Assembly (NCBI GenBank): GCA_964199315.1
Contig: OZ116698.1
Location: 44,144,001-44,208,000, forward strand
Direction of reading: 5' to 3'
Length of the DNA: 64,000 bases
Origin: Orbicella franksi
Taxonomy: Eukaryota
Within the stretch, counting starts at the first letter, position 1, and the number at the start of each line of letters is the position of its first letter. The position numbers were made by a program, and so were the translations under genes. The notes under the pieces are model-generated. The model was given only the letters and a program-made list of their open reading frames with translations. It searched no databases and had not been told where the DNA came from. Shown piece by piece: positions 1-64,000 of this stretch.

Positions 1-2469
1 GTAGACATAGTTGCATTTTGCTTACAGTATTTCAACATTGATCTCTGCAGTGAGAACACACCAAATCTAAAATAATTTGGAAAAATGGATACTCCTGAAG
101 AGTAAAATAAAGATATGTACTGTATTGTGTTATAAATTGCAATAATCTCTGCAAAGATTTTAACCTTTCTCTAGGAAGATTTTTTCATTTGGACATTTCA
201 ATAAAATTGAAGATACAACACAGTGCATGGGTTTTGCATAACACTTCATTGATTAATTTTTCATGACTGCCAACCCTTGGTTTTTGAGTTTTAAAAGCAC
301 TTGCCATTCTGCCCTCAAGAACAAATCCTGTCACTAATGCAATTGATGTATCAGATGTAAAATTCATCCAACAAAGCAAGAAACTAAGAGATTTCAACCC
401 ACCCTTTTTAATTTTAGAAAACGCAAAGTCCCCCCTGCCATGATATAGCTAATCTTACTGCTTGCTGCTGCCGGTCTATTTACAAACGTGGTGCATTTCA
501 GGCTGACATAAAATTCATGTATACATCAGATTCTATACCCACCAGCAAATTTCTTCTATCAAATGTGTCCCTGTGTTGATTTTATGATATATTTTCTGAT
601 TTTTGTTCTCAAGATCCTGTGTTGTTGCATCCTGGCTGGCACAGTGCACAGTCCATTTCGTTAAAATGAATTTTGAGTTCAAATTTAAAAGGGTGTTTCC
701 TACAAATATTATAAATAATATGACTGAAAACACAATATGGATCACAAACAAAGGGGAATGATTATTTATAAGGAGAGGGTTTGCATATCATTAACCACAG
801 CAAATGTGATGAAAATCAATTATTTATGGTACCTACATAAAAGCTTTTATTGTGGTCATGATTTTAAACAACTGTCCAATAAATTGCAAGGAATGCATTT
901 GATCTATCATTCACTGACATCACAGCAGGAAAAATGGCAAAATGTTCAATTTAGAAGAAGAGTTTTTCATTTTGTTACTGCATGAGAAAAACAGAGTATG
1001 TTAATTTTGAAATCCAAATTTGCATGATATACTGTCTAGACGTTCTAGCACCCAGGAAAAGCAAAGAATTCACTGTAATGAACGGGAGTAAACTGTAATA
1101 ATATACAATGTTATTTGACACAACATTAGAAAAAGTATTTCAATGATATTCTTTGCTAAACCATCCTCAACCTTGCAAGAATATCATAATCCAAAGATTA
1201 TTAACACAAAGCCAAACATACCTCTCACTAAAAACAAGATCTCTGATTGAACTCTCCATGGTAAAAATCACTTATTCTGATATTTTTTGTGTACATGGTA
1301 CATTACGCTTCATATTACTAGTAATTATGTGCATGTACTGTGGGTATATGCCCAAGGAAAGAAATTTAATAATTATTACTAGGCTCAAGTATAATAATGA
1401 AGCCATAACAGACAAAAAAAAAAATAACAATACATGTCTAGTCATGTATGCAATTTGATGGCTTGTTTATTAGTAGTGATTTTAGTATGATCATGAGAAT
1501 TTGACACCCTGGGGTCACCCAGACACTATTTTAATTGCAACTTGCAATAATTTTAATTAATTTATCAAAGACTTGATCTAGACATACATAATTGTTTCAC
1601 AAGTGCCAAGGCCATCAATTTTTTTTTTTTTGCATTTAAAATGATGTACATATTGTACCACACTTCACTAATAATGAGGCATCCATAGTCCCAAAAGTGT
1701 TGTTTGAACACTGAAATGATAAACCTGGATTTGAGCCTGCCTACCTGGAGGGTCCTTGTGTTATGTTCTTACATGTAGGTAAGATTTCATAGTAAATGCT
1801 TACATGGACTGTACAGTGTAGTTTCACTATTAATAGTTACAATGTAATTGATATTAAAGTGTGAAGTTGCACATATAAATTACTTAAGGCATATTACAAA
1901 TTAATGTATGACAATATACATGTATGTCTCCCTCATAGGTGATCCCTGATTACTATTAAACTTGGTAACTTTAAACCCACACAATCTCTTAGAATGCAGT
2001 TTTTCATACATTGTGTCCCTTGGGAGGTTCAGATAGCACTGTCCTACTGTATAAAAAGTTGTTACCTTGATCTTAACCGCAATAACAAACTTCTTACTTT
2101 GTGGGTTAATTGTACATGTATCAACAACAGGCAAGTTCACCCATAAAATCAACGGCCCATCAAGCATACCCAGCCATAACTGGCAATCTCTATTACGGCT
2201 CTTAATGACAGCATGATAATTATATAAGCATAATTTAATGTTATTGCATGCAGATACACAGTTTGTTGCACAATGTAGCCAACTGCCAGCAAAAATCACA
2301 ATTAATTACTCCATGATCTAGACTGGCTACCTATACTACGAGTACAGTGTATACTTTTATTTTGTATTATTTTTAAGAAAAAGGTGGGAAAACCAACTGC
2401 CTACTCTGACATAAAAGTCACCTACTTAAAAGCTTTGCGTCAACACTGTATTATATATAAAGTCTGCAT

Positions 2470-2565
2470 ACGAGCCAAGTGATCCATCAGACTGACGCTA
2501 ATCCCCCCTGGATGGGATGCTAGTCCATCGCAGGGTTACACCCATCTGTACACCTGGGTGGAATT
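2470..2565 (-). mobile_element. Truncated SINE fragment (same family as 15276-15565)
   Basis: Shares ccccctggatgggatgctagtccatcgcagggtta and tacacctgggtgga with the 15.3-kb SINE. Confidence 0.6.
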
Positions 2566-2627
2566 ACAAATGAATGTGTTCAACCTAAACTGTTTCCAGA
2601 AAAATGATTAAGTTAAAACCTACTCAC

Positions 2628-2754
2628 CATCCTGATTGGGATCTGTGACAGGAACAGACCATGTAACCAGGTTCCTGGCGGCTCTTCCTTCCTGTTCAAC
2701 AAGTTTACGAACGTGATCATGGCTGTTTGTGCGATGGACATTTTTCTGTTGATG
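2628..2754 (-). CDS. SCAPER: SCAPER (S-phase cyclin A-associated protein in the ER), conserved N-terminal coding exon; gene continues beyond the left edge
   Basis: Acceptor ccaacag| and donor GATG|GTGAGT, 127 bp, phase 0 to 1. Translates HQQKNVHRTNSHDHVRKLVEQEGRAARNLVTWSVPVTDPNQD(G), matching the recalled human SCAPER N-terminus FQRSNSHDKVRRIVAEEGRTARNLIAWSVPLESKDDDG, which also ends at a phase-1 intron. Absent from the ORF track. Confidence 0.92.
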
Positions 2755-3747
2755 CTGTTGGATAACATAAAACATTTCTAATCAAAACACGGGTATAATT
2801 ATGTATAATTGGTTTTAATACATATATTGGACATGTCATCAGCCACTTACATCTTTTAAAAAGCCCCAAACAAATCAGTACTTTGAGACTTTCTTAGCTT
2901 TGCAAAAAAATGAGACTGTAAGACAGCTTTGTGAAAAATTGAGACTGCAAGACACACATACAGTACCCTCTAAAAAACAAGATCATCAGACCTATAAAAT
3001 TTGAAGAAATTCTGGAAGACCCATGGGTTTTGAAGGGCCATTCACCACCCCTTTGACACAGTTTGTATATTTGTTCTTTAGGTTAGAATGATTTCAGCCT
3101 AGATTAATTTGTTTTCAACCTAGATTAAATTTTTGAGAGGCTTTTAAAAAGAATTAGTATGCATAATTATATACCACCCACCCCATGTCAGTCCCTACCC
3201 TACTCTACCCTGCCAGGATTCCATGGCCCCTAGATCTTTTTTTTTATTATTATTTTTTTGTACCGACAACACATACATGTTTGTATGCATGTGTTTTCAG
3301 TCAATTTGTTCTTTAGGTCAGAATGATTTCAACCTACTGTAGGTGAATTTGTATCAAAGAGGAAGGGTGAGTCTGGAACCAATAACTTATTACACCAACA
3401 AATTTGAGCAAATCTGATCGTCAGCTATCACATGTTAGAAATCTTGAGCTCATAACCTAATTGCTTTAGTAATAGAAACACGAGTCAGTGGAAGTTTGGG
3501 AGAATGATAAATGTTATGGGAAAACAAGTTTGTGTGGGAATAAAAGCTGACAGGCGCGTGTTTCAGGTTCTCCCGAACTTCCATGAGCATTTCTATAAGT
3601 AGACAGAAACATGAAGAACATGTTTTCTGTTTGTTTCGGAAAATTGCTGAGATAAAAAAACAAGAAAATGTGTTTACTTTGATCATCAAAATGTAAATTC
3701 GCCTTGCTTGTGCCATCATTACATCAACAGATTGTGCTAGTTGTTTG

Positions 3748-4075
3748 TTTCTATCAAGTTTTCGTATAAACCTACTACATGTAGTGTTCTATCGACAATG
3801 CTGTTCTCTGACTGGCTACGCTACTCCCTATCTATTCTTATGAGTAGCGTAGCAGTGAGCCCTAGTTAACAAAATGACGGTCGCTTCTTGACGTTTTTGA
3901 AGAGGATTAAGAGAAAGTTTTGAACGACTAGTAGATTTATACTAAAACAACAATTATTCACTCTCGATTTCTATGTGAGATAGAAATCTCGAGCTCGTAA
4001 TCTAATTGTTTAATAGAAACAATTTTAAACTAATCAGAGCACATATTTTCTTTGGGCTATTTTCTAATGTATGAC
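3748..4075. mobile_element. Non-autonomous DNA-element family, copy 1 (SCAPER intron 1)
   Basis: Aligns by eye with 5572-6130. Inverted ends gttt(tc)gtataaacctacta / ctagtagatttatactaaaac at 3758-3948; an extra fragment lies at 3421-3480. Confidence 0.7.
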
Positions 4076-4935
4076 TTGAATCCAATATTGAAAATACAGA
4101 AGACAAATTTAATAACAGGGGGCTTTTTTTTAACTGAAAAGGAGATATTAATGTTGTTTTACACTATTCTAGTTTAGAATATGTACCAGAGTATCAATGC
4201 AAATTCATGTACTGAAACAATCTAAAATAAAAAAGTACAGATGTCTTTTCATTTTTCTTGTGCCTCCAATTTGGTACTGTGCATAAGCTTGTGTCATAAA
4301 TTAATGTTTACATGTAAATGACTCTGATCATATTAGCATAATTTATTTGGAAAATAAAAATATTTACAAGCTGTACATGATCAGCCATTTGCATCTTTAG
4401 AAAAATGACTGAGGTCTAGATATGATTAACATTCTTGAAAAAAAAAATCTGTTTCTTTTTTTCTGTAGGAGAGAGGTGATTTCCACTGCCTGTAGAAATC
4501 TCATTTACCAGCATCTTTAATTTTCACTGCAAAACTGAAGAATTTACTGATTTCTCTGCCTGATTTAAAGACATGAATTTCTACACCAGCTCTGCTTTAA
4601 AAAGATACGCTGAAGCTCAAGCCGTTTGATTATAAACTTGATCCCGAAACTGGGATGATTTATAAGCTTACAGATAAATGAATTATTAATGTAAACATTT
4701 ATAATACCAGCACAAAACAATGCAAACCCAGAAGATCTTTATAATAATTAATTTGGATTCACACAGTAGAGCAATGCTTCGTCAGAAAGAAGGTCACATT
4801 CTAAGGGCATGTTCTGCAGAATGGATCGAATCAGTTTCAAAATACGTGACAAGCTTTGAAAGTGATGCGTCACATAAGCTTACATGTTCAGCAAAAACAC
4901 TTGCAAAACGTTCAGCAATACATCTAAGTACACAC

Positions 4936-5079
4936 CTTTCCAGAATTGTTCTTCCTTCCAGAAGAGTTTTCTCGATGTTGATTCTTTTCTGAGCTATGCC
5001 CAGAAAGACTCTCGGTCGATCGCGAACTCGAAGAAGAAGTGCGAGGACTAGATCGTTTTCTCCGATCTTGCGATGACAT
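4936..5079 (-). CDS. SCAPER: Probable first coding exon of SCAPER (48 aa, Ser/Arg-rich)
   Basis: ATG at 5079, open for 48 codons (MSSQDRRKRSSPRTSSSSSRSTESLSGHSSEKNQHRENSSGRKNNSGK), donor AAG|GTGTGT in phase 0, compatible with the exon at 2754. Lies just downstream of a CpG-rich promoter-like region. No homology evidence for the peptide. Confidence 0.65.
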
Positions 5080-5099
5080 CAATAACTATGTTTCCTTAT

Positions 5100-5450
5100 T
5101 CCTAATAATCGCGATTTTCACTACAGATTATGCAAAAACTCGCACCACAGGCTATATGATCTCTAAATATCACGATGTGCCCTAGCCTTTGTCAAAATAA
5201 TTCTTGAAAGAGTTTGTTGTTCAAAACCATCGCAGAACCCGCCATTTTGTCACTTGGAAACCTCGAGGGCAGCCTCGATCTGGTGCAAGGTTATTCCCAG
5301 TCTTTTCGCTGCGGACAACTGCATCCGCCAAAAACGGCGAGCGAAAAAGCAGGGGAGAAGTGCAGAAAGAGAAACTGAACGCCTGGAAGAGGCTACCTGA
5401 CCACATGCAGGGTCCACGATAACTTGCTTGCGCATACTCTATTCATTTAT
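5100..5450 (-). promoter_or_regulatory. Putative SCAPER promoter/5' UTR
   Basis: Abrupt CpG-rich segment upstream of the ATG, with a YY1-type motif AAAATGGCGG on the minus strand at 5239-5248. Confidence 0.5.
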
Positions 5451-5571
5451 CCTTCCTTGTACGCTACGATTCAATAAGCTGTTGAATGAAGCTTGTCAAA
5501 GATTTCCTCATGATTTGATCGAAGCCCAATTAGGTGACCATTATCAGAATGAAGAAATAGAAAACATGTAC

Positions 5572-6130
5572 CGTGTTTCTATCGAGTTTTAGTATAAATC
5601 TACTAGCGTTCCATCACGAATGCCGTTCTCTGATTGGCTACTCTACTCACCATCTACTCTGTTGTAGATAGTGAGTCGCGTAGCAGTGTGAGGTTGTTAA
5701 CAAAATGGCGGCCGCTTCTTTGCGTTTTCGAGGTGTCTGTGAAGAGGATTTAGATAAAGTTTTGAACGAGTAATAGGTTTATACTAAAACAATTAGATTA
5801 TTCGCTCTCAATTTCTATGCGTGATAGTTGACTCGGGCTGCGCTCTTGTTCATACAGTTGCAACAAGTCGACCTCTATAAGTTTTAAAATAGAATAGCTA
5901 AGCGAGCGAAGCAAGCGTCGATGTTTCAGTCCGCAAAGCGGCCAAACAAACGACGAAGTCGCAGTCCAGCGGGTAATGAATCATGAAACAAGACGAAGAA
6001 CTTTTCTGAAAGTCTACCTCCTAAACTATCTCAAGGGCAGAAATCTCAAGCTCATTATCTAATTGTTAAATAAAAATATGATTTTAAACTAATCAGCACG
6101 CGCATTTTCTTTTGGCTATTTTCTAAATAT
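5572..6130. mobile_element. Non-autonomous DNA-element family, copy 2 (interrupted at about 5850-6030)
   Basis: Collinear with 3748-4075. Inverted repeats gttttagtataaatctacta / taataggtttatactaaaac and an internal hairpin ctactcaccatctac...gtagatagtgagtcg. Confidence 0.7.
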
Positions 6131-6284
6131 ACCTGTAAGAAATGTTGAAATTGTGAATTTGGGAAGTCTCAAGGGTAATGCGCGGCGTCCGTTATACTCA
6201 GGTGACCGCTACATACAGGGAAGCTTTATAGTTAATGTAAGGCATGATCTTCGGGAGCTTGTTCCGCTGCACTAAGAGTCTACG

Positions 6285-7085
6285 GGGGGAGGGGAGATGG
6301 GGGATACTGCTAGAAAAATTGGGTAGGGGTTTGCGGCCCGCCTGCCAACCCTTACCCTATTTATGACCATTATTATACATTGAACTCACTATCTCTTTTC
6401 TGATTGGCCGAAAGCGTACAGTGAATTTTCCAAATCAGCGCCTGTGATGTCATCTAGCTGCAGATTATACGACAATCATGTCAAGGACACTCAAGGTCAC
6501 GAGTAATCATGTCATGTACGACCGCGGTGCATGATTTCTAAGAGTAATCATGTCAAGTTCGCGCGCTTTGTGTTGCTTGCCGTCAGTGAAGAAGCAAAAA
6601 AAATGACTCACTTTTTTTTCATTCAATGTATAAATAAAATAATTATTAGATTCGGTTTTGTGATTTCCAGAATAATCAAGGTCTCGGTAAGGGTTATCAA
6701 CTGATAACCCCTTCCTCGACGTTGATTATTCTGGATATCACAAGAACCCTCATCCAATAATTGTTTTAAAATTTGCGATTTCCCCTACCCTATTTATGAC
6801 CTGACCAAAAACTCGATACCCTATTTACGGCCATTGCGGCTGGCATAGTGGCATAGAGCTTTTGCTGATGGTCTTGTCGATAATGATGAAAAAGTAGCTT
6901 CTTCTTAAAAAAAACACACTTAATTCAAGACCAGAGTGCAAAACCACACCCTATTTCTGACCAAAATGGCCAAAATCGATAGCCTATTTATGACTAAAAC
7001 GGCTGAAAAACCATACTCTTTGGGGCCGCACATACCCATATAAGGAAGCACCTCCTCCGCCCGCCCCCCCTCCCCCTCCCCCGGG
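6285..7085. mobile_element. G/C-terminal MITE-like element carrying a nested insertion
   Basis: G-run left end and ccccctcccccggg right end, with repeated ccctatttatgacc motifs. Homologous to 11252-11585. Confidence 0.7.
6370..6766. mobile_element. Nested repeat element with an 82-nt internal fold-back
   Basis: Splits the host element between ttatgacca and aaaatttgcgatt; contains near-perfect inverted arms at 6660-6741. Confidence 0.65.
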
Positions 7086-7182
7086 AGTGTACTAACAGTT
7101 TTGACTGTAATCTTGTGTGCAGCTACGGTCTCCCGACGCAGCTACGTTCATCAGAGAACTCATTCTTAAAACGGGAGCTCAC

Positions 7183-7219
7183 CATCATCCTTGTTGGTTT
7201 CACTTCTCTCTCCTCGGTA
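7183..7219 (-). other. Candidate distal alternative SCAPER exon ending ATG ATG (Met-Met)
   Basis: Long pyrimidine tract plus ctctcag acceptor, 37-bp exon, strong donor ATG|GTGAGC in phase 0 with the SCAPER exon at 2754. Confidence 0.4.
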
Positions 7220-7290
7220 CTGAGAGACGCAAAGCGGCTCCCAAAGGAATCATAGAGGGAAAAGCCGACAGAAAGCAACGGGTGAAAGGA

Positions 7291-7406
7291 TTTGTTTGTT
7301 TGTTTGTCTTTTAGTTCTTTTCATTTGGTTATATCTTTTTGTCTATTTGTTTGTTTGTCTCTTTAATTGTTTGTCTGTCTGTTTGTTTGTTTGTTTGTTT
7401 GTTTGT
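7291..7406. repeat. Degenerate (TTTG)n microsatellite
   Basis: Directly visible TTTG/TCTG runs. Confidence 0.9.
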
Positions 7407-8644
7407 GCGAAACAGAGAAAGCGCTTTATCGCATGGCCTTTCTTCCCCTCGCGTTTTCTTTTGCGTTACGCTGTATTGACAAAGGAAAAGAGCAGTTTCT
7501 AACCGCGTGAGACTTTCCTATTTTATAATATATGCGAACCCGAGGTTCGGTTTGCCAAAAACTGGACCCAGTCCTGAAAGTATCACCCAACGAACGCGAC
7601 ATTCAATGCGCTGAATTTCTTTGCAGTGAACCCAGGACGCCATTATATGAACACCGGAGATGAAACCCTCGGGGAGAGGGGCAAAGACCGAGATTCGTCG
7701 CCTGCGCATGTGGCAGACGTTAAACGGTGGCGGGGCAGGCAAAGCGCCTTCTTCCTCGCGTTTTTTGCCTCCCTGTCCCTACCCCGTTTACGCCTGCAAC
7801 GCAAGGTAAGGTTTGAATGTGCGCTGGCCATCCACATTTTCACAATTTGTTACTTATTAATTTTTGCATATATTACTCATTGCGACATTTGGCCCATGTG
7901 ATATCGGGTGACATCGAAATCTTTGGGACAGAAAATTGCCATTCTTTGCCAAAGTCTTATTTTATTTCTTATTGTACATGTGTAATATCTTATGTACTGT
8001 TGATAACAAGCTGGAGTTGTTTTGCTGAGCTTTAGGCATGGTATATTTATAAATCATGGCGACAGTGACTAAGTGTGACCCTTCGGCCAGAGTTCGGGAA
8101 AAGAACGGGCCGAAGACTAGGTTAGTTTGGCAGCGTATGTTTTGAATGATAAATGAACCGCCAAATTTAAATTATTGCATAACTTTGCTTCATTGTTACA
8201 TGTATTTGGCGAGGGTTTGCAGCGATGGTGGCATGGCAGAATGACTTCAAATGTTTTTTGTTTTTATTCTTTTCGTTTCCTTCGCTTAGTGCGTGACGGT
8301 AACTGCAGCGGGAGATCATTTTCAGGGGGACAATAGTGAATGCAAACGAGAAACTCAGATCAGTCGACAGAATTTTCCTTCGTTTACCGTGTGAGATCAG
8401 CAAGTGAGTAAAATTATTAATATTTAATTATATTTTGGAGCAGTCTATTTCCGAAATTGAATAATATAAGGATAACACAGAAACCTAATGTCTTGCCTTG
8501 AGGGCGATGTATTTAATTTCCTGATGATATGCATCCCTCTTTGCATAGGAGATCTGTAGATCCTGTGTGAAGTGTGTTGAGGCGCGCGAGTGGGGGGGAG
8601 GGGGGGAGGGACTGCAGCGGCCGTTTGAAGTGTAGTCAGTAAGG

Positions 8645-9270
8645 AGGGGGACATCGGGGGGTTCTAAACATCGCAACACCGCAAAAAGAAAACTAACGAA
8701 CACCACATCACCGCAAGAAAAGTCAACGAAACACCGTCACCGCAACACGTATTTTTTGCGCTGTGATTCGTTCATCTACACTTTAAATAATACTTTTATA
8801 ACTCAACAATTTTCCACAAAATAAACACATTGTTTCTGTCCTCGCTCCTCCACGTGTCTACCGAACACTGAGCTCCGGGTGGCAGAGGTCGAGTTACTTG
8901 TCAAGTTACGTATAAATGAAAACAACTTCGGATTGGCAGCCGAAGGATATTGAAGATTGAGTAGAAAGTGATGGTCTTTACTTTTTAAAAAATTATTTAC
9001 CTCAATGGTACGTGTTTGTCATAAATTAGCATCGATTAACGAAGTTTACATGCTAAATTTAGGTCAAATTTAGGTTTGAGAAAGGTAGATCAAAAAATCC
9101 CAGCACCGCAAACAATTTCACTTCACCGAACACCGCAGACTGAAAAACACAAACATCGCACACCGTAGGGTTTGAGATCACCGCAACACCGCAAGCTGAG
9201 ATTTTATTCACCGCGTCACCGCATTAAAAGAATATCAACACCGCAACACCGCAAATCCCCATGTCCCCCT
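8645..9270. mobile_element. Non-autonomous TIR element with subterminal CACCGCA arrays (hAT-like)
   Basis: 10-bp TIR AGGGGGACAT / ATGTCCCCCT, imperfect 8-bp flanking duplication cagtaagg / cagtagga, and many (CA)CACCGCA motifs near both ends. Confidence 0.7.
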
Positions 9271-10020
9271 CAGTAGGAGGGGGTTTGGAGAAAGGAATGC
9301 CGCCAAGGGGTTTGATACGTTGCCCCTGCGAAAGCAATTTTAAAAGAAAACCTCAGAAGAACTTCGTGAGTAGGATAACACCCTTTATTCCGGGATCGAG
9401 TCTAGGACAAAGGACTGCGTGGAATAACAGGACGGTAACAATTCTAACTCTTCCTTGTTTAGGACAGGTTCAGAAGAGGCCAAAACTATTGGATCAGTCT
9501 CTCTGTTTGCTCTAAAATCAAGAACACGGAAAGAAAAATTACGATATTCGAGGGGCGTGCAGGAAAGGCGCGAGCAGCAGCATCATGCTTCGCGTGTTGC
9601 GTTACTCGCCCCTGGATTATAGTGTTCGTTCTCTTAGTTCTTGTCTTCCCCCTTGATTTTAGACATTTTAGGGCAAAACCCATATTCTGCCAGTTGGTAT
9701 GTCCCCGTATAATGCTTCCCCACTCTTACCCGAGATATATATGCAAATTTTCTGTACTGTCTAACTAATTTCGTTTCTCATTAACTTTATTGAGTTCAGT
9801 CAACCCAGTGCGTGGTGAGAATTGTCCCGGTTGTTGTAAACTGAACTGTAAAGCATTCAAGTGGTACGAAAGCGAATGAGAGGAATAGTAGCATATAGAT
9901 TCGTGTGATTAGAAAGCTCATCGACCATCGAAGCTAATTAGATGCAGCTTGTCCTGTTTTACAGTATCGAGTTAGTAAAGCTGCTTGTGGTAACAGAAGG
10001 CTGGCGAGAAATTCGAAGAC

Positions 10021-10042
10021 ATGCCAGGACAAAATTACAAAG
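10021..10042 (+). CDS. Candidate initial micro-exon (MPGQNYK, phase 1)
   Basis: gacATGCCA start and perfect donor AAG|GTAAGT. Phase-compatible with the exons at 11785 and 13245. Confidence 0.3.
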
Positions 10043-10856
10043 GTAAGTCAAGTTCAAACTCCTTAGCGTCATGTAGATATTTAGTCATCGTTTGGGTTTA
10101 GGCGTAGTGCCTGTAAAACGATATTGTTTTCTCTAACAGTGATTGGTTTATGTCTAGACTCAGAAGCATATCACCTTCTGCTAGACTGTATAGCTTCTTC
10201 CGGTTGTCATGTCGCTCTATTCCCTTTCGAGTCGTTGTTTTTTATAAATCTTCCCATTTATGTTGTTCTCCGGAAATCTCAGTAGCAAATGTACAATGCT
10301 TAAAGAAAGGAAAATCGGAGCGATAAACGGTCGCCTCTCGGTTACAATCCTATGCATCGTCCGGGGCCAGTCAATACCCAGTATGAGCGACTCTCTTATG
10401 GCAATCCGTGGGGGCTGTCTGCAATGAACCAGCATCCCAAATGTGGGGGTAGGGGGTGACGGGGGAATCCCCCTTGGTGGTAAGCGTACGGAAATCGCTG
10501 GACTCGATTGTCAACTAGGTTTCGAATAAGTGGTGATTTTTCACCGTCTGATCGACATATGGCTGGTTTTTTCAAACTCCCGCTCACTTTAAATGATAGA
10601 TAGAATACTTCCTAAAGATTCAAATATCATCAATGCCGTTAAAACAGGCGAGATATCAGTGAACTTAACAGCCCCTACGGCTGTGCGTACAGGTCTCTGC
10701 TTATATCAACAAATTACAGTCTTGGACGCGGTTTAATTAATTTCGATTGATCTACCATCCAAAGTGAATTCAACAGTTGGGTTTATTTCACGCATTTTCT
10801 CAGTTTGAGTAAGAATCGTTTCAGTTCAGAGCCACCTTAAATTTTCGAAAATTTAA

Positions 10857-11184
10857 GGTGGCTCTGAACCTCACCTACAGAATGTTTTTAAACTATTCCA
10901 AAAATTACATCTTATCACGCTTATGAAAGTGTTGATAATTTGAAAAAAATTTCACCGTACCGTTTTTGAATTAAAACGGCCCTAAAGCTGTATCTAAGGG
11001 TGTTTTTAGCAGGTCATGCTGTTGCTATGGTAACCTATTGTGTTACGAAAATGATAACAACGTGTTCACCAATGGTTGGGCAGTTTTTTGATACATGATT
11101 GTAGCATCAAGTGATAAAGAGTGGTTATAACGACCCATCAAAATCTAAGTGCTCCCGAAGTGCTGGAAACTGTTTCGAGCCACC
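10857..11184. mobile_element. TTAA-flanked non-autonomous DNA transposon (Kolobok/piggyBac-type termini)
   Basis: TTAA|GGTGGCTC ... GAGCCACC|TTAA termini with TTAA duplicated at 10853-10856 and 11185-11188. Confidence 0.8.
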
Positions 11185-11251
11185 TTAACATATTTTATTT
11201 TTTGCTAAGTTGTTGTCCATGTGAACTAGATCGAATGATGTCTATTTCGTA

Positions 11252-11585
11252 TCCGGGGGGGTATTCCGAGCAAAATTGGGTAGGGGTGTGCGGCCCGTTT
11301 CCCAAAATCGCGATTTTCAATACTCTATTTATGACCTGACCCAAAATCTATATCCTGTTTCAGACCTGTCTTATACTTAGTTCCCTAGTTCAGACCGATG
11401 TTAAAGGCATTATGAAGGGCCTTTGTTGGTCGGTCTTATCGATAGTGGTATAAAAGTAGCTTCTTCTAAAAAAAAAAAATGCCTTATTCAAGACTAGAGT
11501 GCAAAAATCAGACCCTATTAATGATCAAAATGTCCAAAACCGATACCCTATCTTGACCAAAACGGCTGAAAAACGATCATATCCC
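11252..11585. mobile_element. Second, 3'-truncated copy of the 6285-7085 family
   Basis: Shares aaaattgggtagggg..gcggcccg, tatttatgacctgacc, aaagtagcttcttct, caagac.agagtgcaaaa and aacggctgaaaa in the same order. Confidence 0.75.
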
Positions 11586-11784
11586 TATTATCTGACGGGC
11601 CCGTTTCTCTGGAGTACCCAGTGTCTAAACACAACACTATTTTGCGCCAATGCCCTAGCCTGATACGACCCGTGAAAGCCTTACAAATAGCGGGGAGCAT
11701 AGTTGCGGTTGGAATGGATTAGTCTGTTTCGTAAAATGGGAATCACTGGCGATGTTGAAACTCATGTATTCCTTTTTCTTTTAG

Positions 11785-12970
11785 TGGGAAAGATTTTTCG
11801 CTACACCATCAAACGCGTTACAGGGTTTGGCGAATTTTCAAGGTATAAGCTTAAATGCGTTTTAAAGAGTTGTTTGTTACGAACACACTGTGCTCTCCAT
11901 CCGACCGATTTTGGCTAATTTCTCCTGGCAATTTTATAATTACTTCGTGTTGCAAAAAAGTACTTTTTTCAAATGATACCTGAAACTGGCTGGGCAACTA
12001 AATGTACATTGTTAAGGCGCATAATGACTTCAGTGAGGGTATGGTTCCAGATAATTGAGCGAGTGAATCTGTGATTTATTTACTTCACTACTGCTCCTCG
12101 CCATTAAGTCAAAATACAATAACATACCGTAGACACGTGAACGAAAACGTAGAAAAGTTGAAGTCAGGGATAGAAATCAGCGCTAGCAAAAGCATATACA
12201 CATAACTATATTGTTTTTTCCTTTATTGTCATTTTTGCACTTGTTTTGCTTTGTTATTTTCCCGATAGAGTAATTTCATCCTTTCTGGTCTAACGGAAAG
12301 GAACTACCGAGTTCTTCACCGTTGAGCCACAAATAGCTAAAAGGAATCTATCGCAATGGGTCGACGCACTTGCGAAGTTGGCCAAAAAAGTCTGGCGTTT
12401 CTCCACCGGTCTAAGACCTTTACCAGGGGAAAGTTTCTTATCTGCGACCTACAAGGTGAGGGACACAACTTTGATCAGTGAATGCAATCGATCTTTGTCA
12501 TTAGCTATTTTTTGTTTGTTTGTTTGTGTTTTAATTTCGTTTTTCAGGTACAGTCATTCTGTTATTAACGTTACCTTTACTTGGAACCCATTTTAGAGTA
12601 AACGACACTTTTACATGTTGGATCCACGCTTCTTAGGGACAGACGATGCGCTCAAAGACCTCCGAGTGGCGTCCTTGGACACGGGGTAAGTTCACGGCAT
12701 TTATCGTTGCATGAGGGTTAAATAATTTGGAAATTCACATAACTTCATTCAAAATTATGTCTTCACAGGTTGTTTGGTGTTGGAAACCTGGACGGAGACG
12801 TATTCAAAACTTTTCAGGTTTCGCACAATTGCAATCTCTATTGCAAACTCCTGACTATCGACCGCAAGGAAGATAGATTCCACTCTTTGGATTATTCTTT
12901 GAATTACCTGGTCAAAGGTTGCTCCCGAGAAAGGGCAGATTGTTATTATTTGGATTATTTTAAACAATGA
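11785..12970 (+). pseudogene. Alpha-kinase (eEF2K/TRPM7/ALPK family) catalytic-domain C-lobe, four exons, disrupted
   Basis: GT-AG exons 11785-11842, 12269-12455, 12597-12685 and 12769-12970 give ...GEFSRVISSFLV*RKGTTEFFTVEPQI / ...SLAFLHRSKTFTRGKFLICDLQG / FYMLDPRF... / LFGVGNLDGDVFKTFQVSHNCNLYCKLL. These match the alpha-kinase motifs VEx(Y/F)I, AFSH, DLQG, DP, GxGNL and H-x-C-x3-C. In-frame TAA at 12291-12293 and two frameshifts. Confidence 0.8.
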
Positions 12971-13036
12971 AATTGAATGTTCTCTAACTAACATGTAAAT
13001 TATCGTATATCAGTTATATCCTTAGAGAACTAAATA

Positions 13037-13157
13037 GCTTGCGTAGCTTGGTGGTTTAAGCAATTTGAGCGCGCGTTCCTGGCGGCGTCGCTGCTCTTTT
13101 TCGCGGCTTCGCAGCTATACGCGCGCGCTCAAATTTAAACCGCCAAGCTACGCAGGC
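13037..13157. mobile_element. Palindromic MITE with TA target duplication (Tc1/mariner-type)
   Basis: TA|gcttgcgtagcttggtggtttaa...ttgagcgcgcg ... cgcgcgctcaaatttaaaccgccaagctacgcaggc|TA. Confidence 0.8.
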
Positions 13158-13244
13158 TAACAACTAAAAGGACTCATTATCACTTTTGCTCTTTTTAGAC
13201 TTCTTTTTTGTTTCATTTAAAAGTACCTTTTTATTTCTTTCCAG

Positions 13245-13325
13245 TTATTTGTCACGACCAGGAAATTGCTGTGCAGCGGAAAATGAGCATCACAGCTGAA
13301 GACTTGGTGGTTAATTCATATGCTG
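13245..13325 (+). CDS. Candidate symmetric phase 1-1 coding exon (VICHDQEIAVQRKMSITAEDLVVNSYA)
   Basis: Strong pyrimidine tract plus tttccag acceptor, donor CTG|GTAAGA, 81 bp open. Confidence 0.45.
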
Positions 13326-14164
13326 GTAAGAATGTTAACACTCTTTTTATGTATAATCTAAACTAAGTGACTTTACGTGCTTACGTTTACACGTACTCGG
13401 CTATGAAAACGTTTGTCTGCATAAACGATCGTAATTTCCCCCGCGCTACATCCGCAAAAATCCTCGCAGCATGTACGCGCTGGATGTGCCGCACGCGATG
13501 GCGCAATTTGTTCTAAAAATACCAAAATTGTCCCATATCATAGGGACAGCCCTAATACTTGAAATTTCGTTAAAGATGTATAAATGGAAAACCAACATTT
13601 CTAACTATCCAAAACTTTCTGGGCGCGTGCTTTGCCGGAGGATCGACTTTTGGCTCTGAATCTCTCTACCTCAGGTTTTGAAAAACGCCTGACAATCAAA
13701 CCCTAGTCTGTACAAAGACCTTCTATTTTGTCTTGAGTTGGTCGAGATCGAAAGCTTAGCAAAACATTAAACCGGCGCGTGGGACATGAACAAGCCAAAA
13801 CGCAAGGGGTGGGGCTGAGAAGAGACAAAAACATGTTTTCGTCCGCTTTTCCGTGGCTCTCGCGCTCTACGAAAAAACCACACATTGCAAACCCAAGCTT
13901 TGCATCGCTTCTGGAAAAGCAACTACGCGTGCAAGTATTATGCAAAAATTCCTCCTGCTTTTGCAAATTACGTAATTAGGTAGGTTAGACGCGCGCGCAG
14001 TTATAATTAGTCAGTGACATCATACTTGCCATGCGCGCGTGTACGCTAACTGACACAAGACGCAACAATTCAGTAACTGTCGCAAAGACGAGAAGGTTGT
14101 TTACAGCTAACCAAGGAGAATTTTGACATTATTATCAGCTGTTGAGTTCCTGAGAAAAGTGATC

Positions 14165-14578
14165 ATGGAATCTCCCCGGGAGAAAAGACCAGTACAGTCA
14201 GCTGTGTTTACCATACAAGATGGAAAAAATGCTGCCGCAAGATTGCAACGGCAAATCAACGATCTTGAAGAACGACTTAAGAAATACTTCCAACGTTTAG
14301 ATGAACTAGAAAAGTTCTGCGAGAGAACACAAAACAAATTTGAAGATACCCAAAGACGAATAAGAGAAGAATACGAGTTGATTGAGAAAGAACACGCCAA
14401 GAGAAAAATTGATCGTACTGCGACTCGCAAACGGATAAACGAAAAGATTGAGAGAAGGAACGAGAAGGCAGCGCAGTCCACGGACGAAAACGACCAAGAT
14501 GTGCCAGGAAATGTTTTAAAACAAACAGTAACAGCTTCTGCGGAACTTAAAGACATTAACAGTTTTGAAGTACGGTGA
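14165..14578 (+). CDS. Orphan coiled-coil protein, family copy A (137 aa from ATG)
   Basis: E/K/R/Q-rich helical ORF with a good start context (atcATGG). By-eye ungapped alignment to copy C gives 35/78 identities (MESPREKRPVQSAVF vs METALEKRPVQSAEF). Confidence 0.7.
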   Translation: MESPREKRPVQSAVFTIQDGKNAAARLQRQINDLEERLKKYFQRLDELEKFCERTQNKFEDTQRRIREEYELIEKEHAKRKIDRTATRKRINEKIERRNEKAAQSTDENDQDVPGNVLKQTVTASAELKDINSFEVR

Positions 14579-14711
14579 AGTGTATTGTTAGATATGTAAG
14601 AATAGGTTTCTGTCTGTTAGTTATGATGAAAACTTTGTTAATCTCGGTAGTCCGTAAGACCTATAAAGGAAGCAAATTAGAAGAACAGGAATAAATTTTT
14701 GTACAACTAGC

Positions 14712-15245
14712 GTGAAATACGTGTTGAAACCTGCTGAATACAAAATACCTTTGCAAACAGCTGAATTCACCTTAGAAGACTCGGTGAACGAGAAAACTGC
14801 GCGATCATTAGAATTGCTGCAAAGCATAATCAAAGGACCCTATGAGACCACGACTAGTAGGTCAACTTACTGCAATTTGTTAAATTTGTATTTTTATTTT
14901 GTTTTATTGTTTTCAGAAGGGCTTGTTGGAATGAAAAAAATAGCAAAAAATGGAAAAAATACTGACGTGACAATAGTTCAGTGAAAAGCGCAAACGAACA
15001 AAAAAATATTCTCCAATCTCAGCAAAAAGCGCTTCAGATCAATCACGCACATGAAAAATTTCTCGTGTCAGCTGGCGAGTGAACTTTGTTGCTGCTGTTT
15101 AGTCTTCCTCTCACCTTTCTTGCCGTTTATGTTTGCAACTTTTCATTGCTTGGCGAAAGACAACAATTGTTATCTGTATGGTCGGTTGTGTTCCCACCGG
15201 AGACTCACAGAGAAAACATCAAACCATGGGTTTCACCGGAAGTAA
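14712..15245 (+). pseudogene. Orphan coiled-coil family copy B, degenerate (one in-frame TGA, possible 60-bp intron)
   Basis: Carries the family motif KIPLQTAEFTLED. ORFs 14712-14984 and 15051-15245 are in the same frame with only the TGA at 14982-14984 between them. Ends in a Cys-cluster plus hydrophobic segment (LCCCCLVFLSPFLPFMFATF), like the tail of copy C. Confidence 0.45.
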
Positions 15246-15275
15246 TTACAAGTGAATGGTAGGTGCTTAAAGTTA

Positions 15276-15565
15276 GGCCAAAAGGCACATGAGCCATGCA
15301 GAGCTTATCCCGGTTTCTATATAGCATGAAGCGACTAGTAATATTTCTACTCTCCCCCCCCCCCGGATGGGTTGTTGGGGTCCATCTTATGGCTACCTCC
15401 CAGCATTAAATTTACCGGTACCCATTTATACACCTGGGTGGAGAGAGGCATTGTGAGAGTAACGTATCTTGCCTGAAAACACAACGTGATAACTCCAGCC
15501 AGTGCTCGAACCCAGACCATCCCATTCAGAGTCCAGAGCCCTAATCATAAGGTTACCACCCCTCC
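15276..15565 (-). mobile_element. tRNA-derived SINE with Nin/Deu-like core
   Basis: Minus strand has a tRNA-like head with B box GGTTCGAGCAC (15502-15512), followed by CTCTCTCCACCCAGGTGTATAAATGGGTACCGG, which I recognise as a core of cnidarian SINEs. Confidence 0.75.
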
Positions 15566-15888
15566 AAAGGTGCGTTCTTTGAAATGAATAATTAGTTTTA
15601 CAAAAGATTTTGTTCTCGAATTCTTGCTCTTGTTGTTGTCAAGTTGATCAAATAAAATGGGAAACTTCCAGTCTAGAGTTGGACGTTGACTTCGCCTTCA
15701 CGTGTAGTGCCGACGTTATTTGTTCACGTTATTTCATCGTCCACGGATAACGCTCCTTACGGTTCTGTTCCGGAATTTTTTATCTTGGTGTTGTAAATGT
15801 AAAATGTAAATGCAAATTTAATATCAAACACAGGGAGTGCTTGCGCAATCACCCGAGTCAGAGGCTTATGATAAACTGCTTGACAATA

Positions 15889-16048
15889 ATTAGGATCGAA
15901 CTGGAATTTGGAAATGTTGGTTTTTTGAGGAGAGGGGAAAACCGGAGTACCCGGAGAAGAACATCTCGGAGCAAGGAAGAGAACCAACAACAAACTCAAC
16001 CCTCATATGACGCCGGGTCCGGGAATCGAACCCGGGACACATTGGTGG
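15889..16048 (-). mobile_element. tRNA-derived SINE with V/Meta-like core, 5'-truncated
   Basis: B box GGTTCGATTCC (16022-16032) and core TTCTCCGGGTACTCCGGTTTTCCCCTC on the minus strand. Confidence 0.75.
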
Positions 16049-16285
16049 TCCCTGCAACTAGTCCCGTGAAGAGTTTGCGTGAAAGGACTGGTCGCAGGGA
16101 CTTGTCCCACGAACAGTTCACACGAAGCGTTTTAAGGAACAAGTCTCAAGGACTTGTCCAAAAAATTCCAAGTGGTTTGAATTCATGGGACTAGATTTTG
16201 AAGAAAAAATGGTCAGTTAACACGATGCATGGGACTTGGTCCCCGTGACTTGTGGCAGGGACTAGTCGCCTCGTGTGTGAGGACC
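16047..16285. mobile_element. Truncated TTAA-terminated element with GGGACTAGTC/GGGACTTGTC repeats
   Basis: Repeated gggact(a/t)gtc motifs; ends gtgtgtgaggacc|TTAA; abuts and truncates the SINE head. Confidence 0.55.
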
Positions 16286-16444
16286 TTAACGCTGCTATAC
16301 CTTCCTACAAGCGCGCGCTTCCAGACAAGACGTAATTCAATTGTTACGTATTAACAATGGCTATTACAAAGACGAGATAATTGAGTTAGGTTGTAACCAA
16401 GCGAGCGCAGTTTTGAAATGACAAAATAAATGTTGAGTATTAGT

Positions 16445-16906
16445 ATGGAAACTGCTCTGGAGAAAAGACCAGTGCAATCAGCTGAATTTTCCAATCAAGA
16501 GAGGAAGAACGACATCACAAGATGGCATCGACAGATTTGTCTACTCACATATACACTTGAAAAACACTTTCTCGGTGTAGACGAAGCCGACAAGTTGTGC
16601 CAACGAGCGCAAGAAGAACTGCAAACCTTGGGGCTGAAAATGAGAGAGAAGTACGAAATTATAGAACAGAATGCAGCGAGAAAACTCGAGCTTATTTCAG
16701 CTCTTATTGAAGTGAAGAAAAAACTTAAAATGGAACTGGAGAATGCTGCAAGAGCGCTGGAAGAAATGATTTCTGACGAGGCACAAAACGCGTTAAGATA
16801 TGAAGGAAGTGCCTTGGTTTGTCGCTGTATCAAGACTGGTTGCGCTGTAGTGTTTAACACTATAGCCGTTTATGCGCTTTTTAGAATAATACAGTTTTTT
16901 TTCTAA
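16445..16906 (+). CDS. Orphan coiled-coil protein, family copy C, with a C-terminal hydrophobic (tail-anchor-like) segment (153 aa; upstream ATG at 16430 possible)
   Basis: Paralogous to copy A; heptad-rich helix followed by LVCRCIKTGCAVVFNTIAVYALFRIIQFFF at the very C-terminus. Confidence 0.7.
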   Translation: METALEKRPVQSAEFSNQERKNDITRWHRQICLLTYTLEKHFLGVDEADKLCQRAQEELQTLGLKMREKYEIIEQNAARKLELISALIEVKKKLKMELENAARALEEMISDEAQNALRYEGSALVCRCIKTGCAVVFNTIAVYALFRIIQFFF

Positions 16907-17809
16907 CTACAGATGGACTTGGGGATTATCCTCTAATAGGAACTGAGTACTGTTCTACTTTACTCTTGGGTTCGCATTTTAGTCTAATTGTTGTGTGAGG
17001 CTAAAAAGCTTAGCAATCTTGATTTAAATATAGCAAGCAAATTCGCAAACGTGGAAATAATATTTCTTCTCATCAGCAACATAACCTTGCGAATACATTT
17101 TACTGGTTTCTCGATGACTATGTTGTAGTTGCTTTCCATATTGCCTGTATGACAGTTAGATAACAGGTACAAAACTGTACCCTTTACTGTACTGACAAAT
17201 GGTGCACTAGTGTGTCTTGTACCGCTCTTACAAGTCTAACAGTATAACATTCTCGGGAGAGACTGTCATATAAAAACGTGTTCAACCTCATGAGCTCCAC
17301 AGTGGGAGCTTTTGCTGTACGGTATTGAGCCGAAGAAAACAGGACGGGAGAGATTTGAAAAGTAAGCAATTGTCGGTGAGCCCATCTTTTCTTTTAATAG
17401 ATCACTTACTTTACTCAGAAAAAAAAAAAATCTCTTTTGTTGAATTGAGTCAAGAGATTATGATCCTTCATTTTCTCTTGATTGAGTACGTTTTCCTCAT
17501 ATCTAAATTCCACTTGTGTAACTTCTTTTCAGTTATTATTGAATGTTCTAAGCTAAAATCATCTTAGAATAACGAAAACGTCTAAAAACGCATGGTCTTC
17601 AATGCGCCTTATTTCGAAAACAAACACGTTGACACCCCATTTTTTTGCCTTTTTGGTAAAAGTTGATCCTTACCTTACCGCATGGTAAATCTGTACGCGT
17701 GAACATTTTGAGCGCGAAATTCCTTAACCTCCCTTGCCTTTAAATTATTATAAGAATTGTGCCATTGCATACCCTATACCACCAGAGTATATTATACGTA
17801 CTTTAACTA

Positions 17810-18232
17810 CAGTCGAACCTCTCCATACGGACACCCGGTCTCTCATACCTACAGTTTCCTATGTACCGACAAAATTCAGATACATTTCCTATAAAAATAA
17901 CCCTCTGTTAAAGCAGACAACGGACACTAAATCTCGGCCCTAGGAAGCAAATTCATACAAATTTAACCTTTTTATTACGGACACTCCGGGACCAGGTACC
18001 ATTTCCTGCAGGCGGTTACGCAAACTTTGAAACTAATTGATACCAATACCAGAACATGTCAAAATGTTAGTTTTCAAAACTTACATTTACAAATGCAAAT
18101 AAATTAATACTCTAAGCTGTCAGTGAAGACTTAAAAGTGACGTCATCATAGTGATCTCTCCAATACGGACGCCTGTCTAATACGGACACTTCGCTCTGTC
18201 CCTTCGGTGTCCGTATCAGAGAAGTTCGACTG
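17810..18232. mobile_element. Tc1/pogo-type MITE
   Basis: TA|CAGTCGAACCTCTCCATACGGACACC ... GGTGTCCGTATCAGAGAAGTTCGACTG|TA; subterminal tacggacac repeats. Confidence 0.88.
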
Positions 18233-18428
18233 TATAACTATGACACGTTTCCAACGCTATATGAATACTATAATCTTACCTTTGAAAAATAATTTGTATA
18301 AGATAACATATCTTTTCTCGATTACTGCTTAGTGAAACATTCTGGCATTCTGATTGGTCGGAAATCAGACGTGCGCGTTATCATCACTCTTCAAGGCGTG
18401 GCTGCTAAGCCAAGCCACATTTGCTGTG

Positions 18429-18694
18429 ATGGCAAGTAAACACGTGGGCAGGATTTTTGGTGAAATTTTCGTTTTTCCTGAAGATCATTACTTCACGTCC
18501 GGCACCTTTGAAGCATTTGGAATGTAGGAAAGCGAGATGCAACAGTCTTGGACTGCAATCTTTCCAAGAAATGGCTCTGAAGGCGATTACAGATGTCGTA
18601 AACAGTGGTTTCGTGTGGAACCATTGAACTGTGCTGTGTCAGATTGAAGGCTGCGGACGAAATTGTGCATGAAATCACCAAGGATGGAACAAAG
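18429..18694 (+). pseudogene. Possible decayed first coding exon of an unknown gene
   Basis: Upstream ATTGG box (about 18355), gtgATGG start and donor AAAG|GTAACT. A coding-like peptide needs two 1-bp frameshifts. Confidence 0.2.
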
Positions 18695-19208
18695 GTAACT
18701 CTTGATTTCATTGTTTTAACAGAAAGTGTTTTAAATTTAGTTGTTACTTGTGCTCTTAACGGTGTCTTCTGAAGACGTATATTGAAACATGCGAAACGTC
18801 AAGTAAAATGATATAAGCGTAATATTTTTCCAACATTGCGTTTCATCGTGATGTTCATCACCGCAGTTTCCGTGTGATTTCTTTTTAAGCTACGATCGCC
18901 CAAGAAAAAGAGTATCGTACAGTATATGGTTTTACGATTCATGCATTTCACGGCCTTAAATCAGTTTCTGAATTTATACGCAATTATTGAAACTTGTGCA
19001 GCGCTGTATATAAAGGTTGCATTCAGGCGAGCGCTAGCGTGTGTTGTTTTCCAAATTACTCCATGATTTAGCTTGATATTTTATAGCCCTTTATATTCAC
19101 CTGCTTACTTAAACAATTAGTTGGATGCATGCAAAAGTTGGGAAAGTTTTGAGTGGATACAAACTCGCTGCTCACCGATATTACAATAACACAAGGGTGC
19201 TCACTGGT

Positions 19209-19527
19209 CAACCTCGTTCCCAGGGTCTCTCATCTTACCGCCCCCTTGAGCGAGCAAAGAGAGACCCTGGTTGGGTCTGGTCACGTGTCTCCCAGAGTCT
19301 GGGAGATGACAATTAAATTATTGAAGGGATTGGCGGCCTAGTAGGAATTTTGTCTATACTTAGCCCACGGGAGTGCGGGATATGTTATCACCAAGGTAAA
19401 CCAAGAACGATATGTTCAGCGGCAATGTCTGGCAGTAATATTCTGCAAACGCTGAGGAAAACTTATCCATCGTCTAATAGCGGAAATCCAAGTCACAGTA
19501 AGATGAGAGACCCTGGGAACGAGGTTG
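19209..19527. mobile_element. MITE with perfect 30-bp TIRs and a 9-bp target duplication
   Basis: CAACCTCGTTCCCAGGGTCTCTCATCTTAC (19209-19238) and its exact reverse complement (19498-19527); CTCACTGGT at 19200-19208 and 19528-19536. Confidence 0.92.
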
Positions 19528-21440
19528 CTCACTGGTGTGACAATAAACATGAGGGTGCTCACTGGTGTGACAATAAGGACAAGGGTGTTCACTGGTGTGA
19601 CAATAAGCACAAGGGTGTTCACTGGTGTGACAATAAGCACAAGGGTGCTCACTGGTGTGACAATAAACACAAGGGTGCTCACTGGTGTGACAATAAGCAC
19701 AAGGGTGCTCACTGGTGTGACAGTAAGCACAAGGGTGCTCACTGATGTGACAATAAGCACAGGGGTGCTCACTGATGTGACAATAAGCACAAGGGTGCTC
19801 ACTGATGTGACAATAAGCACAAGGGTGCTCACTGGTGTGACAATAAGCACAAGGGTGCTCACTGATGTGACAATAAGCACAGGGGTGTTCACTGGTGTGA
19901 CAATAAGCACAAGGGTGCTCACTGGTGTGACAATAAACACAAGGGTGCTCACTGGTGTGACAATAAACACAAGGGTGCTCACTGGTGTGACAGTAAGCAC
20001 AAGGGTGCTCACTGATGTGACAATAAGCACAGGGGTGCTCACTGATGTGACAATAAGCACAAGGGTGTTCACTGATGTGACAATAAGCACAAGGGTGCTC
20101 ACTGGTGTGACAATAAACACAAGGGTGCTCACTGGTGTGACAATAAGCACAAGGGTGCTCACTGATGTGACAATAAACACAAGGGTGCTCACTGGTGTGA
20201 CAATAAGCACAAGGGTGCTCACTGGTGTGACAATAAACACAAGGGTGCTCACTGGTGTGACAATAAGCACAAGGGTGCTCACTGATGTGACAATAAACAC
20301 AAGGGTGCTCACTGGTGTGACAATAAGCACAAGGGTGTTCACTGGTGTGACAATAAGCACAAGGGTGCTCACTGGTGTGACAATAAACACAAGGGTGCTC
20401 ACTGGTGTGACAATAAACACAAGGGTGCTCACTGGTGTGACAATAAGCACAAGGGTGCTCACTGGTGTGACAATAAGCACAAGGGTGTTCACTGGTGTGA
20501 CAATAAGCACAAGGGTGTTCACTGGTGTGACAATAAGCACAAGGGTGTTCACTGGTGTGACAAGCACAAGGGTGCTCACTGATGTGACAATAAGCACAAG
20601 GGTGTTCACTGGTGTGACAATAAGCACAAGGTTGCTCACTGGTGTGACAATAAACACAAGGGTGTTCACTGGTGTGACAATGAGCACAAGGGTACTCACT
20701 GGTGTGACAATAAGCACAAGGGTGCTCACGGATGTGATGATAAGAACAATGGTGCTCACTGGTGTGACAGTAAGCACAAGGGTGCTCACTGGTGTGACAA
20801 TAAACACAAGGGTGCTCACTGGTGTGACAGTAAGCACAAGGGTGCTCACTGGTGTGACAATGAGCACAAGGGTGTTCACTGGTGTGACAATAAGCACAAG
20901 GGTGTTCACTGGTGTGACAATAAGCACAAGGGTGTTCACTGGTTGACAATAAACACAAGGGTGTTCACTGGTTGACAATAAGCACAAGGGTGCTCACTGG
21001 TGTGACAATAAGCACAAGGGTGCTCACTGGTGTGACAATAAACACAAGAGTGTTCACTGGTTGACAATAAGGACAAGGGTGTTCACTGGTGTGACAATAA
21101 GCACAAGGGTGCTCACTGGTGTGACAATAAGCACAAGGGTGTTCACTGGTTGACAGTAAGGACAAGGGTGCTCACTGATGTGACAATAAGCACAAGGGTG
21201 TTCACTGGTGTGACAATAAACACAAGGGTGTTCACTGGTGTGACAATAAGCGCAAAGGTGCTCACTGGTGTGACAATGAGCACAAGGGTGCTCACTGGTG
21301 TGACAATAAGTACAATGGTGCTCACTGGTGTAACAAGCATAAGCACGAGTGTTCTCGCTGTTGTAATAGCCATAAGCACAAGGGTGCTTGTTTGTGTGAA
21401 TACATGCCCAAACCTAAGGTGCTCACTGGCTTGATAGGCA
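19528..21440. repeat. 30-bp minisatellite, about 60 copies, consensus CTCACTGGTGTGACAATAAGCACAAGGGTG
   Basis: Directly visible (two units per 60-nt line); decays into degenerate units up to about 21540. One degenerate unit lies left of the MITE at about 19170-19208. Confidence 0.98.
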
Positions 21441-21924
21441 TAAATAAAAGGGTGCTCGCTAGTGTATTGGGCCTAAGCACAAGGGTTCTAACTAGGTTTT
21501 ACAAAAATGCTCAAGGGTGCTCACTGGTTTGATAGGCGTGATGGGATAAGTGAAAGAATATTTACTCGTGATAAACACAAGCACAATGCTTTTAATTTGT
21601 TTCCTAGTGATAGGCATAAGTACGAGGTCCCATACGTGGTATCGCACTAACTGCAATTCAATACTTGCCAGCCGTATTGGCTAAACAATGTGGAACATGC
21701 ATTTGCCTCCTGAAGATGCAAATTTGATCTCGAGTAAGTTGGATGAATATGCGTGCAAGTCGCTGGCCTGGTAAAATAAGCTACAAATTGAAACAAGTTG
21801 GAAACTTACTTCTACCGACAACTCTGCAACACATTTTGTTGCTTATAACTACCGCAGTGAATAGAGATGGTAAAACAAATTGTGATTTCGCCCCATTCAC
21901 TCCGTGAGGCAGACCGACTCGAAT

Positions 21925-22300
21925 GTATTTTAATTACTATGGTCCTATCAACTTGTTAGTCTCTGGACGTAACCCAAGAGTATGACCATGCAACTGAAAT
22001 CTTTTGGGAAGTATTTTTAAGTGTGTTGATTGTTGTTGTTCTTATTTACTGCGACTCTAACAGTGGCAGTCAATTGAGACAAGGTAAATAAGGCGTAAAT
22101 GCTAGACTTATTAAGTAATTTTGATTACTGAGGTCCTATCAGTCTTTGGATGAAACCCAAGAGTTTGACCACTCAATTGAAAGCTTTTGCATGGAGAATA
22201 TTTTTAAGAGTGCTGATTGTTTTTTTTTTTTAACATTTTAAAAACCCCGACTCCAACAGTGGCAGTCGACTGAGACAAGGTAAATAAGGGATAAATACTA
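21925..22300. repeat. Degenerate tandem duplication, 2 x about 190 bp
   Basis: ggtcctatca...acccaagagt.tgacca...aacagtggcagtc.a.tgagacaaggtaaataagg occurs at about 21940-22095 and about 22130-22290. Confidence 0.8.
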
Positions 22301-25300
22301 AACTCGTAAAGCTCAGTCCCGCCCATAAAACTTGAAGTCCTTCGACTAAGAAAAACTGGTTGGTGCACCATTTAATGGTATAGAGCTTCAGTTTGAGCGT
22401 GGAAATCGACATGCAGGAAGTGTTTCTCGGTGGGTTAACCTAACTTATTTTGATTCGTTACTCAGCAAACACATATAATAGTAGGCTATAAACAGCTTCA
22501 GACAGATTTATTAGCAGTCGCGGAAACAGTCAGGAAAACAGAGATAAATGGTTTTAAGATAATTAGCTACACATATATACAATAAAGTAAAAATAGAAAC
22601 TGCATTTATATATATATATCATACGTTACCACAACAGAAAACCACATAACAAATTTAGACTTCGCTTTTCTGCATCTTTACTTGAACCAAGGTACAACTG
22701 ATAGAAAGTATGTTTGAGTGGTTACAAATTCGTCCCCATTTTTTCCTATCTACTCTCGCCCCAACTTAACTGTTCGTGACTAAGACCACAGTTTCTTTCA
22801 TACAGACAGACTTATGGACTGCTGTAGGGTTAAATTCGTGTTCATTGCCGTATTTATTTTGGCAAATAACCGACTGGGCTCAAACACGTGGGCGAATTAT
22901 CCGTATTAGAAGGACTGATTGTTTTCTGTGAAGATAATAAATGACCAATGTCCTTTAGCCAATTAGAACACACAAAACGTGTTGTTGTTCCGAATTTATA
23001 ACATCTACATGGAAATATCCCTAAGTTCTGGACGGAAATAAAATTGTTCCATTTTTTAGCATTGAAATGTCCATCGTTCCCTATGTGAACTTCGAAAGAT
23101 TTCCACATTTTACTGCGAATTAGAACAATCCTGCAAATGCAACTGTTTTTTTTTTTTTTAAATGATATATATATACGCACTCTGAACTTACCCAACAGAT
23201 TATACTTTTATATCCTTCTTATAAGGTGAGACATCCGTCACTCAGAATTGCAATTTCTAGACAAGATTCGTGGGTGGCGTAGGTATGTTTTGTCGTATAT
23301 AACAGATTGGAAAAAAAAAAAGACAAAAATATTTTCGGTGCCAAATATCTTTAAGCCGTTCGCTCTTTCACTTGAACAGATGCGAGCTGCTACATTTTTT
23401 GCGCAAACTTGTCCAGTTTTTGTGGTTTCCGGAACTCGTGTTTTAAGAGTTTTGTTTAGTAACCGTGCTTCCAAAAAACTTTATCTCTAATCCCCGGAAC
23501 GCTGATCACTCAACCTCGCCCTGCCAAAAAAGTTGTTTGGTAGGTCTCAGTTTTCTCTTGTCAGATCAATATACTGTTAATCTGCAACTGGCAGGGTATG
23601 TTTAAAAATAGTCTTTATTGAAGATCGTGACAACCTCCTGTGTTTTCTCGATGATAGCACTGTATTTTATCTAGATTATCTTTTTTGTTCCTAATCGAAA
23701 TGTAAATACATGCAGTGACCTTGTAAAGATCTTTTAGTCATGTCAACGGATTTAGCCTTATCATGACGAATGCCCAGACCGCAAAGACGTGTACAACAAG
23801 TGGGATATGAATTCCTTTTCGTCCTAGCCTGCAACCGTCCCACGACTACGTTGTTAAAATATTTACAGTGCTGCAAACCTTTTGAATTAGCATAGACAGT
23901 GACGAAATTCACGTGGGAAAAAACCTCGTGCAAGGCGGCGAAGAATGCCAAAAATTGCGTTTGTTTGCACTTCGCATTCCTGAAAAGTCTATGATGTTGC
24001 TTTATTGCACAATGTGCCTGACGCAAGAAACTGCCGCGTGCCCGTTAAGCAAGTGTGTTGGGCAAACAATTGGCAAAGAATGGATCAAAAAAATCTTTAG
24101 ACGGGGTCACGAGGGGTTAACTCGCTGCCACGAGGTTTGAGCGCGGACTGCTTTACATCTTCGAGGAGTTTACATAGGGAATCACGCCAACCCCTTGGCC
24201 TGTATTTTCAGAAGGACTTTTTCCCACGCAAAACAATGGCACACTTTTGCAAACAGCCGAGCGATCGGAAACGCGACACTGTATGAAACAATGCAGTCCT
24301 TAGCCTTGTTATTTCAGTAAACATCTATTGGGTCAAGGCGTCCAAATTCGACTTAAGGAATGTTTTTGCAAACCCTGCCCACGGCAGCCTAACAATTCCA
24401 AGGATACCTTCGCCGACAAAACGAGGACAATGGCGGGAAATGTTCTAGCAAACAGAACAACCGCATCGGCGATGCGAAATTAGCTGCCGACAAAGCCAAA
24501 ACACGCCGCGTCTGGAGCTTAGCTATCGAGATTCTTTGTTTAGATAAGGTTGCTCGAGACCTGTGCCTTGTGTCCCATCGCGGGGTTTATCGAGATCGAT
24601 ATCAAACGAATATCAGTTGACAGGATTGTGAATGCACATAAAGCAGACGCTTCTCTCCGCATGGACGCTTTAAGAAAGATTATTTCTTGTCGCGCTTGGA
24701 AGCCGGAAAAGGCTATTTGTCGCTTAGGCCGGGGTGCTAAAAGGATAGCGTGTAAGCATCTTAAATCATTTAGCGAGTAAATGCCATTCATCGACTGAGT
24801 CTTGTTATCAGAATATAGCGATCTTGACGCGTCGGTCAATTGAATCTACATGACATGATAGCATGGTTATCAATTTCACTGTTGAGTGAAACAGGCTGAA
24901 AGTTACAAGCCATATTTGCTCAGCGGCGCGCTCTCTGTAGAAATAGAGCACGGCTCGCCCAGAGAAATAAGCGAATAAGATTAATTTTCTGTAACCTTTA
25001 TGGGATTCTGTGAACCGCCGACACTGGGCAGATTAAAGAGGGGGATTTCGTAAGCCTCATCAGTGTCATCGCAGTGTTTTTGTGCCTCTCTTCGCGGTCA
25101 TTTTTATTAATTCGAGTTGCGTATCATCTGCTGGTATAATTCTTTCAGTTCAACTCCCTTACCAAGGAAATAGGCTGACTGCAACTTAGTTTCTCAGTGA
25201 CATGCAATACATTTGCAAATTTATCTCAGAAGCCCTTGAATCAACATTCCGCCCGGTTTGAATATAACTTTCTAGCAACCCTTTGAAGTGCATGGCGACA

Positions 25301-28300
25301 GAAATGAGCCATAATCTATTCCCTGCCATAAAACCATCAATAAAAAGTAATAATGAGTTAAGTAGCTAGAAAGACCTACTACAGTTTAAACAGTAATTTT
25401 TTAACAAAACAACATTAGCTGACTTGGAGGCACGACATAGGTTATAACCCCCAATATTAGCTACCGAGCAAAACTGAAATACTTTAAGTCGTAGTACAGA
25501 CGACGAAATTTGATCATTGTTTTGAACCACGACATCATGTTTTCCTTCTTTGGTTCTGAGTATTGTTTCAAGGCAGTGAAACTGAGAAACTGAAATTAGA
25601 AAATGATAATAATCAAAACATTATATAAAATAATACATGTTATTAATGTTCTCTGCATTAGGTGGTAACTCTTTCTTTGTTTTGGAGTTTTATTGGTTTG
25701 ATTTGAGATCGGCAAGACTTAGAAGGCTGTTTTCAAGCTGGAAACGAAACAGTTCTTAGTAAGTTGAATGCATTTAATGTGTTTCAGTTCGGATATAAAA
25801 AATACGATCAATCGAGTGAAAGTTGTTGATGAATCTTTTAGAACAGTTTTAGTTAGTTACACAGTAAAGCCTGTATAAAACCGGACACTGGTGAAATGAT
25901 ACTTACTGTCAGCTATTGGACATAATTTTCCGGAGTTTGAGCCGCAAGTGTTGACCACCAGATTGTTGTGGTAATGATACATCGAAACGTGAAGCATGAC
26001 CTTTCAGGAATGGAACTTGTTGACGACTGCAATTTTGTGCTATTGTTCAGTCAAGCCCAACAATTATGTCGAATGAAAAGCAGAACCCGATTTAGTAGCT
26101 TTTATTTAGCTTTATGTGTCAAAAAGACGAGCTTTTTAAACCGTTCTGCAATCGAAGTTGTGGTGTGTAGCATGTTCTGGGCCACAATAAAACAGGAAAT
26201 GGTTGGTGTACTGAAGTTTACAATCAGGTGGAAATTCAAATCATTCGACTTTCTAATGAGTGTCGAAGTTGTATGCCTCAGGGTAACTTTGTCTACAATA
26301 AAAGTGGTTAATGACTGTACCCGCCTTACCCTTCGAAAGTGAGTTGAATCTCAAGTACTCAAGTTAAAATTATATTGTAGTTTTGATTTTGCCATGAAAA
26401 TATTTCTTGCCCAAAAGCGCGGCGACCACGAAATTCTTCAGTTGAACTAAAAGTGAACGTTTTCAGTCTACAAGGGACACTGAATTGTAAATACAGCGTG
26501 GTAGAATAAATGCTGATATCTCTTTTGGCATTACGGTGCAATTATGCGGACAACGTCGGTTCAAAAGTTTATCGCTTTGTGCACGCGACGGTAATTTTCG
26601 ACCTCTGAAAAGAACTTCAACTTTTTCCTGTCGTCTAACAATCAAAAACTATTCCTAATACCTCTCCTTTTAGCTTTCAATGAAAGTATTTTGAGAAATT
26701 CTGCAAATCGTGTAGTAACCATGCTAGTGCAATGTTCTTATGGTGTTATGTTCATCCTGGTTCATTGTGTTGACGCAATTTAGAATTGTTACCATATGGG
26801 ACCATATGTTCCAAAATGTGAGACAAGTGTACTTTTCTGGCATTGTCGGTACTTCTCAGTCAAGTTTTTGAAGCATTTGAAGGCCGAATGACAGTCCCTA
26901 TTATGTGAATTTAGCTAAAAACTCTTGCGTGTCGTTTCGAGGGAACGCAGTTTATCGCATGCAAGAATTTGCTATTTATACTCACATAGTCTGCGCAAGA
27001 AGTGCTATTAATTTTAACTTTCACAAAATGTCAGGGCTTCGCAAAGCAAATATAAGAAAGTTTATGCAAAAGGCTGTATTTCGTAGTTGGCGGCGAAGTT
27101 ATAACTCTAACCAAATCTTCAATTCAACGGGCATATCGTAAATTAAGGCTTAGAACTAATTTTCCTGCCGTTATAAAAAAATTACGAGATCAAGCCTACA
27201 TAAAGTGGCCTAAAAGATGTAATTTTCTTTGAGAAGTATCCATTAGTCTTATAATTTGTCTATAAAATGAAAAGAAATTGTGGTAAAGCTGACGAAAGAA
27301 TAAATTGGAGATAAATTTATAATCAGATCTCCCAGACCCAACTTGATGACTAAAGAGATACAGTAGTTATGTAAACATTGTGTAGTTCTCTGGAAGAATT
27401 TTTACATGCCAAATTTTATCTTCACTCGGAATCGTGGATCTTACGCTGTTGTTTGCCATGATCCGATTCAAAACACGGCACAAAATGAATCTAAAAGAAG
27501 CAATTATTAATTTACATAGACTGTAGAAGGTCATCTGTTTAGTTGAACCTTGTCTACATATCAAGCACGCAAGACAGTCACCTCACGCAAGCTTTTCCCG
27601 CACGTGAAACACAGGATTCGTGGCTAACTTGTGGGCACACATTGCTAAACCACGCGTCAAATCTCGCATAATTGCAAAAACAGGAAGCCTATTCCTAAGA
27701 AACGTCCAATTTCAGCCAGTTTAGAATCACATGTACCTCACAATAGCTGTCACAAGCCATATCCAAAATAATAACTCACAACAAAAAAAACCTATCTAAA
27801 AATTCCATTCTTTCGTCCTTCTCGCCCGAGGCTACAAGGGCGAATCGCACGAAACTGTAGCAGGAGCAGGTGCGATTTAAATAAGTGTCACAATATCCTT
27901 AAGGAAGATAGTTTGACTTTTAAAACGATTTTAGTCCGCGAGCAATTTGATAAACATCGAATTTTAACCGTTTTACCCCGCCTTTTCTATTCAAAGTGAT
28001 GAGCGACGGCGATGTATACCTTTATACATGTATTCATCACTCCCATTTCGTGGCCAATTTATCTGATTATCTGCAGTATCTAGAAAGGAAGGAAAGAGAA
28101 AGGGGGATTGACACGATGAAGCAGAAGGCAAAATAAGGCGGGGTTTGAAATGTCAAACTTGCAAAGTACCACCTGACATTTTCTGTTCTTCTGGCACCAA
28201 GGTGTCTGGAAAGAAATTTTGCTTTAAACAATTGTGAACATCTGAACGCTTTTTACTTTAATTGCTACAACTTTAAGAACATTGATGAACGTAAATTGTC

Positions 28301-28745
28301 AGTACAGTACCCTTTGGTCTTTCAATGTACGCTTTGGACTTCCTCGAATGGTTAAGCTCTTGAAACAGTTTAGGGCAATTCCATCAGCTTTTTTTCCTTT
28401 ACTTTCTTGCGCGCACAATACAAAACCCTTTATTGACTGGCCGCCAAAAGAAACGCAGTTGCCTTAGTTTCTTTTAAAAGGTTTTGAAACGCTTTATGAG
28501 CCAAAGATAGGCATCCCTACTGTAACACGCGCAAGAACAGCATTGCTAATGGAAATCGGAGAGACCAACAGAGCACGTCACAAACACACACAGACACACT
28601 TAAAACAAAATGTCTTCAAGTAATGACTCTGTCTCAATGCTTTTTAACATCGCAAGAAAAGAAATTCCAAAGTCTGGCGCTCGTGGAAGGTGGAGGACAA
28701 AAACTGACTACAGCGACACACTCCAAAAACACCGTTGTACACTTT

Positions 28746-28751
28746 TTTATT
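28746..28751 (-). terminator. Candidate Islet polyadenylation signal AATAAA (second candidate at 28429-28434)
   Basis: First AATAAA on the minus strand that I found downstream of the stop codon (about 230 nt). Confidence 0.4.
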
Positions 28752-28983
28752 GAGAGGTTTTCTCTCAACACGTAAACAATATCCCATAAAATATATACAT
28801 TGCCAAAACAAGAGTACAATGTGATGTCCCTTGCAATAATTGTCATGAACTTTACACTTTACAGAATGTTCGATGCTTGCGATAGAAGAAATAAATTAAG
28901 ATTTCCGGAAGACGAGCGCAATAGCTATAAGTCCAACTCTCTTAAGTCTCTGTTTAAAAGTCGTCTTGCAATCGGTGGAGGAT

Positions 28984-29049
28984 TTAATTTGCTCCAATAC
29001 CTTCATGCGGTCGCGATACCATATGGGGCGCCTGCTCCGAGAACTGCAC
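28984..29049 (-). CDS. ISL1: Islet exon 6 ([21 protein letters not shown]-stop)
   Basis: Long pyrimidine tract plus ctgttag acceptor; VQFSE matches vertebrate VNFSE at the start of the last exon. Confidence 0.85.
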   Translation of the reverse strand: MQFSEQAPHMVSRPHEGIGAN

Positions 29050-32000
29050 CTAACAGCAGAGATAGAAAGAAAGAGAATTACAATTATTTAGGAGAAACAA
29101 CATTCACGCAGTTTTATCTCTACAACGGGAACAAACAAATCATGAATTCTTCAAATGATACATGTACCATCGAGTCTAACACTAAAGTTATGGCCGAGCC
29201 CATTTATTGAGACTTTAGTTTTAGGTTAGCCACTGTAACCCTCCTGGTCTCAATCGGTGTGTCACCGTTTTAAGCCAGAAATACGACAGAACTTGTCTTT
29301 CAACGTTTTGTTTTACGGTTGTTTCCACGTAGCAACACACGTTGCGTCGATTTTTGTGTAGAAAAATGCTACCATTGCAAAGTGCAGAAGCTTACGCATG
29401 TGTTCTTTGTTTTCGCTAAATGAACTCTTTTACCGCACGCTGCGAAGTAGATGTTTATCGCGATTAACTCAACAAATATCCCGCTGTTAGGAAAAAGGTC
29501 AAAAAAACGTCTTTGTTATTGATTAAATGTTTAAGCTTTAGAGGTACCGACCGCCAGCTTTCCCAAATTTATGAGCACAAAGACTTGGATTTGACAAACG
29601 AATCAATAGCGAGAAATTTGACGGGAAAAAAAGGACCTCTCCGCTGTTGAAAGATGTCGAGGAAAACTGAGAAATACCGAAAGCAAGAAGGAAATAGGGA
29701 AGACGAATAAGTGTGTTAACTAGCTGAAATTCCAGTAACATGCAGATAAAACAATGTACTACAGTCAAGTTTTATCGCCGCATTTTTAAAGGTGTTCATA
29801 AGGCTTATAAATAACCATGTCCTACCGGTGGCTTCTTCATTATGGCCATGAATTTATTTCAAAGAACCTGGAAATTTCGCGTAGAACCGAAGTGAACAGA
29901 CGGGATTTGGTTGGACCTGTGTTGCAGTGAAGTGTGAGCGCCAAGCTTTTTTAATTTCTTTTGCTCTTGTTCATTCAGTAGCAAGAAAAATACATAAGGC
30001 CAAGGTTTCGTTTCGCCCGAGAAGTCTTTGTTTTGAAAGGTGTGAGGCAATTAGTACAAAGCACAATGCCATACAATACTGACAAATTTCACTTTCCCAT
30101 AACTGAAAGATTTCTTGATATAACATGAACTGTTAAGACGATGGAAACTCCCAAAAATATAACAACTATTTCCGAATTAAACTGAAATGAAGTGCTTCAG
30201 TTCTAAACTTTTCAGTAAGGCCTGAAGGAAAAACATTTGAGGTCTGAAACAATGGCATAAGAGAGTGGTAAAATCTTTCTGAATATACTCCTCGTCAAAG
30301 ATCAGGAAAAAAGTTTGCTCAAAATCACTTTATTGCGATGTACGATTGAGTTGACAGAGAATCAAAGCAATTGAAATTTGTAACTCCGGTCTCGTTGAAT
30401 ACGTTGAATATGGTTATGCAAAATAGACAAGCCTTCTATTCAGAAGAGGAGCAATTATGGTGTCATATATACAAAAAACACAAGCCTGCCTCGATGTATA
30501 CACGCTTGGCTTGTTGGATTAATGGTCCCCTTAGGGTAGACAATCTCTAGCTAAATTTATTTTGACACAAGGGTTTTCCGCTTGTTCGTGCCATTTTCGG
30601 TTAAACGCTTGCTTGCGTTATTAGAGAGCGCTTTGCAGCCGTATAATTGGGCCATTTAAACCGCTCAAGATGTTCAGTATTACGCCGGTGGAACGGAGAC
30701 TTCAACAGTGTAAAAAGACAAAGGAACCAGGTCGCAAATAAACTAACATGCTAGCTGACTCTTTTATGTGTAATTTTGAAGCTTACCAGTTGTTGAAACG
30801 GACCTTGATCCATGTCGTTGTGTAAGGCGAACTCATTCAGAGCCTTCCATGGTTGATAACTAGGGATATCACCCATTGCTACGTCAGTTGGCGGTCTTAG
30901 CGAAGGTGGAGTTATATTCGAAGAGTAAGTTTGAACACCCGAAATAGCTGATGGCGGTAGCGAGCGGCTGGAGAGTGCGTTCGGAGAGCTACCAGTCGGA
31001 CTCTGTATACAAACGGCACAAAGATACATTCTGATTAAAAACAAGGGTATAAAAATCGCGTCAATTATTATGACTTCGATCAAGCTATGTTTGCCTTTAT
31101 AAAACGTATACAGTTTGCTTCCCCACTGAGAATAATGGTAATTGCAATTTTGGTTCGATGCTGCGCCTAACTAGTAAAGCACAACAGGCAGCGATCATCA
31201 TGAACCGAATCGCGGAGTTAAAGAATTTGGAGCAACAACTTTAGTTGACATAAGACAACTGTGTGTGCGTATGATAATAAAACAGCAGATGCGAACGCGC
31301 CGCCGAGTCCGTCAGCGAGCAAGAATGATTTTATAATAGGCCACACTTGTTGTACATTCATATTCAAAAAGGTTGAATGATTTACAAAGCACGCTTAAAA
31401 TTCGCTTTCTCCAGAGCCGAGATCGTGCGGAAATAAACAAACAATTCCAATGGGTGGTCGATAGTTTAACGAGGAAGTTGGGAGACATTCGTTTTTGACT
31501 GAAGCTCAAAAATATCGGAGACCCGTCAAGCCAGCTGTGAAGCCTAACAATCTAAAATTAACACCTTCTGGCTAATTCTTCCAATTATGTTAACAAGAAA
31601 CATCCTCGCTAGGTGAAGGCAATGAAAGACATTCGAACCAAGGCGAAAGGCGCTTTTTATAGACAACAAAACAGAGGGGAGAAAGCCTTACGTTTGCTCG
31701 CCAAGCTCGATTAACCACCTGTGCGTAAATAGTATTCTTGTTTCCGTCTTTGTGGTGACAGAACAAAGTGTTAGCACACGAAAATACTGACAAGAATCGC
31801 TCGCGCGCTCATCGCGAACGGGGAATCAAAATTTGAAATTCAACATTTACCTGCCCGTCATCCGAGCCCGCTCCTTGGTGCTGGTGGTGGGACGACGTTT
31901 TATTTAACATCATGGACTTTTTCTTGTCTTTACAGCGTTTATTCTGAAACCAGACGCGTATAACTCGAGGGCTCAAGCCAGTCATCTCGACGAGCTGTTC

Positions 32001-34337
32001 TTTCATCATTGCGTCAGGCCGTGGGTTCGCCGCATAGCATGTTCTTAGCGTGTGTAACTGCTTCTCGTTCAACACGGTCCGTACCCTGGTCGTTTTCTCG
32101 GATTTTCCGCGCCGTGTTGGAGAGCCATCGGGCTGACCGTTTGAGTGCGCTGCAAAGGCATCATTATGGTAAACTTAGTCTCACGCTCCACTCGCGATAG
32201 AAACTAATATTTCGAGAGTCGAAACTAATATTTTGAGGAGAATACTTCACTGTGACAATACGGAGCTGTGAAGTCTATAAATGGAGTATGTGTTCAAATT
32301 CAGAAGACACTATATACTGCACTCTCGCAATTATACTTCTCGTACAAACATCCTTCAGCTTAAGATTTTGTAGTTTCCTGCGGAAATGTTTGTACTTTAG
32401 GGAAAGTATTAAGATAAGTATCGGCAGTTGCAATACAACTGTTACAGCTTCAACGAAATCGTTTGGCTCGCTGAGTTGACTAAGCAGTATTTTAACAGTA
32501 TAAAGCTGCGTATGGGTCATCCAATTTGCGATCACGGAAACTCTATGATCGGAAATAAATGTCAGAAGTACTTGTGCGTGTTGAACCTTATAATTGGGAA
32601 GCGAAGATATTACCAACAAACATTCAATTCTGAATTAAACTACTAGCGATGACTGAGCAGGTTATAATATTCTCCCGTGTATCCAGGGTTTGACCTGTGA
32701 CAGCGCGCGGCAAGATCGCCGAGAGCTAAGTTGCCCAACTACAAACCAGGCTTAAATTAAGCGCCATAACACCAATAAACACGTACGCTAAGAAATGCTA
32801 AGCTCTCCTAAGTCAACCCGAATTCGAGCAGTTGAAAATTTACCCTGGATACGTGCAGAGTCAATCCGAGTCGCTAATAGTGTTATCAACCCCAATTTGA
32901 TTAGATTCTGATATATTCACTGACAAGACCTACCGCATCGAAGCAGTAACTGGGAGCAGAAACAGACCGACGTACCTGATGATTGAGACGAGGATCTTTG
33001 TCCACCTCGAGCATGTGCCGCTTGAGCTGTAGCAGTCGCTTTCTCCACAATTTCGTTGTCCTCCTTGCAAAATAACCCGTCCTCCCGCAGCGCAAACTCG
33101 TCGCCTGGGACAAGTTGCCTACTGCAGGCGATGCAGCGAAAACAGTCTATATGATAGATTTGATTCTTCGCCCTCATCACGAAATCGTTTTTGGTCACCG
33201 ACCGAGAACACTTGGCGCACTTTGTGCCAAATAACCTGAAGAGGAGGAAAGAAGAAAGATTGTTCAATAGCAGGAAAGCAAATAATGCGCTTCGCAAGAA
33301 CGACTTTCGCAAATATATCTGTTTCGGTTTCATTCGTATCCGAAGTGACCCGTCAGTATGCGTTTTTAAAATGTTCCTACTCGTTATTAGGCCTAATCCT
33401 GAAGATATCCCAGCGGAAGAAACCTGCACGGATTGCAAACTTGCGATCGAAAACGAAATCTAAGAAAACCACAAGTTTAAATTGTACTTTTAGCCTCCTG
33501 CTTGTCGAGTTGGCAAACTTTCCCGCCTCGCTTGCCCACAATAAGAAAGAGGCGGAGTCAGAATATAACTTGTGTGAACTAAATTTCCTGAACTCCAGCC
33601 GCCCGGTAACCGTGTGAATTTCTTGACAATTAGCTTCCCTGATATCCCCAGAATATACAGCGCTATCCAAAATAACTATGCACGACAGTACACAGCGGGG
33701 GAAATCAGGGCAACTAACTAGCGAGTAGCTTATAAGTCGGCTTTGTGAAGACAATACGGTCATAAGCATCAAACAACTACTCTGTCTTCCTAATTAACAA
33801 CATTGATTCCTTCGCCGGAATAATATGCCGTCAGTGTTTGTAATAAGCTACGTAATCCCAGAGAACATGGTCTGGTGAAAACGCCGGCGGTCAAATCTGG
33901 CACAGTGAGCGTTGATGGCGATTTGATCGCACCTGGCTGGTCTCCGATCCTGATTTCTCAGCAGTAGATTGGTCTGGCTTACCTAACATAATCACGCTTG
34001 CAGTACGTCTTTCCGTCTCGCACAAAACACGTACAAGTTTCGTCCAGATACGTGTGGCAATCAGCGCATTTGAGGCAGCCGGCGTGCCATTCCAGGTCGG
34101 GTGCTACGCGGAGAATGTACTGGTCTTGAATCTGAGAGCCGCAGCCGACACACATGGATATTCGACGCTTCTCTGCAAAAGAAACACAAAACAAAACTTA
34201 AGAGCTCCTTGGTCTAAAGCGTGACAGGAAATACTTCTGAGCGTCCAAGAGAGCCACCGCGCTGAGACAAAGTTTATTTTGACGAGCGGGGAATCGCATC
34301 GAGTTAAGTACATACGTTGAAGATCCTGTTCGCTCAT
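28984..34337 (-). CDS. ISL1: Islet LIM-homeodomain transcription factor (ISL1/ISL2 pro-orthologue), 6 coding exons, 350 aa
   Basis: join(34316-34337, 33983-34172, 32976-33235, 31851-32149, 30787-31002, 28984-29049) = 1053 nt, all GT-AG and in frame. LIM1, LIM2, homeodomain [59 protein letters not shown], and the Islet-specific [13 protein letters not shown]...FQQLVQFSE. Confidence 0.97.
30787..31002 (-). CDS. ISL1: Islet exon 5 (LIM-binding/Islet-specific domain)
   Basis: atacag| ... CTG|GTAAGC, 216 bp; ends [25 protein letters not shown]. Confidence 0.93.
31851..32149 (-). CDS. ISL1: Islet exon 4 (homeodomain)
   Basis: tttgcag| ... CAG|GTAAAT, 299 bp; homeodomain nearly identical to vertebrate ISL1. 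Confidence 0.97.
32976..33235 (-). CDS. ISL1: Islet exon 3 (LIM2)
   Basis: ttcag| ... CAG|GTACGT, 260 bp; [54 protein letters not shown]. Confidence 0.97.
33983..34172 (-). CDS. ISL1: Islet exon 2 (LIM1)
   Basis: ttttgcag| ... TAG|GTAAGC, 190 bp; [55 protein letters not shown]. Confidence 0.97.
34316..34337 (-). CDS. ISL1: Islet exon 1 (MSEQDLQ, phase 1)
   Basis: ggaATGAGC start, donor AAC|GTATGT; phase matches exon 2. Confidence 0.8.
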
Positions 34338-34379
34338 TCCCAAGGAAGCTACACAAGACACGCTCGGTGATATCAACCA

Positions 34380-34600
34380 AAATGGGATTACTAACTGAGC
34401 GACACTGCCAGCTGACGAACCGAATACTTCAAAATTCCGATCTCTTTGGAGGGATTACGCTATTGGTGCATCCAGCTCGTACAATGCCACGTGATCCGCG
34501 TTGTCATCGTCCGGTAGTTTATTGGCCGGAGGCTCAACCACCAATTTTACAAATTGGTACCCAGTTGTGAATGCCACACTCGTCATTGGTCGCCCACCTT
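34380..34600 (-). promoter_or_regulatory. Islet proximal promoter
   Basis: Four CCAAT boxes on the transcribed strand (34462, 34521, 34553, 34585), E-box CACGTG (34488-34493), and two TAATCC K50-homeodomain sites (34385-34390, 34452-34457). Confidence 0.65.
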
Positions 34601-37600
34601 TCATCACTTGTCAAACTTTGCGCGTTTTTTTAGATTTGAAACAGCGATAAACGCAGGTGTACGTTAAGAAACTAACCACAGAGAAATTTTTGTACTCTTG
34701 GAAATCACAGAACGGTGTAGCGATCTTGGCCTTACCGATCACGAGTGATGATTTCGGCAAGAGATTAGAAATCAAGATTTCTGGCCCGTCGCTAGCAAAT
34801 ACCTTGGAGCTGTTGTTGACTCAAGTGACAGCTGACTTTTGTATTTCACGTTGATTCACACACGTGGAAAGTTACTAAAGCAATATCTACTAGTGTTCGC
34901 CTTGAGAGGAGCGTGGATATCTGTCTGGGTACGTGTGAAATAAATCTACACGATAATTTCATGAGCTGAATTGAATCAGGTTCGCTGGCGTTGCTGCTGA
35001 ATGGAAGTCGCCTTTCAAATATAGAGAGTGTTTATGCGCCGTCAAAACCCGAGCCCGCCGAGAGAGGGCAATGTGAAAAGCATTGTTCAATTCTCTATGC
35101 ATGGCGACGCAACAACAAGCAAATTTGAATCAAAACAAAAGGGTGGATTTGGGGCTGGCTCTCATTGAACCTCAAACACTTCGATATAATTAGCAGAAAT
35201 TTGTGAAAGGAAGCAAACGAGATTTAGCACGTTCTAGTTAGAAGCTCCGCCTCAGCGGTCACCAAATAGTGAGATAGTGTCCGGCTCGGTATCACACTAT
35301 CGCTCGATGAAAGGAACCCTCACCCTCGACAAAAACCCAGACAAGCCGCGATGTTGAAAACTAGAGAGGTCATGATATTGACACAAATTGGAATGAAAAA
35401 TATTTACCCGAGAAATTTTCCCTTTGAATAGCAGAACAAAGTCCCCATTGAAAACATTTGTGCCCAACACAACGTGGAATAATAGCTTTTGTTTTCTTAG
35501 TTCAACTCGGGGATTTAAAAAACCATTCACCGTTGTCAAACATATCTCTTGATCGTCTGCACATGATTCCATGCCATTGTTGTAGCCAGCCCAACTAATT
35601 CATATATTAATTATCTGTCATATTCACTTGTCAAACACCTCATTTACGGACCCCTCGGCACCAGACCTCCTACTTTGAGGTAGTGACTGTAATTTCCTTT
35701 GTCTAATGGAGCGTTTAATCCTAAGCTGGATTGACCATCCCTAAGCCGAGCTGTCGCGCTTATAGGATTTCCGACTCGCCTTACTTGAGGATAACATTTT
35801 TGGAGAGCGTACAAAAAAGGTTAACACTATCGACAAGAAAGGTTTCAGTTAACCAACTGAGGTAAAACTGAATTGAAGAGTTGAAGAACTCGCTGAAATC
35901 TTAACTCGCCTCACCAAAATCAGTTCTAAAACTCAGTGTAGAATTCTGTCTGCGAGCGAATAACTGTAACACATAATTTCGAGCTTAACTCGGATGCGCT
36001 TTTATTACGAGTGAACTCTTCACAAAAAAGGTCGTTACGAAGATTGTTTTTCGCACCGTCTTTGCAACACGTCTTTCGTTGCCTTGGCTGAAATATTTCC
36101 TAACACCAGATCATTTGCATAGAAACGGAAACTAATAAGCCCGGCATTGGTCTGTTGATGTTTAGCAGAGGCGCCACCGAGGTGGCGGTCAAAGATGGAC
36201 ATGATCTCTTTACTGGGAGTCACATTTCTGCTCAAGTATTGTTCCGGCTGAGCTTCCGGGAAATTCAATTTATGGCCTCAACCCAATAAATCTGAAATTC
36301 GATGGTCCCGTTTCGAACTTCTTTTAAAATTTGATCAGGGTTTTAAGAACGAATATGTAAGATAAAGAAATTTATTCCAATGAATATTGACTTTGGTGCT
36401 AAGTGTTCCCAAAACGTGCCTTTTTGTTACAATACGAAAAATATATATAATCAAAAAAATATAAAAACAGGTGCCAACGGCTCCATTATGTCTTGCCAAC
36501 GTGACGGAAGAGAATACGCCGTAATCGAAAATTAAAATTAAATCCTTTTTCGTAACAACGTAAGGCAAAATACACGGACAATTTCGACGCTCTGTTAGTA
36601 GCGGCGGATAAGTTGAGTTGCTGCAGGTCCATCAGTGGACTCAAAATGTCGATTGTTAGCGGAGTTAAATAACAATAGCTTCTAATCTTGTGAAATTGGA
36701 ATAATCTTGGAAACTTTAAAATAAACTCAAATGATTAACGTAACTAACTGGTTATGTTAATTCGTAGAAAAACAGTGGTAAATGAAAAGAAATTTTTAAT
36801 ATTTTCAATCCGAAAACTACCCTAAAATCTATCAAGCACACAGACAGTGTTCTTTTTTCCTTTTTTTTTTCCAGAATGGGCAACTGAGATACGAATTTGT
36901 TTCATGTAAATTACCTAATGCAAAGGTTAGTACGATTTAAAAGAGGCTTATATAATCACTTGGCTCTATTTGTTGAACATTGGAATTACCATCAACAAAA
37001 AGACTGACAATTCTGGCGTTTTCCCTTTTCCACATTTTCCGCCAATCTTCGGAATCTGCTGGCTCCATGTATCAAGCTTAAGAATAAACAATTGTTTTCC
37101 TGTCGGTTACGAGAGCGTACAAGTTTTGTCGTCGCCTCAAAGGCAGGGGATTGTATCATAGTTGTATGATATGTGCGATGTAAAATAAAGAAAGGGACAA
37201 GAATTCAAGACAATTAGAAGCAATACACCACAGTTGAAGAGCTAGCCGCTTCATGTCGTGAATAAATGTACACAGGCCTGTGTAAACTTCAACAATTATA
37301 TTGATAGATCAAGAAGACGTGTTAGTATTGAATTGTACTGTCGAAAGCGCCCTTGAAATCCCAATATGTACCCTTGATTCGATTCTTTAGCCGGTGAAAT
37401 ATAATCATGTCTACTGTCTGTTCAAGAAACAGATAGAAAGCGTTCATGTGTGCGGATATCTTCGAGCATACTAAGAAGGCGTCCTTAGTAAAACTGAAAA
37501 ACATATGTATTTTCAGCAAAATGACATTCAGCGAGGTTTCCCTCCGAAAGGACTTCCAGATATGTTTGCTAATTTGCCTTGGCTTTGTTGTATCTCAGCT

Positions 37601-40600
37601 GGCGGTATTAGGAAAAACAATCGCCGTGTCAAAATGGCGGGAAAATAAGTGATCAAGGCGAAAGGCGATTGCTGGCGTTTGTGGACAATACTGGATTTCT
37701 ACAAAGTGGAAAATTAAGGCATCGCGTGGTTGATACGGGAAAAATCGTCCCGGAAATCATTTCCGCGTTCGCTTTATTTTCTGCCGTGCCTAATTCCTAA
37801 TATTGAAGAAGGAAATGGAACACAAAGGCTGAAACATCTGCTGGGAGAAAGCAAATGGACGAAGAAAACATTTACGGATACAATTAGTGTCGGGAAGATT
37901 TTACAATTCGTGAAAATGAGACCAGAAAAACGCAAATTCAAGAAAATCAATTCAGTTCAATTTTTAGTGAAGTCAGTCGATCTCATAAAATTAATTGGAG
38001 AGGTTTTGGGAAAAAAATAACAATATTAATAAAAACAAAAAGCAAAAAAAAAAAAACGAAGAACTGAGAAAATATGTTTACATGAAATGCCCCGTGGGAA
38101 TTTTTGCTTTAGGCAGCCCTCGAAGTGATAAAAACAAACAACTTCCATTATGGCCACGACATGTTTTTATAATTATTCCGTTTCGCTGTCCTTTTTGTCT
38201 TTCTCGCACAAAAGAAGTCAAACGAAAGTAGATTTGCATTCAGTATATATACACTTAGCAGTCAATAGTAATCATCAAGCTTCTTTTTTAAAGAGTGTGC
38301 ATTTAAAGTGAAAACAAACTCCATTTGATTGTAAAACATTACTTTGTATTGCAGCGACAGCATGACGTTTTCACCTTTCCTAAAAGATCATATCTGAAAA
38401 AGTATATAAAATTCATTGTACAAATTTAAAATCTTTATGTGCCTTAAGTGTAGTTTATCAGAAGAATAGTATGGTCACAAGACAAAATACATATTTTTGT
38501 TACTCTAAAATACTAAATGGTATATTTAAATCTAAGCAAATAGAGAACGATTATTCGTTTCAAGGGGACCTTGTGAAGCATTTTAGTAGTTGAATTATCT
38601 CTTTCAAGAATTTTGGTTATCTCAACGGAAATATTTCGTTCTGCACTCTATTTCCTTCAAGTAACAAGTCAACGAAGTTTGTTATTTTATATCAAGAAAA
38701 GCACTCTCTGTTCTTTCTAAAATACCACTGTTTATTTTCTAAGACACGAGGTTTTATTTTACAAGTAAGAAGATGCGATAATGTACGATTATTTACCAGC
38801 TAGTAACATTTACAAATCATCGAAGATTGAGAAATAATTGGCACGGCGTGAAGTAAAATATAAGCTGCGTGTGTTCTAGGCACCAAGTTAATTCAGTGGC
38901 TGCTTTAAAAATGAGTATTAAGACCAAAAAACCTTCTGAGATCAGTATTCTTTATGCGTGTCGAGTTTAATCCTTGGATTCAGTGTGAATGTCGAGGCTT
39001 TGGGCTTTTAGCAAACTACAAGAAAGGAGGGATTAAGTAACAAAACAAAGTTAGAAAGGAAAAGATACAAGTTAATCTGATAGCCAACGATAAGAAATAG
39101 CCAGAGACCCAAATCTATCTACATATTTTTAATTCTTATGAATGTTTCATCGCCTAACTTTACAAAATCTATTGATCTGTCACACGAGTAGAACAACGCA
39201 ATAGATATATAAGTTGTCAATGTTTACATTTTTTTCCTTAAGATAAAAAGTGAAAATGGTTTGAAACCATGATCTTCAAGATCTTGCACCCTCATATCTT
39301 ACAACCGTGCAAGAAAACTGTAATGCAAATGTAAAATATTTCTATTATGAATTTGTATAAAGCACAACACCCGTTTGAGAAAGACACGCAATCGGTTCTA
39401 GGTTTTCCGGAAACTATTCAAATAAAATCGCGTTTTCAACTGATGCTTCCAAAAACCAAAATAAAATGCTAACTTGAAAGATTTGAAAGTAGCATGCATT
39501 TTCTTAAAAATCGACTTCATCAACTTTATCTTACTTCCGACGGGCCAAATGCTTATTTATGGTGATATTTGAGAACGACCTCGATGTTTAATTTAAAAAT
39601 AGCCCTGGTGCAATACGAACTTATGTACAATTTTGTAGGGCAGCGATAGCGAATAAAAATTGTACCTTCGACTGATTCAACGTGTCGAAGACAAGCTATC
39701 GACCGCAAATCCCACCTACAGATAGTTATTAAGGTCAGGTCTAGACACCACATTTGAGTAAAATAAATGTGGTATCTGCAAGATGTACTTGGAATCGAAC
39801 AAGCCTGTTCCAATTATCTTTCTGGTTGGTATTAATAACGCAAAAGGAAGTCAAACGGAAGGAACGAAAATAATTTCATGTTTGCATAATCACATCAATC
39901 CAACTCTGACAACTTGAGCAGATAAATGGATGAGGCAAACCTCAGTATTTATAAAATTCATTTATGAGTTATGTGGCATTTATCTTACAGCTTGAGCAAC
40001 CGGTTTGCTTAGGTAACAAAAAAACAAACAAAGATAGTGCTGATTAAGCTACGGTTTGTGAAGAATAGCGAACAGCCACGAGCAATGAAATATTGGCCAA
40101 TGAAATAGAGGGAGACAACTGGAAATGAACAGAGAAAAAAACTTCCATGTGTTTCGTCAACAGCACCAAAAAAAGCGCAAACGGCAACAGTATCGTCAAC
40201 AACAACAAAACAGGCATTTCAAATTAATTAAGGTGCTTGCTCATCTATGAGCATTTCATCCTACAGTCAATATTTCTTATTTGTTGAAGTACACAACTGT
40301 ATGTAATGAAAAGGAGAGCGATTCTGTACAGGCTACGATGAGATCGCAAGCCATCGAGAGGGTCCGGGATAAGATGTGGTTATATAGTCTGGCTCCAGAA
40401 GTGCCCAAATATCAGTCGTCTAAAAGTCTACCTCTTGTCTAGCACATCAATTTATAACTGATCACAAATGACCCAGATTTCAAGTTTTTTTTCTAGTTTT
40501 GTGTTGGGCGCAAATCAGTTGCTTTAAGTATGTACATACACACTTTCTGTCTTAGGCTAAGTGCGTGATCTTCTTTTCACTCTCCTCAAAATCAAGTCAC

Positions 40601-43600
40601 TCCCTGAAATGTTTTCGACCATTGGAATACTGAGAGTTCAAGCGAAAAATCTTCGCACACCGTTGATTTGAACTTGTATTTGATTATCAGAGAGGTCACC
40701 CTTGTAATGCTATTTTACGGTGTTTTAAATTTGTCTAAAGGAAACTGAGAAAATGTACTGAATCACCTGTACTGAACACATCACGAGACCTCAGGGGCTT
40801 CACGGTGTCTAAATTCTTTACTCAAAAATCTTCAATTTTTGTTTTGAATTTAAAGACTGATGGCTTGGATGGAACGCACTGATAACGGAATATTCTTATC
40901 TTTGTATCAAGAAAAAGAGAAAAGTCGACCATCACAGATAAAGTGGCACCAGGAATCTTACACACTGAATAGTATTGCACAGTGTATAATGCTTCTGGAA
41001 ACAAATGAATTTAAACCTTTACATTACGCTATGGTATAAAATGTAGATTTTTCCCTTTACAGAATGTCATAGCTTATGGAACGTTTTCATATCGGCATGT
41101 TACGACACGATACTCCATCATTACCCTACATGTATTTGGAATTATCGTCCGAATTTTGTAACTAAGCGTTGATAGCATGAACTTGGAGCTGAAAGAAGTA
41201 TTCTACTAGAAATAATTTGTGATTTTTGTTGCAAAATTTGTGGCAAATGGCTTCCATCATGTTTTCTAGTAGACAAAACAATAAGTCAAGGAACAGACAA
41301 ATGAAACTTTTCATTGAGGCACTGCACGTGAACGAAGGATTCAAACAGACAAGCTTCAATCTTTCGGTAGGATTTACATTTTCTTTTCCTGCATTTCCTG
41401 AGGCAAAGTTGATTTGTAACTGAATTCAGAACAAGAGTGAGATAGTTTACCCCAGGAATCATTTTCGAGCTCTTCGTTTTCACTTTGATTTGCCATAACC
41501 ATTTCTGGCTAACATCTTGCTGGTGCAACATAGTATACAATAACATGCAAAATTTAAGCGGTGGATGTCCTTTCCGAACAAGGCTGGAAGATGCATTTTA
41601 TTCACTCGCGCCTGTGGAACCTATAACACAGTTAACTTGGGGTACCTTCCTCATTAATTATCTGTGATCTCAGAGCATATCCAACCCGCACTTCTTTGGT
41701 AGTTCTTAAATCTTGCTGTTGAGTTAGCTTAAGAGTAAAAATCGTACAAGTTTGTAAACAGCTCGAGTAATTTTTTTATGAAACTCTTGTGTTAAGCTCT
41801 TGTGGAAAGTCCTATTCCGAGGTACAATTTTAGGAGCTGTGTTCACTAAAACTTGACGTGAATTGTTGCGAAAAATGAAATAACGCTTCAGTAAAATTGC
41901 AATATACCGGTTACTATTCTTTGAAAAAGTCTCTGGGAAGATGAAACTGAAGAATTTAACTGAAGAAAAAAAGAGAATTACTTGCCTTTAAAAGAGGTAA
42001 ACTCTTTGACGTCAGCATTAAACATGACGATAGCTCTTAGAACTAATTTAGAACAGTGGCTGAGAAACAGAGACTTTTTGAATCCAAGGAATCGACATCA
42101 CAGAATAGACATTGCGACCTCCTTGAGCGTTTAACTTTGACATTGTTATACATGTATAGAGGTATCAATATAAGATAATGGCGTAAAACTACACTGTTGC
42201 AATCAAAGAACTGTCTCGCAGAATCTGGACGTCAACAAGTAAAGCCGTGGTATGCTAAATTATACATTACCCCCATTTCGTATGATTACAATTGTCCAAA
42301 AAAGATCGCTCATCTATGATACTGGGAAGCTCATATACTGAGTTGAAAAAAGAACCACAACTGAGCAGAATCGATATCATCATAAGAGCAATATTAGGAG
42401 TTTTATTTGGAACCACAAGTTGTCCTATATTAGACCTAGAGAACACTGTGGTTAATTCTGTAAACTTTCTCAGACTGCGCTGGAATGTTGGGTCGTGTCA
42501 CGTACTGTCAGAGTAAGCTAGAACTGATCGAGGGATCGAGGAGAGACTGTTTTCTCTTCTTGGTTTTGGCTTTTACGCAAAACTCTGTGATATTTAATAT
42601 CTCGATTTTATCTCTTCTCAGTGATGTGACCAAAAGAGCAGCAGTATGTGCTTAATCGTTTTCTCCATGTCAAAGTCTAATATTAAAGAGATTCGCTCTG
42701 ATGCCCAGAGTAGATTTAGCCGTGTCAAATTGGTTACTTCTGAACCAGTGCTACCAATATGCAACGCATGCACTATATTCAAAATTCAGTTGCGTATACA
42801 ACAATGGAAATACGCCTAACATATATTAGTCAATAAAATGCTTAAGGTGAAGAAAAAAATAACACAAATTTGTCCCGTACCATGTTTATGCCCTTATCCG
42901 AGTTAAGCAGCGTGTTGGAACGTCGTGCTGTTACCAAATCCTTAGCATTTTTGTCATTTTTTGCTTTTTTTTTCCCTCTTAAAATATTGCATCTACAAAC
43001 ACCGTCACGCCAACTCGTTAAGAATATAACTTTAATGAATAAAGAACATTTACAATTTGATATCTTACAAGGTCAAAGTTTCTGGATTTTAAGCCAAAAA
43101 GAAGTCAAAGTTTATGTTTACGTTTTCACTTAAAGCCACGTGACTGATTAACTTCTAAATTCTCTGAACTCAAATTCAATAGAACAAAAGATCTCACTAC
43201 CGGCATCTAAGAAATGTCTTGACTGAAAACAAGTGGCAAGTAAAGAGAATTCCGTTGCTTATCATGGGATTTTAAAAAGGTAACGTGTCATATACACGCT
43301 ATAAACACCACTTTCGCACATGTTTTAGCGATCCATTTCGTCAAGACTGAATACATGGTGCATGTAATTTCGTGTTCATTAGGTTGTACAATGTGAAGGA
43401 AACTGTGCATGAAACATAATGTGTGACCATGTAAATTCCTTACCCGTGGTATTGTTTCTTATACTGTGATCGTAACTTCTTTCAAGTCCGAAGATGACCA
43501 GTCTTTAACAGCCATGCAAATGAACGTTGCTGAGCGAGCCTCTCTTATCAAAATCCCTGGATTCTTTATGTTCTACAAGGTTGATGAGACCAAGTTTCTG

Positions 43601-46600
43601 ACCAATCAAGCGAAAGCTACTGGAGTAGAACTTTCATGTAGCACTGTTTATTTTGTAGTACGAGGTATTTTTAGAATCTGTTTATGAAGTCTTTTTAGCA
43701 GTATTTTTTTCAAGTATTATTGCGGTAGATAATGATAAAGCCATTGTCAGCGTTTTGTTCCCAAATTATGGCGCTCTACCTTCACGGGTCCAATCTGTGC
43801 TTCCAGCAGTTAAAGGTTCACTCCGCGTGGTTTACATGTGAGACGGACAAGTGAGTAACAGCTACAGGCGCTGGGAAGCATACAGTTCCCTTCTAATCAA
43901 TTCTTTGCTCGAGGTTACATTTGACAACGGTTTTCGGCAGAGAAGATTTTATCGAGATACATATAAAATTCATATCTGTTTTAGTTTTGGGCGACACTGG
44001 CCAAAAGCATCCCGTGTCTTATTTCCAAAATTCAGATGCAGTTTAGAGAGACTTCAAAAAAGGCTGGTCCCAAAAGACGAAAAACGCCTCAATTAATCGC
44101 CTTAGTGCTTCAAGTGTAGTTTCACAACTTCCAAAATGCGGCTTAAGTGTGACAAATATTGAAGCTGTTGACCAGAAATTGAAAAATAAAGGACATGATA
44201 AATGATAAAATGGGTTGTGATGTTTTCCTGTGGCGTTTCGTAACATTTAATGAAGTCAGCCAGGCTTTTAGTAAGAATAAGGGCTTTGTTTTTCCAATTC
44301 AATGTCGTTTCATTTCGATGAAAATGGCATTAAAAACCTATTTCATTTGTTTTCCACTTTTTTATTAGAAAAAATTCGAGGCAAGTCTAATTAATTTTAT
44401 TTGTATCATTCTCTTCATAACAACAAACGTTCATGATAAAGATTTAATAAAATTTGTTGCCGCTGTTGTCTTAATGTGCGAGTTTAAGGGGGATCGTTGA
44501 CTGTTATCTAAGCCAAACACATAACCCAAACACTTATTAGTTTTTTCTTCGCGATAACACAAAGAATAGGCGGAAATGTAAAAAGAGGAAATCCGCGACT
44601 ACGCGACGCCAAGTCGAAAACAGCCGACCAAAATCTCACCATTGTCCTCTTTACTGAAGATACGCATTCTTTTGTAGAATACAACTGCAGCTCACGTTGT
44701 TACAAAATGTTCCGTTAAGTTAATTTGAGAGCGAGATACATTTTCTACATTGATGCAATGACACTGAACTTTGTTGTTTTTTGTCACTGTTTTAGTATTA
44801 CTTCTTTGAAGTACATTTATAGTTATATGTACATTGCTCGCCGTGATTATTAAGCTTCCCGTCAGTGATTTGGTACAACATGATACAAATTTGACATTTT
44901 TAAACTCCAGAGAAACTGTCACATATAGAATACAAAGAATTCTAAGTAATGGTGATGTCGCAAGTGGACGAAGCTGGCCTGGTTTATTACTGAAATAACG
45001 TTTAGATATCGTTTGAAAGGCAACTTTCGCTGATGTACTGTTGCTGTCTTTGTCTGATGTTATGATATCTCATACGCTTACTGACGCAGCTAGCATCGTG
45101 CCACCAAAATCACAATTTATCCAATTAAGTATTTGTATGACATTCGGCACTTTTGAAGTAACAGGGAAATAAAAGAAATCATTTAAACGGTTTTATTGAA
45201 GCGAAAAAACACGATACCCATGTTTTAATGTTTCATGACAATTTTTCCAGAAGCGTTAAAACAACAAAGGTTTAGGGTTGTGTACCTGTGAAAACAATGA
45301 TAAGATTAATGAAGTTTAATACTCTTTGACTGAGAGAATGCCTCCAGGTTAGGCGATTCTCTAACTGTTCGAAACACCATAGAGCCTGAACAAAAATTAG
45401 CACAAAGCCTTTGTCACCAAATTTGAAGTATCGAAGACAAAACAATCGGATTACTTAGATCGGCGACAGGAGGGCGGCTTCTAAAACGGATGATATCACC
45501 CAGAGCCAGCAGTAGTTAATTGATTCATAAAAGATTCAGGAGACAAATTAAAAACCTCAATCACCAGGACTGGAAAATGAAAATCGAAATAGCATAGTGT
45601 TTCCTTTCTTTCCTTGTTAATTTGGACGACAATAGTTGTGTATCTTTGTCTTTCAGGAAACTTTCACTCTGCTAATTCTGTAGCTACACCATTTTTGAAG
45701 TTCGCAACTTTTATATTTTATTGTTGTTGTAGGGGAACTGCATGTTTACCATTTTATTTCCAAGAATGACCAATACCTCATTTCTCCTTACAATATGAAT
45801 AAATTATAAAGAAGACGAGTGGCAAAAATAGGGAAAATGATAAACTACAAAAAATTGTTTCCATGTGCAACTGATAGCCAGAGTTAACATTTCCATCGTG
45901 GAACTGAAAGGGTAGTGTGATCAAGACGTAAATACCACAAGGACAAACAACTTTCAAGCAATTGCAAAGCCAACTATTTCCCCATCGGGAATGGGTCTGT
46001 ATAGAATAGGACTTCATGGAGTTTTTTCTTTAACTCTTGCTTTTGTTAGAGACACGTTTCGCGCAGGAATAACATTGTATGTTTTATGCTTTGGTACGAA
46101 AACTTTGCGTGCTCTCGATGAGAATGTTATGTTTTTTTTTTTCAAAAGACGTAACGCCGATTGTGACAAAAATGGCATTTTCACCCACGTATCACGTAGT
46201 CCATTAGGAGGTCGTTAAAAAGTGTGCGAGTAATCCGAGAGCAGGTTTGAAATATTCTCGTTGATTTACTAAAGGAGATACACACCGGTGTAAAGTAAGT
46301 ACCAACGACAGGATAACGATAAATTCAAACACGATGATTAGAAAGTCTGAAGGGAAACACTTGAATTAAAGCGGGGAAATCTGGAGAAAACTGCGCGCAG
46401 AAAAAAAGAAATGAAAAGAAACACAACGTTAAAACATTCAAGGAAATTTTAAGATTAAAAGTGACATGCCGGTCATACTTCTTAACTAGATATTGAAGGT
46501 TTAACTGTAAATCAGGTACGCTTCTACGCGGAAACCGGCGAGAGAGAAGTCACTACCCTTTTTCGTAGTTTTCAATTAATATAATTTCCTGAATTCCTCA

Positions 46601-49600
46601 TAACAAATATCGTTTCAAATAACGGCAGGATGCAAAGGGCTGGGATTATTAAAAGCAGCCATTATCAGTCTTACAAAACCTGCGACTGAAGTTATTGTTA
46701 TCGAATGAAAGAAGCTAAATAGTATGCCTGGAGCGATAATCGGTGCCCGAACCTGTTTGCCACGCACGAAGTGCAGCACGTAACACTGGTAACAATATAC
46801 GAAAAAATTGCTTTTCTAAATAAAAGTGAAACTAAAATTGCAAAAAATCACCGAGTTGTATTCTCGATCGTCGAAAATGTTTTTCTTTCGCAGTAGCCAG
46901 ATCAAACGAGCATGGAGTAACTGATGTTAAAAACAGATGGCATTGAATATTCATTAAACGTAAGTTGTACAGTACATTAACTATACTTTCTTGTTACAAA
47001 CCACAAATTGCTCGAGCTAGGTAATGAGATATTCGAAAGCAGAGCCAGAGTAGTTTCTTTTTAAGGATGTGTGGAGTTTTTATAGGTAGAATTCAGTTGA
47101 TATAACATGAATCCTTCCAATCTCAAATGCTTGATAAAGAATTCTTGGTCTTGCCTAATATTCAACGAAAAAATTGACGCGAAATAGTGTAATGACATTA
47201 CATCCGAAAAATGGAAAACGTAATAAATCTTACTTTCTCAAATTTCCCGAGCATCATTGTTGTCAGAAAACTGCGAGAACGTTCATAAGATAATTCAGAA
47301 ATCATGTATACCAACTCTTACAACGTGCAATTGGGCGTGTACCATTTGACATCCTTTTAAAGATGTCAACTTAGAAGAGACAGCAAAAGATAAAACAACC
47401 CTCTCCTTTCAGAAAACATTATTCATCTGCATTGTGGATTATAAAAGCCTAGAGGACGTAAAGAAGATCTTATAAAGATGCAGATTACACAGGATTTGTA
47501 AACAACAGGGCCGAGATAAATGGCGAGGTTATAATTGTACATCTATCTTCATCGTTTTCAAATTACAACCGGAGAGCGAAGCTTAAAGTAAAGGCGGAAA
47601 AAGGAAGGGCAGTTCTCATTTGCATGAAGTGGATTAATCAAACTCTTAACAACTATCTTGCTGAATGTTCAATGAAGATAAAAAAAAAATGTTGTAAAGG
47701 TCGTAAAATAAGTGTTCTGTTAAATGTTCAATTCGTTTTGAACACCAGTCCATACACGTTTAGACAGAAATTCATGAACTTACTCTTCAATTTGTATGAG
47801 TGATGATTTTCTTAACTTTGCTAGCACGAAGATGAACATTTTGATTAATGAATGCTGAAGTCTACTTGCAATTTTCTAAGTTTTCTTTTAAAAACGCGAA
47901 AACCCTCTTGCAGGTGAACTTTCCAAAATTAATAATGTCGCTGTCTTTGAGGATTGGACAAATGGCAAGGAGGTTTGAGACGCCTTATCTTTTGCCACCA
48001 GTTGTTATGATTTACAAGCTGAGTACCAACAGAACGGAACTCCATGCAGAAGAAGTAAAAGTCCCGATTTCAGTTCTTCTCTTCGCTTTTAAAACTACAA
48101 ACGAGAGAATTTCTCTTTTACGAACTGTGGAACAGTATTAATTGTTTCGGAGTTTAGTCTAGGTTATCCGGTCAAACAATGCTGGAAACCGTGGAGTTAA
48201 AGCAGTTTCTAAAGCCAGACTTTAGGCTATCACTGACCGTCGAAATACCGACAACAGGGGTTATTCTACAAAGTAGGAGGCCCTGTTATTTCGATACTTC
48301 AGCCAAACAGAACTGAACATCAAGCAAACAAACTTACAACAGTCCATTTTGAAATCAAGCAAAAGTGCACTCTCACCTTTAGATGCGATCGTGTCCATGC
48401 TTGATATAAACTGGCCCTTCATGTAACACGTTAGAATTCCAATTTAGCGACGCGTAAACAGCGCTCTGGAGCTTCTACCAAGGACGTCCTGCTGTGTTCA
48501 CTAACTGAGGAAGAAAGAAGGAATAGATATCAATTAATTTCAAGAAACCAAATAAAGCAAAAGGTCCAGTCGAGCGAACAGCCCTGACCTGGGCCGGCTT
48601 GAAAATATCGAACACACTGCTTTCCTATTTTACTATCTTAATCGAAAAACGACAGAAACTGAATTGTGTGCCGAGCAAACATAAAAGATTACTTTAAACT
48701 TGACTATTTTTAAAGTAGTTTCCTTTCAGTGTAGTATGGAGCGGTTTTTTTTTTTTCGCACAGTGCATAAATAACTGGAAACACAATATGGAAAAATTGC
48801 CACTGTACTAAAGATCTCACCAACCTGCCAAAGCGACTTAAGTGAAACGGCTGTATTAGTTTGTTGTTGGAAAGGCGTAGAAAATTAAGGCCAGTGAGTC
48901 TCATTTCCCTGTTATACATTAGCAAGTTATTGTCATGAAACAATTTAATGTGGACGTCATAAATGTGATTTGAGTTTTTTTTCTTATTTTATCAATATCT
49001 GCCTTTAGGCACGCAGATGTCAGTATAGAAGACAAAAACATCTGTCAAACAGAAAGGATTTGTTTCGCTCACTCGGTAAGACGGCTAAAGATAACTATGG
49101 CTTTAAAACAGAAACGACTCTCCTCAAATATATCAGTTGGTAAAATGTAATATAAACAGTAAATAAGTGAGTTATTGCCAGACCGAGAAAGAGGGTCGTT
49201 TTCTCAGGACAAGACCCACCCAAGAATCTGCAGATATACAACTATCTTGATGAAAAGTTGAGTATTTTTAGCGGTGTTTTAAAAACGAGCTTTCACTTGA
49301 AAAAGAACGTTAAACACAATGCAATTGACTGACAGAGAAAATTAAATATCGCTTTGTTGTTTGACTCTAGAAACACTACAAAATAACAAATACAGCGAAC
49401 AAAATGAACTAAATTACAAATTAACACAAGGGCGACAAATGGTAGCGAAATTAATGGTGGGAACGAGATTTGCTAAATCCCTGCAAGGAAAATTTTATTT
49501 ATGAGGGACACCATCATTGGTTTGCACGAATCTCAAGTTGGGTAAAGAAAGATGCAATTTCATTATACTAAGTTGATAATGGGCACCTATATATTTTTGG

Positions 49601-52600
49601 ATAATCTTCTCTCGCATTTGCTTAATAATAGCTTTTATCCTTTAATCTATTTGCATTTGACGAAGTCGCTTTTTCTGGTCGATATATTCACTTGCTTCGC
49701 AACGTGCGATTGGAGGACTTGAAAGGCAAAGACAAGTCTTAATGCTATGATCTATTCAATGGTCAAAATGGCTTGAGACTCACAAAAGTGCAAATTAATT
49801 TCCAATTTCAGCATTGAAGGGTTTCTTGTTTCTTTGTCGATGTTGCTCTGGGATCAATATCGCTCCCCTTGCAAGATTGTATTCACTTTTCAAAAGTGGT
49901 AGACTAACTGAGAGAACTGACTTGGTTAGACATCGCTCTAATATAAGACAAACACAAAACGACAAACTCGCTTTGATTATTAAAGGGATTAATTATCAGA
50001 AAAAACGAATAGAAAGATGTACATCTGATTTCTAAAGTTCTCTAACTTTCGTTAAACCAAGACGAAACAGACAGAACTTATGCTTTCAGCCGAGTGACAC
50101 ACAATGCAACTGAATACGTACGAATGGTAAACCTGGGAAACAAGCCAAAAATTATTTTAGAAGACATCTTTTCCTACAAGTCCAACCCTACTTACACGCT
50201 CTACACTTAATATTATTTTGTTTGTGTCATATTCAATTTATAAACACGACAGCCTTTCACCAAACACATGCAAATTAGCGGAAGGTGTTTTGACACAAAA
50301 GAAAGATGTCACACCGCTACAGCTGATAAACGCAATTCGCAGTTTACCCGTGAAGGTAAACACATACAAGAGAAGGTCCCTTTACGGCTTCAACGCTCGA
50401 GTATACTTACTGTTTGGTTACATTTTCGATGGCCCGCTGAAGATATTTCCAGTAGAATTCTTTCCGAGAACACTGTCAGTTACGGGTAAGAAGCGACGAA
50501 ACGAAGTCGTGTTCGCTCAGCTGTCAACTGCCTTACGCGAAAATCAGAAATTAACTTTGCGAACCTGTATAATTTTGTGAAAGTCCGAGAGAATACTGTT
50601 CGTTGAAAAATCTTCACGCCTGGAGTGTAAGGTGATCAAAGCGTCATCTCAGAGATATTCATTTCAATATCGCTGTGAGTTAGAGATAAGTGGTTTTGTC
50701 TTTAGAAGTTTCTTGAAAAGAATAAAATTATATTCTCGTTTGAGATCGGGTTCATTTCGCCACCAGTTTTTCGCTCCGCCTATAAGGTGTGATTCTCCGT
50801 TTAAATATATGTAAGAGGAAAACGAGTGAAACGGTCAGGCTACGTCGCTTAAAAACCACCTGTTAATTGGAAAGGAAAAGAGAGGCCAAATTTCAACTAT
50901 GAAACTTAATGCGCGTGAATACACCAAACAAACCAAATCGCTTAGTAAACTGTTTGATATTCTGTCACCTAGTGGTGTTCATGTGAGAAATCCTGTGAAA
51001 TCCGATTGTGTTAAAGAACATCAAAATTGTGACCAGCCCCTGAGGGCAACCTTAAATCTTTTGGGACTGCTATTGTACAACGTAGAACTGACAAGCAACG
51101 GGTTTTGCATGTGATGAAAATATTGTGTTACGGGCACAATAAGTTTTACACGTTGTTCAATGGCGCTTCGCTTGGAAAAACGCCAATCTTGCCACAAGTT
51201 CACACTGTTTTTGACGCGAAAATATGTTGTGAATAGAGCTCCAGACACTGGCGATGGTTAAAGACTGATGTTTAGCTCAGAATTTAATAAATAAACACCG
51301 CATGTGGTACAAGGCTTTAAATGTGCAAGGGATTAGATGGAATGTTTAACCAAAAGGGAACCTATGGGTTGAAAACGCTTTTACTATATCGTGGCAAAAG
51401 CGAAATTGAATTCCACGGAAAAAATTTATGCCCGAAGATTGAAAGGAAAATTTCGCTTCAAGGAACAGGTAGCATTCAAAAGAAGCTCTGTTCTTCAATA
51501 GAATTAATAAAAATTAGGAATAAAAGTCGTCTTGTATCAACAAAAAGAGTAAGTTCCCTTAAACGAAAATGTGACTCGTTGAAATGCATCCATGTCGTGA
51601 ACTTGACAAATATTTTAATATTTGCGGCGCACTTAGTGGCTCAATAACCTTGAAATGTAATTTTTCACCTTAAAGGACTGGCCGACCTAAATTGGATGAA
51701 TTATTCATGTCGTCTGAAAGCAAACGGGAAAAACGCTTTCCCTTTATCTTTTACATGACGGAAAGGTTGCTTTGTTCTACACGAAAGCTGGTGTATATCT
51801 TGGGTAGATATGAAATGGTATTACTGCTTGATGGTAGTAAACGGAGAAAAAGTTTGCTACCAAAACCCGCAATTCCTCAGTGTTCACTTGTTTAAAATAT
51901 TTCGAGATTATAGAGAACATCTGTCTAGGAGAGACAGTGTTGCTTCAAGTGCTAAAAGCAACCACGCATTAAAGTGTAATTCGAGGCTGGTCTCCTTGTA
52001 TTTCTGGCCGGGTATCTTTACAAATGTAGTTCCCTCGTTTGTAGTGCTATAGGGCCCTTCAGGAGAAACAAGACCTCACTACTCAGCGAGACAACTGAAC
52101 AGTAAGCTAAAGGTACGTGTTTGTGATGTATAAGCAAAATTGAAAAGAGGGGTAAAGATCAATGTGTTCAGTGGTAAAAAGAGATGGCTGGATTGAACCG
52201 CTTGAGCTTGCCGCGGCTAAAAGTTTGAAGCACGCCAAAGAAAACTTGGCGACGGAATCGATTCGTAGCTTTCTTGAAGGCGATTTGTGTTCAAATTTGT
52301 CATCCTGTCAGATAATTGACGATAAAAGCTATCAAGTTTTATATCACAGAGTTGAATTTTCCAGTCTAACATAGCAACCGGTGTAGCACCAAGTAAAAAC
52401 AGGCGAGCAGGGGAGGGAGTGACAGGATTGTAACTCGTGAATTCACAAATAACCCCTATCGTTCACATTGAGTAATTTGTGACGCTGCTAAATGTTCACA
52501 TACAACGAGATTTTAACAACTTTTTTTTTTTTTTTTTCAATTTTGGATTGTTTTATAATAGAGAAATATTCTATTTCATTGCTTCAACTTGATTTGAATA

Positions 52601-55600
52601 AGGGTGAAAGGTATATTGTAAACGCAAACCAAACAACACGACGAATTTGAAATACCTCTTGCAATTATGAAGACATTGTTAAATATAAGGCTGTCATGAA
52701 GAATAAAGAGCAATTTCTATGCTTTTCAATTCCTAAGTTTGCTTCACTCACCAAAATCTATTTATACAAGTAAACGACACAAGCAAACAAATTCCGCCTC
52801 CTATAATGGAAGCGCTGAATATGTCTGAATTTTTAATTGAAGAGCTGTTCCAATTTAAAACGTAGTAACGACATATTGAAAATAAAGTTCAATTCTGCGA
52901 CAAACTGATCCCAGAGCGCCTGTTAACATGCACGCACAATCTACCGTAACTGAATTTTTTTATACATGTATGTGTTAAGACATAATGAGATACGAACTCG
53001 ACATATGTAGGGACAAAGCGTTTATTATTGGTAAATCAGTTTCACACGTGAGACAATTGAGGAATTTCCTGATAATTTCGAACTCTTTTTTGCTTCTATT
53101 TGCATCAAAGCAAAGAGAATATAATGAATTCATTAACTGAATTTTATCTTAGCAGCTGAGTCAATGGAATCGGCAATCAGTCAGTCAGTTAGTCGACACA
53201 AACATTGGGAAAACAAGGTGGCCACCCGAAAAATCTATTTTAGATGATCATAGCCACCTGAAATGTCGGGGCTGAATCTTCAAAATGAAGTAAAAAAGTA
53301 TGATTTTAAGAGTTATCCAGTTTAGAGTTGAGAACTAAACACAGAGAATTATGGCTAAGTTAGTTCAGTTTTTCCACTGCACGTATAAATATGAAATATA
53401 AAAACATGTCCCATTTGATTGTTAAATTGTCGGACGATGAAACATCCAGAGTTCTAATGAAGACATATACCTAGGTCAAGTTTGAAAACATCATAAATCT
53501 TTTTGACAGTGCTTTTTATGTCAGTTCAGAAACATAACTGAGAATCATGTAAACGTTAAAAGCGTTAAGCATATTGAAGATATATTTACCCGAACAAGAC
53601 TTATCATGGCTTTTAGTTATAAACAACATTTACTTTGCTGTCTTACACAGCTACTTTCATACGAAATATTCAGCTAGATCAGAACGGCGTAAGAAAAAAT
53701 TAACAGCGGGATTTAACTCAAAATTCCGACAAACCTGAAGTCGGTAACAAGTATGTTTTCGAATATCAGACTGCATACGGGATACAAGGGATTTTACAAA
53801 CACCTCGCTTGTAGTCAAACTAATCTATTTTTTTCACGGTCAGTCCAGCTCTGTTTGTGGGCACCCTGATCTACTGAAACTCGGGCAAATATTTTGCAGG
53901 GATCATTGCTTTAGCAATTAAACTCAACGCGATTGTAAATGTCAATCTGTCCTCGTGGATGGAATAAAATACTCTCATGAACAATACAGAGCTGAAATGC
54001 ATACCCGGCTTCAGTGAAGTTTGTGTAGCTACTATGCTTCAAAATGATGCACAGTCGGCAAATTTAGTCTACGAAGGACAATAATTACAAGGAAAAGTTC
54101 AATCGAAGATATGAAATTTATCAGCGGTTATAAGCAAGATGTAAACGCGATTTTGTTTGCGCCCTATATTTGCATATCATCTAAAGCGGATGATCTAGAC
54201 CACTCTCTCTTGATATCATGCAGTCGCTGTTCTGTCTTTATACACAACTTATCTGAACTGACAAAGTGCTGATGATTTTAGGTAGCGACCAAACGAATAA
54301 AAATTTCTTTTGTTTACAAGATGAGTTAAGAATTTATTAGGGACAGCAATACAATAGTCACTTACCACAGTGTTATGTGTGAGCACCAAAGCATGTACAT
54401 AACACCAGACTGAAAGTATACGAATTGCAAGCTGAAAATTTACGACATGAAATACAACCATTTCAACTATGGTTTGAATTAAAAGTTCTACTATAGAGTC
54501 ACCAAAAAATAACAAGCCAAACAAACAAACAAACAGACAAATCGAGGCTATAAGCTATATGAAAGCCTCTATCCCTGGAAATCCTAAAGCTCAACAGAGT
54601 CGAAGAGCAACCTTTCAAGTAATGATAACTCAGCATGCTAAAACAAACACCACATTACAGAATTCCTACCGCCAAACCCCCAAACGTTAATAATATATTG
54701 TTCCAGAGCGAAGTTAAAGTGCATTTTAGAGTATTAAAGTACATCAAATAGAACTTTCCTCTGGCATTAAGAGGGTCAATGTCTTTTCCAAACTGAAAAT
54801 ATGTTGGTGAGCTGTAGAATAACTGCTGCCGTGTAGACGGGGAAAAGAAAAGAAGTTAGGTTTTCCAATAAAAACTCAAATATACATAGTGGCTTAGGGA
54901 TTAAGACAAATGTCAATTCACAATGAAGGAAGCTGAACGGTAAATCTAGGTGGAGAAATCGAGACACAGAAAATATCCTTTACATTTATCAACACAACCT
55001 TTACAGATGAGTGAAAATACGAAAACTGCGCGCTAAAGTAAACTATAAATTAAACTAAATTAAGACCTGCAGGCGAAAATTAAAACTCATTTCTTTTTTA
55101 AAAGTGCATTCTGGTCGATTTGAAAAGTTGTTATAGGACACTAGATAAACAGAAAACCTTCAGGACTAAGACACTGTCGTCAAAGGTTCGAGAAGTGTTT
55201 TTTCCTTGTTTAGCTTTCTGGTTAGGCAAGAACCATGGCAAAACCTTATGGAAAAAGTTTGGTGTTGGTTTACAGTACTTTTAGAATGTAAGAGAAATTA
55301 AGTGTCAGCCAAGTCAAAGGACGCCCTGTGCTTGCCCAGAATTTGAATAGAGCAGTTGTTAACAGCGATCGGTGTGAAGCGGGAGTATGCATACCGCGAG
55401 GAATAATTGCATCGCAAATAGAACTTCGTAGCAAAATCAGTTTTTCCTATAGAAACAAACAAAATGTCTCACCTTTAAGGGCAGACTTCAAAAACAAAAT
55501 TAGCCGGTGTAAGTTTTTGTAGGCGTCGATCTTTCTCACTTACAACAGGTGCTGCATAGACATGGACGTCATATTTGTCCGTCCTGCTAAAGCGAGCCAG

Positions 55601-58600
55601 TTGAGCTGCCCACGCGAAGGGAACACGTGGTTTTCCTAATAAGGCAAGCGTGCGACTATGCGGGGAGTTCCAATTTTGTATTGCCTTCTGAGTCACTCGA
55701 CTCCAGTATGGGTTTTGATAAGGGGTGAAGATGAAAGAAAAGAATTAAATGGCTTTGTTTACTCATAAAAAGAAAACACAGCCTTTCTTTTCCAAACATA
55801 TAGTCTTCTCTTCGATGACTTATAAAGTCACTTCGATGGAATCTCATTACCTGTATTTTTACATTGCAGCCCTTCATTGTTAAGTGGGCCGGCCCACAGC
55901 CACCGTAGTCTGAACTTCAACTCATTTCCCTTGGATACGATTGGATTCAAATCTCAAATCCTCTTTTGTTTTTCTTTTTTTGCCAAATACTTTGCAGACG
56001 ATTCTTCCACTTTCATACAATGCAATTGCATGAAGACATTATTTCTCAGAAAAAATCAATTTGTGAGAATAACTGCTAAGAGTGTTCCTTTATGATTTTC
56101 ATTGTTGTCAGTAGAGCCACATTTACATGAGTTGTATCCCTGGTTCATTTCACGCATTTTTTTTTCGTTGCAACCCAACGGAAATAGCTGCTGACGACGA
56201 TTTGTTTTGGTATCGGTTCCATGCTGAGATTCATAAAATCGAATCAAAGGAAACTCGCCAAATTTTTGTTTACAAGCCTGAGCACTGTATGAATTAATTA
56301 ATTTAATTGGCTGTGGCACCTCCGCCTCATAGAAATAGGATTATGCCTTTCGGAACTAGTTCAATCTAAAATCATTTGAAGGTTTCCTTCGGTATTGCGT
56401 GTCATCATTTTGCCGTTTAACTGTTTATTTCCAGAAGGTGATACCTGTCTGTGTCCTCATTTTCATCTCAGTGTATTATCGTACAGAAAAGTGACGAAAA
56501 TTAAGAAACCCATTCACTAGAAAATATGGTCTTGGTGCAATAACATAACTATTGGGTACTCATAGGAGGAACTAATATAATTTTGCTGCGCTAACTTGTG
56601 AGAGCAGACGGGTTCGGCATGTTTTTTCACACCACTGTCACTAGCGACAGAATGATAATACTACTAATAAAAGGTGAAGTGGACACAAGTCTTCGAAACA
56701 TTGCAGCTGAACAATTTGGGAACGCTGATATGCTCCCAAGACCTCACTAAATGTTCCTAGTATTTTCATGTAAAAAATATTCTTAGTAAAACCTGCTCGC
56801 CAAGCACAAGTGGCAAGACAGTCATTGTGATTCATTTTAGTACTGGACATTGCTAATTTGACAAGGTCAAAAGCTCGCACCAAATTGCATAGGCTAACCT
56901 ATAGGCGTAGCACCCAAAATGTAAGGATGGTAAAGGCAGAAATCACGACCGAGATTCCTTCTGTCCTCAAGAGGAGAGGAAAGGAAAGCTTTTGACCCGA
57001 GTGTGCAACTGAGCAAAGCGTATCACATCATGATATTAAAAACTCAGTGAAGAACTGTCAATGATGAACCAACCAGAGTTCTGCCTTTAATGAACTCGTG
57101 ACAAACAGTTGTGCAGAGAATTTTACTTTGACACTCATAAATATTCTTATCTTCTTATCAAAACAGACTCCTCTTATCTACCACGAGCGATTTTTATTGG
57201 GATTTTTGGGTCAAATAATAAGCAGTCACATTATAAGTGCTGTCGTTAATTTTCCTCCTTCGCTACAGGTCTTGCAGCATTGCGATTTTTGAAATATTTC
57301 AAAATCGAGCTTGGGACAGAGGACAGAAATGAATGCAACATTCTTAGAGGAAAAAAAAACTCCTAATGAAAATTGTACAACATTGGAATGGATCACCCCT
57401 CATAACTGTATTCAAGCCGGTTTGCTTTGGAAATCTTTCTATTGTTCTCGTCGCATTATTCCTAACAATCGCAGCAAAACAGTCTTTTGGGAGACATCGC
57501 ATTGGGCCGGTTTTTTGTATATTCCACTGAGTGTTTTTCCCTTTTGAGTTTATAATCTTGATTGCCATTCTGGAAAACATTACGAAATGAGCTGGAAGCT
57601 TAGTAAGTCGATGCACCAACTTCCATGATTCAAACTGGCTGAAATTCATCAAGACAGTTATGAGTTTAAACTATAAAAATTCCCTTCTTTAACCGAAGAT
57701 ATTCCATCACGCAGCTTTGGTATAAAGTGTACATTAAAATTTCGTTTGTAAAGTACCACTTGTAACTAAAGCTAACTAAGTTGTATTACTTACTTTACGC
57801 CTAATGTTCTTTCAGCTTATCGGCGGAGACGTCGCTTTGCAGCAGAAGTTCCAGTAACAGACCTTGATGACTGGGAGGGTGAGATAAATGGCTTATTGAC
57901 TGCAGTTAATCGGACGAGTGTAAGAAAAATGCCTAAGTGACTGTTCAGATAGCAAAAGAGCCGTTAAATGGGCAGGTACACAACAAAGGACATCCGTTAA
58001 GGAAGTGGTTTGAGTGGCCACCAGCTACTCAACTTGGGGACTTTAAATGGGTTCGGAAGCCCACTGAAGGCGGAATGTCAAAGCTTAACGCGCATTGGTC
58101 AAACACGCGCTCATGACGTGCCAAAAAGCGGGACGTGAACTCAACAGTCAATAAGCAGGCAGGTTGAACGCCATTCCCAATTAAAACCACAGGAAGGGAA
58201 GTCACGAATTTTCAATACACTGGGCACAGCGTAAAACAGTTACTCCAGGAAAAGAAAAATGTCGTGTTTATTTTGAAATAAAATTGTTTGACTACCGAGG
58301 ACAAACACACGCCAGGCAATAGCACAGTTGTGTTCCGCAGATGCGGAGATTCAAACGCGCCGACTTTTAATGCTTTTTAGTGGGTAAATAACTTCAAAAA
58401 GCCGTGTAATAAGTGACAGCCACTTCTGGTTGGCGGGCCGTTAAATACCCTTTTAGAGGGAAATACCTTCTGTCGTATCTTAAGATACAGGACACAGCAT
58501 GTACACAAGTGGACAATTTCTTACCTATTTAATGTTCTTTTTCCCGATAAGAAACACACCTTAAACTATAGTGCGATAAAGAACGAAAAACAAGACTTGT

Positions 58601-61600
58601 ATTGTTTTTAATGAAGCGCAGAGAGAGAAAGCAGAAAGATAATTTAAATGAAATGATATTTAAAATGAAAATATTTTGGGTAGTGCGCGAAATGAGATAA
58701 ACTCGAAGAGGAAAATTCAAGAATAGACCGAAAGTGAAGATAACTGTGTTGCTGCTGATTCGAAAGGAAAAGAGCAGAGAACATTATGCGGAGCTATTCC
58801 CTTTGTATGCGTAAACATAGTAACCTTTATCTCCAAAAACTAGAAACAAAAACGAATTCTTCAGGTTTTGAACAACTCATTCGCATTGCCACTCGCTAGG
58901 AGTACGAACGGGATATTAAATTTCTTTTAAGCTCGGCGCAGGTGCGTGCCAATCTCTTAGGGGTGCGCATTCCAGAAAAACGCAATCAGCCTTAACTATA
59001 GCGCAGCAAGAGATTTCTAAACTGTCGGTTTTTCGGCATGACCGCTTCAGCAACACAGCGGGGTAAAATTATTACCTGTAGCGAGCGCAAAGAAAGTTCT
59101 GAAGGAGTTTGATTTTATGCTTACAATAAAAGTTCATTACGTTCAAGTCACATTAAGAACGATAAAACAGTCGATGCCAAAGAGCACTTTTATGTCTCCA
59201 GATGTTTACTTTTAGCGACGAAGATTCATAATAAAAAGAGCAGGTACTTTAGCTCTTCAGACAGGTCTTTACAAAATACAGAGAACAGGAACTAAAAGTA
59301 GTGTCAGCTCATTCTCTCAAAGAGGTTTTCTTTTTTTTTTTCTTTTCTCGTCCTTTCGCCGTGTGCCTTCTGAGAGTTTGTTTCTTCACATAGCGAAAAC
59401 TTGGTAAAAGATTTGAAAACTCGAAAGATTTGCGACAACAGCGCGGCTATTGACACGCAGTTTATTATGCTCAGTGTACATGCTGAGAGTTCATGCATGA
59501 AAAACACTACAATTATTTTTTACAAACTTGGTGCTGAATAAAATGTCAGCATGTAGAGCTATATACGTAAGACAAGGCATTGTAAGGAGCTACCACAGAA
59601 AACATGATATTCGGCAAAATGTTCAACGCGCTTTGAAAACATTAAATTCAGCTATGCCGTGGATTAAACTGTTAGTTACTATACAACAGCAACTGTTACA
59701 TATAGAAACATGCGTAAAAATCTTAAAAAGACAATATATAAAATGTTCAACATGCGCTTCTCAGTAATTAACTGGGCAAGTTAAGTCGACGGACTGGAGC
59801 AGTGAAGTAAACTGAAGAAACTATATTTGGTGTTTTTTCCTCTTATCTTATTGTTCGTGTAAGAACAATTCTAAATTCTACAAGTTGAGAGAAGACTTTG
59901 GAAAATCTAAATTCATTTGATATATTAATACATGCAAACAAAGAAAGTACAAGGTCTCGATTTGTAAGTGAGATTTTTTAGTCATCAAGGCATAAACTGA
60001 ATTTCACTAGTGTAGCGAAGATATCGTGTTAAAGACAAGCCTGTCAAAAGAGTTTTACTTACTCTGAACGCTGTTGAAGATCAAAGTGTGAATTTTGTAG
60101 TAAACGAGAAAGAACTAGCGACAAATAGCGAATCTTGTGTTTACATAAAGTACGGGTGACATTCATTGTGTACAAAATTTTGCTAACTTTGGAAATTTCC
60201 GTGAGTTTTTTGTCGATTTGTGTTTAACAATGCTCATGTGGATACGATACACACTATAAAATAAAAGAAAAAAATAGCAAAAACAAAGAAAACGGAAATC
60301 TTGAAAAAAAACGACTTGCATTGCGGCGACTCATTCCTCGCGAAACAGGCGGAGATGGTAAACACCACGTGCGTTTAGAAGTCTTGTGAATGAAATTTCA
60401 TGTTCATCTACTGAAAATGAAACAAATGAAATCACAAATGAATCTTTAGCTTGCAGCTTTCCGCGCGCATGCAGACAAACGGACCCCGCTCCGCGCTCCA
60501 CTGCTGTGAATTCACCTTTAGTTAATGTGTTGTGCTATTAGGGCCATTTCCTAACTTTGTTGCAAAAGCTGTTAAGGCGGGACAAAGCAACAGATACACT
60601 TACCGCTGGGCTGATAAATATTTTAGCTTTCAAACGTGGTGTAGTTAAAAAAGGCAAAGCGACGAAGGTCATGACTTCACAATAGCGGCTTTCAGTTGAC
60701 TCATATTTGCTTATTGAGCGGCGAAGTTACTTAACAGGAAGAAAGTCTCTGTAGTGTATGATATTCTTTAGGACACTCCTTGAAGAGAAAAACGCAAAAT
60801 TCAGAAATAGAGCCTAAATGACAAGATGATGCATTTTTTTATGACAAACAGATCTTTTGTGTTAGCTTAGAAACTAGGCAAATGTAATGATGACTGATTT
60901 TGTTATGCTGCTGATACAGAAGTACTGTGACTCTATTTGGCCATGGAAAATGAAAATAATAACAGTTTCATTTAAAGGTCTGATATGTTAGATTTCCCCT
61001 TCAATAAGGCAATAATAAGATTTCTCATAAGAAGTTTTTTAAAAGATGTAGTTTGAGCTCAACACCAATCATATGAACTTTTATATTCACAAGGGAGATC
61101 TTGTGTTATTAAACATAGATGTGAATTATAGTCCCGAGATTTCGTGATTTAATATGTTTTTCATAGTATTGAATGGACTTAAAAACTTAAAAACCAATCA
61201 ATAAAACAGTTAAAAGCAAACGAAGCATTGGCAACTGAAGCCTTAATCTAACCTTTATTTTTATCTGAGGGGAAACGGCAAATATGCTAAAATGAGGAAG
61301 TTAAAAATTGAATTTCCATCTGCAAAGCAAACAAATGTACCAAAAATCTTTATTGCACATCTACCATGTACATGGTATTTCTTTTACTAGAAAATTATCC
61401 GTTCAAAGGTTTGGAAGTTGTTCACAGAAATTCTGTACCTTCCCTGGATTTATTCTGTCTTGTAATAATGAAGCCACAACGGAAAACGGTGGTCTTAGAA
61501 ATACAGTTTACTATTTCGGATTTAGGGCTTGCGGGTTAGGATGGCCATGTACCGAATGCTAAGCTTTTAGGTAACGTAGTTCACTTGCAGCAAAATGAGG

Positions 61601-64000
61601 CTACGACTCCCAACAGGACTGCTTAATTATGAAGTGAAAAAAAAAAATTGCTTCATTTTTGATAATTCCATCGGGATAAAACCGAAAAGAGAAACAAAGC
61701 AATCAACATGACAATTTTCTTAGACTGAAACATGACGGCCGAGAACTTGATTGCAAGAAATGAAAATGTCGTTGGCCACGAATACTCTTCATAAAGACCT
61801 CATTCCGCGCGGCCTAAAAATAGCTATCTTCGAATAAAATGAAAATAACGAGCATTTAAAGCAAAAAGGACAACAAAGGTAGACAACACAATACCAGTAT
61901 TAAAGAGAGAGAGTTTTGATTACACTGTTTTAGTCCGTAAAGCCCTAGGCAATACGCTCTAAAACATCAGAATAGCTCTTACAATAAGCAAGGTAATGGG
62001 GAAATAACGAAGATCGAAGTTTATAACGAAGAAAAGTTGGGAGAAAATGGTCATGACGAGTTTCTATTTCGTTAGGAAAACATTAGGAGTTTGGTACTTA
62101 CCTGTGAAAAAAAAATCGCTCTTTGGATGGTGGAGGAATTCTGTATTTCAATATAAATGCCTCGGTTTTGGGAGGTTTGCGTGATCTTTGTCGCAGCTTC
62201 AAATTTGAAAACCGTCTGTAGAAAACCACTGCTTGATTGGCTGGCAACTTCGGAAAATTAGGGCGTTTTAGGAAAAATACTCGCCTTTTTTAGCTGAAAT
62301 GGTTGGAAGTTTGCTGGACTCCTCTGCTTGCTCCCTGCCTCGCAGTGTTCAGCTATTGAAGTTGTTCAACAAAGAGTATAATATATTCCTGTCTAAAAAT
62401 TGCCTATTTGTCTCTGTGCTAGAGAAGGGAGTAGGCACAATTCTTACGCGAGAGGCAGGTATCGCGGCGGTGGCACCAGTCAAACACAAAGGGAATTCAA
62501 CCATTGAAACAACTGGCATTGAAAAGAAATAATTTTCCACGTAAACATTGACTTAGGTGCAGTGAAAAAGCCTTTTGAAAGAGGAAAATCTGTAAACGAC
62601 TGTGTTTAACCATATGCCATCTACAGAAGAGTCACTGAACAGAAGCCATTCGAAAGCTCATCAAAAGAACGCGTTCATGAAAGAATTTAGATGAAACGCA
62701 ACATTCATCCAGCCACTGAACGTATCCCCTGAAAAAACCCTAGATTAAACGCTTGAAAGTATGAAACTAACGAAGGATTGTCGCCTGTTAAAGCTGCTAA
62801 GGACTGCGTAACACTTCTTGGCACAATCAGAGAACTGAAACAAAATCACTCCAGGACACAAAAGAAGTCTTGGATTTTCACAACTGAATAAATCTATCTA
62901 AAGATTCGAGGTATTTGAAAGACAGTGTTACGAGATAATTTCGCTTCAATGTCACTTAAGTACTGTTCTTTAGTGCTTAACTTTATTTCACATTGACGCG
63001 TAAATTGAGAGTGAGCGAATTAGAAAAGAGCAGAAGTTATTGATACGAGCGCGAGGCAAAGCAAATAAGGTGGCTTATTTACAGGTAATGCACTCTTTAT
63101 ATTGAAATAATTTCGCAGGGAAAATTCTCAGATGGTGTTTTCCTTTAGAATTGAATTGCGGGTCAAAACAAACTAAAGGCTGAAAGTGGAAGTGTAGTTT
63201 AAAATTGAGTTTTGTATGTACAAGTTACGAAAGAGTAATTATATACCTGTAAAGGAAAGAAAACACAAGGACGTTTTACCTGTATTGTTGCCTTAGGGAA
63301 GCATCAAAAGATATAAACAACAGTGAAGCTAATAATCTCACGTACTGATGTAAAGAATTATCTGTCGCCTTCAGATAAAGCATTTGCTAGGTCTCTCAAG
63401 AAAACATCGTGTTGGAAACTGAAAGGGAAATGTTAAAGATCAACATTTGCTTTAAATATGTATGGGTCATTACGTCGTTTGCCTTGAATGAGAGCGCAAA
63501 ACACTTGTGTAGTATGAAAAAGAGAGACAATTTCTCACCTGAAAGGAGCGAAATGAATAACGTGTAAAACTGAATAATGGCTCTGTTTTACTTTCCTTGT
63601 CACCAAGGACGGTATGTGCAGGACTTCTTTCGACACATTCGTAAAGAGGCAAGAAACATTCCTCTTTGCTAAATGTTGGATTTGTGAACCTCTATTTGAT
63701 TCAAGTAATTTTAGCTCTGAAAATTCAGCAGTAAGAAAAGATATCACAAGCAGTACAACGAATAAAGAATTCAATGTTTTAACAACCAGTTTTTGAATGA
63801 GAATAGCCTTGCGAAAATGACTTTGAAAGGCACAATAGTTCATTTAATGAAATATATAATGTAAGGAAAGTTAAGTTACACAACTTTTCCGGTGTAGAAT
63901 TAGGTAAAGAATCGTACGAGGAAACTTAAAGTACTTTTGCTCTGAATTCCGTCTATCTGTATTCAAACTTTTTGCAAGTAATACAAATGAAAATCTCGGT

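Follow-up and report, generated by a model that had tools for sequence, protein, structure and literature searches.

Neighbouring intronless genes of Orbicella franksi as a candidate pair of membrane-tailed and tail-less helical proteins from a small coral family

This study points to two neighbouring genes, here called A and C, in a 64,000-nucleotide stretch of the Orbicella franksi genome (hereafter the window). According to the explanation that we regard as probable, though well short of certain, they are two real protein-coding genes, each intronless and presumably transcribed independently, that belong to a small, fast-evolving coral family with a membrane-anchored ancestor, from which A arose as a tail-less duplicate. 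The two genes lie as follows.

14165..14578, plus strand: gene A, with ATG at 14165 and stop codon at 14576-14578, intronless, 137 codons (137 aa)
16445..16906, plus strand: gene C, with ATG at 16445 and stop codon at 16904-16906, intronless, 153 codons (153 aa)

The comparison of the two products gave 35 identical residues among the first 78 without gaps (44.9%), which reproduces the 45% of the earlier note, and BLASTP aligned them with 36% identity across 124 residues (E 4e-23). The N-terminal motif, the invariant Cys and the third shared segment described before were all present in both proteins, as EKRPVQSA.F, FCER/LCQR and RE.YE(L/I)IE, respectively. These alignments indicate that A and C are paralogues. 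Stop-free frames of at least 137 codons occur 13 times in the whole 64-kb window, and this number, together with the conservation of A and C in other species, places their open frames far beyond chance. Long minus-strand open frames also lie antisense to A (14107-14556) and to C (16495-16860).

The earlier note had described one tandem family of three genes, but the family extends beyond this locus, as at least 11 family loci were found in the genome (497 Mb), including a five-copy tandem array, and as the ancestral form appears to have been anchored. Copy number changes in a lineage-specific manner. With a profile that was itself built from A and C orthologues, A scored 2e-61, C scored 1e-58, and the paralogues scored between 8e-20 and 2e-9; both A and C were recognised as members, with the family core L(Q/H)RQ..L...(L/V)..YF..(L/V)D..E..C. 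The family tree contains three supported clades, A, C, and D; gene A sits in clade A, and the two genes of the coral locus L015 fall within clades A and C. The family is apparently coral-restricted, its members so far coming from stony-coral data only. Two members, both of clade D, came from NCBI (P0116 of Oculina and P0113), and no other came from NCBI or UniRef; A and C are therefore considered unannotated. The sole named member, P0116, is the 'Uncharacterized protein LOC144648283' of Oculina patagonica (NCBI), which is 58% identical to the paralogue array of the present genome, located at C1:27.24 Mb, and shares its tail and upstream block, but differs from A and C in clade and in having only ~30% identity to them. 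As modelled by NCBI, it is chimeric, two of three tandem single-exon copies having been spliced together.

Lineage-restricted genes form a large and poorly understood share of coral genomes, and the short intronless ones are mostly missed by annotation. What is newly defined here is a family of three clades, characterised by a conserved tail, a conserved core that includes an invariant Cys, and an upstream element shared between its genes. The elements around A and C are listed below.

13968..14093, plus strand: promoter-like / 5' region of A, its blocks retained in A orthologues from five further assemblies, in some cases even at dS > 1
13968-13975, plus strand: TTACGTAA, block within the 5' region of A
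~13991 and ~14033, plus strand: GCGCGC blocks in the 5' region of A
~14052-14065, plus strand: GACACAAGACGCAA, in the 5' region of A
~14083-14093 (A) and ~16367-16377 (C), plus strand: CAAAGACGAGA, in both 5' regions
14690..14695, plus strand: AATAAA, likely polyadenylation signal of A, 114 nt past the stop codon
16311..16377, plus strand: promoter-like / 5' region of C, its blocks unchanged or almost unchanged across the C orthologues, that of L015 among them
~16311-16318, plus strand: GCGCGCGC, in the 5' region of C
16337-16349, plus strand: TCAATTGTTACGT, family-wide 13-nt element in the 5' region of C
17028..17065, plus strand: 3' region of C, homologous to the polyadenylation region of A and conserved in C orthologues

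The regions upstream of A and C have GCGCGC, AAGACG, and CAAAGACGAGA in common. At the other end, AATAAATTT is invariant in a four-species alignment and is found 86-114 nt after the stop codon in the orthologues, and the 3' region of C carries GGAAATAAT where A has GGAATAAAT; the homology of the two 3' regions constitutes a direct-repeat family (D3) with 71% identity and a spacing equal to that of the genes. Since both the 5' blocks and the 3' regions are homologous between A and C, the duplicated unit would span from the promoter to the 3' end. No terminal repeats were found around the A and C units.

Copies of the 13-nt element TCAATTGTTACGT number 20 across the 497 Mb of the genome, six of them 108-130 nt upstream of a family start codon. 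It is found at this position (-108 to -130) in three independent paralogue lineages, and in Oculina with one or two changes. The remaining copies were considered as possible markers of hidden family members, an idea that was dropped because none of the 14 has a family open frame downstream. The shared element offers a route to a regulator, and through it to the stage, or the kind of cell, where the family is active.

In the product of gene C, the EKRPVQSAEF motif stands at the N-terminus, followed by a long helix that contains the invariant Cys and then by an anchor-like C-terminal tail. AlphaFold2 modelled this protein as a single helix (residues 13-152, pLDDT 82), and its orthologues form 12 clusters with 68-99% identity, almost all of 153 aa.

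16808-16903, plus strand: anchor-like tail of C (residues ~122-153), with juxtamembrane Cys residues

The N-terminus of C is hydrophilic, and its sole hydrophobic segment is the extreme C-terminus, where the Kyte-Doolittle 19-residue maximum reaches 1.79 (residues 135-153); the paralogues give 1.54-1.69, so that the family tail values (1.5-1.8) are borderline against the usual threshold of 1.6. Clades C and D share the tail motif NALRY..SARVCR.IK.GC...AYALFK.T..FF, which by inspection is moderately hydrophobic, with basic residues and Cys flanking and a conserved D/E/N in mid-segment. The tail of C could instead be an amphipathic helix on the membrane surface rather than a membrane-spanning anchor. 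As for the helix, a crude count of a/d positions gave 5-7 of 8 in parts.

Gene A encodes a predicted soluble helical protein of coiled-coil type, with the N-terminal EKRPVQSAVF motif and the invariant Cys. Its Kyte-Doolittle 19-residue maximum is only 0.12, no hydrophobic tail being seen; the contrast between a tailed C and a tail-less A proposed earlier is thus borne out, and it is kept across species. In the family alignment, A keeps only the first part of the tail motif, and it retains the pre-anchor relic GNVLKQTVTAS. Its orthologues form 25 clusters with 54-98% identity. From these family comparisons, we take the tail-anchored form to be ancestral in the family and A to be a derivative of it that lost the tail.

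Small coiled-coil proteins such as CCDC167 and the outer-membrane adaptors of the Fis1/Mff type belong to the tail-anchored proteins. Like this class, C has one hydrophobic segment near its C-terminus, none elsewhere, and no signal peptide; the likeness includes the position of the hydrophobic helix in the last ~30 residues, its basic flanks, and a small helical rod that in C would be cytosolic. The small tail-anchored helical architecture is itself ordinary. The family differs from the known members in having no sequence relation to them (the Pfam CCDC-167 model gave E 0.77-0.85 on A, which is noise), in its weakly hydrophobic tail with a conserved acidic or polar mid-residue, and in its naturally tail-less paralogue.

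The favoured explanation can be put as a sequence of steps. The ancestor would have had ~155 residues, consisting of a short N-terminal peptide, a coiled-coil-type helix of ~110 residues with the invariant Cys, and the C-terminal tail. In C, the tail would direct post-translational insertion into an organelle membrane, so placed that the helical rod and the EKRPVQSA.F peptide face the cytosol, and C probably pairs with other copies through its rod. A tandem duplication of a whole C-like unit, from promoter to polyadenylation site, may then have given rise to A, which would have lost the anchor while retaining the peptide motif and, of the rod, the conserved first half. Having kept these parts without the anchor, A would most likely serve the anchored C as a soluble partner or compete with it. 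Such a natural anchored/soluble pair provides a clean experimental handle.

It is also conceivable, though unlikely, that both are real genes that act independently, with C and the clade D proteins as membrane-associated structural or adaptor proteins and A in an unrelated soluble role exerted through its own C-terminal end. This end (…ELKDINSFEVR) is itself kept in many orthologues, and A and C, besides being only 36% identical, have unlike heptad cores (LLTYTL in C vs DLEERL in A). A complex prediction with residues 1-122 of C and 1-110 of A returned a score of 0.00 without controls; it lends no support to binding and counts as evidence neither way. Against independence, A retains precisely the most conserved parts of the family, namely the N-terminal peptide, the YF..LD..E..C core, and RE.YE.IE. 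The two genes have moreover been neighbours since before a split at dS > 1: four further coral assemblies have A and C next to each other, one of them at this distance, the order A-then-C is kept in L001, L002, and L015 (L015 at dS > 1), and the same flanks surround the locus in several species. In L014, where A is intact and C is a truncated remnant, A shows a higher dN/dS, 0.66, and the confidence interval of this value spans 1; A thus appears less constrained where C is broken, which hints at functional coupling in this one lineage.

A bolder version of the partnership between A and C, and a distinctly unlikely one in our estimation, would make the family a coral-restricted set of helical adaptors with membrane tails, all under one deeply conserved cis-regulatory module (GCGCGCGC ... 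TCAATTGTTACGT). In it, A would act beside C as a dominant-negative or release-form regulator, and the YF..L..(I/V)E..C core would perhaps serve as an EB1-like dock linking the organelle membrane to partner peptides or to the microtubule-end machinery.

Whether the frames are translated at all is a separate matter, and here the pattern of substitution carries the argument. The region might instead be conserved as a non-coding element or at the RNA level, or hold genes that died recently, the frames being left open by chance through an AG-rich, stop-poor composition, an explanation that we consider very unlikely. The long antisense frames do reveal a stop-suppressing composition, A and C lack annotation in public protein sets, and the nucleotide identity of the coding sequences barely exceeds that of the alignable flanks. 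The coding sequences nevertheless evolve with dN/dS of 0.23-0.35 in A (bootstrap upper bounds 0.47-0.65) and 0.32-0.48 in C (0.56-0.76). In nine of ten comparisons, the value is significantly below 1, and the 95% bootstrap upper bounds for the range of 0.23-0.48 do not exceed 0.76. The earlier note had named a dN/dS near 1 between orthologues as grounds for abandoning its proposal, and the values obtained are of the opposite kind.

The frames also stay uninterrupted over 129-154 codons at dS > 1. Among close species, indels within the coding sequences are either absent or multiples of three (those in C are of 3n length), but the flanks contain many indels of 1, 2, 4, 5, 8, and 10 nt at similar nucleotide identity. 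Gene A has zero indels in pairwise comparison with close species, and runs of 1-nt gaps appear at its divergent 3' end in the multi-species alignment. Copies that are truly dead look different: an A' in L001 stops after 44 codons, L010-L012 carry stops, and C of L014 is truncated. These data indicate that A and C are kept by purifying selection, although the constraint on them is only moderate; the suggestion that the long open frames reflect selection is hereby upheld.

The transcription data bear on the same question. Two raw poly(A) RNA-seq runs of ~10 million reads each, from an organism whose DNA is ~99% identical to the window, contained zero reads on A or C, which favours untranslated frames. 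Four other poly(A) RNA-seq runs contained 61-70% of the words sampled from the transcript region of A, a hint that A is expressed. Contigs labelled 'metatranscriptomic' show about equally low depth on the genes and on their spacers, the pattern to be expected of carried-over DNA, and the Logan contigs considered as transcripts of the open frames were set aside, being collinear with genomic DNA including the spacers.

Searches for a known family support the earlier statement that the proteins are of no recognised kind. Pfam scans of 20 members gave nothing beyond noise-level matches to many coiled-coil families, the ESM Atlas feature search returned best scores of 0.76 (C) and 0.83 (the Oculina member) and no family, and Foldseek with the C model against the AlphaFold DB clusters gave E > 6, which for a single long helix is uninformative. 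A clear match to a TRIM coiled coil or a transposon ORF1 had been named as contrary evidence; no significant match of this sort appeared in Pfam or in the PDB profile searches, where TRIM5 chains reached only E 0.19-0.4, and TRIM or L1 ORF1-type Pfam matches were absent.

The suggested likeness to tail-anchored, SNARE-like proteins holds for the anchor-like C-terminal layout of C but does not extend to SNARE membership. As in SNAREs, a predicted helical heptad region is closely followed by a candidate C-terminal anchor with Cys next to the putative membrane segment. In A, C, and 15 other members, however, no match to the SNARE, Synaptobrevin, V-SNARE_C, Sec20, or Use1 models was obtained at E <= 1-10, a conserved zero-layer Q/R could not be assigned in the family, and the only related matches were noise-level ones to the syntaxin N-terminus (E 0.04-0.09) in three distant members.

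The PDB sequence-profile searches yielded a single lead, to the microtubule-end protein EB1. The family profile matched best to chimeras, each of them containing the EB1 segment LEKERDFYFGKLRNIELICQ (E 0.0018 and 0.0032), and the residues in common with the EB1 C-terminal domain (PF03271), ~20 residues of the form LE...D.YF..L..(I/V)E..C, are the most conserved of the family; hhalign against the EB1 exon of this coral picked the same 29 columns (P 0.008). On this basis, the proteins might be distant, truncated derivatives of the EB1 C-terminal coiled coil, tethered to a membrane, in which the YF..L..(I/V)E..C segment builds a groove for partner peptides as in EB1. We regard this as highly improbable. 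The hhalign probability was 4.9%, and no native EB1 entry of the PDB reached E <= 1 with the family profile, so that the chimera scores must come in part from the non-EB1 halves. By hmmscan, PF03271 (41 positions) matched no family member at E <= 10, and its six-frame search of the genome returned the true EB1 gene only (contig C12). The family, in contrast to EB1, is membrane-tailed and lacks the acidic tail, the calponin-homology domain, and the fold-back second helix that would complete the EB1 four-helix bundle. The EB1-like stretch is thus only a lead, and the sequence comparisons do not place the family within EB1. Reading the YF..LD core as BH3-like or FFAT-like was likewise discarded by eye, as key positions vary across clades and the segment is helical.

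That the frames belong to a mobile element or a virus-derived repeat, as its exons or its cargo (for example as a transposon ORF1-like coiled coil), is hardly credible: the genes are intronless, form tandem arrays with lineage-specific copy number, and have repeats and a LINE nearby, but the 497 Mb of the genome hold only ~11 loci, several species keep the genes in place between the same flanks, family members have no transposon or viral Pfam domain and no terminal repeats, and the genes own conserved promoter-like blocks.

The earlier note had described a tandem family of three genes, with a degenerate copy B between A and C. Genes A and C withstood examination, and B did not.

14712..14984, plus strand: 'copy B', family-like only at 14742-14768 (KIPLQTAEF), the N-terminal motif

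With the profile of A and C run over the six frames of the intergenic DNA, B matched over only ~22 residues (5.9 bits, E 0.004), with the profile of C only at E 0.06-0.09, and by BLASTP at 9/25 identical residues. A Cys-rich hydrophobic tail had been ascribed to both C and B; C does have a Cys-containing tail, whereas the hydrophobic Cys-rich stretch downstream of B bears no match to that of the family. Stops or indels that are not multiples of three disrupt the frame of B in the orthologous DNA of L001, L002, and L014. The shortness and weakness of the match and the frame broken in three corals rule out B as a third gene, and B probably represents the decayed remnant of an old duplicate, a relic at best, or a chance match. 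In the repeats between B and C, ARAGORN detected no tRNA-derived SINE heads. Within B, there is a second A-like match of 21 nt (14947-14967), which is A-rich and weak.

The frames A and C make up a genuine pair, conserved and under selection, from an orphan family. The family's proteins are small and helical, with a membrane-anchor-like C-terminal tail that A naturally lacks. Only 13 stop-free frames of at least 137 codons were found in the 64-kb window. The start ATGs of both frames are conserved and can be considered fixed because the orthologues begin with MES or MET. The features of the pair are as follows.

14165-14578, plus strand: ORF A, open from 14123, ATG at 14165, stop at 14576-14578, 137 codons
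14690: AATAAATTT, 114 nt past the stop of A, invariant in four species
16337-16349: 13-mer TCAATTGTTACGT, upstream of C
16445-16906, plus strand: ORF C, open from 16430, ATG at 16445, stop at 16904-16906, 153 codons
17028-17065: 3' block after C, homologous to that of A, reading GGAAATAAT

The identity of A and C reported in the earlier note, 45% over 78 ungapped residues, proved exact (35/78, 44.9%), and BLASTP extended the likeness to 124 residues (36% identity, E 4e-23). The common motifs described there, EKRPVQSA.F, the Cys in FCER/LCQR and RE.YE(L/I)IE, are likewise real. Each frame is overlain by a long antisense frame, as commonly arises from AG-rich sequence that encodes helices. The upstream regions of A and C have the blocks GCGCGC, AAGACG(C/T)AA and CAAAGACGAGA in common, and orthologues have retained these blocks, some of them even at dS > 1. 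Given these common 5' blocks and the homologous 3' block, the A/C duplication therefore copied the whole unit, from the 5' blocks to the 3' end.

The window (C1:44,144,001-44,208,000) belongs to the genome of a stony coral. Runs under the label "coral metagenome" contain DNA nearly identical to it, as do several coral species. The orthologues of C formed 12 clusters (68-99% identity, nearly all 153 aa) and those of A formed 25 clusters (54-98% identity, typically 131-137 aa), with the tail in none of the latter; no NCBI/UniRef-derived or named entry occurred among these 12 and 25 clusters. Other coral assemblies have retained A followed by C, with the same alignable flanks on either side, as follows.

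L001: A, C and a dead A'
L002: A and C
L014 (9331-13590): A intact; C truncated by a 257-bp deletion, with the ATG and about 55 codons gone
L015, a distant species (dS > 1): A-like gene (129 aa, no tail) and C-like gene (154 aa, with tail)

The A' copy in L001 (11425-11814) lies 3' of C, is 79% identical to A and runs for 44 codons before a stop; copy number therefore turns over at the A/C locus. In L014, a LINE-type reverse-transcriptase ORF lies just 3' of the truncated C.

The proposal that selection keeps the frames open was borne out by the substitution data. Pairwise dN/dS (Nei-Gojobori), comparisons at dS > 1 included, was 0.23-0.35 for A and 0.32-0.48 for C, with codon-bootstrap 97.5% bounds of 0.45-0.76. 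The constrained part of A is its first 80 codons (0.13-0.18 vs 0.3-0.7 for the rest). Between close species, coding indels were absent or limited to a single one of 12 nt, whereas the flanks carried many of 1, 2, 4, 5, 8 and 10 nt, although nucleotide identity was similar in flanks and coding parts (81-85% against 83-87%). Judged from these comparisons, A and C are clearly not neutral, and they are fast-evolving proteins under moderate constraint. Only A of the L014 lineage departs from this, with a dN/dS of 0.66 and a confidence interval up to 1.24; as A looks less constrained here, where C is broken, this single case hints that A may depend on C.

Using a profile of the A and C orthologues, 11 places were identified in this genome (497 Mb assembly searched), three of which contain stops (C1:26.92 and one copy each in the array and at C6).

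Window: A and C
C1:27.241-27.250 Mb (27241844-27250343, L006-L010): array of five tandem copies, about 2-kb period, D clade
C6:20.19 Mb: two copies
C1:26.92 Mb: one copy
C1:34.23 Mb: one copy

Of the five array copies, one is interrupted by a TGA and four are intact (about 157 aa, predicted to be of the tail-anchored form). When 1.84 billion representative proteins were searched exhaustively with the profile, only 28 matched at E <= 1e-3; none of these has a name and nearly all are short. The family appears to be restricted to corals. With an array paralogue as the query, 57 further matches were obtained, one of them named: "uncharacterized protein LOC144648283 [Oculina patagonica]", with 58% identity to the query. 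At the Oculina locus L040 (CM126635.1, 10001-19804), three intact D-clade copies, each a single exon, lie in tandem, and the NCBI models there (156 aa, 337 aa) appear chimeric, spliced across neighbouring copies, so that the family is probably misannotated in public databases.

The maximum-likelihood tree resolved three clades, A (support 93/97), C (87/89) and D (100/99). Since the L015 genes fall inside clades A and C, the A/C duplication is older than the split from L015. The tail NALRY..SARVCR.IK.GC...(D/E/N)...AYALFK.T..FF is common to clades C and D, and A keeps only GNVLKQTVTAS, aligned with QNALRYTTSAR, and diverges beyond it. Given this partial relic and the tail common to C and D, the anchored form is ancestral and A is a derivative that lost its tail.

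Concerning the proteins themselves, the AlphaFold2 model of C is a single helix (residues 13-152, mean pLDDT 82, > 90 in the centre), in which the hydrophobic segment is confined to the last 30 or so residues. The Kyte-Doolittle maximum of 1.79 for C vs 0.12 for A agrees with the earlier assignment of a tail to C and none to A; clade D reaches 1.54-1.69. The segment has R/K and Cys on its flanks and a conserved polar or acidic residue inside, and it fits a predicted tail anchor of modest hydrophobicity; alternatively, it could form a surface amphipathic helix. Tail anchors of modest hydrophobicity often reside in mitochondrial outer or peroxisomal membranes. The reading of C as a putative anchored and A as a putative soluble partner fits the sequences.

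The analogy to SNAREs did not extend to membership, as SNARE models were absent in Pfam scans of 20 members, in which no family was significant. TRIM and transposon ORF1 models were also absent from these scans. Atlas and Foldseek searches matched nothing, and no match to PF03271 was found among family members. Against the PDB, the best matches of the three-clade profile were engineered chimeras (E 0.0018, 0.0032), all containing the EB1 segment LEKERDFYFGKLRNIELICQ, which aligns with the most conserved residues of the family, LE...D.YF..L..(I/V)E..C. No native EB1 chain was matched at E <= 1, and hhalign of the family with the EB1 exon of this coral gave P 0.008 and a probability of 4.9%. The EB1 link is a lead, a resemblance and not membership.

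The proposed third gene, B (14712-14984), is not a gene. It begins directly 3' of the AATAAA of A, and its family likeness is limited to KIPLQTAEF and a few residues after it (9/25 identical by BLASTP; 5.9 bits, E 0.004 with the A+C profile over six frames of the spacer; E 0.06-0.09 with the C-only profile). The Cys-rich hydrophobic stretch taken for its tail lies further 3', in the same frame after a stop, and does not match the family tail. The frame is broken in three other corals, where the orthologous DNA has gaps of 13, 12, 14 and 1 nt or a stop. The most plausible reading of B is a decayed 5' end left by an old duplicate, in line with extra copies at the locus such as the A-like copy after C in L001, or a chance likeness. 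Within its frame, 14856-14916 (GT...polypyrimidine...CAG) resembles a short intron of ~60 nt and is partly kept in L001 and L014.

The 13-mer TCAATTGTTACGT occurs 20 times in the genome, no more than its reversed-pattern control (28). Six of the 20 sites precede family start codons by 108-130 nt (at C, at the C6 paralogue and at four array copies, the exact site being absent at L007), and no family ORF was found downstream of the remaining 14. The Oculina copies keep the block with one or two changes. Its retention between paralogues only ~30% identical as proteins argues for a shared regulator. Cores like TTACGTAA are typical bZIP sites.

Regarding expression, two raw poly(A) RNA-seq runs from an organism with DNA about 99% identical to the window gave zero A/C reads in about 10 million sampled from each. 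Contigs of two "metatranscriptomic" runs had a similar low depth over genes and spacers, as carried-over DNA would, and the Logan contigs with the A/C ORFs are collinear genomic pieces. The A stretch is present in 11 RNA-labelled runs, including four poly(A) libraries of one study with 61-70% of its sampled words. In at least one sample A and C are silent; elsewhere their expression is plausible.

Within the stretch used for read mapping, the only part with real poly(A) RNA-seq reads was 17809-18300 (about 5-7x, first mates mapping to the minus strand). It is presumably a repeat that is transcribed or a piece of a different gene, and its joints and loose ends are made of a repeated CTCTAATACGGACAC-like unit. 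Two highly repeated elements in the B-C spacer (15300-15560 and 15900-16290) look like SINE-type repeats, with word depths up to about 110,000 in the RNA-run contigs and many loose ends; ARAGORN found no tRNA-like head in them. At 19522-21388 lies a minisatellite (62 copies of a 30-nt unit, 91% matches), which explains the spurious ORFs of great length seen in several frames.
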